From a virus: a stretch of DNA of 64,000 bases. The notes beneath the pieces are model-generated. The model was not told the DNA's origin. It worked only from the letters and a program-made list of their open reading frames with translations, and made no database searches. The stretch lies in IMG/VR virus record IMGVR_UViG_3300027805_000008, positions 1 through 64,000 of that record; one strand, given 5' to 3'. Both the position numbers and the translations under genes were made by a program. Within the stretch, counting starts at the first letter, position 1; every line of letters begins with the position of its first letter. Positions 1-64,000 of the stretch are shown here, in pieces.

Positions 1-271
1 CTACAGTTGCGAGAACATCAGTTTCCTGATTGAATGGATTTGTGCGTAACACAAGATGAGCGTCTGAAACATCATTCCAAGATTCTGAAATGTGGTCAGT
101 CAGCGGAGATAAACGAACATTCCAGTTCGCCAACTTTGCTTCTTCAAGCATTGTTTGTGTAGTTACATCCTCATCTTGATTGAAGATTCGGTTTGCGAGA
201 TTGTGCCAAGCGGGTTTGCCACGCAAAGCAAAGGCAACATCGTTGCCATTTGTTTCTAGGTTATGAGCCAT
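1..271 (-). CDS. DUF932-family (phage/plasmid-like, TIGR03299-type) protein, 5' part only; runs off window edge
   Basis: Manual translation MAHNLETNGNDVAFALRGKPAWHNLANRIF..MLEEAKLANWNV; the MAH..PAWH.L N-terminus is typical of DUF932; RBS GAAAGGA upstream. Confidence 0.75.
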   Translation of the reverse strand, partial: MAHNLETNGNDVAFALRGKPAWHNLANRIFNQDEDVTTQTMLEEAKLANWNVRLSPLTDHISESWNDVSDAHLVLRTNPFNQETDVLATV

Positions 272-301
272 AGATTTGTCCTTTCGATTAGTTGAGTTCT
301 G

Positions 302-323
302 ATTATAGCAGGGGGGACTGACA
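302..323 (-). promoter_or_regulatory. PafBC-type (RecA-NDp) promoter TGTCAG-N10-TATAAT
   Basis: Exact motif on minus strand directly upstream of DUF932 gene; one of 13 copies. Confidence 0.85.
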
Positions 324-343
324 TTGTCTAGATTAGTTAGTCA

Positions 344-440
344 TTTGTCCGAATTGTCCAATGTGATCATTCTCACAAATTTTGGGGGATTGTGGATAAC
401 TGTCGTAAGGCTGTGGATAACCCCGCAGCTATTGCGGGCC
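344..440. promoter_or_regulatory. Regulatory module 1: GGACA direct repeat, CRP box (362-377), two DnaA boxes (391-399, 412-420), CCCGCA..TGCGGG hairpin (422-438)
   Basis: TGTGA-tcattc-TCACA; TGTGGATAA x2. Confidence 0.75.
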
Positions 441-480
441 AGCTGGGGAAATGGGGCGGAATAAGATCCGCCCCAAGACT

Positions 481-723
481 TTAGCCAAGCAATTTAGTTA
501 GTTCAGTTTTTGGTGGAAGCGACTCACGATTTATAATTAGAGCAGTTGTCTTTTTCTTTTTTAGATTATCATAAACATACGCTCTGATATTTCCGTCAAA
601 CTTACGCATATTAGAAAATACTAATTCAGTTAGGTATTCTTTATCTACACCTTGCTCTGAATAGATTGTCAAATCATTTGCCTTGTTCTCGTCATAGATT
701 TCAACACGATAACGATTTTTCAT
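481..723 (-). CDS. hypothetical early protein
   Basis: 80 aa ORF with RBS and TATAAT at 751-756. Confidence 0.7.
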   Translation of the reverse strand: MKNRYRVEIYDENKANDLTIYSEQGVDKEYLTELVFSNMRKFDGNIRAYVYDNLKKKKTTALIINRESLPPKTELTKLLG

Positions 724-792
724 TTTGTTCCTTTGTTAGTAGGGATATGAATTATAACATTGGGGGCTAGATTTTGTCTAGCCCCACCTGTA

Positions 793-975
793 TTACTTAC
801 CGATTTTTACCATAGCATAACGCATACCTGCGCCTGTATCTAATCTTAGTTTAGTTAGATTAGGGCGAACGGCGATAATCTCTGCGATTGTGCCTGTGAT
901 ACCGCTTTTGCCTGTGGTGAATACATCGCCTTTGCGATAGAAACGACCCTTAGCAACATCTAGTATTGGAGACAT
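793..975 (-). CDS. small beta-rich (SH3/KOW-like) protein; paralog of 1625-1774
   Basis: Start corrected to MSPILD after RBS GAAAGGA; motif GDVFTTGKSGITGTI. Confidence 0.65.
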   Translation of the reverse strand: MSPILDVAKGRFYRKGDVFTTGKSGITGTIAEIIAVRPNLTKLRLDTGAGMRYAMVKIGK

Positions 976-994
976 TTTATTCCTTTCGTTAGTA

Positions 995-1062
995 GGTGGG
1001 TTTGAGCAGTTTTGCGACTTACTCAGGTCGTTTGGGTTCAGGACTTTAGTTCTGCCCCCCAA
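995..1062 (-). ncRNA. candidate structured leader RNA (hairpin plus H-type pseudoknot)
   Basis: CGAC-cuGAGUAa-GUCG stem whose loop GAGUA can pair with downstream UGCUC. Confidence 0.4.
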
Positions 1063-1067
1063 ATTGC

Positions 1068-1490
1068 TTATAGATAACGAGCAATAGCGTTGTATGTGGA
1101 AGTATTTACAACTTCCTCATCTGTCATTTTGAGGATACGAATTGCGTTCGTGATTTCCTCTTTCATCTCATTGTAAGAGTGAGTATGAATTACCTCAAAA
1201 TCCTTTTCAGGTTCAGCAGGGAAAGTTCCCTCTTTTGTGATAATGTCAAAATCAACATTGAGAGTGTTGTTCCAAGAACGATAGTTTGTGCGAAGGTTCT
1301 CAGCCTTTGAGAAGTTGTCAATAGCCCACTTGCCTACTTCCTTGCGCCACTTTTCCTGAGCCTTCTGAAACTTGGCTTCGTTCTCGCCTTGTGTGGCGTA
1401 GTTCTTTTCTAACTCGGCAAGGCGTGTTTCTAGTGCCTTGATTACTTTAGGTGTAGCGATTTTCACGCTAATAGATTTTCCTCTACTCAT
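1068..1490 (-). CDS. hypothetical coiled-coil early protein
   Basis: 140 aa ORF, RBS, own PafBC-type promoter. Confidence 0.8.
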   Translation of the reverse strand: MSRGKSISVKIATPKVIKALETRLAELEKNYATQGENEAKFQKAQEKWRKEVGKWAIDNFSKAENLRTNYRSWNNTLNVDFDIITKEGTFPAEPEKDFEVIHTHSYNEMKEEITNAIRILKMTDEEVVNTSTYNAIARYL

Positions 1491-1522
1491 TTGTTTTCCC
1501 TTTCGTTTGGTTGGTTGGTTTT

Positions 1523-1544
1523 ATTGTATCAGTTGCTACTGACA
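1523..1544 (-). promoter_or_regulatory. PafBC-type promoter TGTCAG-N10-TACAAT
   Basis: exact motif. Confidence 0.85.
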
Positions 1545-1547
1545 TTT

Positions 1548-1612
1548 CACCCGAAGGTGGAGAGTTCTTACTTACGACATTGGACTAGAACACTCTCTAA
1601 ACTGTCCCTGTT
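1548..1612 (-). ncRNA. candidate structured RNA (stem-loop with possible pseudoknot, followed by cUUCGg hairpin)
   Basis: GAGAGugUUCU/AGAACUCUC stem, GGAC/GUCC loop pairing, CACC-UUCG-GGUG. Confidence 0.4.
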
Positions 1613-1624
1613 TCGTTTAGTTTG

Positions 1625-1774
1625 TTAGACTTCTACTGAAGTCCAACGCTCTGACCCATCTACATCAAGTAGCACTCTCGCCACTCCGCTAGGGTGGTTA
1701 TCTACTGCCTTGATTACTCCGACTACGCCTGACTTAGCAGTTGTAATCGTCTGACCGATTTCTAGTGTTGCCAT
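1625..1774 (-). CDS. 49 aa beta-rich protein (not in ORF track); paralog of 793-975
   Basis: MATLEIGQTITTAKSGVVGVIKAVDNHPSGVARVLLDVDGSERWTSVEV with RBS GAAAGGA. Confidence 0.7.
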   Translation of the reverse strand: MATLEIGQTITTAKSGVVGVIKAVDNHPSGVARVLLDVDGSERWTSVEV

Positions 1775-1799
1775 TTTGTTTCCTTTCGTTTAGGTGATT

Positions 1800-1875
1800 A
1801 TTATAGCGGATACTACTGACATTTAGTATCGCTAATCTCATTATTTGAGAAAGTTAGAGTGTGATACTAATCACA
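1800..1875 (-). promoter_or_regulatory. PafBC-type promoter (1800-1821) plus perfect CRP box (1860-1875)
   Basis: TGTCAG-N10-TATAAT; TGTGA-tactaa-TCACA. Confidence 0.8.
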
Positions 1876-2145
1876 CTCAGGAAGCCACGCATCTAAGTGG
1901 TGAGCCTCGATGATAGCCGATGCTGGTGCGCTTTCCTGCCCACGCCAAGTAATTGGGGCGGGTAGTGTGATAAGTCTTTGATAGTCCTCGTCATAGTATG
2001 CGTCAATAGCATCTATACAAGGTTCGACCATTGATCGTGGAACGGGTGGATAGTGATTACTTGATAAGTGGATACCGATTTGTGTTTCCAAGTCCAAGTC
2101 TAATAAGTCATTATTAGCCAAGTCATAAGCGAGATTACTCCCCAT
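1867..2145 (-). CDS. hypothetical early protein
   Basis: 92 aa ORF, translationally coupled to neighbours. Confidence 0.75.
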   Translation of the reverse strand: MGSNLAYDLANNDLLDLDLETQIGIHLSSNHYPPVPRSMVEPCIDAIDAYYDEDYQRLITLPAPITWRGQESAPASAIIEAHHLDAWLPECD

Positions 2146-2419
2146 TATTATCCTCCTCTAGGATAGTTTCTGATAGGTTGTCCATTTCATCTATTGTAGC
2201 AATAAGGTCTGACATTTCTTGCTCGGTCAATAAGATTTTAGTTACAAGGTCTGCGACTTTGCTTGATAGGGCGGCTGAATACATAAATAAGTATTTAGCA
2301 TAGACTTCATCAGGAAGTTCATTTCTGCGAGTGTGTAGTTCTCCCGCCATTCCCATTATGTCCTCATCAAAGATAGAGTTCTTGGTTGCCTCTAAGATTT
2401 CAACGGCAGTTGATAGCAT
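2135..2419 (-). CDS. hypothetical acidic helical protein
   Basis: 94 aa ORF, TAATG coupling. Confidence 0.75.
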   Translation of the reverse strand: MLSTAVEILEATKNSIFDEDIMGMAGELHTRRNELPDEVYAKYLFMYSAALSSKVADLVTKILLTEQEMSDLIATIDEMDNLSETILEEDNNGE

Positions 2420-2625
2420 TAGTTAGCCACCTTTAGAATTGCGTATGAACCGCCTGCGTTGATTTCGTCAATAGCAGGTTGGATAGCAGGAACGATAAGG
2501 TGTTTTAGCATTCCTTCTAGCATAGCAATTTGGTCATACTTAGTTAGTTGTAGGAAGCGTTGCGCTACTGGATGGGTTTCGTCAAACTCGGTAACGAAGT
2601 TTAGAGAGTGTTCTACTTTTATCAT
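2419..2625 (-). CDS. hypothetical early protein
   Basis: 68 aa ORF with RBS GAAAGG. Confidence 0.7.
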   Translation of the reverse strand: MIKVEHSLNFVTEFDETHPVAQRFLQLTKYDQIAMLEGMLKHLIVPAIQPAIDEINAGGSYAILKVAN

Positions 2626-2654
2626 TTGTTGCCTTTCGTTGTTGGTATGTGAGT

Positions 2655-2786
2655 ATTATAGCCGAAGCCACCGACAATTAGTAGCACCGCCTCGGCGTGT
2701 CGTAGCATTTGTGAGGTTTCTCACATTTTCAGGGTTATCCACAACTAAGCCGTAAGCCTGTGGAAAACCCCGCAGTTCTGCGGGCC
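2655..2786 (-). promoter_or_regulatory. Regulatory module: PafBC-type promoter (2655-2676), GTGTC/WhiA-type motif (2693-2702), CRP box (2710-2725), DnaA boxes (2735-2743, 2759-2767), CCCGCAG..CTGCGGG hairpin
   Basis: TGTCGG-N10-TATAAT; TGTGA-ggtttc-TCACA; TTATCCACA. Confidence 0.8.
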
Positions 2787-2797
2787 TAAGCCTGGAG

Positions 2798-2914
2798 CTA
2801 TTCGCTCCAGATCTCAGGGTCCACTTCTGCTAAATATTCTTTAGCAGCTTTCTTTTCTTCGTCGTTACCAACCACGGAATTTATTAATGCATTAAAGTAC
2901 TTTAGCTCCGCCAT
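2798..2914 (-). CDS. 38 aa hypothetical protein (not in ORF track)
   Basis: MAELKYFNALINSVVGNDEEKKAAKEYLAEVDPEIWSE with RBS AAGGAG. Confidence 0.6.
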   Translation of the reverse strand: MAELKYFNALINSVVGNDEEKKAAKEYLAEVDPEIWSE

Positions 2915-2927
2915 TTTTATTTCTCCT

Positions 2928-3647
2928 TTATTTTTTAGTTGCGCTAAATCTAATATCCGCTTTACCATAAACACACAATCCGCATGACACGCATGCAGAA
3001 CCGTTAGTTGAAATTAGCGGAATGCTTTTATTATTTTCAGGACACTTAGCGCCAGGCTTACCAGTTAATTCTTTCATGATACTTTCAGTCACGGCGAATG
3101 TCTTACCAAGGTAGGCCAAGCGGATACCTTGATTAAGTTTTAAATCGTGAGCAGTGTCTTTATTCTCATCATCCGTTGAATAGTAAAGAGATAGATTAGA
3201 GATATCCTTAAGAATAAGCGCTGCAGACTTTACACGTGTGTAAACCCAAAACTGCACGTCGGTGTTATTATCGATAACGGTCTTCCACGCATATGCGTAG
3301 GTATCGTTAAAGAAATCGCCGTCCCAGTGTATACGGAAGAGCATTTTAGCATTGCGCTTAACACAATCAGCCTTAAACTCTGCAATCATATCTTCAATTA
3401 GGTTAACCATTACGTGCTCATCCGCATTGCGTAGTAATTCCCAATTGTGTAAGAGAACGGCTCTTACTCCCTTGTATACCTTTTCGAGTTTTCCTGCATA
3501 GCATACGCTTTCACAAATACTAGTGGCACCAGGGCACGAGAAAGCCTTACCAGCGGGCAATCCAAAAGTGTTGGCAATTGTTGGGGTTTTTCCATTAGGG
3601 GAGACGGCATTAGCAACCTTTCGATCATTTGAACGTTTTAATTTCAT
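2928..3647 (-). CDS. GP88-family (radical-SAM-like, Cys-cluster) phage protein
   Basis: SCPGAT.IC..VCYA, RIHWDGDFF, FWVYTR, C..CGLC motifs; start moved to MKLKRS (leaderless after promoter 3655-3676). Confidence 0.75.
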   Translation of the reverse strand: MKLKRSNDRKVANAVSPNGKTPTIANTFGLPAGKAFSCPGATSICESVCYAGKLEKVYKGVRAVLLHNWELLRNADEHVMVNLIEDMIAEFKADCVKRNAKMLFRIHWDGDFFNDTYAYAWKTVIDNNTDVQFWVYTRVKSAALILKDISNLSLYYSTDDENKDTAHDLKLNQGIRLAYLGKTFAVTESIMKELTGKPGAKCPENNKSIPLISTNGSACVSCGLCVYGKADIRFSATKK

Positions 3648-3654
3648 GGGGGTA

Positions 3655-3676
3655 ATTGTAGCAGTATGGTCCGACA
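3655..3676 (-). promoter_or_regulatory. PafBC-type promoter TGTCGG-N10-TACAAT (leaderless transcript)
   Basis: exact motif, ATG 7 nt after the -10 hexamer. Confidence 0.85.
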
Positions 3677-3678
3677 TT

Positions 3679-3888
3679 TTAGTAATCCTCATCCATACCA
3701 AAGCCAGCAGAAGCAAGGGCATCAGAATCAGCCCAACCAGTTAGTTCATAGAATTCCATTTCTTCGGAATCGTAGCATTCACCACACATATAGTCATCGC
3801 CATAAATCTCATATTCTTCTTCAGAATAGAAAGTCTCAGTAGCACCACAAATTTCATGGTTCAAGCAAGCAACAATAAAAGTATTCAT
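3679..3888 (-). CDS. very acidic Cys-containing small protein
   Basis: MNTFIVAC..CGEC..DALASAGFGMDEDY; TAATG-coupled start. Confidence 0.7.
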   Translation of the reverse strand: MNTFIVACLNHEICGATETFYSEEEYEIYGDDYMCGECYDSEEMEFYELTGWADSDALASAGFGMDEDY

Positions 3889-3980
3889 TAGTAGCACTCC
3901 CCGCACATTGGATAGTAGTATTCGCCGTCATCGGTTATAAATTGGGTGGTATCTTGACCACATGAAGAACATTTGTTCAT
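3888..3980 (-). CDS. 30 aa CxxC..CxxC micro zinc-ribbon (not in ORF track)
   Basis: MNKCSSCGQDTTQFITDDGEYYYPMCGECY with RBS GAAAGG. Confidence 0.6.
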   Translation of the reverse strand: MNKCSSCGQDTTQFITDDGEYYYPMCGECY

Positions 3981-4009
3981 GAGTTGACCTTTCGTTTGTA
4001 GATATTGGA

Positions 4010-4140
4010 ATTATAGCAGGTTAGACTGACATTTTCCACGCCACGCCCAAAAATCTAGGGTGTTTTAGATCACACCCGTAACGACACGCCCGACTCCGCA
4101 GCTCTGCGGGCATCCCGCCTGTTTGTCAAGCGGGACACCT
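4010..4140 (-). promoter_or_regulatory. Regulatory module: PafBC-type promoter (4010-4031), CRP-like box (4059-4074), CGACACGCCC (4082-4091), CCGCAG..CTGCGG hairpin
   Basis: TGTCAG-N10-TATAAT; GGTGT-tttaga-TCACA. Confidence 0.75.
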
Positions 4141-4145
4141 TTTGT

Positions 4146-4382
4146 TTATTTAGAAATTGCTTTTTGTCTGCGAATTTCTTTTTGCAAATTCTTTAATTGC
4201 TTTTCTAAAACTAAAGTTCTAGCAGATGAGTATTTATAAATTCCCGCTTTCTTTGCTTCTGCTACATAGTAGCGGTCATACTCCAACTCGTGCTTTGCAA
4301 TTAGTTTGCGAATTGCATTGTTGCGAACAGTGCTCATAACTGTTTGATAGTTTTTAGTTCCTGATTTAATTGGCTTAGCCAT
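4146..4382 (-). CDS. basic hypothetical protein
   Basis: 78 aa Lys/Arg-rich ORF with RBS. Confidence 0.7.
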   Translation of the reverse strand: MAKPIKSGTKNYQTVMSTVRNNAIRKLIAKHELEYDRYYVAEAKKAGIYKYSSARTLVLEKQLKNLQKEIRRQKAISK

Positions 4383-4385
4383 TTC

Positions 4386-4520
4386 TTATTCCCTTTCGTT
4401 TTTATTTTTGTGTTTTAGTTTGCGTGTGTATTTCTTTTTATTGCGAACAGGTTGCGCCGCATTACTACGACGCAATTCCTGAATGCGTTTTACCTTATCT
4501 CGAAGTGAAGTTTGGAACAT
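4386..4520 (-). CDS. 44 aa highly basic protein with ArfA-like KKxYxRKxKH motif (not in ORF track)
   Basis: MFQTSLRDKVKRIQELRRSNAAQPVRNKKKYTRKLKHKNKNERE. Confidence 0.6.
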   Translation of the reverse strand: MFQTSLRDKVKRIQELRRSNAAQPVRNKKKYTRKLKHKNKNERE

Positions 4521-4686
4521 TGTATCCACTCGCTTCGTGAAATCGCTTTACATCAAATCTAGGATTATCTTTCGCAAACATTTCTGCAAAATCATTTACC
4601 ATTTTAGAAAATAAAGCGGGGTGAGTTTTATTGCTCGCATACTTTAGAATTTCTGCGGTTGCTATGTAATCTTTGCGTGTCATCAT
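4495..4686 (-). CDS. MTRKDY-type small phage protein; paralog of 7470-7640
   Basis: MMTRKDY..A.IL...DFA.MFA.DN..F. Confidence 0.75.
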   Translation of the reverse strand: MMTRKDYIATAEILKYASNKTHPALFSKMVNDFAEMFAKDNPRFDVKRFHEASGYNVPNFTSR

Positions 4687-4889
4687 TTTACAACGACCTT
4701 TCTGCCTTCACGATAAAATACTTTCGTGTAGCATTTTCCGCTAGGTGTATAAAGATTTACAGTTGAGTATTCGTTAGCAAATCCCCAATCGGTGAATAGA
4801 AAAAAGTTTTCCCAAGCCCCGTATTCGTTTTCGTATTCAGCAGACCAATGCGGAGCATTAGAGTCATAAGCGCAAGTTAGTTTATACAT
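4683..4889 (-). CDS. hypothetical early protein
   Basis: 68 aa ORF, RBS. Confidence 0.7.
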   Translation of the reverse strand: MYKLTCAYDSNAPHWSAEYENEYGAWENFFLFTDWGFANEYSTVNLYTPSGKCYTKVFYREGRKVVVK

Positions 4890-4936
4890 TTAGGTTTTCC
4901 CTTTCGTTAGTTGAGCATAAGCATTTATTTATAGTT

Positions 4937-4958
4937 ATTGTATCACCTACCACCGACA
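4937..4958 (-). promoter_or_regulatory. PafBC-type promoter TGTCGG-N10-TACAAT
   Basis: exact motif. Confidence 0.8.
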
Positions 4959-5001
4959 AGGTGGCAAGTGTTGAGCAATTGTCGCAGATAAAGATTTCCA
5001 T

Positions 5002-5148
5002 TTATTTATTCTCCTGAAAAAATCCAAGAGGATTACATTGACAAGCCTCTACATCAAACATTTCTTCGTTGCCGTAGTATAGCCAGCCTTTGCCGTAGCA
5101 GGTATCACACTCTAAAATCTGAGTGTATAATTCTTTCATTCTTCCCAT
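5002..5148 (-). CDS. 48 aa CxxC..CxC zinc-binding protein (not in ORF track)
   Basis: MGRMKELYTQILECDTCYGKGWLYYGNEEMFDVEACQCNPLGFFQENK with RBS. Confidence 0.65.
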   Translation of the reverse strand: MGRMKELYTQILECDTCYGKGWLYYGNEEMFDVEACQCNPLGFFQENK

Positions 5149-5180
5149 TTTAGTTTTCCTTTCGTGTTTTGATAAATCAG

Positions 5181-5202
5181 ATTATAGCACCGACTACCGA
5201 CA
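5181..5202 (-). promoter_or_regulatory. PafBC-type promoter TGTCGG-N10-TATAAT
   Basis: exact motif. Confidence 0.85.
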
Positions 5203-5203
5203 T

Positions 5204-5347
5204 TTATTCGGCTTCGGGGGTGTGGAATAAGGCTCCCTCATTTAGCAAGCCTAATTCAATGTTGAACATTTCATCGGGGGTGGCTTCGGATAAATCTACC
5301 CAGCCAGCGCCGTTTTCATTCATTCTAAAAATTTCAATGTATCCCAT
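5204..5347 (-). CDS. 47 aa acidic protein (not in ORF track)
   Basis: MGYIEIFRMNENGAGWVDLSEATPDEMFNIELGLLNEGALFHTPEAE. Confidence 0.6.
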   Translation of the reverse strand: MGYIEIFRMNENGAGWVDLSEATPDEMFNIELGLLNEGALFHTPEAE

Positions 5348-5349
5348 TA

Positions 5350-5556
5350 TTATTCACCTACCTTTACTGCGATTGTTGCGAATTTATTTCGCAGACCGCC
5401 AGTTCTAATTTCGATTAGATAGGCTTCAGTATTTTCGCCATACCAAATTTCTGGGCGAGGTTCTGCTGAAACAATTTCGCCCTGAAAGTGGCGATTAGTT
5501 GAGCGATAGTTTTTCCCTACAAGTAGGCTTTCGATTGTGTATAGTTTGGTAGCCAT
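5350..5556 (-). CDS. small beta-barrel-like protein; paralog of 6561-6776
   Basis: YTIESLLVGKNY..AE.R...EAY.I..R...ATIAV. Confidence 0.7.
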   Translation of the reverse strand: MATKLYTIESLLVGKNYRSTNRHFQGEIVSAEPRPEIWYGENTEAYLIEIRTGGLRNKFATIAVKVGE

Positions 5557-5591
5557 TGGCAGACCTTCTTTCGTTTGTTGTTATGTATGGA

Positions 5592-5806
5592 ATTATACAC
5601 GAACGGACTGACATTTTCACATTACTAGCCAGTAAATCCAAATAGTGAGACGCTCAAGCCGTGTGATACTAATCACATAAAAATGTCCGATTTGTCTGTC
5701 AAGCCGACACGCCGCAGAATTCAGGGATTTTTATAACGAGTTCATAACGACACGCCCGACCCCGTGCCTTTGCGGGCCAGCTTGATTTTGTCAAGCCGAC
5801 ACGCCG
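5592..5806 (-). promoter_or_regulatory. Regulatory module: PafBC-type promoter (5592-5613), CRP box (5662-5677), GACA repeat, three GACACGCC motifs, ATAACGA direct repeat, CCCG..CGGG hairpin
   Basis: TGTCAG-N10-TATAAT; TGTGA-tactaa-TCACA; GACAC at 5706, 5749, 5798. Confidence 0.8.
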
Positions 5807-5813
5807 TTAGTTA

Positions 5814-6005
5814 TTAAATATTTTCATTTTCTTTTATTGCATCTTCAAAATCTAACAGTGATTGGTGATACGCAACTGGATCACATTCTCGCAAAATTTG
5901 AGACGGATAAAATTTTAAGTAACCAATTTCAACAACTGGATAAGCCTCGTCTAACATTTCGTCAAACATTGTTTTAATTTCAAAAGCAGTTTCAAAATCT
6001 AACAT
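5814..6005 (-). CDS. acidic small phage protein
   Basis: FDEMLDEAYP....ILRECDPVAY. Confidence 0.7.
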   Translation of the reverse strand: MLDFETAFEIKTMFDEMLDEAYPVVEIGYLKFYPSQILRECDPVAYHQSLLDFEDAIKENENI

Positions 6006-6109
6006 TATTTATTTTCCTTTGAGTTAGTAGCGGATAGAATTGCGAGAGCCTCTTTTTTAGAAGCCTCTCGTTGCGCTATAACAAGCGCCTTATATTCATC
6101 AAGTTTCAT
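5999..6109 (-). CDS. 36 aa helical peptide; paralog of 6776-6880 (not in ORF track)
   Basis: MKLDEYKALVIAQREASKKEALAILSAT.. Confidence 0.65.
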
Positions 6110-6310
6110 TTATTTAACCTCCAAACAATTTACGCAAAAGCATTTTGGGCTTTCGCTAATTAAGATTTTTAACAACGCTTTGCGTTGCCAAATGCTAAGA
6201 CCATAGGTGCTTTTAGCACCGCCATTATTCCAATCGTGCAAGATACGATTTTCTAACGCACCAGATATTCCTAGTGCTAATCCGATATTTGTTTTTTCTA
6301 GTGTAGTCAT
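6110..6310 (-). CDS. small Cys-containing protein; paralog of 6880-7035
   Basis: NRILHDWNNGG..RKALLK..CxCxxC; start corrected to MTTLEK. Confidence 0.7.
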   Translation of the reverse strand: MTTLEKTNIGLALGISGALENRILHDWNNGGAKSTYGLSIWQRKALLKILISESPKCFCVNCLEVK

Positions 6311-6344
6311 TTGAGACCACCTTTCTTTATTTTCTAATACTAGT

Positions 6345-6557
6345 ATTCTAGCAGGGGGGTCTGACATTTACTGACCAGTAATCGGTCAAATCGGACATTT
6401 TGAAATGTGTTTAGTATCACATCATTTTTTTACGCTCAAATTCCTGGGGTGTTTAATATCACATCATAAGCGACACGCCCGAGCCCGCAAAAGACTGCGG
6501 GCCGATCTGAGCAAAGTCAAGCCGACACGCCGTTGTGTCGGTATGATTTACATCACA
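6345..6557 (-). promoter_or_regulatory. Regulatory module: PafBC-type promoter (6345-6366), GGACA motif, three CRP-like boxes (6406-6421, 6448-6463, 6542-6557), GACAC motifs, CCCGCA..TGCGGG hairpin (6484-6501)
   Basis: TGTCAG-N10-TAGAAT; N5-N6-TCACA boxes. Confidence 0.75.
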
Positions 6558-6560
6558 ATT

Positions 6561-6776
6561 TCAGTAATCTGAAATTCTAACGGCAACCGTAGCCCACTCA
6601 TCTCTGAGTGATCCCGTTGGGCGATAACGAATAGCAAAAGCCTCATAGCCCTCTGGTGGATAAACATCTTCACGCTTTTCTGCGTGGTTGATAATTCCAC
6701 CATTGAAACGGCGGCGTAGCGAAGTAGGCTTGTAGTATTGGTCTACAAGTAAATCAACGATTGAATAACCTCTCAT
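6561..6776 (-). CDS. small beta-barrel-like protein; paralog of 5350-5556
   Basis: YSIVDLLVDQYY..AEKRE..EAFAIRYR..ATVAV. Confidence 0.7.
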   Translation of the reverse strand: MRGYSIVDLLVDQYYKPTSLRRRFNGGIINHAEKREDVYPPEGYEAFAIRYRPTGSLRDEWATVAVRISDY

Positions 6777-6880
6777 TATTCACTCTCCTTTTTGATAGTA
6801 GCGGATAGGATTTCAAGCGCCTCTTTTTTAGACGCTTCACGTTGTTCAATAACGTGTTTTTTGAATTCTTCTAAATTCAT
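6776..6880 (-). CDS. 34 aa helical peptide; paralog of 5999-6109 (not in ORF track)
   Basis: MNLEEFKKHVIEQREASKKEALEILSATIKKESE, TAATG-coupled at both ends. Confidence 0.7.
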   Translation of the reverse strand: MNLEEFKKHVIEQREASKKEALEILSATIKKESE

Positions 6881-7035
6881 TATTTAGCACACTCGCAATC
6901 TTTATGAGTAGGGATAGAAAATAAATACTTTAGCAAAGCCTTACGCTCTGATAAAGAAATTTCGGGGTGAAAGTTTTTCACTCCACCGTGTTGATAATCA
7001 AACACAATTTTATTGAAAGTTTTTTCGGATAACAT
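6880..7035 (-). CDS. small protein; paralog of 6110-6310
   Basis: NKIVFDYQHGG..RKALLK..DCEC. Confidence 0.65.
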   Translation of the reverse strand: MLSEKTFNKIVFDYQHGGVKNFHPEISLSERKALLKYLFSIPTHKDCECAK

Positions 7036-7037
7036 TA

Positions 7038-7220
7038 TTACATCACCCAACTTTCTTGAGTGTATGATAACCACTCACCAAGAGTCATCAAACCCTTGTA
7101 TTCATTACATTTTCCGCAAAAGATTTCATTTGCGTAGTCTGAGCAAAAAGCGCAGACGATTAGATTTGCCTCATCGGCACTTACATTTGAGAGAGTAATC
7201 TCTCTGATTAGTGTAGTCAT
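7038..7220 (-). CDS. CxxC..CxxC zinc-ribbon small protein
   Basis: CAFC..CGKC; RBS GAAAGGTGG. Confidence 0.7.
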   Translation of the reverse strand: MTTLIREITLSNVSADEANLIVCAFCSDYANEIFCGKCNEYKGLMTLGEWLSYTQESWVM

Positions 7221-7269
7221 TATTGACCACCTTTCTTGAAATAACCTTTATTTCATCTTGATACCTAGT

Positions 7270-7460
7270 ATCCTACCACCTACCACTGACATTTTGACCC
7301 CTTTTTCGGGCGTGTCGGAAAACTATTTTTGTGATTTAGGTCATGTGGATAACTTACGCTCAAATTCCAGGGGTTTTCCACACCTGTGAATAAAGCTGTG
7401 GATAACGCCCGCAAAAGACTGCGGGCCGAATAATTATGCATTTTCGTGAATAATTATTCG
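7270..7460 (-). promoter_or_regulatory. Regulatory module: PafBC-type promoter (7270-7291), GTGTC, CRP-like box (7330-7345), four DnaA boxes (7344, 7374, 7385, 7397), hairpin (7408-7425), tandem ARG-box-like operator (7427-7460)
   Basis: TGTCAG-N10-TAGGAT; TGTGGATAA x2, TTTTCCACA, TGTGAATAA; CGAATAATTATGCA / TGAATAATTATTCG at 20-bp period. Confidence 0.8.
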
Positions 7461-7469
7461 CCTTTTATT

Positions 7470-7640
7470 TTATTTATTACACGCCTCTAAAAATTTATCT
7501 GCGTTAAATTGCGAATTATCTTCCGCAAACATTGACGCAAAATCATCAACTAGATCGTGATAAGTAAACTCATCACCGATTAAATCTTTATAACTAGAAA
7601 GAATATCGGCGGTCTTTACATAGTCTTTTCGTGTCATCAT
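7470..7640 (-). CDS. MTRKDY-type small protein; paralog of 4495-4686 (not in ORF track)
   Basis: MMTRKDYVKTADILSSY..LVDDFASMFAEDNSQFNADKFLEAC. Confidence 0.75.
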   Translation of the reverse strand: MMTRKDYVKTADILSSYKDLIGDEFTYHDLVDDFASMFAEDNSQFNADKFLEACNK

Positions 7641-7641
7641 T

Positions 7642-7752
7642 TTAATTTAACCCATTTTCTTTTATGTCTTTTATTACGGCGATTAGTAGCGGGATAGTTA
7701 CCCCCGCTAATAGTAATTGAACGGCGGTAGTTAGTAAGCGATTAGTAGTCAT
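7642..7752 (-). CDS. 36 aa single-TM membrane peptide (not in ORF track)
   Basis: MTTNRLLTTAVQLLLAGVTIPLLIAVIKDIKENGLN, TAATG-coupled. Confidence 0.6.
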   Translation of the reverse strand: MTTNRLLTTAVQLLLAGVTIPLLIAVIKDIKENGLN

Positions 7753-7889
7753 TAGTTATTCTTCTTCCATTTATAAATCTTGTAAGCAATTAGCGCAATA
7801 GTAGCGGGTATAATTACTTGCCAAGATAAAGCGATATAGCAGACATAGGTATCAAACTCTAAGCCGTAGTCATTTAGTTCTAGTGTCAT
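7752..7889 (-). CDS. 45 aa single-TM membrane peptide (not in ORF track)
   Basis: ..YIALSWQVIIPATIALIAYKIYKWKKNN. Confidence 0.6.
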   Translation of the reverse strand: MTLELNDYGLEFDTYVCYIALSWQVIIPATIALIAYKIYKWKKNN

Positions 7890-8072
7890 TTATTTTATTC
7901 CTAACATAGTAGCGACATTATCTAATTCTTCATCTGTAAGATGGTCTAACTCAATAGCCTTAGAGAAACCGAAGAAATCTTCTTCATCTTCTTGTTCTAC
8001 TTCATCTACATCATCTAAGTGGCGATAAGCATCTGCTACATCTGCCTGAATAGTATCCCATTTAGTCATCAT
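7890..8072 (-). CDS. very acidic small protein
   Basis: 60 aa, D/E-rich (DDVDEVEQEDEED). Confidence 0.7.
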   Translation of the reverse strand: MMTKWDTIQADVADAYRHLDDVDEVEQEDEEDFFGFSKAIELDHLTDEELDNVATMLGIK

Positions 8073-8224
8073 TACTTTACCTCTACTCCTCTTACATTGT
8101 AGGTAAATCCCTTACCTAGTTTATTTAGTTCTTCCATTACTTTTAGTAGTTCATCTGCGCTAGTAGCCTTGTTATCTACTGATAGTAGGTTAGCGCCTTG
8201 CCATAGTGAGTATGTTATTGTCAT
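8072..8224 (-). CDS. 50 aa hypothetical protein (not in ORF track)
   Basis: MTITYSLWQGANLLSVDNKATSADELLKVMEELNKLGKGFTYNVRGVEVK. Confidence 0.65.
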   Translation of the reverse strand: MTITYSLWQGANLLSVDNKATSADELLKVMEELNKLGKGFTYNVRGVEVK

Positions 8225-8263
8225 TTTATTTTCTATTCTTTCTGTTAGTAGTTATTAGTTAGT

Positions 8264-8314
8264 GGGTCTTATTCGCTAGGCTCACCTTTCGGATTATTTG
8301 CTAGGCTCATACCC
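8264..8314 (-). repeat. Twofold-symmetric leader element: TGAGCCTAGCRAATAA x2 around a CC-GAAA-GG hairpin, closed by GGGT/ACCC
   Basis: directly visible. Confidence 0.7.
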
Positions 8315-8332
8315 TTATTTAGTTATGGTGTA

Positions 8333-8398
8333 ACCTTATCATAGGTTACTGACATTTAGGGGGATTTAGCCCCTAGTGTCGGTGTGAGTTACCTCACA
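8333..8398 (-). promoter_or_regulatory. PafBC-type promoter (8333-8354), GTGTC, perfect CRP box (8383-8398)
   Basis: TGTCAG-N10-TAAGGT; TGTGA-gttacc-TCACA. Confidence 0.8.
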
Positions 8399-8541
8399 TT
8401 TACTAGGGCGTGTGTAGCGTAGTTACCGCCACACATTACGCATAGTGTCCAAGCGGTTACTCTACCGCAACCATTAGAACACGCCACATAGTGGCTAGGT
8501 GTATGGTAGTCGTTACGACTTTCCCAAATACGATTAGTCAT
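8389..8541 (-). CDS. small zinc-binding protein
   Basis: MTNRIWESR..CSNGC..CVMC; start corrected. Confidence 0.6.
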   Translation of the reverse strand: MTNRIWESRNDYHTPSHYVACSNGCGRVTAWTLCVMCGGNYATHALVNVR

Positions 8542-8542
8542 A

Positions 8543-8752
8543 TTAGTTAGCCTTTCTATTAGATAGAACCCAAGCGGACTCATTAGGTGATAGATACTTA
8601 TGTGAGATTAGGTTCTCACTAGCAACCATATAGACATATGCCATACGGCTTATGTAGTTGCCATTAGATAGGCGAAAGATATTTTTATCCTTAGTGTTAC
8701 TAGAGGACATAGGGTGAGTAGGTTCTACTACTACTGATACTGAGTGAGTCAT
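8543..8752 (-). CDS. hypothetical protein; first gene of leftward early region
   Basis: 69 aa, RBS GAAAGGAG. Confidence 0.7.
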   Translation of the reverse strand: MTHSVSVVVEPTHPMSSSNTKDKNIFRLSNGNYISRMAYVYMVASENLISHKYLSPNESAWVLSNRKAN

Positions 8753-8801
8753 TTTGACTCCTTTCTTGTTACTAACCTTTAGTAACTTTCTTTATATATA
8801 A

Positions 8802-8930
8802 AGCGTAACACGGGGCACTGACATTTTCAAGCACCAACACTAGACAAATCGGACATTTTGAAAAAAAAGTTGGTGATTAGCGTCACAATTAGCCTAATAT
8901 GGGCGCACTATATAGACAAAACGGACATTT
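8802..8930 (-). promoter_or_regulatory. PafBC-type promoter (8802-8823), GACAAAWCGGACA x2 (8843-8855, 8915-8927), CRP-like box (8872-8887)
   Basis: TGTCAG-N10-TACGCT; GGTGA-ttagcg-TCACA. Confidence 0.75.
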
Positions 8931-9080
8931 ATAAACTCTGGATCATACAAATAAAATCTCTATTAACATTTTAGTAAATCTGATATTGTGGTTGACTGAA
9001 ATATATAGTAGAATGATCACATGATAAAAAGCGGGAACCGAATATAAAGCTTTACCTAACAAGCCTTAAGTAAAGGCTAA

Positions 9081-9155
9081 GGGGATATAGCTTAATCTGG
9101 TTAAAGCATTTGTCTTATATACAAACGACTCTGGGTTCAAATCCCAGTATCCCTA
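9081..9155 (+). tRNA. tRNA-Ile (anticodon UAU)
   Basis: Cloverleaf GGGGATA/TATCCCT, anticodon arm TTTGT-CTTATAT-ACAAA, T arm CTGGG-TTCAAAT-CCCAG. Confidence 0.85.
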
Positions 9156-9409
9156 CTACATAAAAATATTTTTAAAACTCTTGACCTAGCAAATTTTATA
9201 ATGTTATACTTAAGACTGGTTTGTGGGGGCTTACACTGAAACTCATAATGACGGAAATGTGTAGCTTCTCTATCCTACAAAATTGATTTTAAATTTTGGG
9301 GGGTAGGGGGGCTTTCCTAAAATCTAAAAATCTGGAAATGTAATTAAAAGAAATATATATCATATATATCTTAGTTGACTAGAATATAGATAGAGTATAC
9401 AATAAAACA

Positions 9410-9517
9410 ATGGCTGCTAATAGAACTGTTACTTGTGATAAATGTGGGCGGGAGATCGAAGTAAGATCTGGATTTGCCCATGCAACACTATATAACCACT
9501 ATAGAGCATGTAAATGA
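9410..9517 (+). CDS. 35 aa C2HC zinc-finger microprotein, leaderless (not in ORF track)
   Basis: MAANRTVTCDKCGREIEVRSGFAHATLYNHYRACK directly after a TTGACT..TACAAT promoter. Confidence 0.6.
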   Translation: MAANRTVTCDKCGREIEVRSGFAHATLYNHYRACK

Positions 9518-9578
9518 AAAAAAATATTTTTTTAACATTTTGTTAAATCTAATATTGTAGTCGACTAGGATTAATATA

Positions 9579-9695
9579 ATGATTAAATGTGATTTCTGTG
9601 ATAATCAAAAGTATGTTGAAAGATTAAACAGTAAAGGTGTGCTAGAGAATTACTGTGTAAATTGTATTGATAAATTAAAAAGGCGGGAAAGCTAG
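9579..9695 (+). CDS. 38 aa CxxC..CxxC microprotein (not in ORF track)
   Basis: MIKCDFCDNQKYVERLNSKGVLENYCVNCIDKLKRRES. Confidence 0.55.
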   Translation: MIKCDFCDNQKYVERLNSKGVLENYCVNCIDKLKRRES

Positions 9696-9751
9696 AAAAC
9701 TCTCTTGCTATAATTAAGCTATATGAGACACTCTTGTAGGTATTACCTAGG

Positions 9752-10036
9752 ATGAAGTCCGAAAAGCTCTCTATAGCCAAGCAGAAGGCTCATTTGGCTA
9801 CATATATCAGAGACCTTAAAGAAAAATCTCCTTGTAGAGACTGTGGGAAGTTTTATCCATACTATGTCATGGATTTTGACCACGTCCGTGGCAAGAAGCA
9901 TGCAAATGTTATGGAACTTATTCCCACATTGTCTAAAAAGAAGATAGATGAAGAAATTGCTAAATGTGAGATCGTATGTTCTAATTGTCATCGTATTAGG
10001 ACACATATGAGACGTATAGCTAAAAAGAGTAAATAG
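9752..10036 (+). CDS. HNH endonuclease
   Basis: CRDC..MDFDHV....EIAKCEIVCSNCHRIRT. Confidence 0.85.
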   Translation: MKSEKLSIAKQKAHLATYIRDLKEKSPCRDCGKFYPYYVMDFDHVRGKKHANVMELIPTLSKKKIDEEIAKCEIVCSNCHRIRTHMRRIAKKSK

Positions 10037-10113
10037 TCTCTTCTATCGCCGCCGTCGCACTTTTTCGGACTCACTTTTCAATTCGCACTTTATTTAGTAT
10101 ACTTATAATATAA

Positions 10114-10186
10114 TGGACCATAGCTCAGTTGGCAGAGCGTAGAGCTGTTAACTCTAATGTCCCAGGTTCGAGCCCTGGTGGTCCAG
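10114..10186 (+). tRNA. tRNA-Asn (GUU)
   Basis: TGGACCA/TGGTCCA acceptor, TAGAG-CTGTTAA-CTCTA anticodon arm, GTTCGAG T loop. Confidence 0.9.
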
Positions 10187-10190
10187 CAAA

Positions 10191-10263
10191 CTCTTCGTAG
10201 CTCAGAGGACAGAGCATTCGGTTTCTACCCGACTGGTCGCAGGTTCGACTCCTGCCGAAGAGA
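10191..10263 (+). tRNA. tRNA-Arg (UCU)
   Basis: CTCTTCG/CGAAGAG acceptor, TCGG-TTTCTAC-CCGA, GCAGG-TTCGACT-CCTGC. Confidence 0.85.
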
Positions 10264-10268
10264 CTATA

Positions 10269-11501
10269 TTATCTACTTACTTCTTCCCAATCAAGCGATG
10301 CAAAAATATTAGCATTTGCTGCACTTGCTGCTGCAACTACAGATATCTCAAACCCTTGAGGTGTAAATGTATTTCTTTCTAATTGAAATTTAAATAAAGC
10401 TTCTTTTAATATATCTATAGTTCCAGAGCTTTGATTAGATCCACTTATAAAACCAGATGCCAATATTCTACCGCCAGTAATTGATGTTGCTGTTAAATTG
10501 TATTCTAATGAGCTATCTTCTCCAGCAGAAACCCAAGTTCCTCCACTAGTAGTTCCAGAAGCAACAATTTGCCATTGATAGTTTGTATTATTTGATGCTG
10601 CCATAATAGAAAGAGCTGTTAATATTGCAATTGCATCTAGATAATTTGATTTCAATCTAATTGAAACAATTGGATAATATGTTCCAGTAACAGCAAGTAC
10701 CGTTGGAGTAGTTACTGGTGTTGCTACAGCTTGCTGCATACCGTTAAGTTCATATCCACCTTCACTAATTACAGTTGAGCAGATTTGTTTTAACGTGCTA
10801 CTTGAGGCGGTGCCTGTTAGATTTTTAATTTCATATCTTAATGGTAAAGATGCTGTGGTTATATAGGTAGAAGATATCTTATTTGCGTGGTGAAAAGAAT
10901 GACAGTGAATAAATAATCCATCAATAATGAATCCCATTCTAACGCTTCCTACTCCAAGCCATTCGAAGTCCATCCATAGAATCTGAGCCTTGGTTAAATC
11001 TAATGTTATTCCAGAAGGACCAGTTCCATCAAGTTTGTCTATATTCCACTCAGATTGAGTTTTTACAGTTTCTACAATTTCTCCAGTATTGTAACTTCTT
11101 CTGACAAAAGAAGCAGTTGATGATTCTAGCTGGAAGTAAAATCCGTTTTGAGATCCAAAATAGCCGATTCTTTGTCTAAGTCCAGATTTTGCTGGAGATA
11201 GAACAAATGTATTTAAATTTAAAAGAGACTTTCCTGGTTGATAAGAAAATACTTTAGTTGTTTCTCTTATAATTTCAGAGCCAGAGCTTGAGTCTATAGC
11301 TAGGGTTATTAGTCCTTCATTAGCGCTAAAAGACTTTGTTCCTCCGCCAGTAATTTTAGTATTCCATAAACCATTATCTTTATATCTATGAGAAGAGTCA
11401 AACATGGTTAGCGGCAAAGATGTTCTTCCTCTTCCAAAGGCATCGCCATTTGTTAATTGATTAAAATTTATTTTTCCGTTGCTTGCAGATATAAGGGTCA
11501 T
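10269..11501 (-). CDS. conserved phage beta-rich protein (DAFGR.R.S motif), possibly virion-associated
   Basis: 410 aa; DAFGRGRTS, YQPGKS, DFEWLGVG motifs. Confidence 0.6.
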   Translation of the reverse strand: MTLISASNGKINFNQLTNGDAFGRGRTSLPLTMFDSSHRYKDNGLWNTKITGGGTKSFSANEGLITLAIDSSSGSEIIRETTKVFSYQPGKSLLNLNTFVLSPAKSGLRQRIGYFGSQNGFYFQLESSTASFVRRSYNTGEIVETVKTQSEWNIDKLDGTGPSGITLDLTKAQILWMDFEWLGVGSVRMGFIIDGLFIHCHSFHHANKISSTYITTASLPLRYEIKNLTGTASSSTLKQICSTVISEGGYELNGMQQAVATPVTTPTVLAVTGTYYPIVSIRLKSNYLDAIAILTALSIMAASNNTNYQWQIVASGTTSGGTWVSAGEDSSLEYNLTATSITGGRILASGFISGSNQSSGTIDILKEALFKFQLERNTFTPQGFEISVVAAASAANANIFASLDWEEVSR

Positions 11502-11767
11502 TAGTCTTCAACCACCAATATTGCTATTCTTGAAGGAACAAAAGATACTGCGTATATTTCTTCATAAGCTGCTAGCTCGATACTTAAAGTTTGTTCTGGT
11601 AAAAGTCTAAATCCATAATCATCTGTAGAGACACTAGAATTTCCTATAAAAATATTCACATCGCATACATTTTGAAAGATTACAGAAGAGCGTGATCGTA
11701 ACACATTCCAGTTAGTTAAATGTGTTGGAGATGACGATACATCTATTGTTTTATGTTTTAAGGTCAT
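11501..11767 (-). CDS. small beta-sandwich-like hypothetical protein, leaderless
   Basis: 88 aa; TATAAT 6 nt before ATG. Confidence 0.65.
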   Translation of the reverse strand: MTLKHKTIDVSSSPTHLTNWNVLRSRSSVIFQNVCDVNIFIGNSSVSTDDYGFRLLPEQTLSIELAAYEEIYAVSFVPSRIAILVVED

Positions 11768-11784
11768 TACTACATTATACCGCT

Positions 11785-11886
11785 AAAAAGGACAAAACCC
11801 AATCAGAGGCGGATCCGATTGGGTTCTGCTGATCTTGCGATCATGTACTGGGAGCAAATTTTGGTGGGATGCTACAACCAGCACAT
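11785..11886 (-). ncRNA. stand-alone small RNA candidate (~100 nt)
   Basis: Own TTGACT-17-TATACT promoter (11919-11891), stems AUGUGCUGG/CCAGUACAU and GAUC-GCAA-GAUC, intrinsic terminator. Confidence 0.65.
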
Positions 11887-11924
11887 ATAGAGTATAAAAT
11901 ACTCTATATTTAAAGTCAAGCTTT

Positions 11925-12212
11925 TTAATCCCATAAGTGTTCTTGTTTTGGATCAAATCTCCATACAGATTCTTTGTATTTAACATTTTCAGTTAAGTCA
12001 TACAGAATATCCATAAGCATTTTACACTCATCATGTTTCCAAGATAAGTTACACTGTCCATCTTCTACGTTAAGACACTTGTTTAAATATGACTCAATTT
12101 TTTCTACCATCCACTTTAAAGCTTCAGTGGCTTTAGATACATCTTCGTAAACGTTTTTTTCGGCCCTATTCATTTTATAGGCTATTTGGTCAGCATATAT
12201 TTTTTTCACCAT
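11925..12212 (-). CDS. hypothetical protein
   Basis: ORF with RBS AGGAG before MVKKIY. Confidence 0.65.
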   Translation of the reverse strand: MVKKIYADQIAYKMNRAEKNVYEDVSKATEALKWMVEKIESYLNKCLNVEDGQCNLSWKHDECKMLMDILYDLTENVKYKESVWRFDPKQEHLWD

Positions 12213-12370
12213 TCTCCTATCGGACATGAAGAATTTTTTTCTTTTAACATATCAAAAATTTTTTTCTCTTCGACCAGGCATTCCTGATCTGTTTCCATGT
12301 ATAGACTGCAATTTTCGCATACAGAAATAACTTGTTTATAAAAATTTATATTATTATTTTGATCCATCAT
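12206..12370 (-). CDS. small Cys-rich protein (CxxC..C..CPxGxW)
   Basis: CENC..QEC..SCPIGEW; start corrected. Confidence 0.55.
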   Translation of the reverse strand: MMDQNNNINFYKQVISVCENCSLYMETDQECLVEEKKIFDMLKEKNSSCPIGEW

Positions 12371-12575
12371 TGTCTTCATAGCCTGGAGTAAATGACGGGG
12401 CTGGACCCAGCAGGTAGCCTTGATTATGATATTCAACCATTTTTGATACATCTTCTGGACCCACAAGTTTATTTGCTATAAGTGTAAGTAGATCATAAAT
12501 TCTATGTAGCATAATATAATTGACCATAGGTAAATTATCTTCTAAATTTTGTGGCTGTTCATTATTTTCAGTCAT
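12354..12575 (-). CDS. hypothetical protein
   Basis: 73 aa ORF. Confidence 0.65.
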   Translation of the reverse strand: MTENNEQPQNLEDNLPMVNYIMLHRIYDLLTLIANKLVGPEDVSKMVEYHNQGYLLGPAPSFTPGYEDNDGSK

Positions 12576-12643
12576 TTGGTCTTCCTAAGTCTTCCCAAAA
12601 CTTTTCACGCCCCATAGCGTCAGTTTCTTTTATTGTTCCGCCA

Positions 12644-12856
12644 TCAGTTTCTATATGATTCAACCGATCTTTTGAGTTCTCCATAAGATTCCAATCCCAT
12701 ATTATTTTTATACTGACAAGATAAACAGTATAGATAAATTATACCTTCGTTTGTTTCGTTACACATTAAAGGGCCTTGATCCATAGGACATTCAAGTCTA
12801 GGAACAAGGCCCTTCTCTGCGAGCAAAAGGTACTCAGACACGTACTGTATCTTCAT
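12644..12856 (-). CDS. zinc-ribbon-like protein
   Basis: CPMD..CLSC; RBS AAGGAAGG. Confidence 0.65.
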   Translation of the reverse strand: MKIQYVSEYLLLAEKGLVPRLECPMDQGPLMCNETNEGIIYLYCLSCQYKNNMGLESYGELKRSVESYRN

Positions 12857-12868
12857 GTACCTTCCTTT

Positions 12869-13429
12869 CTAATTTTTGAATTCTGCTAGGAATTCTCTAT
12901 ATCTTGCCCCATTAAGGGAAGACCATGATGACCAATCGATTCCGCCTTTAGTCATATAATACGTTATCTCTGCGTTAATTACTGGATCAAACAATAAAAT
13001 GTTTGACTTTAGATCAAATTTTTCTTTACGATCAATGCCGAGTTCACCCAACATATTAATCTGAAAAATTCCGTAGGAACTGTCTCCAGTTTTCCTGTTA
13101 CCATTGTAAGCCATAGGCCTTGAATTGGATTCTGACTTAGCAATAGCCCAAGCCTGTTTAAGGGCTTTTCCTTCAAAGCCAACAGCTGATAGAAGTTCTT
13201 TTAGTTCTTCGTCTGTTAGCATCTCAGAAGGCTTGTACACAGTAGTGCTGTACTTCTCTAAGGTTTCTTTCTTTAGTTGTACTGTTGATTTCACAGGTGT
13301 TTCTACCTGCAATGCTTGAGTTGCTGTTGGTCCAGGCTGGACAGTAAATAAAAATAATGTTATCATTCCTATATACGACCAGTTATGAGCAACATCGCTC
13401 AAACGTTGTTTTACTTTCTCCATTGGCAT
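12869..13429 (-). CDS. lytic transglycosylase (SLT/lysozyme-like) with N-terminal hydrophobic segment
   Basis: AIAKSES..SYGIFQIN..W..W catalytic motifs. Confidence 0.8.
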   Translation of the reverse strand: MPMEKVKQRLSDVAHNWSYIGMITLFLFTVQPGPTATQALQVETPVKSTVQLKKETLEKYSTTVYKPSEMLTDEELKELLSAVGFEGKALKQAWAIAKSESNSRPMAYNGNRKTGDSSYGIFQINMLGELGIDRKEKFDLKSNILLFDPVINAEITYYMTKGGIDWSSWSSLNGARYREFLAEFKN

Positions 13430-13507
13430 TTCCTCCTTTAGAGATAACGAACTATAATAATAACATTACTTGGCAGTAGGTGTCAAGCCAGTCAACCAGA
13501 AACTAAT

Positions 13508-14500
13508 ATGAATATATCACTATATATACCAAGATCAGGCCTAAACCCAGCAGTAGGCTTTGGTTATGCAGCACAACATATGGTTAAATCTTTACAAAGC
13601 TTAGGACATTCTGTTAGCTGGTCAAATCCAAATGCACAACTACAATTAAATTTTACACAACCACATTTGTATAAGAGACACAAAAATCAATATCAGATTG
13701 GTTATACTCCTTGGGAATCAACTGGAATGCGAAGAGACTGGGTCGATACATTAAATGATTGCGACGAAGTCTGGGCAACGTCTACTTGGAATGCTGATGT
13801 GTATAAAGAGAATGGCGTAGATAAAGATATAACTATTTACCCGCATGGTATAGAAGAAGTTTGGACTCCTTATAAAAGGCTTGTTGGAAATACGTTTAAG
13901 TTTTTGCATGTTGGGGAGCCATCTCCAAGAAAAAGCGGGCAGTTAGTTGTTGATACCTTTATCAAACTATTCGGTAATAACCCAAAGTATCATCTAACAG
14001 TTAAAGCTCATCATAGTTCTACTATAAGAATATATGATAAGTATATGCGTTTAGTTTCTCCGACAGATGTATATAGTAATATAACTATAGTTACAGATGA
14101 ATATGAGATTGAGCAGTTGGTTAATTTATACCACCGTCATCATTGTTTGATTTATCCAACCTGGGGAGAAGGATTTGGTTTTATTCCAGCACAAGCCCTA
14201 GCATCTGGAATGCCTACAATAACGACATTCCCCTGGGCGGAGTATAAAGAATTTATTGGTCCGCTAAAGCTAAAGTCTACACTTACAACTGAGACTTTGC
14301 CTAAAGCAGTTGGTGATGCCCATGTTGGTCAGATGTTTAAACCAGATGAAAATCATTTAGCAGAACAAATGTTAGATGTTGTTGATAATTTTAAAGCATA
14401 TGCAGGATACTATTTTTCTCAGTCGCCTGAAATACATGAAAAGTTCAATTGGATTAAGTTGACTAAGAATGCGTTTAGTCATTTAGAGGAAAAATTTTAA
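13508..14500 (+). CDS. glycosyltransferase, GT4/GT-B fold
   Basis: PRKSG, YPTWGEGFGFIPAQALASGMP. Confidence 0.85.
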   Translation: MNISLYIPRSGLNPAVGFGYAAQHMVKSLQSLGHSVSWSNPNAQLQLNFTQPHLYKRHKNQYQIGYTPWESTGMRRDWVDTLNDCDEVWATSTWNADVYKENGVDKDITIYPHGIEEVWTPYKRLVGNTFKFLHVGEPSPRKSGQLVVDTFIKLFGNNPKYHLTVKAHHSSTIRIYDKYMRLVSPTDVYSNITIVTDEYEIEQLVNLYHRHHCLIYPTWGEGFGFIPAQALASGMPTITTFPWAEYKEFIGPLKLKSTLTTETLPKAVGDAHVGQMFKPDENHLAEQMLDVVDNFKAYAGYYFSQSPEIHEKFNWIKLTKNAFSHLEEKF

Positions 14501-14592
14501 TACCCCTTCCCCTTTATATTAAAGTTTGGTAGAATTAGACTTCAACTAAAAATTATATAACCGCAAGGCGGAGAAAAGGTGTTATTTTAAAA

Positions 14593-16527
14593 ATGTCAAA
14601 AACTATTGCAAACCCATACGAAAACTTTATTGCTCTGTCTCGCTATGCTAGATGGATTCCAGAAGAAGGCCGACGTGAGACATGGGGAGAGACAGTAGAT
14701 AGATATTTTTCTTTCATGATTGATCACCTAAAAGAAAACTATAATTATATTCCAACTGAAAAGCTTGTTGCGGAATTAAAAGAGGCTGTATTCAATAGGA
14801 ATGTTATGCCATCAATGCGAGCAGTAATGACTTCTGGAGCAGCATTAGATAGAGATCACGTAGCTGGATATAACTGTTCATTTGTTCCAGTAGATAACCC
14901 TCGTTCATTTGATGAGACAATGTATATTCTTATGTGTGGAACAGGTGTTGGCTTCTCTGTTGAATATAAATATGTTAACAAGCTTCCTGCCGTCCCAGAG
15001 TCACTAGAAAAGTCAGATACAGTAATTGTTGTAGAAGATTCAAAGCAGGGATGGGCAAAGGCTTATCGTGAACTCTTGGCTTTGCTATGGACAGGACATA
15101 TTCCAGCAATCGATGTATCTAAAGTTCGTCCAGCAGGAGCAAGACTTAAAACAATGGGTGGACGTTCATCTGGACCGCAACCACTTGTTAATCTTTTTGA
15201 TTTTACAATTGCAAAGTTTAAGAATGCAGTAGGTCGTCAACTAAAGCCTATTGAGGCACACGACATTATGTGTAAGATTGGTGAAGTGGTAGTTGTCGGC
15301 GGAGTAAGACGTTCTGCCATGATTTCTCTTTCTAATATTAACGATATTGAAATGGCAGCAGCCAAGTCTGGTAACTGGTGGGAAAATAATACCCAACGTG
15401 CACTTTCAAATAATTCAGTGGCATATTCTCGTAAGCCACAAATGGAGCAGTTTATTGCAGAATGGAAGAATCTGTATGATTCAAAATCGGGAGAACGAGG
15501 TATATACAACGTGGCCGCAGCTCAAGCCCAAGCAGCCAAGTATGGAAGAAGAGATCCAGATATACACTATGGAACTAACCCTTGTTCAGAGATTATTCTA
15601 CGTCCTTACCAGTTTTGTAACCTTTCAGAAGTCGTACTACGTGAAAATGATACAAAGAAAGATATTGAACGTAAAGTAGAACTTGCTACAATTCTTGGAA
15701 CATGGCAGTCCACTCTAACAGATTTTAAATATCTTCGTAAAATTTGGAAAGACAACACAGAAGAAGAGCGTCTGCTTGGGGTGTCTTTGACTGGACAATT
15801 TGGACACAAGTTTATGTCAGGTAAAGAAGATCTTGTTTCACTAGAAGCTTTTTTAATGACTCTTAGAGAATCAGCAAGAGCAAAGAATAAAGATGAGGCT
15901 GGGAAAATTGGGATTCCAGAGTCTGCCGCTATTACATGCGTAAAGCCATCTGGAACAGTATCTCAATTGGTCGGGGTGTCTTCAGGAATGCATGCTTGGC
16001 ATTCTCCATATTATATTCGTACAGTACGTGGCTCAAAAGGAGATCCAATTTCTACATTTTTGAAAGAAGTTGGAATTCCCGTAGAAGATGATGTAATGAA
16101 GCCAAACGATACATATGTATTCTCATTTCCAGTTAAAGCACCAGAAGGTGCAATTGTTAGAAATGATTTAACCGCTATTGAGCATCTAAATATTTGGTTG
16201 GTTTATCAACGTGCATGGTGTGAGCATAAACCATCTATTACAGTTTCTGTAAAAGAAGATGAGTGGATGGAAGTTGGGGCCTGGGTATATAAGCATTTTG
16301 ATGAGGTGTCTGGAATTTCATTCCTTCCTCATTCAGATCACTCATATAAGCAGGCGCCGTATCAAGAAGTCACAAAAGAAGAATACGAGGCGCTCCTTGC
16401 AAAAATGCCAAATGATATTCGCTGGGAAGACTTATCTTTTTATGAAACAGAAGATGGAACTTCAACAAATGCCACTCTAGCCTGTACTTCAGACGGAAAT
16501 TGCGAGATTGTAGACATTTCCGCTTAA
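14593..16527 (+). CDS. nrdJ: class II (adenosylcobalamin-dependent) ribonucleotide reductase
   Basis: YNCS, TNPCSEI, CNLSEV, TCVKPSGT, C-terminal CxxxxC; no adjacent R2 subunit gene. Confidence 0.9.
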   Translation: MSKTIANPYENFIALSRYARWIPEEGRRETWGETVDRYFSFMIDHLKENYNYIPTEKLVAELKEAVFNRNVMPSMRAVMTSGAALDRDHVAGYNCSFVPVDNPRSFDETMYILMCGTGVGFSVEYKYVNKLPAVPESLEKSDTVIVVEDSKQGWAKAYRELLALLWTGHIPAIDVSKVRPAGARLKTMGGRSSGPQPLVNLFDFTIAKFKNAVGRQLKPIEAHDIMCKIGEVVVVGGVRRSAMISLSNINDIEMAAAKSGNWWENNTQRALSNNSVAYSRKPQMEQFIAEWKNLYDSKSGERGIYNVAAAQAQAAKYGRRDPDIHYGTNPCSEIILRPYQFCNLSEVVLRENDTKKDIERKVELATILGTWQSTLTDFKYLRKIWKDNTEEERLLGVSLTGQFGHKFMSGKEDLVSLEAFLMTLRESARAKNKDEAGKIGIPESAAITCVKPSGTVSQLVGVSSGMHAWHSPYYIRTVRGSKGDPISTFLKEVGIPVEDDVMKPNDTYVFSFPVKAPEGAIVRNDLTAIEHLNIWLVYQRAWCEHKPSITVSVKEDEWMEVGAWVYKHFDEVSGISFLPHSDHSYKQAPYQEVTKEEYEALLAKMPNDIRWEDLSFYETEDGTSTNATLACTSDGNCEIVDISA

Positions 16528-16598
16528 AGGGTATATAATAAATATTGGGGTAACTCCCAAAATTCCTGGGCATAAGGCCCAGAAATAAGGAGGATCTT

Positions 16599-16823
16599 AT
16601 GAAACAAGATCTTAACAATGATGGAAAGGTAACTATGCAAGAGAAAATTCTAGCAGCGTTAGCAAGCTATGGTCGTCACTTTTTGGGTGCAGCCATTGCT
16701 CTTTACATGACTGGAAATACTGACCCAGGAGACTTAATCAAGGGTGGTATTGCAGCCATTTTGCCAGTAATTCTTAAAGCGCTTAATACTAATGAGCCAG
16801 CTTTTGGATTTACTAAGAAGTAA
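16599..16823 (+). CDS. holin-like membrane protein
   Basis: 74 aa, two hydrophobic helices, LN..EPAFG C-terminus. Confidence 0.6.
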   Translation: MKQDLNNDGKVTMQEKILAALASYGRHFLGAAIALYMTGNTDPGDLIKGGIAAILPVILKALNTNEPAFGFTKK

Positions 16824-16846
16824 ATTTAACAAGTAATTAGGATGGC

Positions 16847-16874
16847 TCCTATGCTAAAATGAGCATAGGAGTTT
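16847..16874 (+). terminator. intrinsic terminator overlapping a TGnTAAAAT -10 element
   Basis: CTCCTATGCT-aaaatg-AGCATAGGAG-TTTT. Confidence 0.65.
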
Positions 16875-16896
16875 TCCTATTTAGGAGATTTAGCAA

Positions 16897-17244
16897 ATGG
16901 CAGGACAAAGAAATTTTGAAGTAGATCAAAATACTACTTTTACTTTTACAGTTGAATATAAGGACAATGACGGTGACCCTATTGTGCTTACTAACTGTTC
17001 TGCAAAAATGCAGGTTCGTGATACAAAGGGTGGCAGCAAATTAGCCTTTTCTCTTACTTCTCCATCTGGCGGAATAATTATTGATGAGCCTAATGGAAAA
17101 TTGACTATTAAGATGACTCCAACTCAAACAAATAAATTATTTTATCCAAAGTCTTCGTATGACATTATGTTGACTGATAGCAATCTAAATAAAACAAAAT
17201 TGCTTGAAGGATTTATTAGTCTAAGTAGATCGGTAACATTATAA
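16897..17244 (+). CDS. Ig-like virion structural protein (BppU N-terminal-like)
   Basis: DQNTTF..AKMQVR..YDIML..LLEG.I motif. Confidence 0.6.
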   Translation: MAGQRNFEVDQNTTFTFTVEYKDNDGDPIVLTNCSAKMQVRDTKGGSKLAFSLTSPSGGIIIDEPNGKLTIKMTPTQTNKLFYPKSSYDIMLTDSNLNKTKLLEGFISLSRSVTL

Positions 17245-17708
17245 TGCCTATTACAAATAATAATAATAATCCTACGGTTGTAGTAACAGAACAGGTAAAC
17301 AAGGTTCTTGTTGCCTCCCCTGGTCCACAGGGTCCCCGTGGAAAAACTATTTTAAATGGCAATGGTGCCCCAGCAGACAATTTGGGATTTGATGGAGACT
17401 TTTATTATGACAAAGAAACAACAAGATTTTATGGACCAAAGCCACTAGATGGCTCTTGGGCTGGAGCAAACAACTTCCTTTTAAACAGGGAATATTTCCT
17501 TGATTTCTCTTGGGAAATGGCTCAGTTGGTAGGCCCAGTAAATGGGGTTTATTCTATTGAAATTGATCATGGGCTAGGATTTCATCCAAACGTCACGGTA
17601 AAAACAAGTGGCGGAGATATATTAGAAACAGGAATAGACTATAATAGTATTAATAAAATAACACTGATAATGGCTCAACCATTCTCAGGGACAGCATATC
17701 TGTCTTAG
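17244..17708 (+). CDS. fibre-like virion protein with short collagen motif
   Basis: GPQGPRG, GAP...G.DGDFY, H.LGFHP. Confidence 0.6.
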   Translation: MPITNNNNNPTVVVTEQVNKVLVASPGPQGPRGKTILNGNGAPADNLGFDGDFYYDKETTRFYGPKPLDGSWAGANNFLLNREYFLDFSWEMAQLVGPVNGVYSIEIDHGLGFHPNVTVKTSGGDILETGIDYNSINKITLIMAQPFSGTAYLS

Positions 17709-17721
17709 AGGAGCAAAGTAA

Positions 17722-18903
17722 ATGGCAAGAAAATTTGTAGTTAGTATTGATCTTAACAGAAATGAACTTATCAATGCTAAAATTCACAACTTACCTGCGG
17801 CCCCAACACTATATACACTTGGTCAGATTTACTACAATACAACTGATAACAAGATGTATTACTACAATGGGCTGGAAGCACCTAATGGTCCATGGATGCC
17901 AATGTCTGGCTCCGAAGAGGTTATTCAAGATGTAATCTATAGCACTCTTCAAGAGGGCGAGGGCATAGATCTTTCCTATAATGATCCAGCAGGAACTTTA
18001 ACTATATCAGTAGAAGATGCTAGCACATCAAATAAAGGTGCCGCATCATTTAATTCAGATGACTTTAATGTAAACACTGGACATGTAGAACTTGAAGACA
18101 CAGTTGTAAAATCTGTAACAACAGATTCTGGCGCACTAACTCCTTCATCACACGGAATATCAATTCTAGGCGGAGAAGGAATTGATGTAACCCATACTGG
18201 AACATCAATTACTGTAGCTGGAGAAGATGCATCTACAACAAATAAAGGTGTGGCTTCTTTTGCAACAGCAGACTTTAATGTAACATCTGGCGCAGTATCG
18301 ATCAAAAACGTAGACCTTGGCTCACAAACCACTGGTAATTACGTTGCCACTATTGCTGGAACAGAAAATGAAATTACAGTAAGTGGTTCTGGATCAGAAA
18401 CCGCAGCAGTAACAATAGGATTACCAGATAACGTAACTATCACAAATAACTTAAATGTTGGTGGAGACCTAAACGTATCTGGATCAATTAACTCTGTTAA
18501 TACCACTCAAGTTAATATATCTGATAACTATATTAACCTTAACAGCGATATGCCAGAAGAGAATACTCCTTCTGTAGATGCTGGAATTAAAGTCCATCGT
18601 GGAATAGAAGCAGATGTTGACATAAAATGGAATGAAACGTCAAATGAGTGGCAACTAACAAATGATGGATCAAACTACTATGGAATAACAAGAAAGTTTT
18701 CTAGTGTACTTTCAACTTCAGCAACAACATATATGGTTGCTCATAACTTAAATACTAGAGATGTTGTTGTTCAGATATACGAAACTGGATCTCCATATGC
18801 TCAAATAGAAGCAGATGTTGAGCACACTAACTTAAATGAAATTACAATAAAGTTTGCAGTTGCTCCTTCAGCAGGAGAATATAGGGTGGTTGTAACAGGA
18901 TAA
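17722..18903 (+). CDS. fibre/adhesin-like virion protein
   Basis: internal repeat EDAST.NKG.ASF...DFNV; C-terminal HNLNTRDVVVQ. Confidence 0.65.
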   Translation: MARKFVVSIDLNRNELINAKIHNLPAAPTLYTLGQIYYNTTDNKMYYYNGLEAPNGPWMPMSGSEEVIQDVIYSTLQEGEGIDLSYNDPAGTLTISVEDASTSNKGAASFNSDDFNVNTGHVELEDTVVKSVTTDSGALTPSSHGISILGGEGIDVTHTGTSITVAGEDASTTNKGVASFATADFNVTSGAVSIKNVDLGSQTTGNYVATIAGTENEITVSGSGSETAAVTIGLPDNVTITNNLNVGGDLNVSGSINSVNTTQVNISDNYINLNSDMPEENTPSVDAGIKVHRGIEADVDIKWNETSNEWQLTNDGSNYYGITRKFSSVLSTSATTYMVAHNLNTRDVVVQIYETGSPYAQIEADVEHTNLNEITIKFAVAPSAGEYRVVVTG

Positions 18904-19265
18904 TGGCAATTAAATATAAGGTCCCTTTAAATTTAGCTGGAATAGCAACAGATCCATCTAATCAACCAATTGGAAGTATTTACTATAATACTGTAAGCAA
19001 TAAGATAAGAGTATTGACAGATATTGGATGGCAAAATGCATCTGTAGATTTAACTGCAGCTGGAAATACTTCTTACTACTCACCCCTTGCCCCTTCTGAT
19101 GTTCAGGGCACAGACGGAGATGTTTACTTTGACACACAAACTTTAACAGTTTATAGAAAGCTAAATGGAACATGGGGATCTGGAACAGAAGTAAACGTTT
19201 ACGTAAAGGCAGAAGTTGATCAATTAATTTCAGATGTGGAGGCTTTAGCTCTTGCTGGGCTATAA
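18903..19265 (+). CDS. fibre-associated virion protein
   Basis: GSIYYNT and G.DGDVYFDT motifs. Confidence 0.55.
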   Translation: MAIKYKVPLNLAGIATDPSNQPIGSIYYNTVSNKIRVLTDIGWQNASVDLTAAGNTSYYSPLAPSDVQGTDGDVYFDTQTLTVYRKLNGTWGSGTEVNVYVKAEVDQLISDVEALALAGL

Positions 19266-19271
19266 AATAAT

Positions 19272-20435
19272 ATGACACTAAATTTTTCTAATATTGAATC
19301 TGTAATATCAAACCGAATAGGTGCTTTAACAGTTACAGTTACCGCCGCATCTTCAAACGGAACAACCGTAACATATATTGCAAATAACAATTTTTCTGCT
19401 GGCCAATCAGTTAGTATAACTGGTCTTTCAACCGCAGCTTTTAATTTACAAAATGTAAGTATAGCTTCTGCAAACACAACACAGTTTACGGTAACAAGCT
19501 CTGCAACTGGAACAGCTGTTACTGGAGCAAGTGGCTCAGCCGTTATCAATATTGATACGAAGGAACTGCTTTTGCAGATGAAAGCAATTGAGTCTGCAAC
19601 AACAAACCTATCACTTGGCAAAGTTGTTTCAGAAGGTATTTTTCAGCAAGCTTCTCTTACATCAATTGCAAATCAGATAAATGCAGATATTGCAGATTTT
19701 CAAGATGACATTCAAAGTCTTTATGACGCAATAAATAATGCTGGAAATGTTACTGTTGGATCAACACAAACAATTACTGGTCAAAAAACAATAACTTCTC
19801 CAATTCTTACTGGAACACCAACGGCTCCAACTGCAGCTGCTGGAACAAATACAACACAAATAGCAACCACAGCCTTCGTAATATCTGAAGTCTCTACTGG
19901 TATATCTAATTTAATAGCTTCTTCACCTGCTCTATTAAATACATTACAAGAATTAGCGGCAGCTATAAATAATGATCCAACATTTTTTACTACAGTTGCT
20001 AATGGACTATCTACAAAAGCACCAATTAATAGTCCAACGTTTACAGGAACAGTAACACTACCTTCTGGAACATCTGGTGCAAATTTAATTAATATTCCAA
20101 ATTCTGCTTTAACTAACTCGTCTATGACGATAAATGGAACATCAATTTCTTTAGGAGGCAGCGGAAGCACATATCCAAACCAGACCTCAAATTCTGGCAA
20201 ATTTTTAACCACGGATGGCTCATCTGCAGCTTGGGGAACACCATTTTATCAGGTTATAGAGCAAGACAATACTCCAACTGTAAGCCAAAGACTTAAGTTG
20301 AATTTTGTCGGGGCTACCGTTACAGATGACTTGACTAATAACCGCACAACAGTTACAATTAATTCATCTGGGGGCATGAGCGGGTATGCTCTCGTCAAAC
20401 AAGTTGAAGCAATAACAGGAATACAAATTCTATAG
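19272..20435 (+). CDS. tail-fibre-like protein
   Basis: SPILTGTPTAPTAAAGTNTTQIATTAFV and SPALLNTLQELAAAINNDP.F fibre motifs. Confidence 0.75.
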   Translation: MTLNFSNIESVISNRIGALTVTVTAASSNGTTVTYIANNNFSAGQSVSITGLSTAAFNLQNVSIASANTTQFTVTSSATGTAVTGASGSAVINIDTKELLLQMKAIESATTNLSLGKVVSEGIFQQASLTSIANQINADIADFQDDIQSLYDAINNAGNVTVGSTQTITGQKTITSPILTGTPTAPTAAAGTNTTQIATTAFVISEVSTGISNLIASSPALLNTLQELAAAINNDPTFFTTVANGLSTKAPINSPTFTGTVTLPSGTSGANLINIPNSALTNSSMTINGTSISLGGSGSTYPNQTSNSGKFLTTDGSSAAWGTPFYQVIEQDNTPTVSQRLKLNFVGATVTDDLTNNRTTVTINSSGGMSGYALVKQVEAITGIQIL

Positions 20436-20450
20436 GAATAGGGGTACAAT

Positions 20451-21824
20451 ATGCCAAATTATACTAGTTTATCATCACAGATAGACGCAGTTAAATCAGA
20501 AATTACTGCTAGTTTAGCAGCAAGCGTTTATAGCGCTCAGGATTTAGTTTTCGTTGCTTCAGCACTTAAAACATTAGGCGGAATGCTAGGAGTCGATGAC
20601 ATTGTTCAGGCTTCTGCAGATGCACAAGATTCACTCTCTGGACTAGTTTCAGATATTTTAGACGGTTCAGCTCCAGCAGTTGCTGGTCAACTTTATGTAG
20701 GAGATGCTCCACAAGCATGGAATACATCAGCAGATCTTACAAACCCAGTAGCAGTTTTCAGATATGATTCTGGTACAAATGATTCATCTTTTGCTCAGGT
20801 AGCATTTAATAATGATGACCCAACTTCTTCAACAGATATAATTGTTTACTCTTCTAACGGTAACGATACATCTGGTTGGACAGGTATGGGTATGACAGGA
20901 AATGCATTTGACGATGCAACATTTGGAATTACTGGTCCACATGATGGATATATTTTTACATCAGCAAAGGCTCCTTTAACAGCAACAATTACTAATAAGG
21001 GCCTAGCATCAAACGTTGCTACAATTACAACTTCGGCAGCACATGGATTTACAACTGGAAAAACTGTAAAAATCGAAGGTGTTGATTCAACATTTAACGG
21101 AACTTATGAGATTACAGGAACTCCAACAACAGTAACATTTACATACGCAAAAACTGCTTCTCCAGTTTCAACTACATCAGCAAGCGGATCAGCAACGATG
21201 TACTTTGGAAAAGGAAATTTGGTATTAGCAACAGACAGCACTGGTTCAGAAAATGCAATTATTATTGCAGCTGGAGGATATGCCTCTGGAGATACACAGG
21301 TTGCAATTGTTCCAAATGTCAGCGTTCACGTTGAAATTCCAACCCCATCAGTAAGCCCATCAACTGGAGCAGTTACTGTTGTGGGTGGAGTAGGAATTAA
21401 TGGTGATCTTAATATTGCTGGAGATGTTAATATTAACGGTACAATCTCATTTGCAGGAGGCGGAACCACAGTTGTTTCTGAGAATCTTGCAGTCACAGAT
21501 CCAGCAATTTTCGTAGCAAATGGAAACACTGGAAACCTAGTAGACCTATCATTTGTAGGAACATATACAGTGGGTGGAAATACTAAGTATACAGCACTAT
21601 CTAAGGATGCAACAGACGGAGTTTGGAAGCTTGCTTCTAATATAACAACTCAGCCAACCACTACAATTAACTATGCAGAAGCTGGCGTAACTCTAGATAG
21701 ATTGCAACTAGATCAAGTAATAATTAATTCAGCACCAACAATAAATTCTCATGCAACAACAAAACAATATGTAGATGCTCAAGAGTGGAACAATACAGTT
21801 CTAAGCTTAGCATTAGCAATATAA
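20451..21824 (+). CDS. fibre-like virion protein
   Basis: TGAVTVVGGVGI, HATTKQYVD fibre motifs. Confidence 0.7.
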   Translation: MPNYTSLSSQIDAVKSEITASLAASVYSAQDLVFVASALKTLGGMLGVDDIVQASADAQDSLSGLVSDILDGSAPAVAGQLYVGDAPQAWNTSADLTNPVAVFRYDSGTNDSSFAQVAFNNDDPTSSTDIIVYSSNGNDTSGWTGMGMTGNAFDDATFGITGPHDGYIFTSAKAPLTATITNKGLASNVATITTSAAHGFTTGKTVKIEGVDSTFNGTYEITGTPTTVTFTYAKTASPVSTTSASGSATMYFGKGNLVLATDSTGSENAIIIAAGGYASGDTQVAIVPNVSVHVEIPTPSVSPSTGAVTVVGGVGINGDLNIAGDVNINGTISFAGGGTTVVSENLAVTDPAIFVANGNTGNLVDLSFVGTYTVGGNTKYTALSKDATDGVWKLASNITTQPTTTINYAEAGVTLDRLQLDQVIINSAPTINSHATTKQYVDAQEWNNTVLSLALAI

Positions 21825-21846
21825 ATAAGGCTAACGGAGGTAAAAA

Positions 21847-22155
21847 ATGCCAACTAATAACATGAAAAGACTCTCGAGAGGGTCTTTGACAACATCAGAA
21901 ACAACACTGTATACAACACCATCAGGTGGACAGGCAGTTGTTACTAATATTGTTTTAACAAATACAACTAGCTCTGCTATTACAGCAACAATAAAGCTTG
22001 GTACACACGAAGTTCTAAATGCATCTTCCGTTGCTGCTAATGGAGTCCTAGCATTCGATCTTCGCCAAACACTGGAGAGTGCAGAAGCTATTTCTGGATT
22101 TGCTTCAGCTGTGGGCTTAAAAGCACACATTTCTGGCGTGGAGGTAACAGCATAA
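21847..22155 (+). CDS. small fibre-associated structural protein
   Basis: TTLYTTP..V.NIVLTN..ISGVE. Confidence 0.6.
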   Translation: MPTNNMKRLSRGSLTTSETTLYTTPSGGQAVVTNIVLTNTTSSAITATIKLGTHEVLNASSVAANGVLAFDLRQTLESAEAISGFASAVGLKAHISGVEVTA

Positions 22156-22156
22156 A

Positions 22157-24889
22157 ATGGGTATCTTAACATTAAATAATCAGTCGGGAGAATCTGCAGC
22201 TGGTAGTATTCTATATAGCTTTACACCAGAAGCAGGCGCAGAGTACACCACACCACTTTGCACCGAAGACGCTATCTATAAATTTGCTGTAAACTTTACA
22301 GACACAGAATCAAATAACGGCGTGGTAATTGAAATTTATGCTGTTGGAAACAATACTGTTCCAGTTAGCACAATTTCACTATTTTCAGATGAACCATACG
22401 CATTCCCATCCCCTATTGGAAAAATTCGTGTGCTTTCTGCTGGAAACTCAAGTGCAGGAAACTATCGTGACGATAGAACGACTTTAACAATATCACGTAG
22501 CGTAAAGGTAGCACCAAATAGAACATCAACAAATAACGATGGATTTGGAGATATCTTTGTTCACGTAGAAGCTCACAATGACTGGACAGAAAGCGGATCA
22601 ACTAGATCTGGTTATGGCTGGGGAGATACTCGACGTTGGCAGGGATGGTCTTATAACTGGAACTACACTGGCGTATATAGAATTGCTCGCTCTGGTGAGC
22701 AGGCATCTATTAGATGGCAATATAAGCCACACACTTCACAGACATGGCAGAACCTTGCTAATTTCCCATCAGACCCAGAACTTGGATCATCTACTAGATT
22801 TACTCAGGGGGAAATCTACGATACAGAAAACTTTACTTACGTAATTTTCCGTTGCGATACTACAACTACTTCACAAACAGTATCTAATACTGTAGATAAT
22901 ACGACAGTATATAGTGGAAATTTTAACGTATATTTAGCACGTTATAACAAGAGCGGTAACACATGGAACATGCTTGGAGCATATGCTATAACAACTTATG
23001 GTAACCCATCATTTACAGTGGGACCACGTAAGTTCTTTATCGCACAGGATAACTCAGGAATCTCTTACTTGTTCCCATACGGAACATCAAATGAGAGAAC
23101 TTCTAATACATTCTTTAGATATAATCTAACAACTGGAGCTAGAAGCCAGGCATCAGATGCCGCTAATCCATGGAATGACGGCGCCTTTATTGGTACTGGA
23201 CTTACAGGAAGCACATCAGCATTCTTTGCTAGCCCAACAAATACTGGAGTTACTGGAGCAGATACCTCTACAAGAGATTATGTTTCATATAATCCTCTAA
23301 CAAATACATGGACAGTTGTTGCTGCTCCATCAAGAGTTGGAGAAGCTTCTGCTTATAACAGAGGTGGAACTCCGTTTAGATATAGTTCAAATGAGGTCGG
23401 CCTTATTGGACGTAGAACATATACTACAAACAACGTGGCTCCTTCATCAACAGATAGATATTATGGACGTAGACTATGGACTTATAATGTATCAACAGCA
23501 ACATGGACAGATAGATCAGCAGATCTAGGAGATTTTTATCCTCATATCATGAGACCATCTGATTCAGTAGTTAATGATATGAGAGCATTCCAGCCACAAT
23601 CTTCTGATTGGGATGGAAGATTCTTAACATTCCTTCCTGGAGATTCTCAAACCTCAAGAGGAAATTATCAGTATGTAAATACTAAGAGACCAAGAAGAGT
23701 TGAAATTATTGGTCAAACTGGTCGTCCACGAGGTGAAATGTCAGTAGGATCAATTTCTTTAATGGCATTTGGACACATTGGTGACTATAACTCAACACCT
23801 AGAACTCATGTAAATACAAATTCATCAACTACTTATGCTGGTATAACATTTGAATCGCCAGTAACTGGTGGTTGGGAAATTGTATATCTAGATGGAACAG
23901 TAAAATATGGTCCTTCTAAGTTCCACCCAACAAATGTAATTTATGATACAAATCGTAATAAGTATTTTGTTGCTGGATGGCAACAGGCTCTTTCAAAGTG
24001 GGTTTCTACAACAAACGCAGATAGAGTAGAGCGCACTTCATACGTAGTCGATGAAAAAACTGGTGAGTTTATTGAACAAAGCACCGATTTTTATGGAAAT
24101 ACTACAAGCCCAGGAAACATTCAAGTTGTTTCAGCTGGTCTAGCACTAACATCAGGATCACACTTTATTCGTAGACAGGATGCAAACAACTGGTTCCTAA
24201 CGAACCTTGTTGGTGGCTATGCCGCTCAGGGCAGTGGATATCCTTATCAGGGAAATGCTGACTATAGATGGGATTCTGTAACACCATACTCAGATAACCA
24301 ACCATCAGCTAGAACACTTACTCACCCAGACAACAATGGTGTAAACCATCAAATCGTTGCATGGGGAAATGGACCAAGAAACGTTCTTGGAATTCCAGAA
24401 GGAACACTATGGTGGAATGGAAGAATTCTTAGACAATACTCTTTCAGAACTCCACAAGCTCCTTTCACAGCACTTCAGACTGGATGGAGAATTATTTATA
24501 CAGCTCCAGAACCAGGAATGCAGACTGGTGGAGCATATTATGGAACACCACACATCTGGAGAGACAAGAACTTCGCAATTTGCCCAGGATCAAACCAAGA
24601 CAAGTACTATGTCTTTGACCTAAACAATTTGTATACTCGTGAGCCAAAGATTATTTCAGCTCACCTTCCAATTGAGACAGCTGCAACACCAGCATATACC
24701 CCAGCAAGCTCAGCAACAATATCATCTAACTCAATTAACTATATGAGCAACCGAGCATGTATTGCTGGAGTAGAAATTATTTATGGTGGAATAGATGTTG
24801 ACGGAGTTAGAACTGCTTGGTATAATGATAACATCTATTTAGTAAAGGATCCATCACCAGCTGCTTCAGTTGCGAATGATGCGAACTAA
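22157..24889 (+). CDS. large beta-propeller (Kelch-like) receptor-binding/structural protein
   Basis: repeated YN...NTW / YNV.TATW blades, 910 aa. Confidence 0.6.
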   Translation: MGILTLNNQSGESAAGSILYSFTPEAGAEYTTPLCTEDAIYKFAVNFTDTESNNGVVIEIYAVGNNTVPVSTISLFSDEPYAFPSPIGKIRVLSAGNSSAGNYRDDRTTLTISRSVKVAPNRTSTNNDGFGDIFVHVEAHNDWTESGSTRSGYGWGDTRRWQGWSYNWNYTGVYRIARSGEQASIRWQYKPHTSQTWQNLANFPSDPELGSSTRFTQGEIYDTENFTYVIFRCDTTTTSQTVSNTVDNTTVYSGNFNVYLARYNKSGNTWNMLGAYAITTYGNPSFTVGPRKFFIAQDNSGISYLFPYGTSNERTSNTFFRYNLTTGARSQASDAANPWNDGAFIGTGLTGSTSAFFASPTNTGVTGADTSTRDYVSYNPLTNTWTVVAAPSRVGEASAYNRGGTPFRYSSNEVGLIGRRTYTTNNVAPSSTDRYYGRRLWTYNVSTATWTDRSADLGDFYPHIMRPSDSVVNDMRAFQPQSSDWDGRFLTFLPGDSQTSRGNYQYVNTKRPRRVEIIGQTGRPRGEMSVGSISLMAFGHIGDYNSTPRTHVNTNSSTTYAGITFESPVTGGWEIVYLDGTVKYGPSKFHPTNVIYDTNRNKYFVAGWQQALSKWVSTTNADRVERTSYVVDEKTGEFIEQSTDFYGNTTSPGNIQVVSAGLALTSGSHFIRRQDANNWFLTNLVGGYAAQGSGYPYQGNADYRWDSVTPYSDNQPSARTLTHPDNNGVNHQIVAWGNGPRNVLGIPEGTLWWNGRILRQYSFRTPQAPFTALQTGWRIIYTAPEPGMQTGGAYYGTPHIWRDKNFAICPGSNQDKYYVFDLNNLYTREPKIISAHLPIETAATPAYTPASSATISSNSINYMSNRACIAGVEIIYGGIDVDGVRTAWYNDNIYLVKDPSPAASVANDAN

Positions 24890-24903
24890 CAGGGAGATAA
24901 AAA

Positions 24904-25203
24904 ATGACACTAACATATGAGATAAACGATGATAACTCTGTAACTATTCTAAATGATGGTTCTGTATTTTTGGTTCAGTCAGATGATCCAAGAGTAGAAG
25001 GATGGGACGCATTCGAATCAGAAGCGTCTGCTCGTGAATGGGCAGAAGAGGCTATTGAGCGTTATGAGTCAGAAATCGCTGCTAACGCAGCAGCCCTTGA
25101 AGAGGGAAGAGACGAAAAAGAAGCAATGCTAGCTGAAGTCCAAGAAACAAACGGACAGCTTCTGGTAGAAATTCTTTCCGAAGAAACACCCTCTGAAGAA
25201 TAA
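24904..25203 (+). CDS. acidic fibre-assembly-chaperone-like protein
   Basis: Q..DP...W..F.SEA.AREWAE. Confidence 0.5.
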   Translation: MTLTYEINDDNSVTILNDGSVFLVQSDDPRVEGWDAFESEASAREWAEEAIERYESEIAANAAALEEGRDEKEAMLAEVQETNGQLLVEILSEETPSEE

Positions 25204-25220
25204 AAAGTTAGATTAAAAAT

Positions 25221-25252
25221 ATATGGGCAGGCTCATGGCCTGCCCATATTTA
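25221..25252 (+). terminator. intrinsic terminator
   Basis: ATATGGGCAGG-ctcatgg-CCTGCCCATAT-TTAT. Confidence 0.7.
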
Positions 25253-25273
25253 TCGAGAAAAGGCATTTTATAA

Positions 25274-25951
25274 ATGAAAAAAGTAGTGGTAGCCGTAACA
25301 GAAAAAACAAATAAATTCAATAAAAATTTTACAATGTCTTTACTATCAACGGTAAAAGAATGTTTTGATAACGATATAGAGCTATTTTTCGATTTTTCTG
25401 GCGAAGAGATAACAGAATACATGAGTAAAAATCTTGTATGTAATCGTGTTTTAAATTCTGAAAAAATAGATGGTGTAGTTTTTCTAGACCCTAATCTTCA
25501 ATGGGAGCCAAAAACTCTTATAGATATAATTAATCATGAAGAAGATATTGTCTCTGGTGTATATCCGCTTCCTGATCCTAATCAGGAAAAATATGTAGTA
25601 TCACTCAAAGAGGGATATGATGTTAATGCAAAGTATATAGATTCTAATAGACTGCAACCAGGGGCATGCTACGTGTCAAAAGAGGCCCTTGTAAAAATAT
25701 CTGAAATTTGTAAATTTTATGGAGATAAAGAATTCTTTTTCTTTTTCATGCCCGATTTTGTAGATGGGGTATATATTACATCAGATGACGCATTCTTCGG
25801 ACTAGCATCTAAATTAGACATTAAATTAAATTTAAATCCACATTCTTCATTTATTAATACTGGAGAAGTACATTATTCTGGAGATTTCTTAAAAACTATT
25901 TCTAATAATTGGGTAGAAGACAGTTTTACCGAAGAGAATATAATTAAATAA
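25274..25951 (+). CDS. glycosyltransferase-like protein (GT-A/GT2-like, degenerate motifs)
   Basis: VVFLDPNLQW..DIVSGVYP..SDDAFF pattern of phage GT2-like proteins. Confidence 0.6.
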   Translation: MKKVVVAVTEKTNKFNKNFTMSLLSTVKECFDNDIELFFDFSGEEITEYMSKNLVCNRVLNSEKIDGVVFLDPNLQWEPKTLIDIINHEEDIVSGVYPLPDPNQEKYVVSLKEGYDVNAKYIDSNRLQPGACYVSKEALVKISEICKFYGDKEFFFFFMPDFVDGVYITSDDAFFGLASKLDIKLNLNPHSSFINTGEVHYSGDFLKTISNNWVEDSFTEENIIK

Positions 25952-25981
25952 AGTAAGTCTAAGGGGTGGTATAATAAAATT

Positions 25982-27727
25982 ATGTCTTACTATCTTAAGG
26001 TTATAAAAGATCATCCTATAGGGTTTTGGCCACTAGATGAATCTTCTGGTACAGTTGCGGTAGATATTTCTGGCTGTAGCAATAACGCTACCTATATCGG
26101 ATCCCCTGCTGCAAATATGCTTCCAATAATTCCAGGCGGAGATTCTGGAACTAAGATAACTAATATTTCATATATAACACTTCCAACATCAAAAGATTTT
26201 TATGGCTCATCTGTTTCAAATGGCTTAGCAAATAAGTATTCTTCAGACAATGACTTTACATTAGAGTTATGGGTTAGCCAATCTATTCAGTCATCTGGAG
26301 TTACTACACTACTTGCAGATATTACAGATGGAATAGGTATATACTGGGAAAACGGCGACATTATATTTAAAATCTCCAATTCCGAACAGGTTAGATGGGC
26401 AGTAACATACAGCAAAAAGGCAATGCATGTTGTTGGAGTATACTCTGTAAATTCTATTAGACTATATATTGACGGAACTCAGGTTGCATTTAAGACAATA
26501 GATTCTAGCTTTAAGTTTACAAACACAGCATTTGATTTACAAATTGGTCCAACTTCTAGCGTAAACGATTCATTTATAGTAGATGCCCCAGCAGTATATA
26601 GATATGGGCTAAATGCAACAGCAATTACTAGACATTATAATGATGCAAATTATTATATACAGCCAATCCATGTTGTTAATCCAGAAGACGGAATACTATT
26701 TTCTTGCTCAGATAGAGCTAAAAATATAGACTTTGGATATACATATGGAGTAAATGCTCTATGGGAAGACTTTGTAGATTCAAATACTTACTATGACGAT
26801 AAGGGTAAATATATAGGTTTTATTCCAACCACAGCCTCCGAGTCAAAGTCATTTGTGATAAACGATTTTCTATTTATCCCTATGGAATCAAATCTAACAG
26901 ATTCTAAAATTGAGTGGCGAAATGAATTAGGAATATCAGTAGAAACTAGTGTTGACGGAACAAACTACTTATCTTGCGTAAATGGAGAAGCAATTCCTCA
27001 GTATAAAAAAGGAAGCTTTGGAATAACTGGCCTTCTATATATTAGAATTACTATGAGCACTACAAATGCTAGCAAGTTCCTGCCAAGACTTTCATATTTC
27101 TCAATTAGATTTTACAGTCAATCTAGAATATACGCAGATAATCATAATAGCTATATTGAGTCTAACAATCAGTTTGCAGTAGGGTCTTTAAACTATTCCC
27201 CGCTTCTAAGACATTATAATAATGGAATTAGACCTAATTCAGGATATGGGTTTAATATCAATACTGGATTAAATATAAATACTGTAGAAATGTTTTTTAC
27301 TCCTAAAACAACTGGAGCAAATACTTTATTCTATGATCCAGTTACTAGCACTAAGTATGCCTGGAATGGGTCTGGAACGGTCTCTAAGGCCTCTATAAGC
27401 AAAGTTTACGTCAATGGGGTAGACAAGACCTCACAGACAAATATAAGCAATTTCCTGGTGGCTGGAGAGCCTCATCATATAGTACTAGTTTTATCTTCTT
27501 CTGTTTCTGGCAACATTCAGTTTAATTATGAAACTTCAGGAGGACCAGATAATTTATACAACAATATAGGAATATATAATAGGACTCTCACTCAAGCCGA
27601 CGTAGATACCCACTTTGACCTATATTGTGGAAGACCTGCTTCTACAACCACTGATCCAGTAATTGACCTGACAGAATTGTCTCCAATATATTATGATAAT
27701 GACTGGATTGTGTTACAAAGTACGTAA
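25982..27727 (+). CDS. LamG/concanavalin A-like lectin domain structural protein
   Basis: D.PIGFWPLDE, FTLELWV, HVVGVY..LYIDG; leaderless start. Confidence 0.75.
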   Translation: MSYYLKVIKDHPIGFWPLDESSGTVAVDISGCSNNATYIGSPAANMLPIIPGGDSGTKITNISYITLPTSKDFYGSSVSNGLANKYSSDNDFTLELWVSQSIQSSGVTTLLADITDGIGIYWENGDIIFKISNSEQVRWAVTYSKKAMHVVGVYSVNSIRLYIDGTQVAFKTIDSSFKFTNTAFDLQIGPTSSVNDSFIVDAPAVYRYGLNATAITRHYNDANYYIQPIHVVNPEDGILFSCSDRAKNIDFGYTYGVNALWEDFVDSNTYYDDKGKYIGFIPTTASESKSFVINDFLFIPMESNLTDSKIEWRNELGISVETSVDGTNYLSCVNGEAIPQYKKGSFGITGLLYIRITMSTTNASKFLPRLSYFSIRFYSQSRIYADNHNSYIESNNQFAVGSLNYSPLLRHYNNGIRPNSGYGFNINTGLNINTVEMFFTPKTTGANTLFYDPVTSTKYAWNGSGTVSKASISKVYVNGVDKTSQTNISNFLVAGEPHHIVLVLSSSVSGNIQFNYETSGGPDNLYNNIGIYNRTLTQADVDTHFDLYCGRPASTTTDPVIDLTELSPIYYDNDWIVLQST

Positions 27728-27790
27728 TTCTGTCAATTTGGGTGACAAAAAGCTGGACTTAAACCATAAAGAATGGTAAAATTAAACTCT

Positions 27791-28135
27791 ATGGACATTA
27801 ACAAAATAAATACAAAGGTGTTAGATGAAGAATCTACCCTAGGCATATATGTCTGGGAAATGCCCGATGGTAGGTGGATTGGAGACGATGATGGAAACTT
27901 TCTTTCAGTCACGTCGAAAAAAGGAAATAGATCCAGAGTCGATGCTTTGGCTAGAGAGGTTCGCTCATACGGTATTTATGAGGGGCAGCCTAAATTCCTT
28001 TCTGCCAGACGCAAAATCACAGATGAAGAGTTTGCAGAACAAGAACAAAGACTTAAGTGGGGACTAGTTCCAGATCCTTTGGATATTGGAAACTATAAAG
28101 ACGAAATTAAAAATTTGAGGGCTCAGGGACAATAA
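27791..28135 (+). CDS. conserved hypothetical protein preceding portal
   Basis: start likely MDINK after TAAAAT; TAATG-coupled to portal. Confidence 0.65.
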   Translation: MDINKINTKVLDEESTLGIYVWEMPDGRWIGDDDGNFLSVTSKKGNRSRVDALAREVRSYGIYEGQPKFLSARRKITDEEFAEQEQRLKWGLVPDPLDIGNYKDEIKNLRAQGQ

Positions 28136-29718
28136 TGATTAGATACGAAGAAGATAATGATTCTCAAGATATAGCAATATCTAATGTTGCAGACTGGATG
28201 AAGTTTAATACTCCAATGCAATCTACAAGCAATGATCCATTTAAAATTGAAGGCGAAGAGATAGCAAAGGTATCTGGCCTCGGCGCATCATTTAGAAGAA
28301 AAATGAATCGTGATCTTCAAAAGAGATTCCAGGGAATCGAAGGAACAGAGACTCAGCAGAACTTACTTGCACAAGCAATTACTGGATATGCAATGTTTGA
28401 TCTTATCGAGCCTCCATATAATTTAGATTATCTTTCAACTATTTATGAAATTTCACCATACAACTATGCAGCAATTAATGCAAAGGTTTCAAATATTGTT
28501 GGCCTAGGCCACGATTTTGTTGAGACAAGAAAAACACAAGAAGCATTTGATAATATAACAGATGATAAATCACTAGATCGTGCACGTAGAAAATTAAATA
28601 GACTTCGTCAAGATTTATATGATTGGCTAGAAGAGTGCAATGAAGAGGAAACGTTTACAGAAACATTGATTAAAGCCTATACAGATGTAGAGGCAACAGG
28701 AAATGGCTATATTGAAATAGGCAGAACATCAGCTGGAAAGATTGGCTATATCGGACATATACCAGCAAAGACAATGCGTGTTCGCCGCCTTCGTGATGGA
28801 TTTATTCAATTGCTATACGGTAAGGCTGTATTTTTCCGTAACTTTGGAGATCAAGAAACAGAGAATCCAATTGCAGGCGGACTAGATAGACCAAATGAAA
28901 TTATTCACCTTAAGAAGTACACCCCAACGAATAACTATTACGGAATCCCAGATATCGTTGCTTCATCAAACGCTATGGCTGGTAACGAGTTTGCTGGCAA
29001 GTATAACCTTGACTATTTTGAAAATAAGGCTGTCCCTAGATATATTATTACAGTAAAGGGAGCAAAGCTTTCTACAGAGTCAGAGCGCAAATTGCTTGAA
29101 TTTTTTCAGGTTGGCCTAAGAGGTAAGAATCACAGATCTTTATATATTCCACTTCCACCAGATTCACCAGACTCAAAGGTTGAGTTTAAGATGGAGCCAA
29201 TTGAGGCAGGAACTCAAGAGTCTTCATTTAACGTATATCGTAAATCTAATAGAGACGAAATTCTTTTATCTCATCGTGTCCCAATTAATAAAATCGGAAC
29301 TCCTGAAGGAGTTAATTTGGCAGTGGCAAGAGATGCAGATAAAACATTTAGAGAGCAAGTTTGTCGTCCAGCTCAAATGAATTTAGAGAAAAAATTGAAT
29401 AAAATTATTGAAGAAATGACAGATGCCCTTCTTCTTAAATTTAATGAGCTTACTTTGACCGACGAGGATACTCGCTCAAAAATTGATGAAAGATATTTAA
29501 GAATGCAGGTACTTACCCCTAATGAGGTTAGAATTAGAATGGGAATGGTTCCTCTAGATGGTGGAGATAAAGTTGTTGAATTGAAGCCACAGCAGCAAGC
29601 AGAGGTTAGGGCACAGGCAGGAAAAACCAGAAATAGAGACTCCGAAAGGTCTGCAAATTCACCAGATATTTCAGGGGAGGGTAGAAATACCCAAGGCGAC
29701 GGAAGGCAAGTCGACTAG
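28135..29718 (+). CDS. portal protein
   Basis: TGNGYIE, EIIHLK..YYGIP, YFENKAVP, LTPNEVR. Confidence 0.9.
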   Translation: MIRYEEDNDSQDIAISNVADWMKFNTPMQSTSNDPFKIEGEEIAKVSGLGASFRRKMNRDLQKRFQGIEGTETQQNLLAQAITGYAMFDLIEPPYNLDYLSTIYEISPYNYAAINAKVSNIVGLGHDFVETRKTQEAFDNITDDKSLDRARRKLNRLRQDLYDWLEECNEEETFTETLIKAYTDVEATGNGYIEIGRTSAGKIGYIGHIPAKTMRVRRLRDGFIQLLYGKAVFFRNFGDQETENPIAGGLDRPNEIIHLKKYTPTNNYYGIPDIVASSNAMAGNEFAGKYNLDYFENKAVPRYIITVKGAKLSTESERKLLEFFQVGLRGKNHRSLYIPLPPDSPDSKVEFKMEPIEAGTQESSFNVYRKSNRDEILLSHRVPINKIGTPEGVNLAVARDADKTFREQVCRPAQMNLEKKLNKIIEEMTDALLLKFNELTLTDEDTRSKIDERYLRMQVLTPNEVRIRMGMVPLDGGDKVVELKPQQQAEVRAQAGKTRNRDSERSANSPDISGEGRNTQGDGRQVD

Positions 29719-29771
29719 CCCTACTCAACCATTATTTGCCTTATATACAATAACGTTATAAAATTAAGCAT

Positions 29772-31100
29772 ATGAATATTGAGAAATCTCTTTGGTCTTC
29801 GCATGGCGACAACATTACGTTGTCCGTGCCTTTTACCAAAGTTAACCGTGAAAAAAGAACAGTCTCAGGATTTGCAACTCTAGATAATCTTGACCAGACT
29901 GGTGACGTTGTTACTGCAGATGCAAGCATTAAAGCGTTTGAAAATTTTCGTGGAAATATTCGTGAGATGCATGGATCAAATGCAGTTGGCAAAATGGTTT
30001 CATTTAAGCCAGAAACATTTTATGATCCTACTACAAAAGAATTTTATAATGGAGTGTATGTTGATGCATACATCTCAAAGGGCGCACAGGATACTTGGGA
30101 AAAGATTCTTGATGGAACTTTAGCAGGATTTTCAATTGGCGGAAAGATTATAGATTCAGAAAACGAAGTTAACAAGTCAACTGGTAAGCCAGTTAGATTT
30201 ATTAAAGAATACTCATTGATGGAGCTATCAGTAGTTGATTCTCCAGCAAACGAGCTATGCAACATTTTGTCTGTTCAAAAAATGAACGGTCAGCTAGTAT
30301 TTAAAGGAATGGCAACAGAAGTTGTAGCAGAAAATATTTTTTATTGTGCAGATAGCGATTCGGTATTTGTATCAACAGAATCATCATATGATTCTCCAGT
30401 TACAGGTAAGCCTGCGACACTAATTGGGTGGGTTGAATCAAACGATGTTAACAAAGCAAAAGAGATAGATAAGATTCTTGATTTACATAAAAAGTCAAGA
30501 TTGTCGATGCCTGAAACACAAATTGCAAAACAGGCAGACATAGAAGGAGGTAAAGAAGTGTCAGATAATACAGAAAACGTAGTTGCAGAAGATGCAGTAG
30601 CACCAGAAGCAGCCGTAGAAGACACAGCAGTAGATGCTCCCGTTGAGGAAGCACCAGCTGTTGAAGAAGCTCCTGCAGATGCAGTAGCAGACGCTTCTGC
30701 CGAAACTCTAGAAAAAGCAGCCGACGTATCAGAAGTTATGGTTGATGAACCTGATTTTGCAAAGATGCTTGGCGATCTTAAAGGCTTTTTCTCAGAAACA
30801 CTAAATAAGGCTTCAGAAGCAAATGCTGCTCAAGTTTCAGCTATTAAAGAAACAGTTGAAACATTTAGCAAGAGCGTTGATGGCCGTATTTCAGAATTGG
30901 CAGAACAGCATACAGCACTTTCAAAGGCTGTAGAAGATATCAAGAACACGATTGATGGCGTAGAAAAGCGTGTCGATGCAGTAGAATCAGAGACTGCAAT
31001 TAAGAAGTCCTCGGACCTTGGCGGGTCTCAGGAAGTAACAATCAAAAAATCAAAGTGGAACGGTTCTTTCCTCGGTTCCGTAAATGAAATTTTTAACTAA
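29772..31100 (+). CDS. HK97-type prohead protease fused to acidic/coiled-coil scaffold
   Basis: IREMH, GFSIGG, ELSVVDSPAN; coiled-coil C-terminus. Confidence 0.85.
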   Translation: MNIEKSLWSSHGDNITLSVPFTKVNREKRTVSGFATLDNLDQTGDVVTADASIKAFENFRGNIREMHGSNAVGKMVSFKPETFYDPTTKEFYNGVYVDAYISKGAQDTWEKILDGTLAGFSIGGKIIDSENEVNKSTGKPVRFIKEYSLMELSVVDSPANELCNILSVQKMNGQLVFKGMATEVVAENIFYCADSDSVFVSTESSYDSPVTGKPATLIGWVESNDVNKAKEIDKILDLHKKSRLSMPETQIAKQADIEGGKEVSDNTENVVAEDAVAPEAAVEDTAVDAPVEEAPAVEEAPADAVADASAETLEKAADVSEVMVDEPDFAKMLGDLKGFFSETLNKASEANAAQVSAIKETVETFSKSVDGRISELAEQHTALSKAVEDIKNTIDGVEKRVDAVESETAIKKSSDLGGSQEVTIKKSKWNGSFLGSVNEIFN

Positions 31101-31122
31101 AAAAGGTAGGTGAAAATATAAA

Positions 31123-32175
31123 ATGAGTAATGAACTATTAGAAAAGACTATTGCTGCAGGTACAACTGCAACAGGTACTTTTGCTTCCACTACAGGTGGA
31201 ACAGGCGTACACCGTGCATCCGAAAACGGAAACGGTGGTCTACTAAACGCAGAACAGTCAGCTCGCTTCCTAGACTACATGTTCGATGCTACCGTAATTG
31301 GTAAAGTCGCACGTACCGTCCGAATGAGAGCAGATACTACTGAGATTGATCGTATGTCAGTTGGCGAGAAGCTTATGAAGCTTGCTACTGAAGGAGACGA
31401 CACAGCAGGTAACAGCGCTGTCACTTTCTCGAAGATCTCTCTTACAACAAAGAAGCTTCGTCTAGATTGGGAGCTTTCAACAGAATCTCTAGAAGATAAT
31501 ATTGAAGGTGCTGATCTCGAAGATCATATTGCCAGAATGATGGCAACACAAGCAGGTAACGATATTGAAGATGTAATCCTTAATGGAAATACATCACTAT
31601 CATCAGATAACCTATATAAGGCATTTGATGGTGTTGTAAAGAAGGCTAAGGCTAACGGTCACGTTGTCGATGCTGCTGGTGCAGGAGTTTCTCGTGCTGT
31701 ATTCAATTCAGCTCTTAAGGCTCTTCCACGTAAGTACAAGCAACGTCGTGCAGACCTTCGCTTCTTGGCAGGTTCAAACCTAATCCAAGACTTCCTATAT
31801 GCTAACAGCATTGGAACAAACAACACAATTCCACAGGATATCGCTTCAAGCGTAATCCGTGGACAAGGCGTACAGCCTCTAGGTGGTCCAGCAGGTTATG
31901 TGGCTCCATTCGCATTTGGTATTCCAATTGTCGAAGTTCCACTACTTCCTGAAGCACAAGATGGCGATTACACAGGTGAGACTGGTAATCACGGAGATAT
32001 CCACTTGACATTCCCAAATAACGTAGTTATTGGTATCAAGCGTGATGTAACTGTTTACCGTTTCTTCTGGCCACGTAAGGACTCAATTGAGTACACAATG
32101 TATACTCGTGTTGGCGTCCAGATCGAGCAAGCAGACGCTTGGGTCGTTGTAAAGAACGTTAAGGTCGCTTCCTAA
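31123..32175 (+). CDS. major capsid protein
   Basis: GGLLNAEQ..F, ELSTESLEDNIEG; position after protease; strong codon bias. Confidence 0.9.
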   Translation: MSNELLEKTIAAGTTATGTFASTTGGTGVHRASENGNGGLLNAEQSARFLDYMFDATVIGKVARTVRMRADTTEIDRMSVGEKLMKLATEGDDTAGNSAVTFSKISLTTKKLRLDWELSTESLEDNIEGADLEDHIARMMATQAGNDIEDVILNGNTSLSSDNLYKAFDGVVKKAKANGHVVDAAGAGVSRAVFNSALKALPRKYKQRRADLRFLAGSNLIQDFLYANSIGTNNTIPQDIASSVIRGQGVQPLGGPAGYVAPFAFGIPIVEVPLLPEAQDGDYTGETGNHGDIHLTFPNNVVIGIKRDVTVYRFFWPRKDSIEYTMYTRVGVQIEQADAWVVVKNVKVAS

Positions 32176-32199
32176 TTACTAGGATTTAGATCCCAGAAT

Positions 32200-32230
32200 A
32201 GCCCCCTAAATTAATTTTTGGGGGGCTTTT
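32200..32230 (+). terminator. intrinsic terminator after capsid gene
   Basis: AGCCCCCTAAA..TTTGGGGGGCT-TTT. Confidence 0.75.
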
Positions 32231-32282
32231 CATTTTAATTTACTAATGCTATAATTGTTTAGAGTAGAAATAGGAGATTTAT

Positions 32283-32684
32283 ATGTCATTTGAGACATTA
32301 AAGGTATCTGAGTTAAAAAAGATTGCAGAAGATTTTGCAGTTGATACAGATGGGCTAAAAAATAAAGCCGATGTTATTGCGGCCCTCGCAGAAGAAGGCG
32401 TAACTTGGTCTGTATATAACAAGACCATTGAAAAGATGGAAGAAGACGCAGAAGATATGTCAGTAGAAGTCTTGCCAAAGTTTGATCCAAAGGCGGAGCA
32501 GCCAGAGAATACAGTGCTAGTTAGAATGACTAGAGCTAATTTTAGATACGATATACTAGGATTTACATTTACAAAAGATCATCCTTTCGTAGCAATGCAT
32601 AAAGATGATGCTCAAAAAATTTTTGATAAGGAGGAGGGCTTTAGATTAGCAACTCCAAAGGAAGTCCAGGAGTACTACAACTAA
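32283..32684 (+). CDS. Rho-N/SAP-like N-terminal domain protein
   Basis: LKVSELKKIA......KADVIAAL. Confidence 0.6.
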   Translation: MSFETLKVSELKKIAEDFAVDTDGLKNKADVIAALAEEGVTWSVYNKTIEKMEEDAEDMSVEVLPKFDPKAEQPENTVLVRMTRANFRYDILGFTFTKDHPFVAMHKDDAQKIFDKEEGFRLATPKEVQEYYN

Positions 32685-32698
32685 TCTACGCCTTTTAA

Positions 32699-33679
32699 AT
32701 GGCAGAGATATTAATAAATTCACAGTCCCCAATAACACATAATGTTTTTTGGAATGGGGATATAGTAGAACCAAGCTCGCTTCCAGTAGTAAAATTATTT
32801 GATGTTACTACTGATCCAGCAATTAGTCCTGCCATCAACCCTACACAAATTCTTGCAGTTCTTAATTCTATTGCAGACGAAAATAATCCTGGCTCATATA
32901 TAGTATATATACCGTATTCTTATACTAGCAGAAATAGAACTTTAAGACTTCAGTGGGAATATCAGGTTAATGGTACAAACGTTGCAAGGGCAGACGAGGT
33001 TTTTGTAGTAACCCCTTATGTAGACTTTAATCATGTTCAAGATTTGGGATTTAGCACTGACTCATCTGATCCAAATTATAAATCATATAAAGAATTGATT
33101 AAAGCAGAAAAGTATGCAAGAAAACAAATAGAGCAGCATACTGGCCAAAAGTTTTACCTGTACGATGATGTTGCTGTAGCTTATGGACATGGCTCAGACA
33201 TACTGCCACTTTCCTCAAAAATTTATCAAATTCATGAGCTTTATGCCCAAGACATTTTGTTATTAGACAATATTAATGAAATTAATAACTGGAACTATCC
33301 AGTTGAAATTTCAGAAAGCGGATATGGAATAAAGATTAATAGGGCTGGGCTATTAGACAATACTGTATACACTGCAAATGGGATGGTTCCTCCAAGCATT
33401 AATGATTCTTCTGGAGTATTCCAGTCTGGAGTCACATATAAAATTCAGGGAAGATTTGGCTGGGAAAAAGTTCCAGACAACGTTGAGCTTGCCGCAATAG
33501 AGCTTATGAAAGACTATTTCTCTAAGGACACAATGTGGAGAAATAAGTATGTCAAAACAATATCTACATTCGATTGGGATTTTGAATATACTGGAGATGC
33601 ATATACTGGTACAGGAAATGCATATGCCGACAGCCTATTGGCAGATTATGTCTTAACAACAAAAGTAGAGATTATATAA
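32699..33679 (+). CDS. head-tail adaptor
   Basis: IEQHTGQKF..GRFGWEKVPDNVELAAIEL. Confidence 0.75.
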   Translation: MAEILINSQSPITHNVFWNGDIVEPSSLPVVKLFDVTTDPAISPAINPTQILAVLNSIADENNPGSYIVYIPYSYTSRNRTLRLQWEYQVNGTNVARADEVFVVTPYVDFNHVQDLGFSTDSSDPNYKSYKELIKAEKYARKQIEQHTGQKFYLYDDVAVAYGHGSDILPLSSKIYQIHELYAQDILLLDNINEINNWNYPVEISESGYGIKINRAGLLDNTVYTANGMVPPSINDSSGVFQSGVTYKIQGRFGWEKVPDNVELAAIELMKDYFSKDTMWRNKYVKTISTFDWDFEYTGDAYTGTGNAYADSLLADYVLTTKVEII

Positions 33680-34107
33680 TGAATAGCATCGTAGACTCTG
33701 TCTTGTCTATGAATTTAGATGTTTATAGGCAATATGAAATTCAAGATCCAGATACTGGTGCAATCGTAAGAGAATGGAATTACTATAAAACTATTCCATG
33801 TCATGCCAAAGGAGTTATTAGCAATTCAGCTACAACTCGTTCTAGCGACAAGCAAATATTTTCAAATAAATATTTAAATGATCAAATTATTCAAGTAAGA
33901 ACTGCAGAAAAATTAACAGCAAGAGAAAAAGTAACAAATATAAGAGATGTTGAAGGAAACACTATTTGGAATGAAATTAATTATCCAAATGAAACTCCTA
34001 CAGTATTTGAGGTAATGGGAACTACACCAATTACAGACCCATTTGGCCGTGTTATAGCCTATAACTCATCAATGAAGAGATCGGAGAACCAGCAAATTGG
34101 ACAATAG
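33679..34107 (+). CDS. head-tail stopper/closure protein
   Basis: position and size. Confidence 0.6.
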   Translation: MNSIVDSVLSMNLDVYRQYEIQDPDTGAIVREWNYYKTIPCHAKGVISNSATTRSSDKQIFSNKYLNDQIIQVRTAEKLTAREKVTNIRDVEGNTIWNEINYPNETPTVFEVMGTTPITDPFGRVIAYNSSMKRSENQQIGQ

Positions 34108-34879
34108 CGGATTACTGGTTCAAGCATCAAGCGGACTCGAAAGAATGATGTATGCAAATCAAAATGGGCCACTGAAGGATAGCACTGTATCTCAAATATC
34201 CGCATTTGTGTATTATGAAGCAGCTGTAATATCTAAGCTTACAACAAATGCTCAGTTTAAAGCAGCATTTACAAAAATTATGTTTGATCAAATAGAGTCA
34301 GATTTTGGCAACTACATAGATGCTCTGGCAAGATCAAAACCAAAATCTTTACATCATGTTTATGAATGGAAAAAGGCTGGTAATAAATCAGCAAGGCTTT
34401 TTAAATTAAATAAAGTTTCTGAAGATGGACTCTCGTTTAAAATCAACTACACCTTGCTACCATCAAAATCTTTAGTACCATCAAATAATAGTAAGCGTCG
34501 TCATGTTTTTGCAAATAAAGCTGCTGTTATGGAAGAAGGCAAGCCTTTGGTTATTAGACCTAAAAATTCAGAGCGCCTAGTTTTTGAATATGAGGGAGAG
34601 ACTGTATTTATGCCTAAAGGAAAATCGGTTACAGTTAAAAGACCAGGTGGATCTGGATCAACAAATCAATTTAATTTAGCTCATTCAAGATTCTTCAGCG
34701 GTAGATTAGTTAATGAATCTATTAAGAAGTCTGGATTTCAAAGAATATTTAATTCTAGTATGACCAAAGCATTAAGAGTTCCTTCTGATATAAAGACAGT
34801 TAAGTATTCTTTTTCAGCTAATACTATTAGGTCTCAAGCAGATGCAGCTCTAGCAGCATCATTTGGAGGTGTAATGTGA
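34097..34879 (+). CDS. neck/tail completion protein
   Basis: position; IRPKN..LVF..V..PG motif. Confidence 0.55.
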   Translation: MDNSGLLVQASSGLERMMYANQNGPLKDSTVSQISAFVYYEAAVISKLTTNAQFKAAFTKIMFDQIESDFGNYIDALARSKPKSLHHVYEWKKAGNKSARLFKLNKVSEDGLSFKINYTLLPSKSLVPSNNSKRRHVFANKAAVMEEGKPLVIRPKNSERLVFEYEGETVFMPKGKSVTVKRPGGSGSTNQFNLAHSRFFSGRLVNESIKKSGFQRIFNSSMTKALRVPSDIKTVKYSFSANTIRSQADAALAASFGGVM

Positions 34880-35388
34880 CAGCAAACTATAAACTAGACG
34901 CAATGCTTGAGCTCAGAAAGTACCTTTGGAAAGAGCTTTATACAAGAAATATTTTTGACGAGGACGATTATTGGAGCGATAATCTAAATGAAAATATAAT
35001 CCCAATAATTCCAGTTCAGCAGGCTGCAGAAATGAATCAGTTCTTGAGCGGCAAGAAGCATATGGTATATGACAAGATAGGAATGTCTTATGAAGACAAC
35101 TGGCTAATTTGTTGCGAGCAGGTCATGTTTACAGTATATTCAACATCTGTGGCTGATATAAATGAGATTAGAAACTATATGACAGACGAGTTTAGAAGAA
35201 TGGACGAGTCTGCTAGGGATATAAATAAATGGGTTGATCTTTCAGATAAGTTTAAATTTCATACATTATGGGTTGCAGACATATCCCCTACTGCCCCATC
35301 TGAAGAATTACAGGGATTCTTCTCCTCGGAAATCATACTCGAGATAAAGTATTCTAGAATTACAGACTCCCAGGGCAGGTTCCTGTAG
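34876..35388 (+). CDS. tail terminator protein
   Basis: position before major tail gene. Confidence 0.55.
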   Translation: MTANYKLDAMLELRKYLWKELYTRNIFDEDDYWSDNLNENIIPIIPVQQAAEMNQFLSGKKHMVYDKIGMSYEDNWLICCEQVMFTVYSTSVADINEIRNYMTDEFRRMDESARDINKWVDLSDKFKFHTLWVADISPTAPSEELQGFFSSEIILEIKYSRITDSQGRFL

Positions 35389-35509
35389 GGTTTGCCTTTT
35401 TACCCTCAATGGAATACAATTAGACCAAGAGGAAAGAGGCCTAGCCAGCCAGATTTAATTTTGATTTACAATTTAATAACTCAAGAATTCCAGGAGGTGG
35501 AAACACAAT

Positions 35510-36232
35510 ATGGCACAAAACGCAGGTAATGCTAAAAACATTCTCGTAGGTGCATCTCCGTTGTTTATTTCGAATATCGATTCAACAACATCAGGATACG
35601 CAACATATGAGAACTCAGAGCCAGGTACAACTAATGCAGGAGCATTTGCTACAGGAACATCCTATACAAATACACTTAACGCAATTGAAACTGGTACATT
35701 TTACTACAGAAACGTAGGATTTACAAACAACGGTTTGCAAATTACATATAACCCAACATATGATTCAGTAACAGTGGATCAGCTTCTTGATACAGCTAAG
35801 CTGTTCAAGTCTGCTATGGAGGTTATGATCGCAACTGAAATGTCAGAAGGTACACTAGAAAACGTTCTAGTTATTTTCGGTCAGCCAGACGATCCAACTA
35901 ACAATACCGCAATCTCACAGAATAATACAATTATTTCAACAGGTACAGGTACTTCAAAGAAAGACACACTAGGTATCGCAGCAGGTGCTCTTGGTATTGC
36001 ACCAACAGAGCGTCAGCTCATTGCAGTTGGTCAAGCACCAACTACAGCGGGTGCTCAGACAGAGCGTGTATATTATGCACGTCGTGTTTTGTCAGTGCAG
36101 CAATCAGCTTTCACATTGGCAAGATCAGCCCCAACCACATTCCCAGTAACATTCCGTCTTCTTCCAACCGCTATGAGCGGCTACGAAGGACAAGAGTACG
36201 GTAAGATTATTGACCGTGTATTGGTAGTTTAA
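35510..36232 (+). CDS. major tail (tube) protein
   Basis: NILVGA, VGFT.NG...Y.P....TVDQ; own promoter and terminator. Confidence 0.8.
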   Translation: MAQNAGNAKNILVGASPLFISNIDSTTSGYATYENSEPGTTNAGAFATGTSYTNTLNAIETGTFYYRNVGFTNNGLQITYNPTYDSVTVDQLLDTAKLFKSAMEVMIATEMSEGTLENVLVIFGQPDDPTNNTAISQNNTIISTGTGTSKKDTLGIAAGALGIAPTERQLIAVGQAPTTAGAQTERVYYARRVLSVQQSAFTLARSAPTTFPVTFRLLPTAMSGYEGQEYGKIIDRVLVV

Positions 36233-36254
36233 TAATTTAATAATTATTCTACAG

Positions 36255-36279
36255 GGCCCCCAAGAAATTGGGGGCTTTT
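36255..36279 (+). terminator. intrinsic terminator
   Basis: GCCCCCAA-gaaa-TTGGGGGC-TTTT. Confidence 0.75.
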
Positions 36280-36341
36280 GTGGTTGTGTTAGTATATAAT
36301 TTTTAGTATAATGATTTAGACTAGATCCTAGGAGGATTAAA

Positions 36342-36674
36342 TTGGCAACAACAGTATATAGCGTAGAAGAGGTTCAGTTACAAAACGGTCAGACCGTAAA
36401 GCTAAAGCCTCTATCAATTAAAGAACTTCGTAAGTTCATGATAGCAATAAAGAAAACAGCAGAATCTCAAACAGAGGATGAGACATTAAACATCCTAATA
36501 GATGCATGTGCAATTGCACTAGAAAAGCAGCTACCAGAATTAGTAGCGGATAGAGAAGCGTTTGAAGATGCTATCGATGTACCAACTATGAATCGCATTC
36601 TTGAAGTTTGCGGAGGGATTAAGCTTGACGACCCAAACCTACTAGCGGCAGCGGTTCTGGCTGGTCAGAACTAG
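36342..36674 (+). CDS. tail assembly chaperone (gpG-like)
   Basis: between major tail and tape measure genes; slippery site near 3' end. Confidence 0.8.
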   Translation: MATTVYSVEEVQLQNGQTVKLKPLSIKELRKFMIAIKKTAESQTEDETLNILIDACAIALEKQLPELVADREAFEDAIDVPTMNRILEVCGGIKLDDPNLLAAAVLAGQN

Positions 36675-37006
36675 ACTTAGCCGCTTTAGAGGGTGAAATT
36701 TTTTTACTAGGACATTGGAAAAATTACGATGATCTAGAAGAAAATTTATCAATGCCAGAGCTTATAAATACTTTACAGGCTTTAAAGAAAAAAGATCACG
36801 AAGATAAAAAGTTCTTTGCTTCTTTAAAGGGAGTAGAGATAGGTGAATACGAAGATGATAAAAAAGGAGGCCCTAGTTTCGAAGACATTCAGTTGAGAGC
36901 AGCAGGAATAGGTGCAACTAGCAACGATGTTGTTTCGCTACAAGGAAATTTCGCAGCGCAAGCTGGATTTGGAATTGGAGCGGGACTAGGATACTCTAGG
37001 GAGTAG
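36632..37006 (+). CDS. -1 frameshift extension of tail assembly chaperone (gpGT-like)
   Basis: C CCA AAC heptamer 36632-36638; the -1 frame is open from there through ORF 36752-37006. Confidence 0.75.
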   Translation, partial: PKPTSGSGSGWSELDLAALEGEIFLLGHWKNYDDLEENLSMPELINTLQALKKKDHEDKKFFASLKGVEIGEYEDDKKGGPSFEDIQLRAAGIGATSNDVVSLQGNFAAQAGFGIGAGLGYSRE

Positions 37007-37016
37007 TTTGATATAA

Positions 37017-40000
37017 ATGGCTGACGAAACAATCAGTACCAAGATAGTCGCTAATGCCGACTTCTCATCCCTTATTGCCGATGTGCATAAGGTTACCGCC
37101 AGCCTATCAAAATTACAAGAACAATTAGCTAACTCTAATAAGATGATGGCAAATCAAATTGCTGTCATGAACAGATCATTTGCAGACACACTAAGAAGTA
37201 CAGGACAATTCTCCACACACTTTGTAAGCCTACAATCAGATGTAGAAAAATTTGGTAAAAATCTAGATGGCGGAAAACTAAAGTTAAATCAATATTTTAA
37301 TACTTTTAGGGATCATGCTAGAACATCTGGCGGACTTATAAGAGAATTAGCAAAGCAACAAGTAGCCCTTCAGAACTCAGTATTACAACCGCTAGGCAGA
37401 AACGCACAAGGACTTATGCAGTTCAATGTGCATGTTCCAAGAGGGCTAGATGAAGTAAAAAATAAAACAGCAATAGTAAGACAAGAATTGCAAATTATGA
37501 ATAAGGTTATTCAGGATGGTGCTGGACAACTTATTAATTGGGGTAAAAATACTCAGTGGGCAGGCCGTCAGTTAACAGTCGGTTTAACCGTACCACTTGT
37601 AGCCTTTGGAGCACAAGCTGCAAAAGCATTTAGAGAAGCAGATCAAGAGTTAGTTCGTTTAACTAAGGTTTACGGAGATGTTGCAGGAACATCAGCAGCA
37701 GAATTAGGTAGAGTTAGACAAGAAGTTACTTCTACTGCAAAAGAAATTTCTGCAGCGATGGGTGTTTCATTTAAAGAAACTATTGGTCTTGCAGCAGATA
37801 TTGCGGCTACTGGTAAAACTGGAGATGAGTTACTAGGGTCAATTAAAGAGACCACAAGACTTGCAGTACTTGGAGAAGTAGACAGACAAGAAGCTATGAA
37901 GGCCACACTTGCAATTCAGTCAGCATTTAAGCAAAATACAGATCAACTTTCAGAGTCTATTAACTTCCTTAACGCAGTTGAAAACCAAACTTCAACTACT
38001 CTAAATGACCTTGTAGAAGCAATTCCAAAAGCTGGTCCAGTAATTCAAGGTTTGGGAGGAAGCGTACAAGACTTAGCGCTTTACCTTACAGCTATGCGTG
38101 AAGGCGGAATTAACGCATCAGAAGGAGCTAACGCATTAAAGTCAGCTCTCGCATCTTTAATTAACCCAACAGATGTTGCTGTAGGAAAGTTTCAATCATT
38201 AGGAATAGATCTTTTAGGAATAGTAAATAACAATGCTGGTAATTTAACTGGAACATTAATGGAATTACAAGGGGCTCTAGATAACCTAGATCCACTTCAA
38301 AAACAACAAGCAATCGAGCAGCTATTTGGAAAATTTCAGTTTTCAAGACTAAATGCTTTATTTGAAAATTTAGGTAGACAGGGAAGTCAAACGCTTCAGG
38401 TTTTAGATTTAATGAAGGCTTCTACTGGGGAATTAGCAACTGTAGCAGATCGAGAATTAGCAGCAGTAACCGAGTCGGCTTCTGGTAAGTATCGCAGGGC
38501 AATAGAAAGCTTAAGAGCATCTTTAGCTACAGTAGGAGAACAATTCCTTCAAATTAATACGGTTCTTATTCAGGTTATTGATAAGATTGTACAGTTTGCT
38601 AATAATTTGCCAGGCCCAGTAAAACAAATACTTGCATTAGCTGGAGGATTTACAGCAATCATAGGTCCAGTAATTATGTTAACTGGTGTACTTGCTAACT
38701 TCTTTGGGTATTTGTTAAAGGGCGCATTCCATATGAAGGCATTCTTTAAGGGTGGCGAAGGATGGAAATATTTAACTCCAGAAATGTTAGCAGCAGAAAA
38801 AGCTGGCAGGCTAGTTGAGCAATCATTTTACGATGACGCAAAAGCTGCAGCTGTACTACAGCAAGCGCTTAGAAATTTATTAGATGAATTTGCTATTCTA
38901 GAACAAAAAGCTAAAATAGGGTCAATGTCAATAAATCCAGCAGTATCAACAATGGCTGGAAGCATGATAGTGGGCGGACAGAGAGTGGTTAATCCCTCAC
39001 ACCCACTTGCGGGAGAACAGGGAACAAGAGCAAGTTCTCACATGGTTCCAAGAGCTGGTATGACGGAAGCTCAAAGACTGCAACAAACAATGTTTGGAAT
39101 GGTTCCAGGATCAATCCCAGTAAATCAGAAAATTGGTCAGAACCCACAAATTTATATGAACGAACCTCTTCCAAATGTTCCTGGACTTACAACGGTTAAT
39201 GGGGTATCTACAGGCATTGTTTCTGGAGAAGCTGCAAGATGGCATGCAATGATGGCTACACTTGGAATGCAGTCAAAGGCGGAAATTGAAACTTTAAAGA
39301 AAACAATTGTGGCTACTGGAACTGTAAGCAAAGAATTTATGATGCAGTTTGATGATATTCTTCCTGTTGTTTCAAGACTTACAGATAATGCAGCAAGAGA
39401 ATCTGCAATGATTGTCGCAGAACTTCGTGCAGGAAAAATGACTGTAGAAGCTGCTAGGGCAAAAATTGTAGCTCTTAATTTGCAAACAGAACAAATGATT
39501 GCTTCTTCTGTTCAATCACAAGCACTGGCTATGGGCAGAACAATTAATCCAACAATGGTTCCAACATTAAATCAACCAGTAGTTGATGCTACTGGAAAAT
39601 CAAATATGAGAGAGTTGTTTAAAAAGGGTAAAACAAGAGATTTCATTAATCGTATTGCTGGAGTATTGGGTGTAAGAACATCAGGTGCTGGGTACAATGT
39701 TGAAACCACAATTCCTAAAAAATTTAATAGAGGAAATATAGTTCCAGGATCTGGAAATACAGATACAGTTCCAGCAATGCTTACACCTGGAGAGTTTGTT
39801 GTTAATAAGCAAGCAACTCAGCAAAATAGGCCATTACTAGAAGCAATCAACAATAGTACATTGGGTGGGCAAGCAACTCCTGGAAGATCAAATTACGGTC
39901 CAATTAATCCAGGACTAATGGCAAATGTCTCAAGGCTATACACAAGGACTGGAAATTTTGCACGTAGGTGGTTCTGGGATACAAGCACTGGATCAAGTCT

Positions 40001-43000
40001 TTCTGGGCAGAGAGACTCACTTGTCAGATCAATAAGAAAAAGACCAATACTAAATAAGAGCGGTGTTCCTTATTCTGAAGCAGAATTAAGAAAAGCTCCT
40101 AAAGAAGAAATTCAAGCATTATGGGCTAACTATGATAGAGGACATGTAGCTCCACACAGGTCTATAGGCGGAACAGATAACTACTTTGCCCCAGGAATAT
40201 TAATGCCTATGTTTAGAGGATCCAATAGGTCAATGATCTCTGCAGGAGATCCAATAGCAATTGCAAAAAGTTTAGAAAATCAATCAATTCATCCAACAGT
40301 ATTTTTAGATGAAGCAGCCGAAGCATTTGGTTATGTTGCTGGTTCAAAAACAGATGCAGCTTATGAAGCATTGATAAAAGGATTATATAAGAGAGGTGCT
40401 AAGAAATTTGATCCTAGATCAGGTGATTCATTTGAAAAGTTTGCGTTTGAAACAATATCTCCGTTTTTACAAAATATTAAAAATAGCTCTGGGGCAAATC
40501 TATTAGATGATCTTTCAAGAATTGGAACAGTAAGAGGAACTCAGGCAAATAGATCTTCTGGTGGACGTTCTGGAACTGGTTCAATAGCACCGTTTGCCGT
40601 AGCAGATGACTATTTCACACTAAACATGAATACTGGCGGAATGGTTCCATCACCAAATGGACAAAAGTATAATATGGGCGGAATGGTTCAGGGTTACAAT
40701 AGAGGCGGAATGGTAGCTGGACTACTTGGAGCTTCAGCAGTCGGTCTTGGCGGACAGATGCTAGGAAATGCAGTAGGCGGAGGACTTGGGTCAGCTATTA
40801 CAATGGGCTCCTATCTTGCAAGTAGTATGATAGGATTTGGTGGAATGGGTGGTAGAGGAGATCAAAAGGGTCCAGGTTTTGTTGGAAGACAAATGCAAAA
40901 AATTGATCCACAAGGTAATTTAACTAAGCCAATTGGACCATTAAATAACTTATCTGATGCAACTAAAAAGCTCTCAGGAAATCTGGGTGGGGTAAGCAGA
41001 ATGTTTGGCCCATTATTAAGAGGCTTCACAACTTTACTAAGACTAACAAGCCCGCTTGGAATAGCAATTACTGGAGTAACTGCTGCAATTGGATTTTTTG
41101 TAAAGGCTCAAAAAGAAAAAGCAAAAGCTTTAGAAACAGGTAGACAAGCATTCGGTATGGATGCTGCTGCTGCAGAAAAAGCAGGATTCAAATATACAGA
41201 TTATAACGCTAAAATAAAGGTAGCAATTGAAGATGCTAAGGCATTAAAAGAAAGAAATATGATGATTTACGAAAGCATGACAAAGGCTAACGTTCCAATC
41301 AACATGACAATTGAACAATACAAAAAGCTTAAAGAACAAGTAAAGTCAACAATGGGAAGTTACATAGACCTATTTGATCAAACAGATAGAAAAGATGTTG
41401 GCAATGTTGCTGTTCAGTTAAAGGCACAATTTATGGCAGCTGGAGATTCTGCAGAGGTTGCTACTGCTAAAATATTTACAATGATTAAGCAGTCTGAAAA
41501 TGCTAATATGGCTGCGTCAGCAATTAGCTCTAATGCCTTCCAAAGCATTCAAAATATGGAACAGGCTTCTGCTCAAACAGTAAAAACATTTGAAGCAGCA
41601 ATGAAAACTGGAGATGCTGAATCGCAAGCCAGGGCTTTGCACAGCACATTTATGGCAATGGATGCTACTCTAGAAGAAACCATTAGAAAGCAAAAAGAGC
41701 TAGGGGATTCAGGAAAAGCTAATGCAGAGCAGGTCGGCAGTGCAATAGAACAGAAGCTTGCAAGTATTAATAAGTCTTTTGGCACTCAGGCAAACCTATC
41801 AAAAGATGTTATTAGTGAACTAGGTAAAACAGATCCTCTATTAGCGGAGATGTTAAATAGCACAGATACTCTTTCTAGTGCATGGGCTAAATACAGATTA
41901 ATTCTTCAGGGTGCTGCTACCGATCTTGAGAATATGACTGGAGAAGCAGCAATCGCTGCGCTTTCTTTAAATGAAATAGTGAAGGCTCAAGTTCAACTAA
42001 ACCCAGCTGTTGCTGCTGCAAATAAATCATATGCTGGTATGACTGCTAGAATTAAAGAACTTGAAAAGGCACAAAGAGGCCAGTCTGTTAAAGCTCAATA
42101 TAATGCTAAAGAAGAATCAGCTAGACTGCAAAAACAAATTGCAGAAATTAAAAAGGCTGCTCAAGAAAAAATTGATGGAATTCGCAAAGCAACTGAAGCA
42201 GAAAATACTCAGCTAGAAATTCAAAAAGCTCAACTAAGAGCTCAGCAAATGTTGATCCAGGGCAATATGTCTGGATACGCTGAAGAGCAAATGACAATTG
42301 AGCAGTTAATGAATGAGGCTAATCGTAAAGATGCAGAAGAAGCAATTATCGCTAAGGCAGAAATTGATATTAAGCCTCTTCAGGATGCACTTGATGCTAT
42401 AGCAGACAAGAATGACAAAGCTGCAAAGAAGGCGGCACTTGCAGGAGAGAGCTTATCAGATCTTAGAACCAAGGCAAGCGATTACAATACTAAGCTTCAG
42501 GAGTATACACAAAATCTAAACACTACAATGTTTAAGTATTTGACAGACATTAACTTTAAAAATACTCCAGAGTATGAAGCAGCAATAAAAGCCTTAGACA
42601 ATCTTGGCCAAAAGCTAGGAATTAAAACTCCAGCGAAGGATGTTGTTTCAGAAATTACTAACGCATTAAAAAATGGAATTAACGCAGAAAACGTAACTCT
42701 TTATGCCGAAAAGGTTCAAGAAGGACAAAGAAGAGACTACACTAATAATTTAAAAAATATGACAGAAACCATTAAAAGGGGAGGCGGAGACGTAACAAAA
42801 ATTTATGATCCAAATACTCAAGAATTAACTCCACAAGCTAGAAGCGCTCTTATTAAGGGAGATGAGTTAATGCCTGGTGATACATTTACAGATAGTCAGG
42901 GAAGACCGTATAAGGTAACTAGAAAATTTGGTCCTGGACATGGAGCAGAATCAACAGGAGACCGAACTGTAAAAACAACACCGTCAATGTCGGCAAAAAG

Positions 43001-43307
43001 ATTTTTGGGTGGAAGAGTTGTGCCAGGAATTCCTTATACAATTAATGATGGTAAGAAAACAGAGGGGGTAGTGTTTGATTATCCAGGAATGATTAAACCA
43101 AATATTGAAACAGCCTTTAATATTCCTAATGGAACTAAATATAACGGAATGGGCGGATCTACTACTTCAAATAGCAGTAACGTATATAATATAGAGATTG
43201 CTCTAAACGGAACAAACGTCACAGCAGATGATGTTATAAACAGAATGAAACGAGAGATGGCTTTGATTAATGCTAAAGAAGGAATAAGTAGAAGGGTTGG
43301 TGCATAA
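37017..43307 (+). CDS. tape measure protein (TP901-type core) with inserted domain
   Basis: 2096 aa; GRQLTVGLTVPL; DTVPAMLTPGEFVV; helical Ala/Gly-rich. Confidence 0.9.
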   Translation: MADETISTKIVANADFSSLIADVHKVTASLSKLQEQLANSNKMMANQIAVMNRSFADTLRSTGQFSTHFVSLQSDVEKFGKNLDGGKLKLNQYFNTFRDHARTSGGLIRELAKQQVALQNSVLQPLGRNAQGLMQFNVHVPRGLDEVKNKTAIVRQELQIMNKVIQDGAGQLINWGKNTQWAGRQLTVGLTVPLVAFGAQAAKAFREADQELVRLTKVYGDVAGTSAAELGRVRQEVTSTAKEISAAMGVSFKETIGLAADIAATGKTGDELLGSIKETTRLAVLGEVDRQEAMKATLAIQSAFKQNTDQLSESINFLNAVENQTSTTLNDLVEAIPKAGPVIQGLGGSVQDLALYLTAMREGGINASEGANALKSALASLINPTDVAVGKFQSLGIDLLGIVNNNAGNLTGTLMELQGALDNLDPLQKQQAIEQLFGKFQFSRLNALFENLGRQGSQTLQVLDLMKASTGELATVADRELAAVTESASGKYRRAIESLRASLATVGEQFLQINTVLIQVIDKIVQFANNLPGPVKQILALAGGFTAIIGPVIMLTGVLANFFGYLLKGAFHMKAFFKGGEGWKYLTPEMLAAEKAGRLVEQSFYDDAKAAAVLQQALRNLLDEFAILEQKAKIGSMSINPAVSTMAGSMIVGGQRVVNPSHPLAGEQGTRASSHMVPRAGMTEAQRLQQTMFGMVPGSIPVNQKIGQNPQIYMNEPLPNVPGLTTVNGVSTGIVSGEAARWHAMMATLGMQSKAEIETLKKTIVATGTVSKEFMMQFDDILPVVSRLTDNAARESAMIVAELRAGKMTVEAARAKIVALNLQTEQMIASSVQSQALAMGRTINPTMVPTLNQPVVDATGKSNMRELFKKGKTRDFINRIAGVLGVRTSGAGYNVETTIPKKFNRGNIVPGSGNTDTVPAMLTPGEFVVNKQATQQNRPLLEAINNSTLGGQATPGRSNYGPINPGLMANVSRLYTRTGNFARRWFWDTSTGSSLSGQRDSLVRSIRKRPILNKSGVPYSEAELRKAPKEEIQALWANYDRGHVAPHRSIGGTDNYFAPGILMPMFRGSNRSMISAGDPIAIAKSLENQSIHPTVFLDEAAEAFGYVAGSKTDAAYEALIKGLYKRGAKKFDPRSGDSFEKFAFETISPFLQNIKNSSGANLLDDLSRIGTVRGTQANRSSGGRSGTGSIAPFAVADDYFTLNMNTGGMVPSPNGQKYNMGGMVQGYNRGGMVAGLLGASAVGLGGQMLGNAVGGGLGSAITMGSYLASSMIGFGGMGGRGDQKGPGFVGRQMQKIDPQGNLTKPIGPLNNLSDATKKLSGNLGGVSRMFGPLLRGFTTLLRLTSPLGIAITGVTAAIGFFVKAQKEKAKALETGRQAFGMDAAAAEKAGFKYTDYNAKIKVAIEDAKALKERNMMIYESMTKANVPINMTIEQYKKLKEQVKSTMGSYIDLFDQTDRKDVGNVAVQLKAQFMAAGDSAEVATAKIFTMIKQSENANMAASAISSNAFQSIQNMEQASAQTVKTFEAAMKTGDAESQARALHSTFMAMDATLEETIRKQKELGDSGKANAEQVGSAIEQKLASINKSFGTQANLSKDVISELGKTDPLLAEMLNSTDTLSSAWAKYRLILQGAATDLENMTGEAAIAALSLNEIVKAQVQLNPAVAAANKSYAGMTARIKELEKAQRGQSVKAQYNAKEESARLQKQIAEIKKAAQEKIDGIRKATEAENTQLEIQKAQLRAQQMLIQGNMSGYAEEQMTIEQLMNEANRKDAEEAIIAKAEIDIKPLQDALDAIADKNDKAAKKAALAGESLSDLRTKASDYNTKLQEYTQNLNTTMFKYLTDINFKNTPEYEAAIKALDNLGQKLGIKTPAKDVVSEITNALKNGINAENVTLYAEKVQEGQRRDYTNNLKNMTETIKRGGGDVTKIYDPNTQELTPQARSALIKGDELMPGDTFTDSQGRPYKVTRKFGPGHGAESTGDRTVKTTPSMSAKRFLGGRVVPGIPYTINDGKKTEGVVFDYPGMIKPNIETAFNIPNGTKYNGMGGSTTSNSSNVYNIEIALNGTNVTADDVINRMKREMALINAKEGISRRVGA

Positions 43308-43309
43308 TA

Positions 43310-43813
43310 ATGTCTATGTATTTACCCAGAGGTTCGGTTTTAAATGTAGAAGCAAAAGATCTTCTTGCCACACCGCAAGGTGCTGTAAAGGTTTGGAATA
43401 AAATTACCGAGCATAATAGATCAGATATTAGTATTTCTATAGAAAGAATTGAAAGATCAGTTAGAACATCTAATGGAACACTAAGAAAAAATCACATTGC
43501 TGATAAAAGAAGATTCTCAATGTCATGGACAATGCTTCCTTCTTATAGAAATTTAACAGTGGATGGTGGATGGGGAGCAGAAGATTTAAGATCTTTTTAC
43601 TTAAGCGACGACGGTAAAAAAGAATTTAATATTAGAATTAACTTGGCAAAGAGCGGAACAGATACATCCTCATCTGGTGCTTTATATACGCCAACTATGG
43701 CAAATACATCATCAGAATTATATACCGTAGTATTTGGAGGCTGTAATTTTTCAGTTGTAAAACGTGGTCTACAGCCACACTGGAATGTTTCTATTGAACT
43801 GGAAGAAGTATAA
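43310..43813 (+). CDS. distal tail (Dit-like) protein
   Basis: directly after TMP; RT.NGTLR..K..F..SW.MLP..IELEEV. Confidence 0.65.
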   Translation: MSMYLPRGSVLNVEAKDLLATPQGAVKVWNKITEHNRSDISISIERIERSVRTSNGTLRKNHIADKRRFSMSWTMLPSYRNLTVDGGWGAEDLRSFYLSDDGKKEFNIRINLAKSGTDTSSSGALYTPTMANTSSELYTVVFGGCNFSVVKRGLQPHWNVSIELEEV

Positions 43814-46800
43814 TGATTTCATCTCCAACGGTTAAAACTTTACTAGAAGAAAATACCACAATCCAAACTAATGTGGGCTGTACTATCGAATACAATATGA
43901 ATTCAATGGTGGATAATATTTCTGTCACTGGAACAGATTATGTTAGATCAGATGGGGCTAAGCCTTATCAAAAACTTTTTCCAGCATCTTCTGTGGTTAA
44001 GCCATTTAGACCTTTAGGGGCTGGAGTCAAGTATGGAATATTTGGAGACGTATCTTTAAATACTTGGAAAGATCCTAAAAAGATAGAATACCCATTAAAT
44101 TTTAGAACTTATTATCCTGGAACAGAAACCTATTATAAGTATTGGGTATCTCAAAAAGGTGTTGGAGCAAATATAGCAATATCATACCCGCAAGCGGTTT
44201 TAACAAATAAAATTGTTGTTAGATTTGAAATATCTCACTCTATTCCTGCAACATGGACTGTGTATAAACAAGGAGATATAGTTCTTGCAACAGGCACAAG
44301 TGCTGCTATAAAACCCTTTACAACTAATGGAATAAAAAACTATGACGCTGGAACACTAACTCTTTATTATAATGGCACGGCATGGGTAACTACAGAGCCT
44401 ACAGCAATTGCAACACCAGTATCTATAACAGGATTAAAGCTAGTAACATCAGGTGTTAATACGCCTATTAGGACGGCCCCTGAAATTAGCGGTTCTCATG
44501 TTGCAGTAATTGAGATTTCCCCTAGATGGGTAGCTGATTTAACAGATCATATAGTTGGATTTTCTATAAATCAAGAATCTTCTACCAGCGCAGACGACAT
44601 TTTGCCAGTGGGAAAAGTTTCTGCTAACTCTTTATCTATGGATTTAGTTTCATATGAATCTTCTAGAAAAATTATTACATATGAAAAGGGCACGGCATTT
44701 GACTCTTCTAAATTATATATGTATAAGTCAGCAGAACTAAAGCCATATATAAAAGTTTATTATTCGGGAGCCCCATATACAGATTCAAATGGACAGCACG
44801 AGAGAGTCAAGCAGGGAGCTTTTTATATTGATAACTGGAGCACATCAGAGTTTGGAGATATTTCTTTAGACGCACTAGACGGGGCAAAGTACTTGCAAGA
44901 CATATCTTGCCCTGGAATGGTTTCAAAAGATTCTACTACAGTAGGAATTATTAGAAGGCTTTTAGACAATGTTGGATTTACAAATTATAATATAAACTAT
45001 AAAACTAATATTCTTACTGGAGCAATTACAGATACCTCTATTATAAGTCCCTTTTACTGGTGGACAGATGATGGAGAAAGTGTATGGAATGCAATCCAAG
45101 AGCTATGTAGAGACTCTCAAATGGTTGCAACATTCGATGAAAATAATATTTTACAGTTTTACACAAGAGACTACCTATTCTCTCAATCAACAGCTCATTG
45201 GAATTTTAAGTATTCAAAAGATGGAAATATTCTTCCTAATATAATTTCTTTTCAAAAAAGAGACCTTCCAGCAGTTAACCAAGTAAAAGTTTTATGGAGT
45301 CCAGTAACATCTAGCCAGCTCATTGGAGATGGACAGCCATTGTGGAAATCTGGATCAGCGTATTTAGGCGCATACTCTTTGGTAACAGATATCCCGTCTA
45401 GTACCAACGGCGGTGGTGCTGGAACAACAATTAGCTTAGTGCCAATAACAGTTAATCAAGACGTTAAACAAATTATATATAACTATGCTGGTTATTTGGT
45501 AATAGATTCTGAAATAATAGAGTATGATGCAATTGAGTATCAATATGTAAATCAACAATTAACTAGAACAAATATTTGGATCACCCAGTTCTCAGATTTG
45601 CAAAAAATTGCTAATGATATAACTACCTCGTTGCCAGCTAATCTAGCAATTGGGCAAACTGGAAGAATTCGAATAAAATCTAGAGGAGCATTTGGAACAA
45701 GCGCAGCTGCTCATGCAAGGACTGGTTCCGTAACTGGCTGGAATGGATTTGAGAATACCTTTAGGGCTAGCTCTGAAAATTTACAAGGTACAAGTACTCC
45801 ATCAAGTGTTTCTCATGAACCTGCCGCAGTTCCAGATATACTGTCTGTTCCTCCAACAGCTGAAGAAGAAAAGGTTGGAACGAAGCTTGTTCAAAAATCT
45901 TTATTTCAAATAACATCTAGCGGAGATCCTAGCCAAAAAAATAAGTACTCTGTTTGTGTAAAAAATATGGGAATAGCTAATTCTGGAAACTACTATAATT
46001 TTGGCACTGGATTATTTTTTAAAGGAACTAAAGATAATACTAGGGCATCTGGCGGAATTGGATTTTTTACAAGTCCAAATGGATTAGATGGCTACTATAT
46101 TAAACTAGAAACAACTAGCAATCTGGCAGATAGCGGATCAGATAGGCCATTATCAATTTTTAAAGTTAAAAATGGAGTTATTACTCCTTTACAAGATAGT
46201 CAGGAAAAAGGTAGCAATAAATCATTAGCATATTTAGCGCAAGGAATTTCTTATAAGGTAGATATGCGTATAAAAATTGAAAGTTCTGTTGTTGCGATAG
46301 ACGTTTTTATTAATAACTTTAGAATAACAGCAGTTGATGCAACAGATACAATTTCTCCAACAAATAATATTGCATTATTTTCAAATGCTAACTCAACATT
46401 TTTTGATTATGTATATTCTATTCCTCTAAACGAAGATCAATATAAAGATGGAATCATTGGAAGTCAGTATTCTGGAAGATTTGGATCAACAACTTTAGAC
46501 TTTTTATATGGAGATAAACTATCCAGTGGATTTGAAAACAGTGGAATCCCTGGAGGAGCCATTGACGAATTTGGAACGGTTGCTAGAGAGCTGCTAAAAG
46601 TAAATATTAAATATGACTCTAGGCCAGCTTTTCCAATAATTACCAGCCTAGGATTAAATCAATTCGTAGAGATGATTGGATATAGGCTCAATTCCTTCGG
46701 AGCAGAAGTATATGTTTTAAATAATGCTGGAACATTTATTCCCTTAGACGATTCTAGATTTGCCTCATTTAGTGTAATTGGTAATACACTAGTTCAGTCT

Positions 46801-47121
46801 GGTCAAAATGAATACTTAGATAAAACAATAAATGAGTTTACAGTCCCAGAGCAGGTAACATTTGAGTCTGTCTGGATTCAAAAAGAATCTGATGCTAAAA
46901 GCCTCTCTGATTGGATTAAGGCACAGTGGTCAAAAAAACAATCTGTATGTGAGCTAGAAATTTTCTCAAACCCCTTGATTTCTGTAGGAGATATTGTTAC
47001 AATTAACTACCCATCTAATAGTCTAGATGGAACACAAAAGTTTATAGTATCTAGCATTAATAATTCATTTGACGGGGGGCTAAGTACCAAAATAACAACT
47101 AGATCTATTTATAGTTCATAA
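43813..47121 (+). CDS. baseplate hub / minor tail protein
   Basis: WNAIQELC...FDENN.LQF, NPLISVGDIV; lectin-like insert. Confidence 0.7.
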   Translation: MISSPTVKTLLEENTTIQTNVGCTIEYNMNSMVDNISVTGTDYVRSDGAKPYQKLFPASSVVKPFRPLGAGVKYGIFGDVSLNTWKDPKKIEYPLNFRTYYPGTETYYKYWVSQKGVGANIAISYPQAVLTNKIVVRFEISHSIPATWTVYKQGDIVLATGTSAAIKPFTTNGIKNYDAGTLTLYYNGTAWVTTEPTAIATPVSITGLKLVTSGVNTPIRTAPEISGSHVAVIEISPRWVADLTDHIVGFSINQESSTSADDILPVGKVSANSLSMDLVSYESSRKIITYEKGTAFDSSKLYMYKSAELKPYIKVYYSGAPYTDSNGQHERVKQGAFYIDNWSTSEFGDISLDALDGAKYLQDISCPGMVSKDSTTVGIIRRLLDNVGFTNYNINYKTNILTGAITDTSIISPFYWWTDDGESVWNAIQELCRDSQMVATFDENNILQFYTRDYLFSQSTAHWNFKYSKDGNILPNIISFQKRDLPAVNQVKVLWSPVTSSQLIGDGQPLWKSGSAYLGAYSLVTDIPSSTNGGGAGTTISLVPITVNQDVKQIIYNYAGYLVIDSEIIEYDAIEYQYVNQQLTRTNIWITQFSDLQKIANDITTSLPANLAIGQTGRIRIKSRGAFGTSAAAHARTGSVTGWNGFENTFRASSENLQGTSTPSSVSHEPAAVPDILSVPPTAEEEKVGTKLVQKSLFQITSSGDPSQKNKYSVCVKNMGIANSGNYYNFGTGLFFKGTKDNTRASGGIGFFTSPNGLDGYYIKLETTSNLADSGSDRPLSIFKVKNGVITPLQDSQEKGSNKSLAYLAQGISYKVDMRIKIESSVVAIDVFINNFRITAVDATDTISPTNNIALFSNANSTFFDYVYSIPLNEDQYKDGIIGSQYSGRFGSTTLDFLYGDKLSSGFENSGIPGGAIDEFGTVARELLKVNIKYDSRPAFPIITSLGLNQFVEMIGYRLNSFGAEVYVLNNAGTFIPLDDSRFASFSVIGNTLVQSGQNEYLDKTINEFTVPEQVTFESVWIQKESDAKSLSDWIKAQWSKKQSVCELEIFSNPLISVGDIVTINYPSNSLDGTQKFIVSSINNSFDGGLSTKITTRSIYSS

Positions 47122-47137
47122 ATGGTATAATGAAAAA

Positions 47138-47545
47138 ATGGCATCATCAGATAAGAAAAAGCCTTCCGCAAGCAGTCAGCCAAATAGTGCTGCCCTGGTT
47201 ACAGTAGCTGGGTCAGAGCTAGATTTTTATACAAATTCAAATTATTTAGCCTATGAGCTACCTCAATATGCAGCAGCACAAAGGCTAGGCAAGCTAGGTA
47301 GCGATGATTTAGATGATGATTTAAGAGGAGATCCAGAAGAAGAAACGGGATCAGATGATGATGATACTGGTGATGAGGGAACTAAACAAAAAAATACTAG
47401 ACCAAGCCTTTCTGATATTGAGATAGTCTCAAACGAAGTAGTTTTTGATTCAGCAAATAATCCTACTGCAAAAGTAGTCTTTAAGGTTAAGAATAGTAGT
47501 GGTAAAGAATTAATGGCAGTGAATGTCAGAGTGGAGAAAAAATGA
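47138..47545 (+). CDS. acidic hypothetical tail-region protein
   Basis: leaderless ORF after TATAAT. Confidence 0.6.
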   Translation: MASSDKKKPSASSQPNSAALVTVAGSELDFYTNSNYLAYELPQYAAAQRLGKLGSDDLDDDLRGDPEEETGSDDDDTGDEGTKQKNTRPSLSDIEIVSNEVVFDSANNPTAKVVFKVKNSSGKELMAVNVRVEKK

Positions 47546-48468
47546 TAACTAAGTTTGGTAAAAGATTTTTAACAAGCTATTTAGCTGGCAGCGAGTCGTT
47601 TTTAAATAAGGAGCTAGCATTTGGTATTGGTTCTACTGCTCCCAATTTAAAGGGAAATGATACAAGGCTAGAATTTGAATTTTATAGAATACCAGTAGAG
47701 TTATCAAGTTTTAATATTTTGCAAAGCGGGGTAGATATAGACGGAGACCCAGTATTTAATTACTTTGTGACATACAAATCAACAATTCCACAAGACATAT
47801 CTGGTGTTATTTCTGAAATAGGTCTGTACCCTGGTGGTAGACAGTCTTTCAATAACTTTGACAGTAAGTTTATAACATCATTTACAAATGAGTTTAACTG
47901 GTTTGATGGATCAGTTAATCCTACTTCTCAGGCAAATACTCAAGATTCTAATGGAGCGTATACCTTTTTGTCAAAGGTAAGTGATAGCATGATACGGGTA
48001 GATGTTGCATCTGGGCAAACAAAAGAATATATTAATACACTTATATCGGATGATATATCTGGATATAGCATAAATGACACAATATCTATTGCGTATAAAA
48101 AAGCGGATAATAATGTTTCTAAGATTAGAGTAAAGTTTTATAGTTCTGATTTAGCGTATTACTATGTAGACTTTACACCACAATCTGGAACAGGAGATAA
48201 GATTCAAACCCTGTCTCTAAGCAATCTTTTTTCAAACTATACAGCTTCTCCAAATTTACCAGACCCGTCATCAATAATAAAAATTGGAGTTGCAACAACA
48301 GCAACTGGCGGCGCCACAACAGTCTATTTTGATGCCATTAGAATAAACGATGAAGACACATTTGATCCAGGCTATGGGCTAATTAGTAGATCTATTTTAT
48401 CAACCCCATTAATTAAAAAACCTGGTAGACCAGTAGATATAGAATATAAATTACAGTTGGATTTTTAA
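47542..48468 (+). CDS. minor tail/baseplate protein
   Basis: MITKFGK..AFGIG..DTRLEFE..ISEIGL. Confidence 0.65.
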   Translation: MITKFGKRFLTSYLAGSESFLNKELAFGIGSTAPNLKGNDTRLEFEFYRIPVELSSFNILQSGVDIDGDPVFNYFVTYKSTIPQDISGVISEIGLYPGGRQSFNNFDSKFITSFTNEFNWFDGSVNPTSQANTQDSNGAYTFLSKVSDSMIRVDVASGQTKEYINTLISDDISGYSINDTISIAYKKADNNVSKIRVKFYSSDLAYYYVDFTPQSGTGDKIQTLSLSNLFSNYTASPNLPDPSSIIKIGVATTATGGATTVYFDAIRINDEDTFDPGYGLISRSILSTPLIKKPGRPVDIEYKLQLDF

Positions 48469-51441
48469 ATGGGAGCATTAGACGCAGCTAATTGGGAAAA
48501 GTGGTACGGTAGTGGTGCCAACTATCCTGATGATCTAAATAAAGATAATAAGGTAAAAACTGGTCAAGACTATTTTACAATACCAGTTGTTAATTTAAAA
48601 ATTGACTCTCCTTATTCTTTTAATTTTCAATGGAAATATCCAGATGGAACTGTTGGCCCATGGTCAGATGGACTATCTTTAACAACAGCTGATATTCCAG
48701 CATTAACTGTTCCTAAATTTTTAAATACAGATTTAAGTTATTTTAATGGACAATTAATTATTACATGGAATGGCCAAGATGCAAATGGTCAAGCATACAC
48801 TAAGGCATTCGACAGAGTAAATGTATATATAAAAGATGAGACCATAATTGGTTCACCCTACAGACTTGTTGGATTTTTAAAGTCTGCTGGAACCATAAGA
48901 GTTGCTGTGCCACCAAGAGCGCATAGCGTGAAGTTAACAGTAGTTTCGATAGACGGATCTGAATCCGATTTTAGTACAGCACAATTTGAAACTCCTAAAT
49001 TAATTCCAAATACACTGCCAACTACAGTCACTGGTTCATGGGTTGGTACAAACTTCAGTGTTGCTTTTAATCACAACCCCGCAGAAGAATTTTTTAGCTA
49101 TTATAAAGTTACACTTACTGCTGGTGGAACCTCAAAAGTATTTGACTTAGCCGCAGTTCCAGGAACTTCATCTCAATCATTTACGCTTAGCCTATCTCAA
49201 AATAGAGCAGCATTTGGAGTTCCTCAAACATCATTTAGTGGATCAGTAAAAACTGTTAATATATATGGCAATGAAGGATCTGAAGTTACGTTTTCTGCAG
49301 TATCTTATGTTAACGCACTGCCAGCAGCTACAATTGTAGCAACTCCAATTAGTAATGGGTATAGCGTTTCATATACAAGTCCAGCGGATGCAACATTTAA
49401 TACAATTGAAATTGAAGAAGTTGAATCTTCTAGTTCTACAGCACCTACAACTGGATTTACAAAAATATTTTCTGGATCAAGCAATCCAGCAGTTGTTATT
49501 GTTCCAAATACAAATAAACGATGGGTTAGAGCAAGATTTTCTGACAATATTGGAAGCTATGGAGTATATGGAGCAGCCGTAGCCGTTACCCCAACAAGTC
49601 CTGTAGTTGTTGATAATGATGGGCCACCAGATGTTGACTCCGTAACAACTTCAGGTGGATTAGATACCAGTGGAACAGTAGGCTTTAATGGATACGCAGA
49701 TATATCTTGGCCTGCCGTAACAACTGGCGGAATTCGTGGATACAGAATTAGATATAAGGCAACAACCTCTTCAGTATACTCTTATGCAGACTCACCTGGT
49801 TCTGGAACATCATATAAATTAACAGGCTTAGGTGCTGGACTAGTATATGAAGTAGCCGTTGCCACATATGACGAGTATAACAATACCTCTTCTAATTATG
49901 TTGCTGGTTCTAATGTTACTGTAGGCGGAACACCGTATATTGCAAGTACAGTAGATGTTACTGGATACTTTAAGGCAAAAGCAAATCCTACAGATTTAGA
50001 TAGCACAGCATTTAAATTTGGATACGGAGTAGATACAGGCAAAAGAGGACTTGTATTTAATCCAAATAACTATTGGTATATAGATTCTAATCAATCTGCA
50101 TCATTAAAAGTCGGCGGAGCAACAACAAATTACATTGAGTGGAATGGTGCATCCTTTGTCATAGATGGAGATCTAAGGGCTAAAAAGGGATCATTTAGTG
50201 GAAACGTTAATATAGCAAGTGGTGCTTCTTTATATAGTGGAACACTAACTGGCAATACTGTTACAGCTACTGGAGACACTGGTGGATCTTTATCTGGTGC
50301 TGGATATATATTAAATTCTTCTGGGCTTACCTTTAGCTCATCATCTGTTTCTGGAATTACAACAATAGATGCAACTACTGGCCGATTAACAACTGCTAGC
50401 GCAAATATTGGTGGATGGGATGTAACGTCAAGCACAATTAACAAAACTTCTGGCAGTGGAACAGTAACTATTGATTCTTCAAATGCTCAAATAAGAGTTT
50501 CAAGTCCAACGTATACAGCTGGTATAGCTACTCCAAATACTAATGCTGCAACCGACATTGTATTTTGGGCTGGTGGAGCAAGAGATACAAATGCTAATTT
50601 CTATGTAAGGGCAGACGGAACAGTTGTCATGAAATCAGCTGTTATTACTGGATATGCATCTGATGCAACACTAGATACGTTAGCTAAAAAAGATATGAGC
50701 AACGTAACTACTATCGATGGTGGTAAAATAACTACTGGGCAAATTAAATCATCGAATCATGTAGTTGGAACAGTTGCACAGCTTCCATTTTCAGGAGCAG
50801 GAACTTTAATTGATCTATCAAATGGCTCTATAATTTCTCCTCAATTTTACCTAAATGGATCAACTGGAACGGCAAGCTTTAAGGGAACATTATCTGCTGG
50901 AATTTCAATTGACACCCCAACAATTACTGCGGGAACAATTACTGGAGCTACGGTCACAGTAACTGCTGCAATTACATCTTCTGGTTTACCTAGCACAAGC
51001 GATAGCTCACTATCTGAATCAAATGATACAAACCAAGATGGATCTACTAGTTACGTTGGAAATACTACATTCAATCCGATACTAACATTACAAAACGGCA
51101 AAATATCATCAAACAGTATAATGAGAATAGAGGGGTCTAGCTATACTGAAATTTTATCTGGAGGAACTCAGTCTGCAATGTTTGATTCAACTAGATCTGC
51201 GTTAAATTTTACAACTGGACTCTATCTTGGAAATCCCGCAACATCTTCTTCTGCAAACGTACAGAATCATAGCACTCCATATATAACTGTAGATGCTAGA
51301 ATGCGTTTGAGAAAAGGTGCTCCACTTTTATATCCAGGCGGAACTGCTGGAGCATATATTAGAAACATTTACATTAAACAAACAACAAGTACACCTGCCG
51401 CAACAACGGGGCATGTAGGCGACGTTTTTATTACATACTAG
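48469..51441 (+). CDS. tail fibre with fibronectin type III domains
   Basis: ISWP..GYRIRY..LTGL.AG.VYEVAVA; TTIDGGKITTG. Confidence 0.75.
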   Translation: MGALDAANWEKWYGSGANYPDDLNKDNKVKTGQDYFTIPVVNLKIDSPYSFNFQWKYPDGTVGPWSDGLSLTTADIPALTVPKFLNTDLSYFNGQLIITWNGQDANGQAYTKAFDRVNVYIKDETIIGSPYRLVGFLKSAGTIRVAVPPRAHSVKLTVVSIDGSESDFSTAQFETPKLIPNTLPTTVTGSWVGTNFSVAFNHNPAEEFFSYYKVTLTAGGTSKVFDLAAVPGTSSQSFTLSLSQNRAAFGVPQTSFSGSVKTVNIYGNEGSEVTFSAVSYVNALPAATIVATPISNGYSVSYTSPADATFNTIEIEEVESSSSTAPTTGFTKIFSGSSNPAVVIVPNTNKRWVRARFSDNIGSYGVYGAAVAVTPTSPVVVDNDGPPDVDSVTTSGGLDTSGTVGFNGYADISWPAVTTGGIRGYRIRYKATTSSVYSYADSPGSGTSYKLTGLGAGLVYEVAVATYDEYNNTSSNYVAGSNVTVGGTPYIASTVDVTGYFKAKANPTDLDSTAFKFGYGVDTGKRGLVFNPNNYWYIDSNQSASLKVGGATTNYIEWNGASFVIDGDLRAKKGSFSGNVNIASGASLYSGTLTGNTVTATGDTGGSLSGAGYILNSSGLTFSSSSVSGITTIDATTGRLTTASANIGGWDVTSSTINKTSGSGTVTIDSSNAQIRVSSPTYTAGIATPNTNAATDIVFWAGGARDTNANFYVRADGTVVMKSAVITGYASDATLDTLAKKDMSNVTTIDGGKITTGQIKSSNHVVGTVAQLPFSGAGTLIDLSNGSIISPQFYLNGSTGTASFKGTLSAGISIDTPTITAGTITGATVTVTAAITSSGLPSTSDSSLSESNDTNQDGSTSYVGNTTFNPILTLQNGKISSNSIMRIEGSSYTEILSGGTQSAMFDSTRSALNFTTGLYLGNPATSSSANVQNHSTPYITVDARMRLRKGAPLLYPGGTAGAYIRNIYIKQTTSTPAATTGHVGDVFITY

Positions 51442-51449
51442 GAATATAG

Positions 51450-54400
51450 ATGCCAATATACGCTAAGATAGGAAGCAGCACTTGGTCAACAAATGCCAAA
51501 AAGGTATGGGTTAAAGCAAGTGACGGTTGGAAGTCTGCCACAAGATTATTTGCAAAGACAGTTGCTGGTTGGGTTCAAATGTGGCCTGGAGATGCTCCAG
51601 CATCAAGCTTAACAGATCCAATTGATATAAGGCTTACTGGATACAATGGTCCAAGGGCAAGCAGTCCAGAATATATAAATACAGTGTTATATGGTAATGA
51701 TGGAACTATTACTGGCGCAACACCGATTACTGTAAATTCAAGAAGAATGAAAATATCTGAAGACAATACTGGAAATACGACTAGATATCAGCTAGAGACA
51801 ACAGATGTTTATAACTTAACCAGCAACTCTGAGACAAATATTGGTTTTAAAAGATTTATGGCTGATGGATGGTGGTTGTTTTACGAGCTTGTTGCCTCTA
51901 ACGTATGGTCTCCATTTCCTCCAGGAACTACTTTATATTCTCCAGCAATTAAAATCATAAAGCAGGCTCCAACATTTAGCGCAAACTCGCCGTCTTTATC
52001 GCAAGATTACTCAACATCAAATCCATTTTTTTCTTTAAGCTTTTCATTCAGCGACACTTGGTGGAAGTCAGCAGATCTTTCTAGGTCTTATATTAGGTGG
52101 TGGAGAAATACATCTAAGACTCCTGGCGGAACAGAAATAAAAACTACATATATACAAGATATATCTGGACTTTCAACTACTAGAAGTGGCGGGCAGTATG
52201 AAGAATATGACGGTCAAGGGACAACAGTAAGTGGGAATGATTATCACTCAGAGATCGGCGGTATTCCAGCAGGCCAATATATAATAGCTCAAGTTGTTTT
52301 AATTAATTCATACACTGATCACTATGGAGGATTCGTTTCTGCTTTTGTTTCTACAGGAGACAAACCATCAATAACAAGCCTTACAGTTACAGATGATAAC
52401 GGTAATGGCGTTGTTGATAATCAATCTCCTCCTAGAATTATGTCAGATGGTTGGTTAAACTTTACTGCAACTGTATCAGATGCATTGTCATCTACCTATT
52501 ATTTATTAGAGCCTAGAATGTATAACTGGGTAAATGGAAATACATATGAGTTTAATACGGCTAACATAATAGGAAGCACTTCATGGCCGACTGACCTTGG
52601 CCCATCATCTGTTTCATTAAATGGAACTACAGCAACTGTAACATGGAGAATATATATTGAGCCAACTACTATTTATAATATTGGAACTCCAACATATTCT
52701 GGTGGACAAGCCAGATGGCAATTTGAATTTAGAGTAAGTGCACGAGCATCTTCAACTTCAACAAATGCATCAGCTTCTTATTTTACTGGAATCGCATCTT
52801 TGGGTGCAGATACTGTATATATGCAGGGGCTAGATGTTCCAGCCATGGTTAATGTTCATCCGTCTTCAGCAATGACATTGAATGTAAGCACAACAACACC
52901 AACTTTTGGATCTTCTGTAACATTTTCTGGAACAACAGTAGGATATCCAACATCTACATATTCTTCTTTTCCAAGAAGATACCTTATAGATTATGGTGAT
53001 GGAACAAATAGCGGTTGGCAATTTTTTTCAACTGGAACAAGCAATCCAAGTTTTTCAGGAATAACTAAAACATATTCTAATTCAGGAACCTATATAGCTA
53101 CATTAAAATGGGAGCCTCAAGGAGATCCATCAAGAAGTACTAGATCTAGAGTTATTACTATGGGGGCAAATCTTGCTCCTCCTACAAGTACATCAATAGT
53201 ATCTGTAAACAGATTAACAGATACTGAAACTAGAGTTATAGTTTCTTCTTCTGGTGGAAGCGGACCATACTATCAAATGTATTGGCAGTCTGGATCTACA
53301 GCCCCATCAACTACAAATTATGACGCAGCATCTACAACAAGCACAGTAACAGAAGACTTTAGTTTTGCAAATGGAATTACCTATTATTTTTATATTAGAT
53401 CTTCTTCAGAAAATTTAGGAAACACAATTACAGGAGGAACAGCTACTGGTGGAACATATAGTAATTATGGGCCAACAACAGGGGCAGCATCCTATACGTT
53501 TGCCCAACCAACTGGAAGCGTTAGCGTTTCTCCATCATCTGGAACTGCAGGAACTACACAATTTACAGCAAATCCTTCAGTAAGCTCAGCTCCTACTGCA
53601 AATATATCATATCAATGGCAATTTTTTGAAAGTGCTACAATTGGATGGGTTGCAATATCTGGAGCTACATCTTCAACTTATACACCACCATCAAATTATG
53701 TTTCTTTATATGGGGCTTCTTTAAGGTGTCAAATAACTGCAAATAACGGCGTTGGAACCACTCTTACAACAGCATCTTCAACCGTAACTGTTGCTGCAGC
53801 AGCAACAAAACTTACTACCCCAACAAATGTTTCTGCATCAGATACTAGAACTGACGGAATTCAAGTCTCTTGGACAAATGTTTCAAATGCTGCAACATAT
53901 GGAGTCTGGTGGGGAGGAGCCCCCAGTTATGATAGTAGCCCAGATTTTGGTGGACCAAATAATAATGGCGGGGTATCTATTACGTCTTCACCATTTTTAG
54001 ATACTGCAGCTCCAGTAGGATCAAGAACATATTACGTTCAGGCTTTTCCTTCAACAGGTTCTACTACATTTTTAAAATCAGACTGGTCTGCTGGAGATTC
54101 TGGAACAAGGCTTGAAGCGCTAGCAAAACTTGCAACACCTACTGGAGTTAATGCATCAGATACTAGAACTGACGGGGTAAACGTTACATGGAATGCAGTT
54201 AGCGGTGCTGCATATTATGGAGTCTGGTATGGAGGAGCTCCAGGTTACGACTCTAGTCCAGATTTTGGTGGACCAAATAATCCTACTTTAATTACTGGAA
54301 CATCCTATCTTGATACGGCCATTGGTGCTGGAGTAACAAGAGACTATTATGTCCAGGCGTTTCGTTCTGGAAATCCAACAGGAACAAAGTCTGATTGGGG

Positions 54401-55046
54401 TGGTCCTAATTCTGGAACAAGGCTGGCCTTAGTAAGTATTCCATCTGGTGGATCGGTAACGCTAAATGGAGGAAATACTGTTGGAAGTATAATAACTGCA
54501 TCTACAAGCGGTTGGAGCGGTTCCCCTACATCATATGACGTGTATATAACAACAGCATTGTCTCCAAATACTCCTACTTCTGGAAGCTCTCGTGTTGCTT
54601 CAAGCGGTGGTGGAACATCGGCCTCGTATTCCATTACATCTGGAGATGCAGTTTCTCCAGTTAACGTATTTAGAGCATTTGCAACAGCAAGCAATAGCGC
54701 TGGAACATCTGGAACTGTTCAGTCTTCAAACACAATCACTACTCAGGCGGCTGTAACGGGAACAGCTCCTTCAACTCCAACTGGATTGAGTAATTCATAT
54801 TCATCTGGACCATCATGGACTGGATCTTGGTCTGCGTCAAGTGGTACGGCGACGATTACATATTTCTGGACACTATACCAGTCTTCTTCTAATGGAGGAG
54901 CAATTACTGCAACGGCAAGCGGAAATACAACTGGAACATCTTTTACAAGATCAATGTCAAGCGCAAACGGACTTTGGGCATACTTTACAGTATTTGCAAG
55001 CAACTCGTTTGGCACATCTGGAACGGCTACATCCCCATGGGCATAA
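51450..55046 (+). CDS. Ser/Thr-rich tail fibre/adhesin with PKD, Ig-like and FN3 repeats
   Basis: IDYGDG, YQWQ..ISGATSSTY, two tandem FN3 repeats. Confidence 0.75.
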   Translation: MPIYAKIGSSTWSTNAKKVWVKASDGWKSATRLFAKTVAGWVQMWPGDAPASSLTDPIDIRLTGYNGPRASSPEYINTVLYGNDGTITGATPITVNSRRMKISEDNTGNTTRYQLETTDVYNLTSNSETNIGFKRFMADGWWLFYELVASNVWSPFPPGTTLYSPAIKIIKQAPTFSANSPSLSQDYSTSNPFFSLSFSFSDTWWKSADLSRSYIRWWRNTSKTPGGTEIKTTYIQDISGLSTTRSGGQYEEYDGQGTTVSGNDYHSEIGGIPAGQYIIAQVVLINSYTDHYGGFVSAFVSTGDKPSITSLTVTDDNGNGVVDNQSPPRIMSDGWLNFTATVSDALSSTYYLLEPRMYNWVNGNTYEFNTANIIGSTSWPTDLGPSSVSLNGTTATVTWRIYIEPTTIYNIGTPTYSGGQARWQFEFRVSARASSTSTNASASYFTGIASLGADTVYMQGLDVPAMVNVHPSSAMTLNVSTTTPTFGSSVTFSGTTVGYPTSTYSSFPRRYLIDYGDGTNSGWQFFSTGTSNPSFSGITKTYSNSGTYIATLKWEPQGDPSRSTRSRVITMGANLAPPTSTSIVSVNRLTDTETRVIVSSSGGSGPYYQMYWQSGSTAPSTTNYDAASTTSTVTEDFSFANGITYYFYIRSSSENLGNTITGGTATGGTYSNYGPTTGAASYTFAQPTGSVSVSPSSGTAGTTQFTANPSVSSAPTANISYQWQFFESATIGWVAISGATSSTYTPPSNYVSLYGASLRCQITANNGVGTTLTTASSTVTVAAAATKLTTPTNVSASDTRTDGIQVSWTNVSNAATYGVWWGGAPSYDSSPDFGGPNNNGGVSITSSPFLDTAAPVGSRTYYVQAFPSTGSTTFLKSDWSAGDSGTRLEALAKLATPTGVNASDTRTDGVNVTWNAVSGAAYYGVWYGGAPGYDSSPDFGGPNNPTLITGTSYLDTAIGAGVTRDYYVQAFRSGNPTGTKSDWGGPNSGTRLALVSIPSGGSVTLNGGNTVGSIITASTSGWSGSPTSYDVYITTALSPNTPTSGSSRVASSGGGTSASYSITSGDAVSPVNVFRAFATASNSAGTSGTVQSSNTITTQAAVTGTAPSTPTGLSNSYSSGPSWTGSWSASSGTATITYFWTLYQSSSNGGAITATASGNTTGTSFTRSMSSANGLWAYFTVFASNSFGTSGTATSPWA
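53808..54430 (+). repeat. tandem 318-bp (106 aa) FN3-module duplication
   Basis: KL.TPT.V.ASDTRTDG..V.W..YGVW.GGAP.YDSSPDFGGPNN twice. Confidence 0.85.
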
Positions 55047-55246
55047 CTTTAGAAGAAAAAATTGATATTATTAATAATAGAATTGATAATATGAATATCC
55101 ATATAGAAATTCTTGAGCGTGATATTGCTAGTAATCCAAACGATGACGTTGAGGGTAAAAGGCCCAGGATAGAAGTTTTGAATGACTTTTACCTTAAAAG
55201 ATCACTTATGCTGCAAGAAAGGGAAGCCTTGACTAATCAAGGTTAA
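55037..55246 (+). CDS. small coiled-coil protein (fibre chaperone-like)
   Basis: MGITLEEKIDIINNRI; start corrected. Confidence 0.6.
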   Translation: MGITLEEKIDIINNRIDNMNIHIEILERDIASNPNDDVEGKRPRIEVLNDFYLKRSLMLQEREALTNQG

Positions 55247-55274
55247 ATGATATAATTATGAAAGGAGGTAGATT

Positions 55275-55505
55275 ATGACTATTGAATTAACAAATGAAGA
55301 AAAGTTGAGTATTGTTAATCAGCATATCAAGTCTATAGATTATAGCATTTATGGACTACAGCTAGATTTGATGGAAGCTCAAGCACTTGATACCCCAGAT
55401 CCAATACAGATCTCGTCTGTTAGTGGAAGAATTACTTCTGCTAACGCTAGAAGATCCGTACTTGTCACTGAAAGAGATTCTTTGACACCTGAAACAGAAG
55501 AGTAA
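55275..55505 (+). CDS. small coiled-coil protein, similar to preceding gene
   Basis: LTNEEKLSIVNQHI; strong RBS. Confidence 0.7.
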   Translation: MTIELTNEEKLSIVNQHIKSIDYSIYGLQLDLMEAQALDTPDPIQISSVSGRITSANARRSVLVTERDSLTPETEE

Positions 55506-55509
55506 ATAA

Positions 55510-55713
55510 ATGGCAGATAAGGCTCAGTTAGTAATAACAGCATTACAGCAAAGAATCGGCGAAATTGTTTCTAATTACGAAACTCAAATTGCAATTTTAC
55601 GTGCAGACTATACAAATGCTATGGAGCAGTTGAATAATAAAGAAAGAGAAGCGGATGCTAAAGTTGAAGCGGCAGAAGCCTATTCAGAAAAACTTAATAA
55701 CCTTACCGACTAA
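55510..55713 (+). CDS. small coiled-coil protein
   Basis: 67 aa ORF. Confidence 0.65.
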   Translation: MADKAQLVITALQQRIGEIVSNYETQIAILRADYTNAMEQLNNKEREADAKVEAAEAYSEKLNNLTD

Positions 55714-56059
55714 TTTCCCTTCAGGTATTGCTGTTAAAACAGATAAAGATACCTATTGGATTAAAGACGGTAAAAGGTACAGGCTAATTTCAGATAGGGC
55801 CGCCCAGTCTTGGTGTTTTACTACGGTATTAGCAACTGAGGCGGCATTATCGGGAATTAAATTGGCTGGTAAGCTAGGCTTCAGAGACGGTACCTTGATC
55901 AAGAATGTTGCTGATGGTAAAATGTATTTATTGTCACAAAATAAACTAAGACACATTGTTGACCCAGATTCTTTTAATAAGTATGGTTTAGATAGGTCAA
56001 AAATGATTGAGGTTTCAGAAAAAGAAATTTCAGCACATGATTTAGGAGAAAGTATATAA
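55655..56059 (+). CDS. hypothetical protein with duplicated Y.I..GK.R.I motif
   Basis: TYWIKDGKRYRL / MYLLSQNKLRHI. Confidence 0.6.
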   Translation: MLKLKRQKPIQKNLITLPTNFPSGIAVKTDKDTYWIKDGKRYRLISDRAAQSWCFTTVLATEAALSGIKLAGKLGFRDGTLIKNVADGKMYLLSQNKLRHIVDPDSFNKYGLDRSKMIEVSEKEISAHDLGESI

Positions 56060-56493
56060 TGAGCGACACATTTAACGATGGAGATCCAATAGATGCAACA
56101 CTATTACAAAAATTAAAAACAGATGTTGCTAAGGCTACTGCATTGGCTGGAGCAAAAGTTAGTGCTGGTTCAAACATTAATGTTGGCGATCTTACAGATA
56201 GGAGTGCAGGAGATATCACAACCCCTACATTTTTTGGAGGAAAAACGTCTTCTCAAAAAGTAATTAAGGGTATTCGTTCTACATTCAATATTGATTATTC
56301 AGGTGCTAAATTTTCTGGCAAGCCTTCCGCAATAACACTAACAGCTATTTCTAAGGATGGACTTGCGGATATAAATGAACCATCTATAATTAGTGGATCT
56401 GTTACACAGACTGGTGCAGAGGCACAAATATGGGGTGCTGGAGATCCTAAAACCATAACATTGTTTTTTATAGCAGTACAAAATCAAAATTAA
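56059..56493 (+). CDS. hypothetical structural-like protein
   Basis: 144 aa ORF. Confidence 0.6.
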   Translation: MSDTFNDGDPIDATLLQKLKTDVAKATALAGAKVSAGSNINVGDLTDRSAGDITTPTFFGGKTSSQKVIKGIRSTFNIDYSGAKFSGKPSAITLTAISKDGLADINEPSIISGSVTQTGAEAQIWGAGDPKTITLFFIAVQNQN

Positions 56494-56497
56494 TCTA

Positions 56498-56564
56498 TTG
56501 ACAATCTAATTCTATATGCTACAATTTAGATAATATCAAGGTCACGACTCCGTGACCCTTTTTT
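56498..56564 (+). promoter_or_regulatory. consensus TTGACA..TACAAT promoter followed by a terminator-like hairpin
   Basis: TTGACA..TGCTACAAT; GGTCACG-actc-CGTGACC-cTTTTTT. Confidence 0.65.
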
Positions 56565-56579
56565 ACGCAGGGAAGTTAA

Positions 56580-57380
56580 ATGACAAACGATTTAAAATGG
56601 ATGTTGTCATCCGATCAGCAATTCCCTTATCAAGATGATAAGATGATTGCGCTATGGTTTAAAGTTATGAAGTGGTTTAAGCCAGATGTGGTAGATTATC
56701 TAGGTGATACTGACGACCAAGCTTGCTATAGCAAATATACGGAAGGAAGATCTGCAGAATTTCTTCAACTTCATAAAGATGACAGTCGTGATTTAATTGT
56801 TCCAATGATGCGTCATGAGGCAAAAGGTGCGAGAGATTTTTATGCAAAGACTCGTGAGATGCTTCCAGATGCACAATTATTTTCAGCATTAGGAAACCAC
56901 GATATACGAATCTTTGATTACATAGATAAAAAGCTTCCAGATTATGCAAAGGATGTTACTCCAGAGTCGCTATGGTCTTTAGATTCATTGGGTTACGAGT
57001 ATATTTATTATGACTCATTGCCTAAACGCCGATTTGGAGATGTTCACGTACATCACGGAATTTCTATTGCAGCAACGGGATCTGTTCGTAAGGATATGGA
57101 AGACCTACAGGTATCACTTATTAGAGGCCACTCACACAGAATTGCTTCCCATATGGTAACATATGAACTTAGAAACGGTGGCGAAGGAGAAACTCTTCGT
57201 GGTTATGAGATAGGACACATGTGTGATGAAAAGGGTCCAGGAATGAAGTATACTCAGCATCATGATTGGCAAAAGGGATTTGCTATTGCACATATTGTAA
57301 ATGACTATCCACATATTCAGATGATTCATATTGCTCCAGACTACTCTTGCGTTGTAGATGGGAAGACATTCTCGATATGA
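56580..57380 (+). CDS. calcineurin-like metallophosphoesterase
   Basis: SDQQ, LGD..D, GNHD, HHG, GHSH. Confidence 0.85.
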   Translation: MTNDLKWMLSSDQQFPYQDDKMIALWFKVMKWFKPDVVDYLGDTDDQACYSKYTEGRSAEFLQLHKDDSRDLIVPMMRHEAKGARDFYAKTREMLPDAQLFSALGNHDIRIFDYIDKKLPDYAKDVTPESLWSLDSLGYEYIYYDSLPKRRFGDVHVHHGISIAATGSVRKDMEDLQVSLIRGHSHRIASHMVTYELRNGGEGETLRGYEIGHMCDEKGPGMKYTQHHDWQKGFAIAHIVNDYPHIQMIHIAPDYSCVVDGKTFSI

Positions 57381-57565
57381 TGAAATGTGGAAGGTGTAAC
57401 GGAAGAGTCTTTATTGATAGAGTATTCTCTCAAAAACTACACACAGAATTGTTTTGCATCCTATGCGGAAAGCGTTGGATGATCAATAAAGAAACGAATG
57501 CATTCGGTAAATGGCTAGAGAAAACAGACAGCGACTACGCAAAAAATTCGTCTATTTCTTCTTAA
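57377..57565 (+). CDS. zinc-ribbon protein
   Basis: CGRC..CILCG; ATGA overlap. Confidence 0.7.
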   Translation: MMKCGRCNGRVFIDRVFSQKLHTELFCILCGKRWMINKETNAFGKWLEKTDSDYAKNSSISS

Positions 57566-57993
57566 ATGGTAAGGTACATAAAGTACTAAAGCTATCTAGA
57601 GCTAAAGACGAAGTTATAGCATGGTGCTATCCCGACAAAAAAAGATTAATGTATTCTTATTCTCAGGTAGACAAGGGCATGGAGCGAGCATATAGTGTTG
57701 TAGAGGCTAGTAAGATATTAGGCAGGCATAGGGTAACAATTGAAGAATATATTTTACAGGGTAAAATAAAACAGCCACAAAAAGTATATCCAATTAGTAA
57801 TCCAGACAGCACCTGGTCTAAATATATGTTGAGCGAATCGGACATTTTGGACATTCATCAATTTATTATTGATGCTGGACATATTAGAGATTTGCCATCA
57901 AGATCAGAATTGCAGGCTATTCTCAAACACAATTTAATATTGTATACTAAGACAGAAGATGGAAAATTTGTACCTGTATGGAAGGCGGAATAA
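57511..57993 (+). CDS. helix-turn-helix (MerR/excisionase-like) DNA-binding protein
   Basis: YSVVEASKILGRHRVTIEEYILQGKI. Confidence 0.7.
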   Translation: MARENRQRLRKKFVYFFLNGKVHKVLKLSRAKDEVIAWCYPDKKRLMYSYSQVDKGMERAYSVVEASKILGRHRVTIEEYILQGKIKQPQKVYPISNPDSTWSKYMLSESDILDIHQFIIDAGHIRDLPSRSELQAILKHNLILYTKTEDGKFVPVWKAE

Positions 57994-58199
57994 TGTCAGA
58001 AACAAGAGTAAAGGTGGACCTATCGTTCACACGCAATTTAGGAAACTACGAAAGTATTAAGATCGGTATTGGCGTGGAAGATGATGTTCGTAGTGGAGAG
58101 AATGTTGATGCTGCTACTGAAAGAGTATATGCTTTTGTTGAGAGTAAGCTAATTGAGAAAACTCGTGAGGTTGAAGAGGAATTAAAACGTGGCAAGTGA
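57993..58199 (+). CDS. conserved small phage protein
   Basis: TRNLGNYESIKI motif. Confidence 0.7.
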   Translation: MSETRVKVDLSFTRNLGNYESIKIGIGVEDDVRSGENVDAATERVYAFVESKLIEKTREVEEELKRGK

Positions 58200-58509
58200 G
58201 AAAGAGCCATATGTTTTAATTGGTCTATACGAAAATCTTTATAACGAAAAGTATGGAAGAAAACCACGCATAAATAAATTTCGTGAGAAATGGGCTATGC
58301 AGGATGTTATTGACAGCGTAGGTTTTGACAAAGCCAGGGATCTTTTGGTATATTATTTTAAGACAACGAAGTCTGGTCATCCACTTAACTTTTTTTTCTA
58401 TAACTTTGATAAAATGGATTACGCAAAAACAGAACGTGAAAAAGATGAGAAGCATCGTCGATTGCTACTTAAAGCAACGAAAGAATTAGTTGAAGGCGGG
58501 AACGAGTGA
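58189..58509 (+). CDS. hypothetical protein (possible helicase loader/initiator)
   Basis: immediately upstream of helicase. Confidence 0.6.
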   Translation: MASEKEPYVLIGLYENLYNEKYGRKPRINKFREKWAMQDVIDSVGFDKARDLLVYYFKTTKSGHPLNFFFYNFDKMDYAKTEREKDEKHRRLLLKATKELVEGGNE

Positions 58510-59750
58510 ATACAGAAGCAGAATTAATCTCAGCAGTATGCAAGAATAAGGATATTAGCACACTCCTTGCAGACAATGTTGATGAAATATTCACATCTCA
58601 CAAAGATATTTGGGATTCATTAAAGTCTTATTATTATAAGTTTAAGGCAGTTCCAGAAGTTGGAATCCTTATGGAAAGATTTAAAGATTTTGATCCAGTT
58701 GAAACAAAGGGTGAGACTGGTTATTATTTAGATAAACTTAAGAATGAATATCTAACTGGAAGACTAAAGAATATTATTCTGCAAAGTGGATCTGCTCTAA
58801 GAGAAGATGCAGCTTCTAGAGTATTGGGTGACTTGCAGGCAAAGCTTTCACAGCTTTCAAAGTTTACCAATAACGTACGTGACGTAGATATTACTGATAT
58901 CGAATTAGCGGAAAAGCATTTCTTGGCCGTTAAAGAGCGTTCTAATATTATGGGTGGCGCTCCAGGAATTCTAACAGGCTTCGACGCTATCGATAAGGCA
59001 TATCCTACAGGAATGGCACCTGGACACCTTATTGTGGCTATTGGTTGGCCAGGACGTGGTAAAACATGGTTCACATCGTATCTTGCTTGTAAGGCCTGGG
59101 AGCAAGGGTTTAAGCCCATGATTGTATCTCTTGAAATGTCACCAGAGAATATGCGTGACCGTATTTACACAATGATGGGCTCTGGTCTATTTCGTGCCTC
59201 GGACTTCGCAAGAGGCGATGTTAACGTTGATACCTTTAGGTCATGGGGTCAGAAAAGATTTGAAAACAAAAATGGATTCATTCTAGTATCTAACGAAGGT
59301 ATGGGTGAAGTTAACGCTAATACTGTTCAGGCAAAGATAGATCAGCATAAACCAGACCTAGTAATCCTTGATTATCATCAGCTATTTTCAGATAATAAGA
59401 GAAGCTCTGGCGCAACTGAGCGCAACATGAATGTGTCTCGTGAATTTAAAATGCTAGCCATGACAAATAACATTCCAGTGATTGATATTACTGCAGCAAC
59501 AATGGATGACATTACCGATCAGGATGCTCCGCCCATGCTGTCTCAGGTTGCTTGGTCAAAAGCAATTGAATATGATGCAGATATGGCAATTGCAATTCAT
59601 AAGTATACAGATACTAATATGATTGAAGTTGTTAGTAGAAAGAATCGTCATGGTCAGGATTTTAATGTGTTCTTAGATTGGGATATCAACAGGGGTATCA
59701 TCAAAGAGATTTATGAGAATCCGTTTGCTAATGACGCATCGAAAAATTAA
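58506..59750 (+). CDS. dnaB: DnaB-like replicative helicase
   Basis: GWPGRGKT, SLEM, ILDY, IEYDAD, KNRHG. Confidence 0.9.
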   Translation: MNTEAELISAVCKNKDISTLLADNVDEIFTSHKDIWDSLKSYYYKFKAVPEVGILMERFKDFDPVETKGETGYYLDKLKNEYLTGRLKNIILQSGSALREDAASRVLGDLQAKLSQLSKFTNNVRDVDITDIELAEKHFLAVKERSNIMGGAPGILTGFDAIDKAYPTGMAPGHLIVAIGWPGRGKTWFTSYLACKAWEQGFKPMIVSLEMSPENMRDRIYTMMGSGLFRASDFARGDVNVDTFRSWGQKRFENKNGFILVSNEGMGEVNANTVQAKIDQHKPDLVILDYHQLFSDNKRSSGATERNMNVSREFKMLAMTNNIPVIDITAATMDDITDQDAPPMLSQVAWSKAIEYDADMAIAIHKYTDTNMIEVVSRKNRHGQDFNVFLDWDINRGIIKEIYENPFANDASKN

Positions 59751-60033
59751 AAGATTTCAAATCGATGTAGAGTTTCAAGATAATGCTCAGTTAATTAGTT
59801 TGAGACCACAGTATGAGAATTTACTGGTTCAGGACATGAGAGGTAAAGGCTACGTCAGAGTACTTGACATAGACCCAGCTTTTTCGGTAGAATTTACGGG
59901 CGAGACATGGAAGTTCTTGATGAGCATTCATGGTGTTTATGTGGGAAAGAAGAAAGCATGGCAATTAGAGGGTATAACACAAGGGAAGTCGATACCACGC
60001 ACTACACGCCAACGCACATCAAGTCGATCCTAA
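59731..60033 (+). CDS. hypothetical protein between helicase and primase
   Basis: MTHRKIKRFQID..; overlaps neighbours. Confidence 0.6.
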   Translation: MTHRKIKRFQIDVEFQDNAQLISLRPQYENLLVQDMRGKGYVRVLDIDPAFSVEFTGETWKFLMSIHGVYVGKKKAWQLEGITQGKSIPRTTRQRTSSRS

Positions 60034-60956
60034 AATCTATAGGACTTGAAATTGTTGGTGAGACTGGTAATGACTTTCTATGCTACTGCCCATTTCATTC
60101 CAATAGGCATACATCTAGTTTTAGCGTAAGTCGTGAAAAGGGGGCATTTATATGCTTTAATCCTTCATGCGGTGAGGCTGGAACTTTACAGGAGCTTGTA
60201 AAGCGTGTTATGAACAAGAACGAGTTTGAAGCAATGAGGTTTATTGCAACAAAAGAGGCTGAGTCACTAGAGAACTTTGACTCATTGCTTTCAGATGCCA
60301 TGGAAGAAAAACCAGTATTTGAAGAATTTTCTTTAGACATATTAAATAAACTAAGTAAAGAATTGTTATCTACAGAAGAAGGAAAGTCTTATTTTAAATC
60401 TAGAGGTATCGAAGAAGAGTCTATGAGACACTTTGATTTAGGATACTCTAAGAATATGGGAATGGTTACAGTTCCAGTTCACAGCCCAGACGGAATGCCA
60501 ATAGGAATTGTTGGCAGATCAATTGAAGGTAAGTCTTTTAAAAATAGCACCAATTTGCCAAAGAGCAAAACATTATTTAATATTCATCGTGCTAAAAAAA
60601 TTGGTAACCATGTTATAGTTGTGGAGTCTAGCTTTGATGCAATCCGTGTGCATCAGGCTGGATTTCCAAATGTAGTTGCTACACTTGGTGGTTTTCTTTC
60701 CACAGAGCAGCAAAATCTTTTAAATAGACACTTTAATAAAATAACTGTTATGACTGATGCTGACCAAGCTGGTAGAGAATTAGGCAAAAGCATAGTAAAT
60801 AAATTAAGGTTCAAAGACCTCTTGTGGGCTTCGTACGAATATGGTAAGATATATCCTCATGATGCAAAAGATGTTGGCGACATGACCGATGAGGAAATAA
60901 AAACCTGCATTAAAAATTCTGTATCCGACATAGAATACAGATCTTGGAACTCGTGA
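59958..60956 (+). CDS. dnaG: DNA primase (CHC2 zinc finger plus TOPRIM)
   Basis: CPFH..CF..C; VVESSFDA; DADQAG. Confidence 0.9.
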   Translation: MAIRGYNTREVDTTHYTPTHIKSILKSIGLEIVGETGNDFLCYCPFHSNRHTSSFSVSREKGAFICFNPSCGEAGTLQELVKRVMNKNEFEAMRFIATKEAESLENFDSLLSDAMEEKPVFEEFSLDILNKLSKELLSTEEGKSYFKSRGIEEESMRHFDLGYSKNMGMVTVPVHSPDGMPIGIVGRSIEGKSFKNSTNLPKSKTLFNIHRAKKIGNHVIVVESSFDAIRVHQAGFPNVVATLGGFLSTEQQNLLNRHFNKITVMTDADQAGRELGKSIVNKLRFKDLLWASYEYGKIYPHDAKDVGDMTDEEIKTCIKNSVSDIEYRSWNS

Positions 60957-61008
60957 TATAATAAAAAATACAGATGGATTTATACCATCAACTATAAAGG
61001 AGATATAA

Positions 61009-61680
61009 ATGAGTATAGTAAAGGGTCTAAAAGACCTCAACAAGGCACTAGATAAGCCTACCTATAGCGGTGGCGATGAGAACAAGGGTCGTTGGCTAAA
61101 GATTGAAGACGGCGAAAGCGTAAAGATCAGATTCCTACAGGAACTTGATCCAGACTCACCAACATATAATGACAAGCTTGGATGCGGATTTATTGCATTA
61201 GAGCACACAAACCCAAAGGACTACCGTCGTAAGGCTCTAGATACAATGGAGACTGAGGGCCGTGATTGGGCAAACGAACAACACCGTAAGGATCCAAAGG
61301 CTGGCTGGAAAGCCAGAACACGCCTCTACATCAACGTCTTGGTGGACGATGGTAAAGAGGAGCCATACGTAGCAATTCTTTCACAAGGAACAAGCGGTAA
61401 AACAATTACTCCTACCCTAATTGAATACGCTGGTGAAATGGGAAGCATCACAAACCTAATGTGGAGAATCAAGCGTAACGGTTCAAAAACAGATACAAGT
61501 TATACAATTATTCCATTAGGAAAAGACGAAGCTCCATTTGATTTTTCAGGACTAGAATTGTATGATCTTGAAAAGACTGCAGTTCGTCATGTTCCATATG
61601 CAGAGCAAGAAGCTTTTTATATGGGAGAAAATGGTAATACAGAAGAGTCTTCTGCTTCATCTAGCAGCGTAGACTGGTAA
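61009..61680 (+). CDS. single-stranded DNA-binding protein (gp32-like)
   Basis: KIRFL, IKRNG..DTSY.I, acidic tail ending in W. Confidence 0.7.
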   Translation: MSIVKGLKDLNKALDKPTYSGGDENKGRWLKIEDGESVKIRFLQELDPDSPTYNDKLGCGFIALEHTNPKDYRRKALDTMETEGRDWANEQHRKDPKAGWKARTRLYINVLVDDGKEEPYVAILSQGTSGKTITPTLIEYAGEMGSITNLMWRIKRNGSKTDTSYTIIPLGKDEAPFDFSGLELYDLEKTAVRHVPYAEQEAFYMGENGNTEESSASSSSVDW

Positions 61681-61704
61681 TATAAAGTTAAAGGCGGAGA
61701 GTTA

Positions 61705-64000
61705 ATGTCATTCACACATTTACATGTGCATTCTTACTATTCATTAATGGATGGTCTTAACTCTCCTGCCGAACTTGTAAAAGCAGCGAAAGATGCTGGC
61801 CAAACAGCATTGGCAATAACAGATCACGGAACATTATCTTCGCACCGTGAAATGCAGATTGCGTGTAAGGAGCAGGGCATCAAACCCATCCTTGGAGTAG
61901 AAGCGTATATATCCCCGACAGATAGGTTTGATCGCTCCTCTAAAACAGATAAGTCTATTCAAGCTTACAATCATATTATTTTATTAGCAAAGAATAAAAA
62001 AGGCCTTGAGAATATAAATATTTTGCAAGAGCTTGCTTGGAATGAAGGCTTTTATCATAAGCCACGTATTGATAGAGAGGTATTAAAAGAATATGCAGAA
62101 GGCATTATTGTCCTTTCTGGTTGCCTTAACGGACTTATTTCTAAGGCTATTGAGAAGGGCGAATTTTCAGAAGCCAAGCTTATACTCAAAGATTTTAGTA
62201 ACACTTTTGGAAAAGACTTTTATATTGAGGTGCAGTCTCATAATCCGCATGAAATAAATTCTAAGCTTTTAGAGTTAGCGGATGAACTTAAAATTAAGGC
62301 GGTGGCAACAGGAGATGCTCACTTTGCTAAAGAAGAAGATCGTATATTAGAAGAGGCTATGCTTATTCTATCAACATCCCCTAAGTCTGATAAAGAAGCA
62401 GACTTTGATATGTCTAGGAATATTAAAGATATGTTAGATAGATTTAACTATCTTTATCCAGACAGAAAGATCTCATTTGCAGACTATAATTTATTCATTC
62501 AGACTAGAGATGAAATTGAGGCTGACTTTAATAAGGCTGGAATTACTCGCAAGGATATCTATGAGAATACAATGGAGATAGCCGATAAAATTGGAGAATA
62601 CGACTTTAACAGTGGATTAGACCTGCTCCCTGTCCCTAAGACCAATGCTGATAAAAAGCTTTCTGAAATGGCCTTAGAAGGCCTTAAAAGGCTAAACCTG
62701 TCAGGGGATAAGGTCTACCTAGACAGACTTGAAGAGGAGTTATCTGTAATTAAAGATAAGTCGTTTGCCTCATATTTTCTAGTTGTTGGAGACATGATTA
62801 ATTGGGCCAAGGAAAATAATATTATGGTTGGTCCAGGACGTGGATCTGCCGCTGGATCTTTAGTTTGCTATACATTGGGTATCACGGATGTGGATCCAAT
62901 TAAATATGACCTTCTATTCTTCCGTTTTATTAACCCAGAACGTAATGACTTTCCTGATATAGACACGGACTTTGAAGACCGCCGTCGTAAAGAAGTTAAA
63001 GATTATTTAAAGAAAAAGTTTAAGCACGTTGCATCTATTTCAACATACACATACTTCAAGGATAAAGGTGTAATTCGTGATGCTGCTCGTGTATTCATGG
63101 TGCCGTTGTCTGATGTTAATCGTGCAATGAAATCAATCGATACGTTTGAAGACTTTATGGATTCTCCAAATACAAAAGAATTTAGAATGAAATACCCAGA
63201 AGTCGTCTGGCTTGCAGAAAGATTGCGTGGCAAGATTCGAAGCGTAGGCGTACATGCTGCGGGAGTTGTTGTAGCTAAAGATGACATTCGTAAGTTTGCT
63301 CCAGTAGAATCTCGTGCAGATGCTAGTGATGATGTGTCAGGTAGAATTCCAGTCGTTGCATACGACATGGATACGGTTGCAGATATAGGTCTTATTAAAC
63401 TAGATGCACTAGGACTTAAGACCTTATCTGTGATATCAGATACATTAAAGTCTATTAAGGATCGAAGCGGGAAGCAAATTAATCTTTCCAGCCTTCCTTT
63501 AGACGACCCTAAAGTTTATAAGACACTAAGCGAAGGATATACAAAGGGAGTGTTCCAGGCAGAAGCAACTCCATATACTAACCTATTGATTAAAATGGGA
63601 GTAAGCGTATTTGAAGATCTTGCTGCATCAAATGCATTGGTAAGACCAGGAGCTATGAATACTGTGGGAGCATCTTACATTAAACGTAAGCATGGCCAAG
63701 AAGCTGTTCAGTACATCCACCCAATCATGAAGCCTTTTACAGAAAATACATACGGTGTTATTATATATCAAGAGCAGGTTATGCAGGCTTGTGTACACTT
63801 AGGCGGAATGTCTTGGTCAGAGGCTGATAAAGTCCGAAAGATTATTGGAAAGAAGAAAGATGCAAAAGAATTTGACGAGTTCAAAGATAGGTTTATTATT
63901 GGGGCTTCAAAACACATTTCTAAGAAGCAAGCCGAAACCTTATGGCATACTTTCGAGGCTCATGCTGGCTATTCTTTTAACCGCTCTCATGCTGTTGCTT
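61705..64000 (+). CDS. dnaE: DNA polymerase III alpha subunit (family C), truncated by window end
   Basis: FTHLHVHSYYSLMDG, AITDHG, GPGRGSAAGS, PDIDTD, YSFNRSHAVA. Confidence 0.95.
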   Translation, partial: MSFTHLHVHSYYSLMDGLNSPAELVKAAKDAGQTALAITDHGTLSSHREMQIACKEQGIKPILGVEAYISPTDRFDRSSKTDKSIQAYNHIILLAKNKKGLENINILQELAWNEGFYHKPRIDREVLKEYAEGIIVLSGCLNGLISKAIEKGEFSEAKLILKDFSNTFGKDFYIEVQSHNPHEINSKLLELADELKIKAVATGDAHFAKEEDRILEEAMLILSTSPKSDKEADFDMSRNIKDMLDRFNYLYPDRKISFADYNLFIQTRDEIEADFNKAGITRKDIYENTMEIADKIGEYDFNSGLDLLPVPKTNADKKLSEMALEGLKRLNLSGDKVYLDRLEEELSVIKDKSFASYFLVVGDMINWAKENNIMVGPGRGSAAGSLVCYTLGITDVDPIKYDLLFFRFINPERNDFPDIDTDFEDRRRKEVKDYLKKKFKHVASISTYTYFKDKGVIRDAARVFMVPLSDVNRAMKSIDTFEDFMDSPNTKEFRMKYPEVVWLAERLRGKIRSVGVHAAGVVVAKDDIRKFAPVESRADASDDVSGRIPVVAYDMDTVADIGLIKLDALGLKTLSVISDTLKSIKDRSGKQINLSSLPLDDPKVYKTLSEGYTKGVFQAEATPYTNLLIKMGVSVFEDLAASNALVRPGAMNTVGASYIKRKHGQEAVQYIHPIMKPFTENTYGVIIYQEQVMQACVHLGGMSWSEADKVRKIIGKKKDAKEFDEFKDRFIIGASKHISKKQAETLWHTFEAHAGYSFNRSHAVA

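Follow-up and report, generated by a model that had tools for sequence, protein, structure and literature searches.

The window analysed here is a 64,000-nucleotide stretch from an uncultured freshwater phage (IMG/VR record IMGVR_UViG_3300027805_000008). The open reading frame at 37017-43307 is a tape measure protein (TMP) gene of the TP901 type, as judged by its match to Pfam PF10145, its PHROG matches and its position in the tail module. PHROG TMP families matched the protein at up to E 3e-120, its N-terminal third is 33-36% identical to the TMPs of Streptomyces phages, and Gordonia phage TMPs were further matches. The features considered below are listed here, all on the plus strand.

37017-43307 (+), TMP gene, 2096 aa (P0001), the largest open reading frame in the tail module
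37734-38330 (+), PhageMin_Tail core, aa 240-438 (Pfam PF10145, E 7e-31)
38619-38729 (+), hydrophobic segment, a putative membrane hairpin, aa 535-571 (Kyte-Doolittle windows >1.4)
39723-39851 (+), left fence, the long conserved TMP motif FNRGNIVPGSGNTDTVPAMLTPGEFVVNK...LLEAIN, aa 903-945
39882-40616 (+), cassette "module A", a basic globular domain, aa 956-1200 (structured part about aa 973-1196)
40134-40145 (+), DRGH, aa 1040-1043, within YDRGHVAP and on predicted strand 84-88 (alignments A1, A2 and A4)
40224-40226 (+), N1070, invariant in modules A and B, 27 residues past H1043
40290-40295 (+), H1092-P1093, a conserved HP at a helix start
40425-40436 (+), D1137...E1140 in GDSFEKF (D182 and E185 in domain numbering)
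40626-40715 (+), right fence, three xNxGGMV repeats, aa 1204-1233
40719-40886 (+), glycine-zipper-like hydrophobic stretch, aa 1235-1290
41034-41111 (+), second hydrophobic segment, aa 1340-1365
43002-43019 (+), FLGGRV, a degenerate copy of the fence motif close to the C-terminus, aa 1996-2001

The left motif, the DRGH at 40134-40145, the three NxGGMV repeats and FLGGRV, all picked out in the first-pass annotation, are present and in frame with the open reading frame at 37017-43307; the start stated in that annotation, 39718, misses the reading frame by one base (the codon begins at 39717), a harmless slip. FNRGNIVPG...GEFVVN occupies aa 903-930 (39723-39806), and the conserved block continues to LLEAIN at aa 945. 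The repeats start at aa 1204 (MNTGGMV), aa 1218 (YNMGGMV) and aa 1227 (YNRGGMV). These motifs are beyond chance: the strict repeat pattern, with an expectation of 0.007 (0 of 5000 shuffles), was observed three times, and a shuffled TMP would contain DRGH 0.0016 times on average. More telling than the shuffle statistics is the presence of the same short motif at every module border in related TMPs, and in two relatives (L013 and L021) the similarity to P0001 picks up again exactly at the xNxGGMV repeats. At the position equivalent to FLGGRV, the relative P0002 carries the full long motif (aa 2003-2050). The long motif is widespread: IMG/VR contains more than 594 stretches that match it, 560 of them confirmed, which lie either internally or about 100-200 aa ahead of the TMP C-terminus, and several PHROG TMP profiles match it with their C-terminal ends. 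A role for it as a DNA-level recombination joint was considered and rejected, since identity at third codon positions (0.59-0.69, compared with 0.48-0.61 upstream) was judged not higher. Because synonymous sites are no more conserved than upstream, the conservation of the motif is at the peptide level.

Between the two fences lies an insert of about 235-245 aa with 8.1% Arg, compared with 4.4% in the whole TMP, a pI of 9.9 and no Cys; its description as an Arg-rich insert was thus accurate, but the length of about 280 aa assigned to it was too great. AlphaFold2 gave module A a mean pLDDT of 75 and a pTM of 0.73 (one model, from a shallow alignment of 19 sequences), and on this model the domain is an independent fold unit, predicted to be mostly helical with a small sheet and with no recognisable known fold. 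A resemblance to the ATP-cone was dropped because it lay below the noise level of the tool and was treated as a generic four-helix arrangement. Module A is rare: a search of 1.84 billion representatives turned up just 4 clusters, each made up of TMPs or fragments of TMPs, and there was no match in 50,697 phage records or in 185,579 species genomes. Searches of Pfam, NCBIfam and PADLOC found no family match, and the ESM Atlas returned unnamed viral clusters only. The domain is followed by a Gly-rich region (28% Gly in aa 1196-1300), within which the glycine-zipper-like stretch may insert into a membrane.

Comparison of related TMPs showed that module A is a discrete, motif-bounded cassette that is swapped between relatives, a conclusion that is well supported. 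P0002 and the TMP of L038 are 86.7% identical over aa 1-976 and 80.4% identical over aa 1213-2128, yet their middle parts are unrelated, that of P0002 being the DRGH domain and that of L038 a 290-aa module F. The L013 protein is 89% identical to P0001 over aa 1-963; directly past the left motif it switches to other modules, about 370 aa in all, before the similarity returns at P0001 aa 1204. In P0017-19, an extra module D of about 135 aa is inserted between repeats. By hhalign, modules C, D, E and F are unlinked to A or B. Module F contains a DRAH sequence. In the phage lineage with this TMP scaffold, at least five types of module that are unrelated to one another occupy the slot, and every one is strongly basic (pI 9.9-10.6). 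The proposal that the insert is swappable was therefore borne out by relatives with highly similar flanks and unrelated modules, and the alternative of an invariant insert at this site is contradicted. In a set of 113 representatives of motif-bounded modules, taken from TMPs that share the long motif, Pfam named only four types, each found once: an M23 peptidase, an ADP-ribosyltransferase exoenzyme, a HAD phosphatase and EF-hands. The first three matches indicate that real enzymes do occupy such slots.

Module A has a sister clade, module B, to which it was linked by hhalign with a probability of 95.6% (E 1e-8); on these profiles the two are homologous and make up one new family. Module B occurs in other TMPs and also as a free-standing 267-aa gene without a signal peptide. 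The free-standing proteins P0026-P0030 (264-275 aa) are 52-58% identical to the copies embedded in TMPs, and their genes lie on contigs of up to 116 kb in synteny with DinB, threonine aldolase and DUF6421. Neither an obvious partner gene nor an evident inhibitor gene was seen nearby. No free-standing homolog was found in IMG/VR or in the 185,579 species genomes, and the sequencing runs under L089 are freshwater, lake and other aquatic metagenomes only, with no isolate among them. The free-standing homolog looks cellular, as suggested by its neighbouring genes and their synteny only. Its existence outside any TMP argues that the domain has a function of its own.

Seven positions (R86, H88, P109, N115, P138, G150 and E185 in domain numbering) are invariant in every alignment of A with B. 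Within the DRGH motif, R1041 and H1043 are invariant but D1040 and G1042 are not: Asp is replaced by His in P0003 and by Gln or Glu in the sister clade, and Gly by Ser or Thr in others, giving a family consensus of [DHQE]-R-[GST]-H. The invariant Asn lies 27 residues beyond the His in module A and 38 in clade B; in the TMP it falls within LMPMFRGSNR (aa 1062-1071), which AlphaFold2 places in a Gly-rich loop (pLDDT about 52) directly ahead of helix 119-132. The HP pair, which lies inside the region linking A to B by hhalign, is invariant in A, and in clade B just one sequence has Asp in place of the His. D182 and E185 are invariant in alignment A2, and E185 in A4 as well. The sister clade was modelled poorly (pLDDT 56), with a disordered R-x-H region. 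The family is defined by an R-x-H that is invariant and lies on a strand, by an Asn 27-38 positions further on, and by an HP turn and a D..E helix. These residues probably form a catalytic or a metal- or ligand-binding site, although the conserved polar residues of module A could instead have a structural role.

We consider it reasonably probable that module A is one exchangeable cargo domain, plugged into a fixed slot of the TMP and delivered at infection. The slot opens directly past the strongly conserved peptide of about 45 residues (aa 903-945) and closes at the short xNxGGxV peptide, present in two or three copies, and further modules can join between additional repeats. According to the proposal, module A, being a part of the TMP, would be carried inside the tail lumen and would leave it with the rest of the protein at infection, adjoining the glycine-zipper and transmembrane segments of the TMP, so that it would act at or just inside the host membrane, before the DNA. 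The first-pass annotation suggested in addition that the domain may be released by proteolysis at the repeats. Since the free-standing sister clade lacks a signal peptide and sits in an apparently cellular genome, a cytoplasmic target would be likelier than the cell wall.

The cassette might have no catalytic activity, serving as a basic packing or spacer element in the tail lumen, or as an adaptor that binds a component of the host envelope or membrane or aids the TMP channel, with its conserved polar residues kept for folding or binding. We think this unlikely, while giving it a real share of the probability. The unrelated slot modules have in common only their high positive charge and the lack of Cys, which suggests a physical constraint from the lumen or membrane and not a shared chemistry. 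Some 95% of slot modules are without an enzyme signature, module A itself has neither a family nor a fold match, and it adjoins the glycine-zipper and transmembrane segments. In contrast, seven positions, R, H, N and E among them, have stayed invariant at an inter-clade identity of 20-30%, which looks more typical of an active site or ligand site. A homolog also occurs on its own, not embedded in a TMP, and recognised enzymes (M23, ADP-ribosyltransferase and HAD) sit in equivalent slots elsewhere. A more specific version of the cargo proposal is that modules A and B represent a new enzyme fold with an R-x-H / N / HP / D..E site, brought into the host by the TMP before the DNA, as one choice from a rack of exchangeable effectors, with a substrate in the cytoplasm (possibly nucleic acid or a nucleotide) and a free-standing counterpart kept by the host lineage; in this full form the idea is a speculative one, with a small chance of being correct.

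The first-pass annotation read the insert as a DRGH nuclease, an assignment that our searches did not uphold. In its most favorable form, module A would be a highly divergent beta-beta-alpha-Me (His-Me finger) nuclease, with H1043 as the general base and N1070 as the Mg2+ ligand, that enters the cell together with the TMP and nicks or cuts the nucleic acid of the host. The domain is basic and contains YDRGHVAP, R1041, H1043 and N1070 are invariant in both clades, and the His ends predicted strand 84-88, which is followed by hairpin 101-111 and helix 119-132, an order of elements compatible with a minimal beta-beta-alpha site. We also counted in its favor the stretch Y-[FL]-x-x-[ILV]-x-P-[QM]-x4-N, which we take to resemble the Serratia-type NYLSNITPQ...N. 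The His-to-Asn spacing of 27 is near the 30-31 of Serratia nuclease, NucA and EndA (PMC3074123). On the other side, neither PF01223 nor any nuclease-family Pfam entry matched the whole TMP, the domain or four excised motif segments at E<=10, and the PF01223 HMM, to which control genomes responded, found nothing in the phage genome at the same threshold. Searches of the PDB by phmmer and by profile retrieved no nuclease, their top matches (plant profilin and ribosomal L47) being due to chance, and the NCBIfam and PADLOC scans were likewise without one. Foldseek against the PDB and BFVD, and VIA-align in a wide search and a second look, gave no fold match, a result to be read with the small size of the beta-beta-alpha motif in mind, which such searches can neither detect nor exclude. 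A central sheet like that common to DRGH nucleases (PMC3074123) is not apparent in the mostly helical model. In EndA the Asp, Arg and His of the motif are all needed (PMC3074123), whereas the Asp is His, Gln or Glu in homologs of module A. With the catalytic Glu of the reference enzymes (Serratia E127 and EndA E205, 8-14 residues past the Asn) as the test, no conserved Glu or other conserved acid was found in that interval, position +8 being D or N and position +17 being E, N or Q. For the N1070 loop the pLDDT is only 52, and Pfam recognised no nuclease family among the 113 other slot modules. Finally, a free-standing sister-clade gene without a signal peptide, obvious partner or evident inhibitor gene is a poor fit to a non-specific DNase. 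Module A is thus not demonstrably a DRGH or His-Me nuclease, and we regard such an identity as a minority possibility and quite improbable; a four-residue motif is insufficient to name an enzyme. The suggested link to PafBC depends entirely on this putative nuclease activity. In the speculative reading of modules A and B as a new enzyme fold, an activity that damages or nicks DNA could feed PafBC-type early promoters of the phage.

With the DRGH or Endonuclease_NS nucleases (Pfam PF01223 and PF13930; Serratia nuclease, NucA, EndoG and EndA; PMC3074123), module A shares a DRGH that ends a strand, an invariant Asn about 27 residues on and ahead of a helix, and a basic surface; it differs in having no profile, sequence or fold similarity to them, no conserved D and G, no conserved post-Asn Glu and, in the mostly helical predicted fold, no apparent central sheet. 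Mycobacteriophage TMPs contain embedded motifs, such as motif 3 of TM4 and the Rpf-like motif 1 (Piuri and Hatfull 2006, PMC1796659), which are small peptidoglycan hydrolases (PMC1796659). As in those proteins, an accessory segment lies in frame within the TMP of an actinobacterial siphovirus and has, by way of its sister clade, an apparent relative encoded outside the phage. It is likewise dispensable for the ruler scaffold, since relatives lack it. Unlike the TM4-type motifs, module A is about 240 aa long and has no hydrolase signature, as no Pfam or NCBIfam family matches it at all; it also occupies a peptide-fenced slot that accepts many unrelated modules and has a cellular-looking homolog without a signal peptide. 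The Sle1-type modular effectors of actinobacterial contractile injection systems are TMP-related, and in them too a TMP-like scaffold carries an exchangeable functional domain that differs between relatives, that of Sle1 being ejected and membrane-associating (PMC13277306). Sle1, however, is the cargo of a phage-tail-like particle with a C-terminal variable domain (PMC13277306), whereas the slot described here is internal, motif-fenced and part of a genuine phage TMP.

TMPs are already known as carriers of cell-wall hydrolase motifs (PMC1796659). The TMP described here behaves instead as a carrier in which a fenced slot exchanges unrelated domains. Module A represents a new, well-conserved family with a probable active site, as suggested by its alignments, no known fold and a cellular-looking homolog, and is a target for expression and structural work. 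In polymorphic toxins, toxin domains that vary are attached to a conserved delivery part, and the TMP resembles them in that its conserved N-terminal part gives way to unrelated alternatives at a sharply delimited junction peptide. It differs in that there is no immunity gene after it, its variable part lies inside the protein and ahead of a conserved C-terminal half, and module A is absent from any other delivery system among the 1.84 billion representatives. If the slot domains reach the host, siphoviruses would possess a virion-borne, fast-changing effector kit comparable to the polymorphic toxins and to the cargo of injection systems.

The open reading frame at 37017-43307 encodes a 2096-aa protein whose residues 240-438 match Pfam PF10145 (PhageMin_Tail, E 7e-31), and it also matches several PHROG tape-measure families. 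The parent IMG/VR record is 91 kb long with 38% G+C, and the window covers its first 64 kb. Over its N-terminal ~600 residues this tape measure protein (TMP) shares 33-36% identity with TMPs of Streptomyces phages, and there are additional matches to Gordonia phage TMPs, which fits an actinobacterial host for the phage. Every sequence element listed in the first-pass annotation was found, and all lie in the TMP frame; the layout of the protein (plus strand, TMP residues) is as follows.

aa 535-571 and aa 1340-1365: two hydrophobic segments
aa 903-945: long left motif, in frame
aa 1039-1046: YDRGHVAP, in frame
aa 1062-1071: LMPMFRGSNR, in frame
aa 1204-1233: three xNxGGMV repeats, in frame
directly after the repeats: zipper-like stretch, 28% Gly
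aa 1380-1960: long acidic, Lys-rich helical part
aa 1996-2001: FLGGRV, in frame

Three xNxGGMV repeats were seen where 0.007 were expected (0 of 5000 shuffles). The TMP resembles two TMP-like halves: a hydrophobic segment, a stretch of helix and a GG-x-V motif at the end recur in each. One of the 36 ORFs outside the tail block of the window encodes an SLT_3 lysozyme-like domain (E 9e-13), so that a separate wall-degrading domain is encoded elsewhere in the phage.

The left motif alone, when searched against IMG/VR, retrieved more than 594 stretches, of which 560 were confirmed. This long motif is found ~100-200 aa from the C-terminus in many TMPs and internally in others, as in the phage under study; its internal copy here is the same motif that stands near the C-terminus of ordinary TMPs. 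It is kept as a peptide and not through recent DNA exchange. The insert following it had been proposed to be swappable, and relatives with closely similar flanks were indeed found to carry unrelated middles. The cleanest case is that of two related TMPs, P0002 and L038: identity is 86.7% in the left flank (aa 1-976) and 80.4% in the right flank (aa 1213-2128), yet between the flanks P0002 has the DRGH domain and L038 an unrelated ~290-aa module. The TMP of locus L013 is 89% identical to the studied TMP over aa 1-963, then unrelated for ~370 aa, and the similarity picks up again at aa 1204 of the studied TMP, which is the first repeat. L021, L029 and L038 follow the same pattern, with xNxGGxV bounding a different module in each. 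Among the 79 fetched loci with the long motif, only L009 has the DRGH domain. Three relatives (P0017-19) retain this domain and have a ~135-aa module, D, inserted between further repeats, and module D is shared with L013, L014, L015 and L021. In P0003 (4074 aa), several modules stand in a row, fenced by four long and nine short motifs, and the foremost is a DRGH-type domain with HRGH. As judged by these comparisons, the insert was shown to be a motif-fenced, exchangeable domain within the TMP. Module D (pI 10) lies at aa ~1213-1352 of P0017-P0019 and at L013:6862-7266, between further xNxGGMV repeats; the TMPs that have it differ in their first cassette, and it is absent from the studied TMP.

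The TMPs of the fetched loci (L009-L087) contain 257 motif-bounded segments, which fall into 140 sequence clusters. Pfam analysis of 113 representative modules identified an M23 peptidase, an ADP-ribosyltransferase exoenzyme, a HAD acid phosphatase and EF-hands, one each, and no further kinds. In the TMPs that share the scaffold of the studied one, the modules in the slot are all strongly basic (pI 9.9-10.6) and devoid of Cys.

The insert at aa 956-1200, module A, was modeled by AlphaFold2 with 19 homologs (mean pLDDT 75, pTM 0.73) as a fold of ten helices plus five short strands, one of which, at 84-88 of the domain, is YDRGH; the model shows it as an independently folding domain. When 1.84 billion representative proteins were searched exhaustively with phmmer, only four clusters matched, all TMPs or TMP fragments; a 1223-aa match is the tail of the 2144-aa TMP of L009. 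The 15 further close relatives in the 90%-identity database are likewise TMPs, of 2096-2286 aa. No copy was detected among 50,697 phage records or 185,579 species genomes. The modules of L011, L029, L014 and L015 constitute a sister clade, B, which starts with ...GG-x-I-x-[FL]-[EQ]-R-[GST]-H and is collinear with module A; hhalign aligned the two across the helical part (95.6% probability, E 1e-8), and no relation of A/B to modules C, D, E or F was detected. MAFFT lined up R-x-H, a Pro, Asn, HP, a Gly and D..E in both clades. Given this alignment and the [EQ]-R-[GST]-H of module B, the signature of the family, as read from sequence, is R-x-H and not DRGH. The alignments show module A to be part of a new family with an invariant polar constellation, and these residues would form a catalytic or ligand site. 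Module F contains a D-R-A-H tetrapeptide (L038 aa ~1025-1035) though it is unrelated to A/B by hhalign, and [DQE]-R-[GSTA]-H is present in several other TMP modules (L019, L059, L085); these tetrapeptides could be a coincidence or a recurrent theme.

The first-pass annotation had read DRGH as the mark of a nuclease. R1041, H1043 and N1070 do not vary, the first His of the motif is predicted to end a strand, after which come a hairpin and then a helix, module A is basic, and the 27 residues between His and Asn come close to the 30-31 seen in Serratia nuclease, NucA and EndA (PMC3074123). However, no profile or sequence search linked module A to a nuclease, the model does not show the central sheet that DRGH nucleases have in common (PMC3074123), and its Asn loop is of low confidence. 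Furthermore, the motif Asp, which is needed in EndA, varies in the A/B family, and no conserved Glu follows the Asn. A nuclease is therefore improbable, and an enzyme name should be dropped for now. The suggested activation of PafBC would depend on such a nuclease and is speculative.

A profile search uncovered free-standing clade B proteins (P0026-P0030, 264-275 aa), which begin a few residues ahead of the R-x-H strand, have no signal peptide, and share 52-58% identity with the copies that lie inside TMPs of 2649-2756 aa. One such homolog lies on a metagenome contig with 40% G+C:

L089:507-1310: free-standing homolog, 267 aa, without signal peptide

Its neighbors encode DUF6421, a short-chain dehydrogenase (SDR), threonine aldolase, a Y-family (DinB-like) polymerase and a YggE-like protein. 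This neighborhood is repeated on contigs of up to 116 kb, and the contig was found in freshwater metagenomes from several studies; the free-standing gene was in no genome among the 185,579 species genomes. By its gene content the setting looks like a cellular chromosome, and the free-standing protein may be a host-encoded counterpart of a phage TMP module. A free-standing cytoplasmic copy with no evident inhibitor gene is a poor fit with a non-specific DNase.

We envisage that module A would travel in the tail within the TMP, leave with it at infection, and act at or inside the host membrane, beside the membrane-active segments of the TMP. A cytoplasmic target would be favored, since the homolog lacks a signal peptide. 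The xNxGGxV repeats could equally be structural strands as cleavage sites, because the GG-x-I of the clade B repeat runs directly into the R-x-H strand.

We found no published description of a motif-fenced TMP slot with many unrelated modules, or of the A/B domain family. Enzyme motifs related to proteins of the host are already known inside actinophage TMPs (PMC1796659). TMP-like scaffolds with exchangeable functional domains were recently described in actinobacterial injection systems (PMC13277306). The cassette arrangement is a variation on these already known embedded and exchangeable TMP domains.
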